A stretch of 64,000 nt of DNA, taken from assembly GCA_903864835.1 (NCBI GenBank), contig CAIPHK010000031.1:188-64187 (forward strand), read 5' to 3'. Shown one piece after another: positions 1 through 64,000 of the stretch (the stretch's first letter is position 1; every line of letters starts with the position of its first letter). The DNA is from an uncultured bacterium. Lineage in GTDB: Bacteria; Margulisbacteria; Marinamargulisbacteria; SXXA01. A program made the position numbers and the translations under genes. The notes under the pieces were generated by a model, which saw only the letters and a list, made by a program, of their open reading frames with translations, did not search any database and was not told where the DNA came from.

Positions 1-1020
1 CATCAGCGTAACGAGTATTTGAAAATGGTGGATGAATTAGATGTGACGACCGGCTCAATTGACGATAAATTGACCTATATAGGCCTCATTAAGGACGACC
101 CAAAGTTTTTCGTTAGGGTCCTTGATCTCGTGGTCGGTCAGACATTGAGTGATGCGCAACAGACGGTTCTTGAGTCAATGATTCGGGAAAAAATTCAGCT
201 GAGGAATCCACGCCAGCTGGCACTGTGGATACAAGAATTTTTGGCGGTCCCATGTGACTCACCAAACGATCCCAATCGACTTGGGCTTCAAAAATTACTC
301 ACTGACGAATGGGAATTGGCGGTTGTAAAATCGTTTGATCACCATAAGTCTCTTCTTGATGTGACAGAGTTGCCCAAATTGCTTCAGTCCACCAATGTCG
401 AGATTCAACGGGTGACTTGGAATCGCCTGGCAAACGAGGTGAGTAATCATCCGCATGAGGCGCATCGCCTAGTATGGTCCCGAGACAGCATGATCGATGG
501 TTTGACCGAGGCGCTGAGGTCCGACCACTTGGATATTCGTGACAATGCACGCAGCGTCAGTGTGGAGTGTGCCCCGGTTTTATTTCGGCACAATCAATTT
601 CATGAAAATCGAGGGCTATTTTGTGAGATGCTCCAACTGATTCCGTTGTGTAATCCCCAATCAGGAAACCCCCTTGGGGGTGCGGCTGGCAAATGGCGTC
701 AGGCAATGGCGGATTTCTGGACAGAGGTAAAAGATGTTCCCAGTGACCAATGCCCTCCAAGAGGTCGGATCGATATGATTCGGTCAGTGGATCAAAAATG
801 GGACGCAATATTTCCGTCAACGTACAAGCGTGCCATTCATCGCATGATTCATGACGGGTTTTCTCAAATGGATTTTGCAGAAAAAGACGGGTTGATGGTG
901 GGACTCTTTGTTTATTGCGGCCATTTATATTCTAAGGGTAAATTAGTTAAGGCAGAGATCGTATTGTCTGGGTTGACGGACTCAATGAAATCCCTGATGA
1001 AGAGTGGAGATAACGAATGA
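1..1020 (+). CDS. Hypothetical, largely helical protein; frame open to the window edge, so probably 5'-partial
   Basis: ORF 19..1020; in-frame codons 1-18 have no stop; its TGA overlaps the xth ATG (ATGA coupling); no motif recognised. Confidence 0.7.
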   Translation, partial: HQRNEYLKMVDELDVTTGSIDDKLTYIGLIKDDPKFFVRVLDLVVGQTLSDAQQTVLESMIREKIQLRNPRQLALWIQEFLAVPCDSPNDPNRLGLQKLLTDEWELAVVKSFDHHKSLLDVTELPKLLQSTNVEIQRVTWNRLANEVSNHPHEAHRLVWSRDSMIDGLTEALRSDHLDIRDNARSVSVECAPVLFRHNQFHENRGLFCEMLQLIPLCNPQSGNPLGGAAGKWRQAMADFWTEVKDVPSDQCPPRGRIDMIRSVDQKWDAIFPSTYKRAIHRMIHDGFSQMDFAEKDGLMVGLFVYCGHLYSKGKLVKAEIVLSGLTDSMKSLMKSGDNE

Positions 1021-1781
1021 AATTGATGTCTTGGAACGTAAACGGAATTAGGGCCTGTTATAACAAGGGCGCTCTGTTTGATTTTTTAAACTCTGAAATG
1101 CCCGATATCTTGGGTCTCCAAGAAACCAAAATATCCGAAGATCAATTGACCGATGAACTGATGAATCCGTTGGGATATCACACCATTTGGCATTCGGGGA
1201 AAAAGAAAGGCTACAGCGGGGTAGCCATTTTTACTCGGAAGAAACCGATCTCGGTATCGGAAGGATTCGGAAATTCGCGCTATGACGACGAAGGTCGGGT
1301 AATCTCCGCCGACTTCGGTGATTTTATTTTTTTCTCGGTCTATTTTCCGAACGGCCAAAAGGACGAACATCGACTTGCGTATAAACTCGATTTTTATCGG
1401 GACTTTTTTGCCCATTGCAACGATCTCCGAGACGAAGGTCGAACGGTCATTATTGCGGGGGACTACAACACTGCCCACAAGGAAATCGACCTGGCGCGGC
1501 CAAAAGACAACCAAGATTATTCTGGCTTTTTACCTATTGAGCGCGAGTGGCTGGATCGTGTGATTGATATGGGGTACGTGGATACGTTTCGCCACTTTGA
1601 ACCGGGCCCCAATCACTACAGTTGGTGGACGTTCCGGGCGGGCGCTCGCGAACGCAATGTTGGTTGGCGTATTGATTACCTATTTTGCAACACCGATTTT
1701 TTACCCCGCGTTAAAGATGCGTATATTTTGCCGAAGGTGTTGGGTTCGGATCATTGCCCTGTGGGAATTACCATCAATTAA
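1017..1781 (+). CDS. xth: Exodeoxyribonuclease III / AP endonuclease
   Basis: SWNVNGIR, LQETK, YFPNG, GDYNTAH, GWRIDY and GSDHCP motifs. Confidence 0.97.
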   Translation: MKLMSWNVNGIRACYNKGALFDFLNSEMPDILGLQETKISEDQLTDELMNPLGYHTIWHSGKKKGYSGVAIFTRKKPISVSEGFGNSRYDDEGRVISADFGDFIFFSVYFPNGQKDEHRLAYKLDFYRDFFAHCNDLRDEGRTVIIAGDYNTAHKEIDLARPKDNQDYSGFLPIEREWLDRVIDMGYVDTFRHFEPGPNHYSWWTFRAGARERNVGWRIDYLFCNTDFLPRVKDAYILPKVLGSDHCPVGITIN

Positions 1782-1784
1782 GTA

Positions 1785-2438
1785 ATGCCAAATTTTCAGT
1801 CGGAAACGGTCGAAGAGAAACGGAATCGGGCCGCCACAATCTATGGGCTGTTGAGTAAAGAATATCCCCATGTAACGACGTTTTTAGATCACGGCTCTCC
1901 ATTTCAGCTGTTGATCGCCGTGATTTTGTCGGCGCAATGTACCGATGCCCGAGTAAATCTGGTGACGCCCGCCTTATTCGGGGCGTTTCCAACTGCTGAA
2001 AGGCTAGCCGAGGCGGACCATGACCAGGTGAAAGGGTTGATCGCCTCCGTCAATTATTGCAATGCCAAGACGGAGCATATTATTCGGACGGCGCAAATTT
2101 TGGTGACGTCGTTTAATGGCCAAGTCCCGGTCGAGATGGAGTCGCTACTCACCTTGCCTGGCGTGGGCCGAAAGACCGCTAATGTGGTGAGGGGCCAAGC
2201 ATTTGGGTTGCCGGGGATCACGGTGGATACCCACGTGAACCGGCTGGTTAATCGCCTTGGTTTTGTAAACGATCGAGATCCCGAACGAATTGAACACCAA
2301 TTAGGTGCCATTTGGCAGGACTCAATTTGGAGCGATTTTTCAACCCAATTGATCGTTCACGGGCGCAAAATTTGCGATGCACGACGCCCAAAATGTGATG
2401 AATGTCTACTCAACGAATTATGCCCAAGTGCGGCCTGA
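1785..2438 (+). CDS. nth: Endonuclease III
   Basis: LSAQCTD, HhH LPGVGRKTANVV, VDTHV, C-x6-C-x2-C-x5-C FeS motif. Confidence 0.97.
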   Translation: MPNFQSETVEEKRNRAATIYGLLSKEYPHVTTFLDHGSPFQLLIAVILSAQCTDARVNLVTPALFGAFPTAERLAEADHDQVKGLIASVNYCNAKTEHIIRTAQILVTSFNGQVPVEMESLLTLPGVGRKTANVVRGQAFGLPGITVDTHVNRLVNRLGFVNDRDPERIEHQLGAIWQDSIWSDFSTQLIVHGRKICDARRPKCDECLLNELCPSAA

Positions 2439-2618
2439 GCGGGTTGCGGAAATTTTGAGGCTATTGTACCATTTACCCCCTTTGGTGGGATGCTATTTTG
2501 CTGCTGTCCCGTTATATGTAAAGGGAGGCGCTGGCTTTGCCAGTCCGACCGTGTTTGGTCCGGCGTGAGTGAAGCGAGAGAGGCCAAACAAAATCTAATA
2601 GTAGGAGCCCCGGAACTT

Positions 2619-3227
2619 ATGGAAACTCAAGTAATTGCTGCAAAGCAACGTAAGAATGTTGGTAAAAATGACGCGAAGGCACTTCGCCGTTCAGGATCTG
2701 TTCCTGCGATCATTTATGGTAGTGCAGGCGAGGCGGTTCCTGTGATCGTAAATACCCGCGATTTGATCATGATATATCGCGGTCCGCTAGGGCGAAACAC
2801 TCCGATTACAATCGAATTGGAGACTGAGGGTGGCAGTGTTAAGGAAACCGTAGTTTCCTACCGTGTTGACCGAAACCCATTGTCATTGGCCATTGAACAC
2901 GTTGATTTTCTTCGTGTAACCAATGAAAGCCGCGTCCGTTTGACGGTTCCTTTGAAACTAACTGGAACTGCACCTGGCGTAAAAGTCGGTGGGATGTTGA
3001 TGCAACATATTTCTGAATTGAAGATTGAAGTGTCTCCGCAGCAAATTCCTCAATTTGTTGAAGTGAGTCTTTTAAATTTGGGTGTTAATCAATCGATCAA
3101 GGTTCGGGATATGGAAACGGAACAGTTCCGTATTATATCGCAACCGAATCAAATGATCGTTGCGGTAACCGCTAAGGGTAAGAGCGAGGACGAAACCACT
3201 CCTGGCGCACCAGCCGGCAAGAAATAG
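2619..3227 (+). CDS. rplY: 50S ribosomal protein L25/Ctc
   Basis: ALRRSGSVPAIIYG, HVDF and GVKVGG motifs; start moved to ATG 2619 behind an AGGAG RBS. Confidence 0.93.
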   Translation: METQVIAAKQRKNVGKNDAKALRRSGSVPAIIYGSAGEAVPVIVNTRDLIMIYRGPLGRNTPITIELETEGGSVKETVVSYRVDRNPLSLAIEHVDFLRVTNESRVRLTVPLKLTGTAPGVKVGGMLMQHISELKIEVSPQQIPQFVEVSLLNLGVNQSIKVRDMETEQFRIISQPNQMIVAVTAKGKSEDETTPGAPAGKK

Positions 3228-3231
3228 TCCA

Positions 3232-3759
3232 TTGGATCGGCAGTCGCTTCTTAAGGCGATTAAGTCGGTTGCCTACCTTGAGGGTGACTTTGTTACCCGG
3301 GCAGGCAACCGCACATCCTATTACATTGATAAGTATCTGTTTGAAACGCAACCGGATATTTTGTCGGCATTAGCGGATTGCCTGATGCCCCTTCTACCTC
3401 CTTTGACCGATTTTGATCGGTTGGCGGCACCCGAGCTGGGCGCAGTTTCGATTGCGGCAGTTTTATCCGTGCGGTGTAATAAACCGTTTGTGATTGTCAA
3501 AAAACAGTCCAAAGAGTACGGCACACAACGGATGATCGAGGGGCAATTTTCCCCCGGTGACCGGATGGTCATCATCGAAGATATTTTAACAACCGGGGGC
3601 GCGGCATTGCGTGCCTTGGACGTGTTGCGAACTGAGCGTGTGGCCGTGAGCCATATTATTGGTGTGATCAACCGTGAAGAAGGGGCCTTTGAAAATATTG
3701 TGGCGGCGGGAGTCATTCCGTCAGCGCTATTTTCAACCACTGATCTCAAGACGTGCTGA
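3232..3759 (+). CDS. pyrE: Orotate phosphoribosyltransferase
   Basis: YYIDKY, KEYGT, PRPP-binding IIEDILTTGG; adjacent to pyrF. Confidence 0.92.
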   Translation: MDRQSLLKAIKSVAYLEGDFVTRAGNRTSYYIDKYLFETQPDILSALADCLMPLLPPLTDFDRLAAPELGAVSIAAVLSVRCNKPFVIVKKQSKEYGTQRMIEGQFSPGDRMVIIEDILTTGGAALRALDVLRTERVAVSHIIGVINREEGAFENIVAAGVIPSALFSTTDLKTC

Positions 3760-4550
3760 ACCCGGTTATTCGGCAACTGGCGGATAATGCCGCTCGGTTT
3801 CGAACCCATGTGTGTGTCGGTCTTGATCCTGACATCAAAAAATTGCCCGACGGATTTCTTCCCACAGTGGACGGAGTTGGGGCATTTCTTCGTGAGGTGA
3901 TTAAGGCGTCGGCGGGACTGTGTATCGCCTACAAACCAAATATCTCGTTTTTTGAGGCCTTAGGGATTCCGGGGCTAGCGTTGTTGGCGGATCTGCGCGC
4001 GGATTGTCCGGCCGGCGTGCCCTGGATCATTGACGCCAAGCGGGGCGATATCGGGAATACCTCTGCGATGCAGGCTCGGTTCTTGTTCGATCAATTAGGA
4101 GCGGATGCGGTGACCCTGCATCCTTATATGGGCGAGGATAGTGTGGCGCCTTTTTTTGACTATAGAGATAAATTGAGTTTTGTACTTGCACTTACGTCAA
4201 ATCCCGGTGCCGCGACCTTCGAGAAGCTCAAGATGGCCTCTGGGGCGACGGTGTGGGAGACGGTAGTCAGCCAGTGTGTAAAGTGGCATGAACAATGGGG
4301 AAACCTGGGGTTGGTGGTCGGTGGGACCCAAGGGGAACTTCGTGATGTCCGAGCAGTAGCGGGACGGTTGCCATTCTTGATACCTGGTGTGGGCGCTCAG
4401 GGTGCGGCGTATTCTGATGTTCAATCCGTGGCGGCGGTTGATGGGCATGTGGCCGTTATCAATATGTCGCGGTCCGTTTTGTATTGCGACTCAAGTCACC
4501 ACTTTGCCCAATCCATTCGAGATGAACTGGGCAAGTTTAGAGCGATTTAG
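3753..4550 (+). CDS. pyrF: Orotidine-5'-phosphate decarboxylase
   Basis: CVGLDP, YKPNISFFE, IDAKRGDIGNT, LIPGVGAQG. Confidence 0.95.
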   Translation: MLNPVIRQLADNAARFRTHVCVGLDPDIKKLPDGFLPTVDGVGAFLREVIKASAGLCIAYKPNISFFEALGIPGLALLADLRADCPAGVPWIIDAKRGDIGNTSAMQARFLFDQLGADAVTLHPYMGEDSVAPFFDYRDKLSFVLALTSNPGAATFEKLKMASGATVWETVVSQCVKWHEQWGNLGLVVGGTQGELRDVRAVAGRLPFLIPGVGAQGAAYSDVQSVAAVDGHVAVINMSRSVLYCDSSHHFAQSIRDELGKFRAI

Positions 4551-4556
4551 CCCGGT

Positions 4557-5627
4557 CTAGGCGGCGCTTTTTCGGAAGGATTCCAACCGTCCACGACGGG
4601 TCGGATGACGAAGTTTTCGGAGTGCTTTTTCTTCGATCTGACGGATTCTTTCTCGGGTAACATTGTAGACCCGTCCCACTTCTTCCAGTGTTCGCGGACG
4701 TCCATCATCAAACCCAAATCGTAGCTTCAAAATCATCTGTTCACGTTCTGTGAGAATGTCCATTGCACGAAGAAGTTCTTCACGAAGGATAATTCGCATC
4801 GTGATGCTTTCCGGCGCTTCCAGATTTTTGTCTTCGATAAAGTCGCCCAATTGAGACGAGTCTTCGTCACCGATTGGCATTTCCAACGACAACGGAATTT
4901 GGGAGTACTTACGAATTGCAATGATGTTATCAAGTGGAATATCGGTACGTTCCGCGACTTCTTCGTCCGACGGCTTTCGTCCCAACTCTTGCATCAACAT
5001 TCGGGATACTTTTTTTACTTTGTAGATGGTCTCAACCATGTGCACCGGTACGCGAATCGTGCGTGATTGATCGGCAATTGCCCGTGTAATACCCTGTTTG
5101 ATCCACCATGTGGCGTAAGTGGAAAACTTAAACCCTTTGGTGTAGTCAAATTTTTCAGCGGCACGAATCAACCCTGTATTACCTTCTTGAATCAAGTCCA
5201 AAAACAATAATCCTTGGCCAGTATATTTTTTTGCAATCGAGACAACCAACCGAAGGTTGGCATTGATTAACCGTTGTTTAGCATCTTCGTCACCGGCGGC
5301 TACGGCTTTTGCCAGCTCGATTTCTTCTTCTTGAGTCAATAAATTGATGGTTCCAATTTCGCGAAGATACATTTTAACCGAGTCATCCAAATCCAGTGAT
5401 TTGTCAATTTCAGCGGTTACAGTAGGTTCTTTAGTCGGTTCTTCCTCAGTAGTGGAGGCGTCGGCGACTTCAGACCCGGTATCCAGGATTTCTTCGATTT
5501 CATCAATTACCGATTCAGGGCGATCAAATGTAGATAGGATGTCATCCGGGGATAAAAATCCGGATTCTTCTCCGATTTCTTTCAGTTGATTCAGCTTGGT
5601 TCTAGCATCCGCTTCACCGAACTCCAT
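4557..5627 (-). CDS. rpoD: Primary sigma factor SigA/RpoD, short type without the large non-conserved region
   Basis: [52 protein letters not shown]; start set at ATG 5627 behind AGGAG. Confidence 0.96.
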
Positions 5628-5751
5628 AGGGGCGTCTCCTGGTTTTTTTGTAGATTTTTTGGGGCAAAGTGTAATTATAGTGCTCACAATTTGCAGAGAC
5701 AAGGTCTTGTTGCGAATATGACTTGCGACGGAGTCTGTTGTTGCTGCATAA

Positions 5752-6723
5752 TTGATATATATGCTCTTAAAAATGGTACTCCCCACAGTTATCGGTTTTT
5801 TTTTGATTTTTGTTTCAACTATTTTTGGCCGGTCATTGGTGACAACGCCAATAAGCTGGGATTTATCCAATGCGCCTCATTGGAATGACTATCTGGACGG
5901 TGCAACGATTACGACCGATTCGGTTCATGTAGGAAGTCGCTATATTGTGCATCCTCCGAGCGATGTACGCGCTTCTGTGGAGTGTAGTGTGGTGTCCACC
6001 GGGAATGGGCTATATATGTATACATACAAAGTGACCAACATCGGGTCACGACCCGTTGCTGCGGTTGCATTGGATGCGTTGGGTGAGATTGCCAACCTGA
6101 GTCGTCTGAGTGGGCAACTGATTCATGGAAAGTATGTATGGAATTATGCGAAATCTGAGGGTGTTAAACGGCAGTTTTATTCTATTGTTTGGAATGGAAA
6201 ACAGGGTGGCTATACCGCAACAGAATACGGATTATCCCCGGCTCAAATGGGGGAATTTGTACTCGAAAGTCCGAGTCCCCCTGGCAGTGTACAATTGTCG
6301 GTTCGAGGGATCGGGTGGGTGATTGATGGTGTCGATAATCAAATTGTGACACCTCCGGTTGATTTTTGGGTCACCGGGCCGGTGTTCGGGCCCGTTCAGG
6401 CGTTGGCCGGAATGAACCGTGAGGAACTTCTGGCGTATATCGCCTCTCAATCGGTTGTGGCAGTTGACCGAGGCTGGGTGACCGGGAACGCGAGAGTGGC
6501 GCTGTCCGCAATGATGTCCCAAATTGAGGAAGCGTCGGGGACCACTCGGAATGGGGTTGTCGTGATCGCTGCATTGAATGAATTGTCTTTAGGGCTGAAT
6601 GAATTGGGATCAGGGTCCTTTTCCAAAGACCTGGCAAATACTGATTTTGTTCGATATCTCTCCGTGAGCCTTCGATATTATTATGACCGATTTTGTAATG
6701 TGGGGGGTTCAAAAAAATGGTAA
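5752..6723 (+). CDS. Hypothetical exported or membrane-anchored protein with a probable beta-sandwich domain
   Basis: Hydrophobic N-terminus; YMYTYKVTN and [10 protein letters not shown] beta-rich segments; coupled to folD. Confidence 0.65.
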
Positions 6724-7613
6724 CAACGGTGTTGGATGGAAAAGTGGTGAGTGAAGCGATGCTTCAATCCCTGGCCCAGCATATTCGGACGATTCATCTT
6801 CAAACTGAACGTGATCCCGGATTGGCGGTGGTACTTGTGGGAGATAATCCTGCCTCGCGAGTCTATGTTGAAGCAAAAAAGAAAGCGTGCGCCAAAGTAG
6901 GCATTAATTCTTTCGATTATCGATTGGCGCCGGAAGAAGGTGAAGGGGCGCTGATCGACCTCATATCCCATCTAAACGCGGATCCGGATATCCACGGGAT
7001 ATTGGTTCAATTGCCCCTTCCCAATGGGTTTGATCAACAAAAAATTATTGAGTTGATTAACCCTTCAAAAGACGTCGATGGATTTCATCCAATGAACGTA
7101 GGTCGGGTATGGCAAGGGCTGCCTGGGTTTAAGTCATGTACCCCGTATGGCGTATTTGAATTGCTTCGTTATTATGATGTTCCCGTTGAAGGTAAACATG
7201 TTGTGATTATCGGACGGTCTAATATTGTCGGGAAGCCGTTGGCCTCCATTTTGGTCCAGCGGGCGGCCGGCGCAAACGCAACAGTGACTATTTGCCATTC
7301 CAAATCAGAGAATCTACTCAAATTGACTCAAAGTGCTGATATTTTGGTGGCGGCAATCGGGGTCCCGGGGTTTGTGACGGCCGATATGGTGAGGCCTGGG
7401 GCGGTTGTCGTTGATGTAGGAATCAATCGGGTGGAAGATTCGGCTGCAAAAAGTGGCTATCGGGTGGTGGGAGATGTTGATTTTAAATCGGTGTCCGCGG
7501 TTTGCGGGCCGATAACGCCGGTGCCAGGTGGGGTAGGGCCGATGACGATTGCCATGTTAATGAAAAATACGGTGGAGTCGTTCGAGCGGCATATTGCGGA
7601 GGTTAACAAATGA
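6717..7613 (+). CDS. folD: Methylenetetrahydrofolate dehydrogenase/cyclohydrolase
   Basis: GILVQLPLP, KDVDGFHP, GRSNIVGKP, TPVPGGVGPMT. Confidence 0.97.
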   Translation: MVTTVLDGKVVSEAMLQSLAQHIRTIHLQTERDPGLAVVLVGDNPASRVYVEAKKKACAKVGINSFDYRLAPEEGEGALIDLISHLNADPDIHGILVQLPLPNGFDQQKIIELINPSKDVDGFHPMNVGRVWQGLPGFKSCTPYGVFELLRYYDVPVEGKHVVIIGRSNIVGKPLASILVQRAAGANATVTICHSKSENLLKLTQSADILVAAIGVPGFVTADMVRPGAVVVDVGINRVEDSAAKSGYRVVGDVDFKSVSAVCGPITPVPGGVGPMTIAMLMKNTVESFERHIAEVNK

Positions 7614-8179
7614 TTGAACGGTTTTTTAATGAGTCCATTTCTGTAAAGCAACGTATTTTAAATGATTCGGACTTGATGGCCATTATTTATCGGGCTGCAG
7701 ATACCTGTAAAGCGGCGTTACTGGATGGTAAGAAGATTATTTTAGCGGGAAATGGGGGGAGCTTTGCGGATGCCCAACATATATCCGCAGAATTCACAGG
7801 ACGATTTCTTCTCGAACGGCCGTCTTTGCCGGCCATTGCGCTAGGGTGCAATAGCTCTGCCATGTCCGCCATTGGAAATGATTATGGATTTGATCAAACC
7901 TTTTCGAGGGAGCTGTCGTCGTTGGGTGTTGCAGGGGATGTATTTTTACCAATATCGACGAGTGGGAATAGCGCGAATATTTTGGCCGCTGTAGAGATTG
8001 CGATTCAAAAGGGGATTCATATATTTGGATTGACGGGGTATACCGGCGGTAAATTGGCGGGAATGTGTCCGTGTATTCAAGTCCCGTCGGGATCGACTCC
8101 TCGGGTTCAAGAGGCGCATATTTTAATTGGACATAGCATCTGTGGATATATCGACGATGCGCTTTATCGGGGACGTTAG
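7610..8179 (+). CDS. gmhA: Phosphoheptose isomerase
   Basis: [29 protein letters not shown]. Confidence 0.95.
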
Positions 8180-8180
8180 C

Positions 8181-9065
8181 ATGGAGAACGATCGGCCCTG
8201 GAAGGGGATTGTTTTGGCCGGCGGGACGGGTTCCCGACTTCATCCGGTTACACGGGCCACATCCAAACAATTGCTTCCGGTGTACGACAAACCGATGATC
8301 TACTATCCCTTGTCCGTGTTGATGCTGGCGGGGATTAGAGATGTGATTGTGATTGCAACGCCTGACGATGTGGATCGATTTTCGTTGCTTTTGGGTGACG
8401 GAAGCCAATGGGGGATTACGATCGAGTATGCCGTGCAACCTAAGCCTGAAGGGATTGCCCAGGCTTTTTTAGTCGCCGAACCATTGATTCGTGGCTATCG
8501 AACGGCATTGGTATTGGGAGATAACGTGTTTTATGGCGGCGGCTTTACAAATATTCTCCAGTCAGTCGTTAAGCGTAGATCTGGCGCCACAATTTTTGCG
8601 TATTATGTTAAGGATCCAGAACGATTTGGGGTCGTTGAATTTGATGAGAATCAGCGGGTGATTCATATCGAGGAAAAGCCTAAAAAGCCCCGATCCTCGT
8701 ATGCGGTGACCGGTTTGTATTTTTATGATGAGACTGTGGTAGACCGGGTTAAAAAATTAACGCCGTCGGCCCGGGGTGAACTGGAAATTACTGATTTGAA
8801 TGGATCCTACCTTCGGGACGGGGTTTTGAACGTCGAACTATTAAGTCGCGGGTTTGCCTGGTTGGATACGGGGACTCATCAATCATTGTTGGACGCGGCA
8901 CAATTTGTGGCATCGGTGGATAATCGGCAGAATTTAAAAATCGCATGTCTCGAAGAGATCGCGTATCAATCCGGATGGATTTCTAGGGAATCGCTGCTGT
9001 CCATGGCAAGTGCGTTGGCCAAGACGGATTACGGGGATTATCTCCTTCGTGTGGCAGCGGAATGA
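8181..9065 (+). CDS. rmlA: Glucose-1-phosphate thymidylyltransferase
   Basis: [44 protein letters not shown]; start at ATG 8181. Confidence 0.97.
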
Positions 9066-10072
9066 ACTCAATTTTAGTAACCGGTGGCGCTGGGTTCATT
9101 GGGTCAAACTATGTTCTTGATTGGGTCGCCAAGGCGAGTGATGATCGCCGATTGGTGGTACTCGATTCTCTGACGTACGCCGGGGATTTGGATCATTTGT
9201 CTGCCATCTCCGGAAAATTTACTTTTGTTCAAGGGGATATTGCGGATTCTGCCTTGGTGAATCGTGTATTTGAGGAGTATTCCGTCGATCAGGTGGTTCA
9301 TTTTGCAGCAGAGAGTCATGTGGATAATTCCATCACCGATCCGGGTCTTTTTGTCCGGACGAATGTTTTAGGGACATTCTCACTCATTGAAGCGGCCCGA
9401 AATACCTGGATGGAGGCCCCCTTTCAAGTCAGACCTGGCTTTGAAAAGGCGCGGTTTTTACATGTATCCACTGACGAGGTTTTTGGAACATTAAGCGAGT
9501 CCGGTACGTTTTCAGAAACATCGCCGTACGCACCAAATTCCCCGTACAGCGCGACAAAAGCGGGAAGCGATTTTTTGGTTCGGAGTTATTTCCATACCTA
9601 TGGATTAAATGTCGTGACCACGAATTGTTCTAATAATTACGGACCCCGCCAACACGATGAAAAGTTGATTCCAACGATTATTCGGTCGGCCCTGGCGAAT
9701 CGGCCGATCCCGATTTATGGGACCGGTGAGAACATCCGGGATTGGTTGTTTGTGGGGGATCATTGTGGGGCGATTCAACGGGTGATGGACGCTGGGATCG
9801 CTGGGGAAACCTATTTGATTGGGTCTCGAAATGAATGGACGAATAACCGAATCGTCGCTGCTATTTGTAAGATCCTCGATGAAAAAATGCCGCGAAGCGA
9901 TGGTCGACCCTATTCGGATCAGATTACCTACGTGGCGGACCGACCTGGGCATGATTTGCGGTATGCCATTGATCCGTCGAAGATTGAGTCTGAGTTGGGA
10001 TGGACTGCGCCGACCTCGTTTTCGGACGGGCTTGAATTGACCGTGGATTGGTATATAAGGAGATTTAAATAA
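9062..10072 (+). CDS. rmlB: dTDP-glucose 4,6-dehydratase
   Basis: [37 protein letters not shown]. Confidence 0.97.
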
Positions 10073-10770
10073 TGTTACTGGGTGTCAATATCGATCATGT
10101 CGCAACCTTGCGTCAGCAGCGAAAAGAAGGCGATCCCGATTTAATCGCAGCGACACATGAGGTCCTTGCGGGTGGTGCGGATGGGATTACCGTCCATCTT
10201 CGTGAAGATCGACGACATATTCAGGATGACGATGTCATTCAATTGCGGCACATTGTGCCTCGGCTGAATCTTGAGATGGCGGCCACGGATGAAATGGTTC
10301 AGTTTGCGCTTGGGATACGTCCCGATTTTGTATGCCTGGTTCCCGAGAAACGCGAGGAATTAACGACGGAGGGCGGGCTCGATGTGATCCGGAATGAAGG
10401 CCGAATCGAATCCTGTGTGGATCGGTTACAGTCGGCGGGGATTTTGGTGTCATTGTTTATTGATCCCGAAATTCCTCAGGTTCAGGCGGCCCAACGGGTA
10501 GGAGCGGCTTACGTCGAACTTCACACGGGTGTATATGCAGTTGAAGTGGAGTCTAGAGTTCCCTTACGTGCACTTCAGGCAGCGGCGAGTTACGCCAAAT
10601 TGCTGGGGGTACGGGTGAATGCCGGTCATGGGCTGAAATATCACAACGTTTCGGCGATTGCCCGGATTTCAGAAATTGAAGAATTAAATATTGGACATAG
10701 CATTGTGGCACGGGCGTTAACGGTTGGTTTACGGCAAGCGGTGGTGGAAATGAAGTTATTGGTCTTGTAG
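10072..10770 (+). CDS. pdxJ: Pyridoxine 5'-phosphate synthase
   Basis: [38 protein letters not shown]. Confidence 0.97.
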
Positions 10771-11886
10771 CTGTAGAGTGTTCATAAACGCCTGAGTCTC
10801 AGTGCCAGTGGGGCGGTCTTTGGGATCGAAGGACACCATGTCTAAGATGAACTTGGTGAGCTTAAGAGGAACCTCTAACTTGTCCATTTCAGTCTTTGCC
10901 GAGATTGAATATGTATTTCGACGTAAATTATCTTGGTGGACACCCGGATCGTCATAATCGGTATGGTATTCTTTGCCAGTAACCATTTGGTACATCATTG
11001 CGCCCACGGTATAAACGTCTGAACGATCGCAGTATTTTCCGTCCCAGCCTTCAGGTGGCATATGTTTTGGATCTACAGGGGTGGTTGCTATTGAAAAGTG
11101 AATTTTTTCCCCTCGTTCGGAATGGGGGATCGGGATTGCACTATCAAAATCAACCAGGGTCAGCTGCTTTGTATCTTTAGCCCGGATGATGTTGTCGAAT
11201 GTGATATTACGATGGCAGACACCCCCTTCACTGAGCGCGGCGAGCATTTCTCCCAGACATTTGAGATCGGCTACCTTACACTGAGGGGTGGTGGGGGCTT
11301 CCATTGGGGTTGATCGAATATGCTCGAAGGCGATAAATTGAACTATTTTAGTACTGTCCAATGACTCGTAATAACCGAAGGCTTTGCTTTTGATCACGTA
11401 GGGACTGTCGATTTGCCTGAGCATTTGATGCGTATGGGTCACCGCTTTGATGCCGGCTGCAGTGGCTAATTTTTTTTCTTCAAACGTGGCGCCGGTGACG
11501 TTGACTTGTTTAATAACAACTGTTGCGGAGGCCTCCGATGGGTATTCTATTCTCTTGTCGTAAGGCCCCATTATCCCTTGGCGGACGGAAGATCCTCTTC
11601 GAATAGGTTGGGCTACGACCATCGACGTTCCTTTGCCATCGAGGAGGATGACTTCATCACTGATTTTGGTTCCTCTCGTTATTCCAGGGGGGTTAAAATT
11701 CGTTGGAACTAGATCCAGTACCGTGGGCTTCGTTATATCTTGGAATTGGGTAAGCGCTTCCTCGAATGTGGGGCGTTGCTCCACCCCAACTGCAATCCGA
11801 TTCTCTCCAGCAGATTCGGGCCCAACCGCCAGCATCGCTTCAATCAATTGCTTGAGTTGGGGCGTCATTCCCTCAACACGGTCCAA
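10756..11886 (-). CDS. Hanks-type pseudokinase domain; 3' part of a tandem kinase gene split by an in-frame TGA
   Basis: [12 protein letters not shown] (catalytic D replaced by N), VDFD, PPE, SDVYTVG, DPKDRP; in frame with 11923..12663, and its first ~45 residues complete the upstream kinase C-lobe. Confidence 0.8.
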
Positions 11887-11922
11887 TAGGGCGAATTCGG
11901 GGGTTTTGTCGCCGTATAGAGA

Positions 11923-28398: not shown

Positions 28399-30476
28399 TA
28401 TTCAAGGTCGTCGGATCCATTATGGGCGCCCTGTCGTTGCAGGGTATTGCCCTGTTTGTTGGGTGGCGGGCTAGGAATCGACAGGGGGTGGGGTTTTTTA
28501 TTGGATTTTGTGTTTGTTTTTCGGTGTATTTACTGTTGGCAACCGTACAGGACTATCTGTTTTTTGAAATGCCAATGCAGGTACAGGGTGGGTTGAAGCC
28601 CATCGCTGATTGGGTGAGTTATTTCGCAATGGTGGCCGGAAATTTCTCCGTTGGATCTTTGTTCGGGTTTACCGAAACGTTTCCAGACAATCGGCAATTA
28701 TGGGGGCCCTGGCCTGGCCGATTGGTTTGGTTAGGATTGGCAGTTTTTGTTGGGTTTGGGGTAACGACCCTTAAACCCATTGGGTCGTCGGAGGCTTTTT
28801 GGACGGTTCCTCCCTATTTTGGAGGGTACTCTCTCTTTCTGAGCGGTGTGATTTTGATCATGCTCATTAATTTTGGGTGGAAAATTCAACGGTGCCGGGC
28901 CTCGGAACCGGGGTTGCCGGTGGTGGGTGCGGGACTGGGAATATTGGTGCTCGGGATCCTGGTGGGAGATCTTCTATTTCCGGCATTTAATCATTTTGAA
29001 TGGACTTGGGTGGATAGGGTGTTGGCGAACCTATTTGCACTGTCGGTTTTTGTTGCGGTTACCCAATACAAACTGTTTCGGATTCGAACAGCGGTGCATT
29101 ACACCCTATATTGGATATGGAGCTCCGCCGCATTCGGAGGGATTTTGTTGGTTTCAGTCGGCGGTATGTATCGTTATCGTCTACTCGGAGACCCTCAATC
29201 GATGAGCGCGTGGGTGTTAATGGCATCCATTGTTTCCCTATTGGTAATCTATCATTTAAAACAGATTCAGCCTCGGATCAATCGCTATTTTTTCCGACGG
29301 CAAATGGAACTCAATGAAACGGTTGGGCATTTTCAGAATTCCTTATCAACTTTGGCGACATTGCCCGCGTTTGTGGGAGTTACTACCGTTTTTTTGAAGC
29401 AAACGCTGTTTGTTTCCCGTATTGGATTTGTCTTTCGGTCCAGCGATGATACGTTTACTTATATTGATGATCGGGGTAGCGCGTATTTTCCCATATCCGC
29501 AACGGGGGAATTGACTGAGGAAGGTATGCCTGCTTTTTTAAAAATTGTTGAAGCTGAAGTGGGTACCCGGTTTGTGATCGGAATGGTGCTTGCGGCACAA
29601 GATGGTCCGTTTGGTGTTTTGTTATTAACGGAGATGCAAAATTTGCGTGAATTTGATTTTGAGGATGTTCGGTTTTTAAAACGAATCATCCCAAGTTTGA
29701 GTGTCTATCTCAAAAATGCGGTCTTGTATGACACCGTGCAAGCCAAACGAGATGAATTGGAGACCCTCCAACACCAGTTGGTGGAAATGCAAAGTGGTAT
29801 CCCTGAAAATGCGTTTGGTGCTGCTACCGGACCATTGTTAACCGCAGGTGTTTTACACGAGGTTAAAAATACCCATCTCGCGATGGGGGGACTGATTAAT
29901 CAAATTCTGGAAAAAAAAATTGAAGATCCCGCAATCATTGACGAAATTCTTAAAGCGATCGGATTGCAATCAGAATATCTGTATCTTTTTTCAAAAAATT
30001 TGTTGTATACCAATCAGTGGGCCGTTGATTCCTCCCCGTCGACGGTGGGAAGTGCACCGGTGGATCGATTGGATGTATCGATTGCGATTGAGCAGGCGAT
30101 ACGGCCACATGCGTTATTGATTCGGTCACAGGGGGTCGATGTTGTGACCATAATTGAGACGGAGGCCTGGCTCAATGTGGATTCAAAGTCGTTTCATCTT
30201 CTCCTCAGTAATTTGATCCATAATGCCGCAAAATATGGCGGAAAAAAACTAGAAATCATCGTTCGGTCTGAGGGTCCAGAGCCTGAGGTTGTTGCAAAGT
30301 CGTCTCACTTTGTCGATGGGGTCCCCCTCGACTTTACACTCGGTGTGGGACTTAATATTTGCAAAAAAATTATGTCTAGACATCAGGGGAAACTGTGGGT
30401 TGATGTTGCCCCAGATACGTTTCTTGTAACTGCGCAGTTTGGTCGACTAAACAACACGTGTATGGCTGCGGAGTAA
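28395..30476 (+). CDS. Membrane sensor histidine kinase-like protein (multi-TM, GAF-like, HisKA, shortened HATPase); paralog of 33809..35875
   Basis: LHEVKNTH H-box, NLIHNAAKY N-box, GVGL G2 box; no DxGxG. Confidence 0.8.
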   Translation: MIFKVVGSIMGALSLQGIALFVGWRARNRQGVGFFIGFCVCFSVYLLLATVQDYLFFEMPMQVQGGLKPIADWVSYFAMVAGNFSVGSLFGFTETFPDNRQLWGPWPGRLVWLGLAVFVGFGVTTLKPIGSSEAFWTVPPYFGGYSLFLSGVILIMLINFGWKIQRCRASEPGLPVVGAGLGILVLGILVGDLLFPAFNHFEWTWVDRVLANLFALSVFVAVTQYKLFRIRTAVHYTLYWIWSSAAFGGILLVSVGGMYRYRLLGDPQSMSAWVLMASIVSLLVIYHLKQIQPRINRYFFRRQMELNETVGHFQNSLSTLATLPAFVGVTTVFLKQTLFVSRIGFVFRSSDDTFTYIDDRGSAYFPISATGELTEEGMPAFLKIVEAEVGTRFVIGMVLAAQDGPFGVLLLTEMQNLREFDFEDVRFLKRIIPSLSVYLKNAVLYDTVQAKRDELETLQHQLVEMQSGIPENAFGAATGPLLTAGVLHEVKNTHLAMGGLINQILEKKIEDPAIIDEILKAIGLQSEYLYLFSKNLLYTNQWAVDSSPSTVGSAPVDRLDVSIAIEQAIRPHALLIRSQGVDVVTIIETEAWLNVDSKSFHLLLSNLIHNAAKYGGKKLEIIVRSEGPEPEVVAKSSHFVDGVPLDFTLGVGLNICKKIMSRHQGKLWVDVAPDTFLVTAQFGRLNNTCMAAE

Positions 30477-31541
30477 GTCTGCGGCTAAGCAGGCATGGAT
30501 CGGTTGGATATAGATCAAATCTCCCACTCTCAAAGAGTTAATCCGTTCGGAATCGACTTTTACAGTGCCCTGTTCTTGAGAGAGTTTGACCAAGCGGTTG
30601 CTCCTGGGGAGGGGGGTCCATCCGTCTGAACTTGATGTTACAAGATAGCCGTAGACTTTTTCCGAACCGGTATCCATTACTTCCTTTGAGAAGTGGACAG
30701 CGCCGCCATAAATGACCACTTCGTTTCGATCTGGATATACCCCGATGATCGGTGCGGCCACTGCGACCGCAATGTCGGCTTGGGTACAAGATCCGATTTG
30801 TTCCTGGGTTAAATCGTAGTAGACAAAATTGCCTGGTCGGATTTCATCGATGCCTTCAAATGACTTTATTGTGCTACAGCTGGGGGTATCGCCGATGGAT
30901 ATCAACGGGCACCAGTCGGGCCGAGAAATTTCATTTTTGACGGCGGTTAGTCGGATCATTGTCTGGGCGTGGAGTGCGAGGATGTCCTGTGCTGATCGGA
31001 GTTGATAGCTGTGACCTGAATGGGTCAGAAGTCCGTTGACCTTGATCATCGGGTGACGGGTTTGAATCGCGTTGAGACAGGCTGATATCTCGGTAATACA
31101 GTCCCACTTAAATCCAGTCCTTCCATAGCCCGCGTCAATTTCAAGCCAAATGTTGATCTGTTCGGACCCGTTTAAGATTTCCAGTAGGTGGTCTGCGGTA
31201 GATTTGGAATCAATGAGTATTCCGACTGAAATCGATTGTGCCAACGCCACAACGCGATCCAATTGCAGGATGTTGAGTGGCACGGCAATCGTGATGTCAT
31301 TCCACCCATCGTTCGCAAAATAGTCAGCCATTTCTACAGATGACACCGTGATTTTATCGACCCCCATTTTACGATATATAGCGCCAATAGTATGGCTCTG
31401 ATGGGTTTTGAAGTGGGGTCGAAATCGTATGGAATCGGGAACTTTATTAAGCATCCTAGCGATATTCCTGCGGACAATCGATTCCTTTACCAGCAATGTT
31501 GGGCGGCAAATTGGATCAATGTCGAGAGTCATTGTCATCAT
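30447..31541 (-). CDS. Fold-type III PLP enzyme, D-threonine aldolase / D-serine dehydratase (DSD1) family
   Basis: RPHFKTH (PLP Lys), HSGHSY, GDTPS, EIRPGNFVYYD, PIHAC. Confidence 0.9.
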   Translation of the reverse strand: MMTMTLDIDPICRPTLLVKESIVRRNIARMLNKVPDSIRFRPHFKTHQSHTIGAIYRKMGVDKITVSSVEMADYFANDGWNDITIAVPLNILQLDRVVALAQSISVGILIDSKSTADHLLEILNGSEQINIWLEIDAGYGRTGFKWDCITEISACLNAIQTRHPMIKVNGLLTHSGHSYQLRSAQDILALHAQTMIRLTAVKNEISRPDWCPLISIGDTPSCSTIKSFEGIDEIRPGNFVYYDLTQEQIGSCTQADIAVAVAAPIIGVYPDRNEVVIYGGAVHFSKEVMDTGSEKVYGYLVTSSSDGWTPLPRSNRLVKLSQEQGTVKVDSERINSLRVGDLIYIQPIHACLAADLLRSHTRVV

Positions 31542-31924
31542 GATGTGGCGACGGTGGCGATTAGATCGGCTTCAATCATTACGCCATCCTTTAAGCCCAC
31601 CTCGGGTACGATGGTTCGGGCGGGTGTGTGGCTTCCAAATACCTGTTGGCACTTGTGGTTGACGGGAATCCATAAGTCTTTTTTGACCAGAAATATGGAT
31701 AGCTTCAGTACGTTTCCCCAGTCAGAATTGGCTTCTTCGAGTATCGATTCCATGTTACGAAAAACCTGGTCGATTTGGGCCAAATCTCCCAGAACAATTT
31801 TTCCTGAAACGGGATCGATGGGAAGCTGTCCCGATAGATATAATAGACCGTTATGGACTATTGCTTGGGCATAATGGCCCCCCGGTGTCGGTGCATTTTT
31901 GGTGAAGATGATTCGTCCGTTCAT
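31538..31924 (-). CDS. RidA/Rid family enamine-imine deaminase
   Basis: GHYAQA, LSGQLP, NWGNVLK-like segment, PARTIV, IEADLIA. Confidence 0.9.
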   Translation of the reverse strand: MNGRIIFTKNAPTPGGHYAQAIVHNGLLYLSGQLPIDPVSGKIVLGDLAQIDQVFRNMESILEEANSDWGNVLKLSIFLVKKDLWIPVNHKCQQVFGSHTPARTIVPEVGLKDGVMIEADLIATVATS

Positions 31925-33660
31925 TATTCAAATACTCTTTCTGAATGAGGCCATTCGGTTTTTGCTTTTGCCAGGTCGACGTGAGAATAACTGCGTTGAA
32001 GCCACCGGTCGTTGCCGTCATATTTGGGCGTAAAAATCGACCGTCCATGCATCATTCGACGGTTGTCCAACACAAGAAGATCACCAGGTTCAAGATGAAC
32101 CCCCGACCCTATTTTGTCTAGGGTGTTTCGTAGTTCATTTAATGCCGCTTCTGCGGCTGGGGTTTTAAAGTGAATTTTGCAATGTTCTGCCATGACGATC
32201 GTCATTCCATGGATCATCGGTTGCCAATCGGGCGCCCAATCCTCTCGTTGATAGGATGCAGGTACATCAATTTTGTAGAGGGGTTGGCGTAATATTTCTA
32301 TGGCTTCCGAATGCGTCTGGCGGATGGCCTCTTCCATATCAACCATCGTTGTGAGGCACTTTTTTTCATGGTCTTCCTTTAGACATATCAACAGGAGATA
32401 GTCGGGTTTTATTTTGTGGAACGCCATTTCCATATGAAATCCAAAGGTCACTTTTGATCCCAGATTTGAGAGGCTCTGCTCATGGGCCGGATTCGGGCAG
32501 ATATTATGGACACATTGGCCTTCTTTTTCGTATTTGTAGCTAAAAGGTTGTCCCAAAATTAGGTTCATACCCATTAGCAGCGCTTCGCTTGCGTAGGTGG
32601 TTTTTTCGGACGCGATGACCGTTAACGGGGTATTCGGGAGGTGGGGGTCAATGGGAAGGCCTTTAATTAAAAGATAAGGTTGGCCGGCCCCTGATTTAAA
32701 GAGGTCGATTTGATCTTGAAAATGGGTATAGAGTACGGTCGAAATACCTCGAGTTTCCAGTAAAAAATCTTCAAAATGTTCCTGAGGAGAGCGTATTATG
32801 TCGGTTAATGCTAACTCCAGGTCCGTGCTTATTCTGGGGTCTACCAAGGGTATGATTTCGGGGGTTATGGTTTGTGGAGCCACTGTCTTAGTCGGGGATA
32901 GCTTGAACCGCTTGCTGTCGTGGATCATTTCGATATCGGAGTGGACGCGCTGAAGCTTTTGGAACGCCGTATCGACTGCCGCCCAGTAGGATCTCATTTC
33001 AGTCGTACATGCCATATATCGTGATCCGATGTTGTTGGAAACAAAATCAAGGTGAAAAATTTTTGAGTTCGCAACGATTTCGATGCGCTTTCCACGGAAA
33101 TGGCTGACTTCTTTTCGGATAATATTCAGGATATTAATGGGGTTTATTTCGTATGCTTTGATACCCAATATATTTAATTTGCCCTGATCCATCATTCTGA
33201 GCCCTCCCTTTTTGGTCTCATGTGATTGCAGATGATAGTCCGCCGGTGTTACATAAATTCGAATGAGCTTTGGATTCTCAAAAATGAGCGTTTTGATTTC
33301 ATTGGATGTCGCGATACCAACGGAATATGGTATCGTCGGATGGATTCTGAATCGGGCGCCCTCGTCACACCCATGAGTCTCTGGTTTGGTGTTAATGAGG
33401 AGGGTTGTACAACTTTTGATCAATGGGCGCAACGCGAGCGTGACCCGTCGTTGATCCATTTCATCCTCTATTCGAGGGATTCCAGAAAATGCGACCTTCA
33501 TTGTATTCACAGCATGTGAAAAACGGTGTTTTTTTTCAGTTTGAGTTAATGCCGGTGCTGACTGAAAAAATGGGATAACTCGTACCGGGATTCGCTCAGG
33601 AACTCCGATTGACGGAGTTTCCTGCAAACGAGATATGGCTACGATTCGATGGCGATGCAT
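31924..33660 (-). CDS. Two-domain protein: unknown N-terminal domain plus a clavaminate synthase/AsnO-like Fe(II)/2OG dioxygenase
   Basis: FHMEMAFH (HxE), PDYLLLICL, LDNRRMMHGR, RWLQR; GGAGG RBS 5 nt before ATG 33660. Confidence 0.88.
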   Translation of the reverse strand: MHRHRIVAISRLQETPSIGVPERIPVRVIPFFQSAPALTQTEKKHRFSHAVNTMKVAFSGIPRIEDEMDQRRVTLALRPLIKSCTTLLINTKPETHGCDEGARFRIHPTIPYSVGIATSNEIKTLIFENPKLIRIYVTPADYHLQSHETKKGGLRMMDQGKLNILGIKAYEINPINILNIIRKEVSHFRGKRIEIVANSKIFHLDFVSNNIGSRYMACTTEMRSYWAAVDTAFQKLQRVHSDIEMIHDSKRFKLSPTKTVAPQTITPEIIPLVDPRISTDLELALTDIIRSPQEHFEDFLLETRGISTVLYTHFQDQIDLFKSGAGQPYLLIKGLPIDPHLPNTPLTVIASEKTTYASEALLMGMNLILGQPFSYKYEKEGQCVHNICPNPAHEQSLSNLGSKVTFGFHMEMAFHKIKPDYLLLICLKEDHEKKCLTTMVDMEEAIRQTHSEAIEILRQPLYKIDVPASYQREDWAPDWQPMIHGMTIVMAEHCKIHFKTPAAEAALNELRNTLDKIGSGVHLEPGDLLVLDNRRMMHGRSIFTPKYDGNDRWLQRSYSHVDLAKAKTEWPHSERVFE

Positions 33661-33700
33661 AAAGTCCTCCCGAGAAAATGGTGATAACGGAAGGGGAACT

Positions 33701-33717
33701 TGCACGGATGATGCCAA
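33701..33717 (-). promoter_or_regulatory. Sigma54 -24/-12 promoter of the dioxygenase operon
   Basis: TTGGCATCATCCGTGCA = TGGCA with GG-N10-GC; ~40 nt upstream of ATG 33660; a GAFTGA activator gene lies nearby. Confidence 0.75.
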
Positions 33718-33808
33718 GGTTGAATTGGGTCAAGATCCGGGGGTGTTTATTGAAGGTTTAGGGTCATTTGCGGTATTTGAGTCCGACGCTTACCTCAATA
33801 TGGTGACT

Positions 33809-35875
33809 CTATAATCGACCAAATTTGGTTAATTGATTATTTGCAATTGGGCCCGGGGCGGGCGAATGGGGGACCTGTATTTGAACAAAATAGTGAGAGT
33901 CCGACGACCGAATTTCTAGGGCGCCGCCGTGATGCTCGACAATGTATTTTGAGACATGAAGGCCGAGGCCCGTGGTATTTTCAGAATACGAGTTGGCATG
34001 ATTTTCTGTTAATGGAGAACTAAAAAGGAGCTCATATTCACTATCGCGATACTGACCGGTAATCGTAAGTTGATTGAGTTTTTGATATTTGGCCGCATTG
34101 TTAATGAGGTTGCTGATGACCAAATGAAATTTGTCCTTGTCGGCCCAAATATGATCGGATGCAGTGACGTTAATGTGGATCCGGAGCTGATTGGATTCGA
34201 TAAAGAAATGATTGCTTTGTATCGCATCGTGGATGAGCCCAATAACGGGGGCTTTAGCCGTTCGGAGGGTATATAGTTTCGATCGAATGAGCTCTTGATG
34301 AAGATAGTTCTTAGAAAATAGATGGAGCTTGGTCGATTGTTCTCCAATCACACTCAGGATCGTTTTTATTTCAGAGGGGTTTGATATGGTGCGGTTTAGA
34401 ATCAATGATACAAAATTACTGACTGCGAAATGGGTGTTTTTGACCTCATGAATAATGCCTCGCGCCAATTCCTGGGTATGGGTTTGAATTTGTTCAATAG
34501 CGGCCTTTTCACGTTCAGAATGGATGAGGTCATTTTGGAGTTGAACCAGTTGGGTATTTTTGGCTTTGAGTTCATCAAAGAGGATAGCGTTGTTTAAAAA
34601 AATGGCGGTTTGATGGCTAATTCGGTGCATGAATGTCAGTTCGTCATTCGAATACGGGGTCAGATTCTTTTTTTCACCCACCAGGATTGTTCCCACGAAG
34701 GTGTCATTAATCGCCAGGGGGATTGTGGTTGTGCCCAATTCGACACCGGGGTCAGGATCACCGAGTTTGACTTGGACATGGGTGGCGTATAGCACTTCTG
34801 AAAATGTGGTTTGAATGGTTCGGATCAGTGTTTCTGTTGAATTGAGTTGAGAAATCCGTTCCGCAAAGTCGATGGCGTGTTCACGAAGCTGAAATTTTCG
34901 CCGAAAAAATCGGTGATTGAGCTTGGGTTGTATCCACTGAAAATGAAATAAGACCGCAATTGAGGATATAAAAAGGATTCCAAACAACCCGAGGGGTGTG
35001 AATTGGGCGTGGAATATTGAATTGATAAAGGGTGTTGTTGCCACCAGAATCCCAAGCGGAGGGATAAAAACGACGGTCGATACAATCGCCCAGTAGATCG
35101 TGTAATGGATGGCGGTTCGGATGTTAAAGGCGTTGTATTTGGTCACCGCGACGAACATTCCGAAAAATGTCAGAACAAAACTGTATCGACCATATCTGGC
35201 GAACGAATGGATTCCGAATACCGGTAATAGTGTCGAAAAAACGAAGATCATCGTTACCGTGACACTTAACCAGGGGCACACCCAGCGTGCTTCGTTTCGG
35301 AGATTGGACGGAACGGTCATCATTTTTTTGATGAGGATAATAATGGTCGCAAATAGTCCAAGCCCGACGTAGCCCATGTACAGTGTAAAAAATGGAATTA
35401 AATGGAAATGAAGGTGGTGCGTGACCGGATCTTGTTCCGCGATAAAATAGTTCCCAATAGGGTAGGCTGAGGTGATAAATATCGCTTCTACAACGGTGGA
35501 TATCCCAACGATAAGGGTGACCCATCGTCGATCATTGCGGGTGGTGGGCACAAGATAGTGGATGGCAAATCCAAACAGGCCTGCCAGGAGATAGGGGCCT
35601 GCCAAAAGAGAGGCCAGTCCCGCCCAATGAATTTTTAGGAAATAATAGTGGGTTACGGTGGCAATGTGGTCCGGATTTGCGATGATCTCGGCGTTGGCGA
35701 GTTCAAATAGTCGTTCACGAAGTCCGGCAAAGAACACATATAAAAATGCAAACATTGAAAATATAAACACTGGGAGAACCAGTCGCTTTTTTTGAGCAGT
35801 TATGAGTACAAAAAATCCCATTAACAGCATCGCAATAGCGGCAAATGAGGAAATCCAAAACAAGATAATACTCAT
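33809..35875 (-). CDS. Membrane sensor histidine kinase-like protein (multi-TM, GAF-like, HisKA, shortened HATPase)
   Basis: IIHEVKNTH, NLINNAAKY, TGLGL; ATG 35875 directly after the regulator stop. Confidence 0.85.
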   Translation of the reverse strand: MSIILFWISSFAAIAMLLMGFFVLITAQKKRLVLPVFIFSMFAFLYVFFAGLRERLFELANAEIIANPDHIATVTHYYFLKIHWAGLASLLAGPYLLAGLFGFAIHYLVPTTRNDRRWVTLIVGISTVVEAIFITSAYPIGNYFIAEQDPVTHHLHFHLIPFFTLYMGYVGLGLFATIIILIKKMMTVPSNLRNEARWVCPWLSVTVTMIFVFSTLLPVFGIHSFARYGRYSFVLTFFGMFVAVTKYNAFNIRTAIHYTIYWAIVSTVVFIPPLGILVATTPFINSIFHAQFTPLGLFGILFISSIAVLFHFQWIQPKLNHRFFRRKFQLREHAIDFAERISQLNSTETLIRTIQTTFSEVLYATHVQVKLGDPDPGVELGTTTIPLAINDTFVGTILVGEKKNLTPYSNDELTFMHRISHQTAIFLNNAILFDELKAKNTQLVQLQNDLIHSEREKAAIEQIQTHTQELARGIIHEVKNTHFAVSNFVSLILNRTISNPSEIKTILSVIGEQSTKLHLFSKNYLHQELIRSKLYTLRTAKAPVIGLIHDAIQSNHFFIESNQLRIHINVTASDHIWADKDKFHLVISNLINNAAKYQKLNQLTITGQYRDSEYELLFSSPLTENHANSYSENTTGLGLHVSKYIVEHHGGALEIRSSDSHYFVQIQVPHSPAPGPIANNQLTKFGRL

Positions 35876-35876
35876 G

Positions 35877-37226
35877 TTATCCAATGGATTTTGTGGGGTA
35901 GATATTGTGCTTTCGCAACTTTCCCTGAAGGGTTGAGCGATGAATTTTGAGCTCTCGGGCTGCGCCTGACAGGTTATGGTTGTGTTTGGTTAATGCGTTT
36001 TTTATTTCTCCAACTTCGATGGCGTCAATTTGATCATTGAGGGTGCCTTCCTTTGAGAGATTAGAGGGGGCTGTGGCCCACCGTGGGATATGAATTTCAC
36101 CCTGGCTATGAAGCCATACCATAATTTGAATTTCATTTTTGAGTTCTCTCAGGTTGCCGACCCAATGGCTTTCTAATAGCTTTTGTTGGATCGGGGCCGA
36201 TAATCTAAAATTGCAGCTATATTTTTGATTAAACTCTGAAATGTAGTGTTCAGAAAATTGGCGAATAAGTTCTGGATTTTCTTTGAGAGCCGGGAGTTTT
36301 ACGACAAACTGTTTGATCCGATAATACAGATCGGAGCGAAACTCTCCATTTTTGACCGCGACCTCTAAGTCTTTGTTGGTTGCGGTTATCAAGGTGAAAT
36401 CCAGTTGAATTTCTTTGTGTCCCCCAATTCGGACCACTCGTTTGGTTTCTAGGACGCAGAGGAGCTTTTCTTGGAGCTCGCGGCTAAGATTGCCGACTTC
36501 ATCCAAAAATAAAATCCCCCCGTTGGCCATCTCAAATTTCCCCTTTCGCGTGTCGACTGCTCCGGTGAACGCCCCGCGTTCCGTTCCAAATAATTCGGCT
36601 TCCGCAAGTGAGTGGCAGATGGCGCCACAGTCGATAGAGATCAACGGTTTTTTTGGCATCAATTTCTGATGAATGTAGGTGACGAGTGTTCCTTTTCCAA
36701 CCCCAGTTTCGCCCAAAATGACCAGCGATAGCCCACCCTTTACGGCCCGCAGTGCCAAATCAAATGTCGTTTGGTAGTCACGGATGTCCGGAATAAAAAT
36801 ATCGATATCAGACTCGATGGCAACTCTGGACTCTGACCATTGTCGTTCAAGTTTGGCATCGAGAATTTCTTGGATTGTTTTGTTGAGTAAGCCGGGATTG
36901 GTTTCAAGATCTTCCTTAAAGACGTAGTCCTTAGCGCCGTGTTTGAGGCAGTTCAATACCATTTGGGGATCATCACTCACTGTTGCCATGACGATGGATA
37001 CGTCAGGATGCTCCCGACGAATGGTTGTCAGTAGGTCGAACTCATGGACGTCCGGCATCAAAAGATCGAGGACCACAAGTTGGATATCGTTGGTCCTAAG
37101 ATGGGTTAATGCGGCGCGTTGGGTTTCCGCCTCGAGAACGGTGAAATTTGCACAGAGCAGCGATTTGAACTGCAGCCGCACAAGTGTATTATCGTCAATA
37201 ATTAATATGAGCGGCTTAAATTTCAT
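35877..37226 (-). CDS. NtrC-family sigma54-dependent response regulator
   Basis: Receiver IIDD..LDLLMP, GETGVGK, GAFTGA, LFLDEV, GNLREL, Fis-type HTH. Confidence 0.95.
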   Translation of the reverse strand: MKFKPLILIIDDNTLVRLQFKSLLCANFTVLEAETQRAALTHLRTNDIQLVVLDLLMPDVHEFDLLTTIRREHPDVSIVMATVSDDPQMVLNCLKHGAKDYVFKEDLETNPGLLNKTIQEILDAKLERQWSESRVAIESDIDIFIPDIRDYQTTFDLALRAVKGGLSLVILGETGVGKGTLVTYIHQKLMPKKPLISIDCGAICHSLAEAELFGTERGAFTGAVDTRKGKFEMANGGILFLDEVGNLSRELQEKLLCVLETKRVVRIGGHKEIQLDFTLITATNKDLEVAVKNGEFRSDLYYRIKQFVVKLPALKENPELIRQFSEHYISEFNQKYSCNFRLSAPIQQKLLESHWVGNLRELKNEIQIMVWLHSQGEIHIPRWATAPSNLSKEGTLNDQIDAIEVGEIKNALTKHNHNLSGAARELKIHRSTLQGKLRKHNIYPTKSIG

Positions 37227-37235
37227 CGTCGGCAA

Positions 37236-37307
37236 CCCCCCCTGAGTGATTAAATTTAATTATTCCACTTTTTGGATAATTAAATCAAGTCACTCTCCAG
37301 GGGGGGG
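37236..37307 (-). promoter_or_regulatory. Long imperfect hairpin filling the gcvH-regulator gap and pairing the regulator's G-rich RBS
   Basis: CCCCCCCTGGAGAGTGACTTGATTTAATTATCCA pairs with TGGAATAATTAAATTTAATCACTCAGGGGGGG, which ends 9 nt before ATG 37226. Confidence 0.6.
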
Positions 37308-37688
37308 CTATAGCGTCTCTAAGAAGTTTTTGTATTCTTCTGGAGTCATGAGGTCGTCGATTTCTTTCTCATCGCTGAGAGATACTTTGACGAGCCATCC
37401 ATCGTCGTAAGGGGATTCGTTGACGTACCCTGGATTTTTGCTGAGCTCCAGGTTGGTTTCAAGAACCTCGCCTCCGACCGGTAGATAGAGGGATGAAATG
37501 GTCTTAACGGATTCGACCGATCCAAATTCATCCATCTGGCCGATTTGGCGACCAATTTCGGGTAGGTCGACGAATACGATTTCTCCAAGTTCGTCAACGG
37601 CGTGTTGTGTAATGCCAACGATGGCCGTGTCATTTTCGACGCGTACCCACTCGTGTTCTTCTGTATATTTGAGATCCGATGGGATCAT
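37308..37688 (-). CDS. gcvH: Glycine cleavage system H protein
   Basis: LKYTEEHEWV, ESVK lipoyl Lys, NESPYDDGW. Confidence 0.96.
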   Translation of the reverse strand: MIPSDLKYTEEHEWVRVENDTAIVGITQHAVDELGEIVFVDLPEIGRQIGQMDEFGSVESVKTISSLYLPVGGEVLETNLELSKNPGYVNESPYDDGWLVKVSLSDEKEIDDLMTPEEYKNFLETL

Positions 37689-37842
37689 GGGTTGTCCTCC
37701 GTCTGCTGAATTGAGAGGGCCAATTATAGATGTTTTTTGCGTGTTGTAAATATCCGGAGTTCGAGTCTATAGTGTGTCTATAATGGATGACTGACGTCGG
37801 GCGGTTTGCCGGGCTCGTTTTGGGGGCAAAAAGGAGGCCGTT

Positions 37843-38133
37843 ATGAAGCGTTTTTTGTTAGGCTTATTCATCGGAATTTTGGTGGCTACGGGGTCGCACT
37901 CACTCGTTGCGGGTTTTGTGTTGAGAAATCAGCGCGTATCCACTCTTCAAGGGACTCGGTCCTTAACGAATGATGAGTTGGCTCAAGCTGTAATGGCGAA
38001 TGATGAGCGCATCGAGGTCATGCAGGGGGAACTTTCCAAAATGCGCGGTGAAAATCAGAAGATTCAAAAAGATATGGGTGAAGTAGAAGCCTCATTGATT
38101 CAGTTCAAAAATCTATATTTCCGTCGGTTTTAA
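37843..38133 (+). CDS. Small hypothetical protein with signal/TM segment and coiled coil
   Basis: AGGAGG RBS; hydrophobic N-terminus; heptad-like C-terminal half. Confidence 0.75.
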   Translation: MKRFLLGLFIGILVATGSHSLVAGFVLRNQRVSTLQGTRSLTNDELAQAVMANDERIEVMQGELSKMRGENQKIQKDMGEVEASLIQFKNLYFRRF

Positions 38134-38157
38134 TTCAAATAATAAGGGAGCCTTCCT

Positions 38158-64000: not shown

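Follow-up and report, generated by a model that had tools for sequence, protein, structure and literature searches.

RidA genes go with enamine-releasing dehydratases, as in tdcB-tdcF and IlvA-RidA, in which the dehydratase is a fold-type II PLP enzyme and the hydroxyl group is already present in the nutrient. The PLP step of capreomycidine biosynthesis also involves beta-elimination; it is carried out by a fold-type I aminotransferase-like cyclase, yielding a cyclic amino acid for use by an NRPS. This pathway is a precedent for coupling an Fe/2-oxoglutarate (2OG) beta-hydroxylase to a PLP enzyme whose substrate is the hydroxylated amino acid (VioC/VioD and CmnC/CmnD; PMC8399532, PMC9513391). 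In DSD-type enzymes, the His-x-Cys metal site activates the beta-hydroxyl (PMC4401734). Finally, the gene for the editing factor CtdA, described in Pseudomonas canavaninivorans and Rhizobium, lies directly upstream of a PLP-dependent canavanine degradation operon, and CtdA is required for canavanine tolerance (PMC10018355).

Here, we analyzed 64,000 nucleotides of DNA (the window) from an uncultured bacterium for which the sequence-source record gives lake water as the source. On the minus strand, an oxygenase fusion, RidA, and a DSD-type PLP enzyme are encoded in this order by three overlapping genes: the oxygenase stop and the RidA start have one base in common (TAATG), and the RidA stop and the PLP-enzyme start have four (ATGA). 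For comparison, we used an orthologous locus (L001) that is 81% identical. The features of the triad are as follows.

30447..31541, minus strand: fold-type III PLP enzyme of the metal-dependent D-serine/3-hydroxyaspartate dehydratase type (Pfam Ala_racemase_N and D-ser_dehydrat)
31538..31924, minus strand: RidA-family imine/enamine deaminase, 128 aa (PF01042, 1.3e-24; TIGR00004, 90 bits)
31924..32793, minus strand: oxygenase catalytic domain, residues ~290-578, clavaminate-synthase-like (CSL) Fe(II)/2OG type with an AsnO-type active site
32911..33486, minus strand: N-terminal YbaK/ProX-like domain of the oxygenase, residues ~59-250 (AF2, Foldseek, and profile matches)
33666..33670, minus strand: Shine-Dalgarno GGAGG, 5 nt before ATG 33660, identical in L001

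The preliminary description had proposed three translationally coupled genes for an HxE AsnO/CAS-like 2OG dioxygenase, RidA, and a fold-III PLP enzyme of the dehydratase type with an H-A-C metal site, with a sensor and a GAFTGA activator upstream. The overlaps confirm the coupling, both regulator genes are present upstream of the triad, and Pfam and NCBIfam domain searches bore out the family assignments of all five proteins (for the triad: TauD/CAS-like; Ribonuc_L-PSP, with the RidA scores listed above; Ala_racemase_N and D-ser_dehydrat). Our working hypothesis, favored but tentative, is that the triad is an inducible three-enzyme module that strips the alpha-amino group from a specific, possibly toxic, L-alpha-amino acid by way of oxidation at the beta-carbon.

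The mechanically predicted reading frame of the oxygenase starts at TTG 33717; we rejected this start in favor of ATG 33660 because the latter is preceded by GGAGG and is kept in L001. In the catalytic domain, we mapped AsnO-type active-site residues by way of PMC6224419 (E378, K379, N399, H409, E411, E492, H538, R552, and R556). H409, E411, and H538 (HxE...H) line up with their counterparts in solved relatives, in agreement with the proposed dioxygenase, and by alignment R552 is the 2OG-binding Arg and R556 the substrate-carboxylate Arg. PDB matches include CAS1 (5e-33), AsnO (2e-30), and KDO1 (1e-26), and AsnO, VioC, and KDO1, which are ~30-35% identical over the catalytic domain, share the HxE...H motif and both Arg residues. 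The alpha-amine position holds a Glu (E378), as it does in these enzymes, whereas it is Leu in CAS1; K379 and N399 agree with the Lys and Asn found at these positions in the AsnO clade, and PAS...E in the pocket is similar to PPS...D in AsnO. Judged from these residues, the pocket appears suited to a free L-amino acid and, being AsnO-like, suggests a small polar or cationic side chain. Unlike its solved relatives, the oxygenase has a ~290-aa N-terminal extension with a YbaK-like domain; it also lies in a small, catabolic-looking operon rather than in an NRPS or antibiotic cluster, and it matches the NCBIfam GntD, CAS1, and VioC models but stays under every equivalog cut-off. The AF2 model of the full-length fusion was poor (pLDDT 41). 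For the oxygenase, only four cluster representatives turned up among 5.8 billion, and they correspond to three lineages, while a scan of the genome collection returned no relative.

The extra N-terminal domain of ~250 aa had been noted in the preliminary description but left unexplained. The AF2 model of this domain (pLDDT 93.4) indicates a divergent YbaK/ProX-like aminoacyl-tRNA-editing fold, an identity that is new relative to that description: the top 30 Foldseek matches in the PDB were all YbaK/ProX/ProRS-INS or YbaK-fold proteins (probability 1.0, TM 0.6-0.73), and the best PDB profile match was 1WDV. The domain carries the motifs KPxTxGC98xxAxxxR105, E121-x-K123-TL, N173-P174, and N209-N210-x-G212-SR. 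K123 was aligned by hhalign with K46 of E. coli YbaK, and the catalytic Lys, the loop Pro, and the motif order of YbaK are all kept. The domain differs from the YbaK, ProXp, and ProRS-INS deacylases in invariant Cys, Arg, and NN-G-SR motifs peculiar to it and in its fusion to an oxygenase, and any deacylase activity is putative. Very few members of its family were found, 37 representatives among 1.84 billion; Pfam tRNA_edit matches 5 of the 37, neither Pfam nor NCBIfam has a model for the family, and the domain itself falls below the YbaK thresholds of both. The fusion is kept across all three lineages. The domain is conserved and belongs integrally to the first enzyme, and its editing-type fold changes the likely source of the substrate.

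A far-reaching reading of this fold, which we consider unlikely, is that the YbaK-like domain deacylates a mischarged tRNA, or a different aminoacyl ester (an aminoacyl-nucleotide antimetabolite, for instance), that carries a toxic non-proteinogenic amino acid, and that the same polypeptide hydroxylates the freed amino acid at once, after which the dehydratase and RidA destroy the product and recharging is thereby prevented. The kept Lys and Pro and the conserved fusion are consistent with this, and the invariant residues particular to the family (C98, R105, N173, P174, N209, N210, and G212) suggest a defined active or binding site. Because the free-carboxylate binders R556 and N399 are kept, the oxygenase should act after deacylation and not on the ester. 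CtdA is a precedent in that an editing-type protein is linked to a PLP pathway degrading the same toxic amino acid (PMC10018355); however, CtdA is a separate protein of the B3/B4 fold alongside a gamma-lyase, whereas the domain described here has a YbaK fold, is fused, and would serve hydroxylation followed by beta-elimination. Cyanobacterial non-protein amino acids in lake water would provide an ecological link, which we infer from the source. On the other hand, the domain is too divergent for the Pfam and NCBIfam YbaK thresholds, Arg or Leu replaces the catalytic Lys in other subgroups of its family, YbaK folds also occur as ligand-binding domains in signaling proteins, of which SadB and Maqu_0641 were matched by Foldseek, and no tRNA or aaRS gene was seen in the neighborhood of the operon.

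The PLP enzyme shares with the Zn/metal-dependent D-serine dehydratases (chicken DSD, yeast Dsd1p) and the Delftia D-threo-3-hydroxyaspartate (D-THA) dehydratase the two-domain fold-III architecture, the PLP Lys, and the His-x-Cys metal site; K45 and H349-A-C351 match the corresponding positions in solved relatives, which confirms the H-A-C site. These residues are kept in all lineages, as is the Arg in the P[AS]RTIV motif of RidA. In the PDB, the enzyme matched 3ANU (chicken DSD) at 4e-37 and 3WQC (D-THA dehydratase) at 2e-34, whereas matches to aldolases were 1e-7 or weaker. A His/Cys metal pair is the signature of the dehydratases, while D-threonine aldolase has His/Asp (PMC4401734). Because of these scores and the His/Cys pair, we place the enzyme, on sequence grounds, in the dehydratase branch and not in the aldolase branch. 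Its relatives dehydrate beta-hydroxy-Asn and beta-hydroxy-Asp, L-configured isomers included (PMC8071972). The enzyme differs from the characterized dehydratases, to which it is ~30% identical, in belonging to a large bacterial/archaeal subfamily and in its translational coupling to RidA and an oxygenase; its nearest homologs (43-49% identity) number in the thousands and stand alone, with no adjoining oxygenase or RidA, and the dehydratase specificity is therefore extrapolated from the more distant relatives. As in IlvA/RidA and TdcB-TdcF, the gene for a PLP-dependent beta-eliminating enzyme adjoins a RidA gene and the RidA Arg is kept; the dehydratase here, however, is of fold type III and metal-dependent, and the hydroxyl would be installed by the upstream oxygenase.

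In the proposed pathway, the YbaK/ProX-like domain would most likely capture or liberate the substrate first, e.g., by binding or hydrolyzing an aminoacyl ester, and the free amino acid would then reach the oxygenase site. There, the CSL domain would hydroxylate C3 using Fe(II), 2OG, and O2; the DSD-type enzyme would bind the newly added beta-hydroxyl by way of the metal at its His/Cys site and eliminate water to give an enamine/imine; and RidA would hydrolyze the latter to a 2-oxo acid and ammonium. What we observed directly is how the genes are ordered and coupled, which domains and catalytic residues they encode, and that the triad and promoter are conserved. The hydroxylate-dehydrate-deiminate chemistry, all steps of which we infer, is plausible. 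VioC/VioD and CmnC/CmnD likewise combine a CSL beta-hydroxylase with a PLP enzyme acting on a beta-hydroxy amino acid, but here the partner is a fold-III dehydratase with RidA, predicting deamination in place of cyclization. The stereochemistry of characterized relatives is a mismatch that argues against this chemistry: AsnO and VioC products are L-threo, whereas DSD and D-THA dehydratase reportedly prefer D-substrates or L-erythro isomers. Because the route spends 2OG and O2, it would be wasteful for a proteinogenic amino acid, which a transaminase or lyase could handle more cheaply, and the substrate must therefore be unusual.

The fusion-RidA-PLP triad is kept in three lineages (48-54% oxygenase identity) with unchanged order and overlaps (1 nt and 4 nt) amid unrelated flanking genes, which argues for a shared pathway; such three-gene operons are rare. 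This conservation also bears on a reading that we regard as improbable, in which the enzymes share their regulation without catalyzing successive steps. The DSD-like enzyme would then form with RidA a dehydratase pair complete in itself, acting on D-serine or some other beta-hydroxy (D-)amino acid that is already present, and the oxygenase fusion would have a different substrate, or would oxidatively deaminate a D-amino acid to an imine that RidA hydrolyzes. Characterized relatives of the PLP enzyme are indeed D-specific dehydratases with no need of prior hydroxylation, the subfamily is mainly stand-alone, and VioC, a relative of the oxygenase, oxidatively deaminates D-arginine (PMC12721151), so that a CSL enzyme and RidA could make sense alone. 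Strict co-occurrence in three divergent lineages with differing flanks points to one pathway instead, and the residues with which AsnO and KDO1 bind L-amino acids recur together in the oxygenase.

Least probable is a biosynthetic role, with a beta-hydroxy amino acid, a dehydro/2-oxo intermediate, or a small signaling or secondary metabolite as the product, or with the PLP enzyme as a retro-aldolase that feeds glycine, released together with an aldehyde, to the neighboring GcvH. In its favor, most characterized CSL enzymes (AsnO, VioC, CAS, KDO) serve biosynthesis, the plasmid-borne relative that comes closest (40% identity, Bacillus mycoides) is clustered with genes for an AMP-binding enzyme, SbnB, and RidA, the fold-III family takes in aldolases (BhcC, D-threonine aldolase), and gcvH is upstream of the regulators in the window and L001. 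Against it, in none of the lineages is the triad accompanied by a gene for an NRPS, a carrier protein, a ligase, or export; the metal site is His/Cys and not His/Asp; similarity to aldolases is ~30 orders of magnitude weaker; and gcvH is absent from lineage B. Two-component sigma54 control, as predicted for the window operon, is moreover typical of catabolism that responds to nutrients or stress.

The regulatory features preceding the triad are as follows.

33701..33716, minus strand: sigma54 -24/-12 promoter TGGCATcatccGTGCA, both elements conserved in L001
33779..33788, plus strand: 10-mer GAGTCCGACG, first copy, exact match in the window, absent from L001
33809..35884, minus strand: membrane sensor histidine kinase (HATPase_c, 5.4e-7; NCBIfam kinase matches; hydropathy scan)
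33813..33834, unstranded: inverted repeat AATTAACCAAA/TTTGGTCGATT, conserved relative to L001, candidate UAS
33897..33906, plus strand: 10-mer GAGTCCGACG, second copy, inside the kinase coding region, conserved as coding sequence with one mismatch in L001
35877..37235, minus strand: sigma54 enhancer-binding response regulator with receiver, AAA+ with GAFTGA, and Fis-type HTH (Pfam)

The sigma54 promoter described earlier was confirmed at 33716-33701 on the minus strand (TGGCATCATCCGTGCA; TGGCAT-N5-GTGCA), where the -24 and -12 elements are kept in L001 (TGGCATGACCGGTGCA) while the intergenic DNA around them has diverged; TGGCA-N7-TGCW occurs three times in the window against 0.61 expected. The predicted transcription start is ~33690, with a 5' UTR of ~30 nt. 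Pfam identified the activator (Response_reg 4.5e-20, Sigma54_activat 3.5e-54, HTH_8 8.5e-9; GAFTGA at residue 221), whose true start is likely ATG 37226 and whose L001 ortholog has 449 aa. The kinase, whose start overlaps the activator stop by 8 nt, has about 8-9 predicted TM segments followed by an H-box (IIHEVKNT) and HATPase_c. Of the operon as first described, the triad is conserved in three lineages, but the sigma54 two-component control occurs in the window's lineage only and is lineage-specific, not a property of the module.

In that lineage, the adjacent kinase and NtrC-type activator would switch on the promoter, the activator probably being bound at a conserved palindrome. The 10-mer previously suggested as an enhancer is indeed present at 33779 and 33897, but such a role is unsupported: the intergenic copy is absent from L001, which has no exact match, the other copy is coding, and a third lies at 56129; its repetition is probably chance. 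The inverted repeat, in comparison, is the sole conserved island in otherwise diverged intergenic DNA, has perfect 10-nt arms in L001 (AAATTAACCA-N4-TGGTTAATTT, at 9827-9850), and has its center 109 nt (window) or 108 nt (L001) from the -24 GG even though the two loci differ by a 57-nt indel farther upstream. By sequence comparison, this repeat is the leading candidate for a UAS bound by the activator and a better enhancer candidate than the 10-mer. A gcvH gene sits just upstream of the regulator genes at both loci.

The region 30447-37235 holds five genes, all on the minus strand:

Within 30447-37235, minus strand: NtrC-type activator with a receiver domain, Sigma54_activat (3.5e-54) and HTH_8; GAFTGA at residue 221
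Within 30447-37235, minus strand: membrane histidine kinase of 691 aa (family scans)
Start ATG 33660, minus strand: oxygenase of 578 aa, C-terminal half TauD/clavaminate-synthase-like (CSL; family scans)
Within 30447-37235, minus strand: RidA-family protein of 128 aa (family scans)
Within 30447-37235, minus strand: fold-III PLP enzyme of 364 aa with Ala_racemase_N and D-ser_dehydrat domains

The preliminary description had seen here a sensor and a GAFTGA activator upstream of three translationally coupled genes for a dioxygenase, RidA, and a fold-III PLP enzyme with an H-A-C site. This observation is confirmed: the HATPase kinase and the Sigma54_activat protein lie upstream, family scans and alignments assigned all three enzymes, and the oxygenase stop and RidA start have one base in common (TAATG) while the RidA stop and PLP-enzyme start have four (ATGA). 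Its interpretation, deamination of an amino acid by hydroxylation and subsequent dehydration, is partly supported. The true start of the oxygenase is ATG 33660, five bases 3' of a GGAGG; the TTG at 33717 proposed by mechanical ORF calling falls inside the promoter, and ATG 33660 and the GGAGG are identical in L001, an 81%-identical orthologous locus of the same lineage. Rfam and tRNA scans across the window detected no RNA genes, and the matches from a transcript look-up were metagenomic contigs of a ~95%-identical strain, which carry no strand or TSS information.

The oxygenase is very rare. Word-indexed searches of 5.8 billion protein clusters, with the full-length query and then with a four-sequence profile, both gave the same four proteins only, and no relative of it emerged from a motif scan across 185,579 genomes, one for each GTDB species; because the motifs used were very specific, the latter result is weak evidence of absence. 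Context look-ups together with a metagenome scan yielded three lineages: lineage A (the window, loci L001 and L002, and one 94%-identical PLP gene), lineage B (loci L003, L005, and L089), and lineage C (locus L004 and protein P0004). The sequence of the window originates from lake-water metagenomes. The module is limited to a small number of uncultured lineages from freshwater, and oxygenases from different lineages share 48-54% identity. The neighbourhood search that had been proposed as a check found the triad together in each of the three lineages, in the order oxygenase-RidA-PLP enzyme and with the genes overlapping or abutting; in L004, the start of the PLP gene is visible before the contig ends. 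The flanking genes are gcvH, activator, and kinase upstream and a polyprenyl synthase gene downstream in lineage A, and an HSP90 gene upstream and the nuo operon downstream in lineage B. Because the order is kept across lineages with different flanks, we conclude that the three enzymes form a conserved functional unit. The 5' end of the lineage B oxygenase gene in L003 (9750-9930) contains poly-C runs, an N run, and a duplicated segment, i.e. a scaffolding artefact, which explains why the gene is called as 517 aa (P0003) while the protein has at least 560 aa (L005). The SucC protein encoded in the window is 73% identical to that of one MAG labelled Rickettsiales and at most 64% identical to all others, indicating that the collection contains no sequenced genome closely related to the organism.

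The preliminary description had recorded an extra N-terminal domain of ~250 aa in the oxygenase; the domain is present, and its identity, which had been left unexplained, is the chief new result here. Using the N-terminal 265 residues as the query, we searched 1.84 billion representative proteins exhaustively with HMMER and recovered only 37 relatives (19 at E ≤1e-10), most of them stand-alone proteins of 200-300 aa and some with the domain at the C-terminus of ~500-850-aa proteins; Pfam and NCBIfam scans assigned no family to any of the relatives scanned. The family alignment displays four motifs (KPxTxGCxxAxxxR, hExK(T/S)L, YTVNPxN, and FVTNNxGSR), and the AlphaFold2 model generated from it has a pLDDT of 93.4 and a pTM of 0.89. 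When this model was compared with the PDB using Foldseek, the best 30 matches all had the YbaK fold (probability 1.0, E down to 1.4e-7), with target-normalised TM scores of 0.6-0.73. The matches were mainly ProX, YbaK, APE2540, the ProX-AlaSA complex, and the INS domain of ProRS, the others being designed scaffolds, structural-genomics entries, and the signalling proteins SadB and Maqu_0641.

Support for this kinship from sequence comparison is weak. The N-domain of the window matched neither PF04073 (tRNA_edit) nor TIGR00011 (YbaK_EbsC) at curated thresholds; PF04073 is nonetheless the Pfam family most often matched by the relatives (5 of 37, all weakly, best 1e-3), and TIGR00011 was matched by one relative at 2e-3 (18 bits vs a cut-off of 153). 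The best PDB profile match is APE2540, the VKTL lysine of which aligns with K123. In an hhalign comparison with E. coli YbaK, which reached only E = 0.056, K46 pairs with K123, the GGISP loop with EINP (P174), and SGGKRG with SNNIGSR; the loop glycine of YbaK is lost in the N-domain, and the lysine at the K123 position is Arg or Leu in other subgroups of the family. The domain and its motifs are kept in all three oxygenase lineages. Based on the predicted fold, the weak sequence agreement, and this conservation, the N-domain (residues ~59-250) is, as modelled, a divergent and unannotated YbaK/ProX-like domain with what appears to be the key lysine of the superfamily and with its own invariant Cys98 and Arg105. 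It must be part of the function, and it may hydrolyse an aminoacyl ester or serve only for ligand binding. Its private set of invariant Cys/Arg/Asn motifs sets it apart as a rare, unannotated YbaK branch and makes it a target for structural and biochemical study, and the fusion makes the finding more interesting than first described.

In a second type of fusion, the YbaK-like domain lies C-terminal to a conserved, unrelated domain of ~280 aa with the His-rich motifs GFHTH, (V)PHxH, and IHNF (P0007, P0008, P0013, P0019, P0023, P0025, P0030, P0031, and P0039, all ~500-850 aa; loci L093 and L094). Pfam gave no match to the ~280-aa domain even at E = 5; judging from its PHxH/IHNF motifs, it may harbour a metal site of the cupin type. 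In that case, two separate fusions would have joined the YbaK-like domain to metal-dependent enzymes, which hints that it may recur as a partner of such enzymes. P0008 is encoded by a single gene divergent from that of a sodium:dicarboxylate-symporter-family transporter. Separately, many stand-alone homologues (P0009, P0011, P0015, P0016, P0018, P0020, P0022, P0024, P0029, and P0035) end in a short shared tail, (L/M)xGDHGR(H/S)R or GDYxR, that follows a low-complexity linker.

The catalytic half of the oxygenase contains a TauD/CAS double-stranded beta-helix domain (PF02668, 6e-15), and residues ~290-578 match the solved proteins CAS1 (5e-33), AsnO (2e-30), and the L-lysine 3-hydroxylase KDO1 (1e-26) as well as CAS3 and Arg hydroxylases. 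The NCBIfam equivalog models for GntD, CAS1, and VioC gave 159, 157, and 109 bits, below their cut-offs of 345, 450, and 419, and by these scores none of the characterised enzymes is an orthologue of the oxygenase. To assign active-site positions, we mapped them by alignment onto the logo of the CSL family, for which residue roles, including the P2 Glu/Gln contact to the alpha-amine, are available (PMC6224419). In the alignment with CAS1, AsnO, and KDO1, H409, E411, and H538 correspond to the iron triad, in line with the HxE AsnO/CAS-like dioxygenase originally described, R552 to the 2OG-binding Arg, and R556 to the substrate-carboxylate Arg common to all CSL groups. E378 aligns with AsnO E125, a position through which AsnO and KDO1 touch the alpha-amine and which is Leu in CAS1; K379 and N399 match the Lys/Asn pair that typifies the AsnO clade, and P467-A-S469 together with E492 is the counterpart of the PPS...D241 sub-pocket of AsnO. 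The mapped residues are invariant or conservatively replaced across the three lineages. Because of these conserved AsnO-like residues, the oxygenase appears to hydroxylate a free L-alpha-amino acid that carries a small polar or cationic side chain. For the full-length oxygenase, an alignment of four sequences gave an AlphaFold2 model too poor to use (pLDDT 41). Among plasmid-borne relatives of the catalytic domain, the nearest (40% identity) is encoded in L096 (Bacillus mycoides plasmid NZ_CP150649.1, 22562-37269) in a cluster with genes for an AMP-binding enzyme, a small hypothetical protein, an argininosuccinate-synthase-like protein, and SbnB and with a divergent RidA gene; this cluster looks like a biosynthetic one for a product derived from 2,3-diaminopropionate.

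The PLP enzyme consists of PF01168 (Ala_racemase_N, 1.3e-15) and PF14031 (D-ser_dehydrat, 1.1e-13) domains, and its best solved relatives are the Zn-dependent D-serine dehydratase (DSD) of chicken (3ANU, 4e-37) and the D-threo-3-hydroxyaspartate dehydratase of Delftia (3WQC, 2e-34). K45 aligns with the PLP lysine of both, and H349-A-C351 aligns with their metal-ligand HAC motif, which is HAC or HSC in all lineages. In DSD-type enzymes, the metal binds the beta-hydroxyl of the substrate, and L-configured erythro isomers of beta-hydroxy-Asn and -Asp are among the compounds dehydrated by Dsd1p and the Delftia enzyme (PMC8071972). A His/Cys metal pair is characteristic of the dehydratases while D-threonine aldolase has His/Asp (PMC4401734), and the reading of the H-x-C site as dehydratase-type therefore holds. 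Much closer to the enzyme (43-49% identity) are thousands of homologues from bacteria and archaea, all uncharacterised, that are stand-alone or in unrelated contexts, and the specificity of the PLP enzyme is for this reason extrapolated. We also considered that the broad PLP subfamily might be tied to oxygenases or RidA; this was rejected because the closest non-triad homologues lie in a petABC context or among unrelated genes in Rufibacter. Four such loci (L086, L087, L090, and L091; 49% identity) have the arrangement petA-petB-(MGMT-like)-petC-PLP-(2Fe-2S thioredoxin-like) beside a Fic gene, and one of the four was recovered from the sample that also yielded lineage B of the triad. The RidA protein has the YjgF/L-PSP fold (PF01042, 1.3e-24) and scores slightly below the TIGR00004 cut-off (90.3 vs 106.25 bits) as a divergent member. 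Its P[AS]RTIV arginine, the counterpart of active-site R105 of Salmonella RidA, is kept in every lineage (five sequences).

In the best-supported reading, which retains the core idea of the preliminary description and which we favour tentatively, the CSL domain would beta-hydroxylate an amino acid, the DSD-type enzyme would then carry out a metal/PLP-assisted beta-elimination, and RidA would speed hydrolysis of the enamine/imine to a 2-oxo acid and ammonium. In its favour are the conservation and translational coupling of the triad, the residues in the oxygenase that mark users of free amino acids, the dehydratase signature of the PLP enzyme, and the role of RidA proteins as general partners of enamine-releasing dehydratases. 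Capreomycidine biosynthesis provides a precedent for a CSL hydroxylase followed by a PLP enzyme that acts on the hydroxylated product (PMC8399532, PMC9513391). Against this sequence of reactions stand the mismatched stereochemistry of the characterised relatives and the energetic cost, which implies an unusual substrate. If an Fe/2OG beta-hydroxylase indeed supplies a metal/PLP dehydratase and RidA, amino acids would be deaminated by a new route, one suited to compounds beyond the reach of transaminases and lyases.

The fusion of a hydroxylase to an editing fold is more unusual still and suggests that a proofreading-type domain was recruited to small-molecule metabolism. Each catalytic domain belongs to a known family, and the combination is undescribed in the literature found; our search for a YbaK-oxygenase fusion or a dioxygenase/RidA/DSD pathway gave nothing relevant. 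Building on the modelled fold, a YbaK-like deacylase could free a toxic non-proteinogenic amino acid from a mischarged tRNA or an aminoacyl-ester antimetabolite and pass it directly to the fused hydroxylase, after which the dehydratase and RidA would deaminate it irreversibly. Because the oxygenase site keeps its free-carboxylate-binding residues, any ester hydrolysis would precede hydroxylation. We regard this scenario as rather unlikely. Its precedent is CtdA/canavanine, in which an editing factor is linked to breakdown of the same toxic amino acid (PMC10018355), but that system is unfused and so far the sole one pointing to a coupling of editing and catabolism. If true, clearance of mischarged tRNA, and thus translational proofreading, would be physically tied to destruction of the offending amino acid. 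It is unlikely that the activities are non-sequential, for instance with the oxygenase itself oxidatively deaminating a D-amino acid, as VioC does with D-Arg (PMC12721151); the conserved gene order favours the sequential reactions. A biosynthetic role, or an aldolase role of the PLP enzyme, appears less likely still, the latter being down-weighted by the BhcC equivalog score (47 bits vs a cut-off of 690), by matches to D-3-hydroxyaspartate aldolase and D-threonine aldolases in the PDB of only 1e-7 to 7e-5, and by a second metal ligand that is Cys and not Asp.

Control of the operon was described as sigma54-dependent, with a GG-N10-GC promoter and a repeated 10-mer as enhancer. The promoter is present: the element TGGCATcatccGTGCA (pattern TGGCAT-N5-GTGCA) lies at 33716-33701 on the minus strand, its -24 GG and -12 GC stand at the right distance from the oxygenase start codon, both blocks are kept in L001 (TGGCATgaccgGTGCA) amid intergenic DNA that has for the most part diverged, and a cognate bEBP with GAFTGA and a DNA-binding domain is encoded together with its sensor kinase. 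The predicted TSS is at about 33690. The pattern TGGCA-N7-TGCW occurs three times in the window vs 0.61 expected; the other two exact matches, at 7847-7862 (minus strand) and 12118-12133 (plus strand), are both apparently inside coding regions and, with no obvious gene start downstream, probably due to chance. The 10-mer GAGTCCGACG does occur at 33779 and 33897, but its enhancer role was rejected: the copy within the kinase coding region differs by one base in L001, the intergenic copy is absent from L001, and the 10-mer is found a third time in the window, at 56129. A better candidate for the activator site is an inverted repeat at 33813-33834, the only conserved intergenic island besides the promoter and leader when the window and L001 are compared. 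In L001 it reads AAATTAACCA-N4-TGGTTAATTT with perfect 10-nt arms, in the window the arms are 82% complementary, and although a 57-nt indel lies further upstream, the distance from its centre to the -24 GG is 109 nt in the window and 108 nt in L001. The kinase ORF of the window is ~30 codons longer than that of L001 and reads through the palindrome (33809-33870 vs L001 9720-9745), which in L001 is intergenic, about 85 nt past the kinase stop.

The predicted sigma54 two-component control belongs to the window's lineage and is not a property of the module as a whole. In lineage B, the regulator genes are absent and a sigma70-like promoter (TTTACG-17-TAAAAT) is present instead, and in the upstream DNA of lineage C we saw no convincing sigma54 element. 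This control is thus an add-on of lineage A, which makes the finding less general than first described. Directly upstream of the activator gene, at 37308-37688 (minus strand), lies an orphan gene for the glycine-cleavage H-protein (GCV_H, 2.8e-44) with neither gcvT nor gcvP nearby; L001 shares this arrangement and lineage B lacks it. On the opposite side of the operon, a second, paralogous membrane histidine kinase gene (28395-30476, plus strand; 27% identity over 665 aa, shared architecture) converges with the PLP gene, the 3' ends overlapping by 30 nt. This gene is missing from the syntenic L001 and, with four internal skips of 147-369 nt in contigs of the ~95%-identical strain (runs X6-X8), looks variable or decaying.
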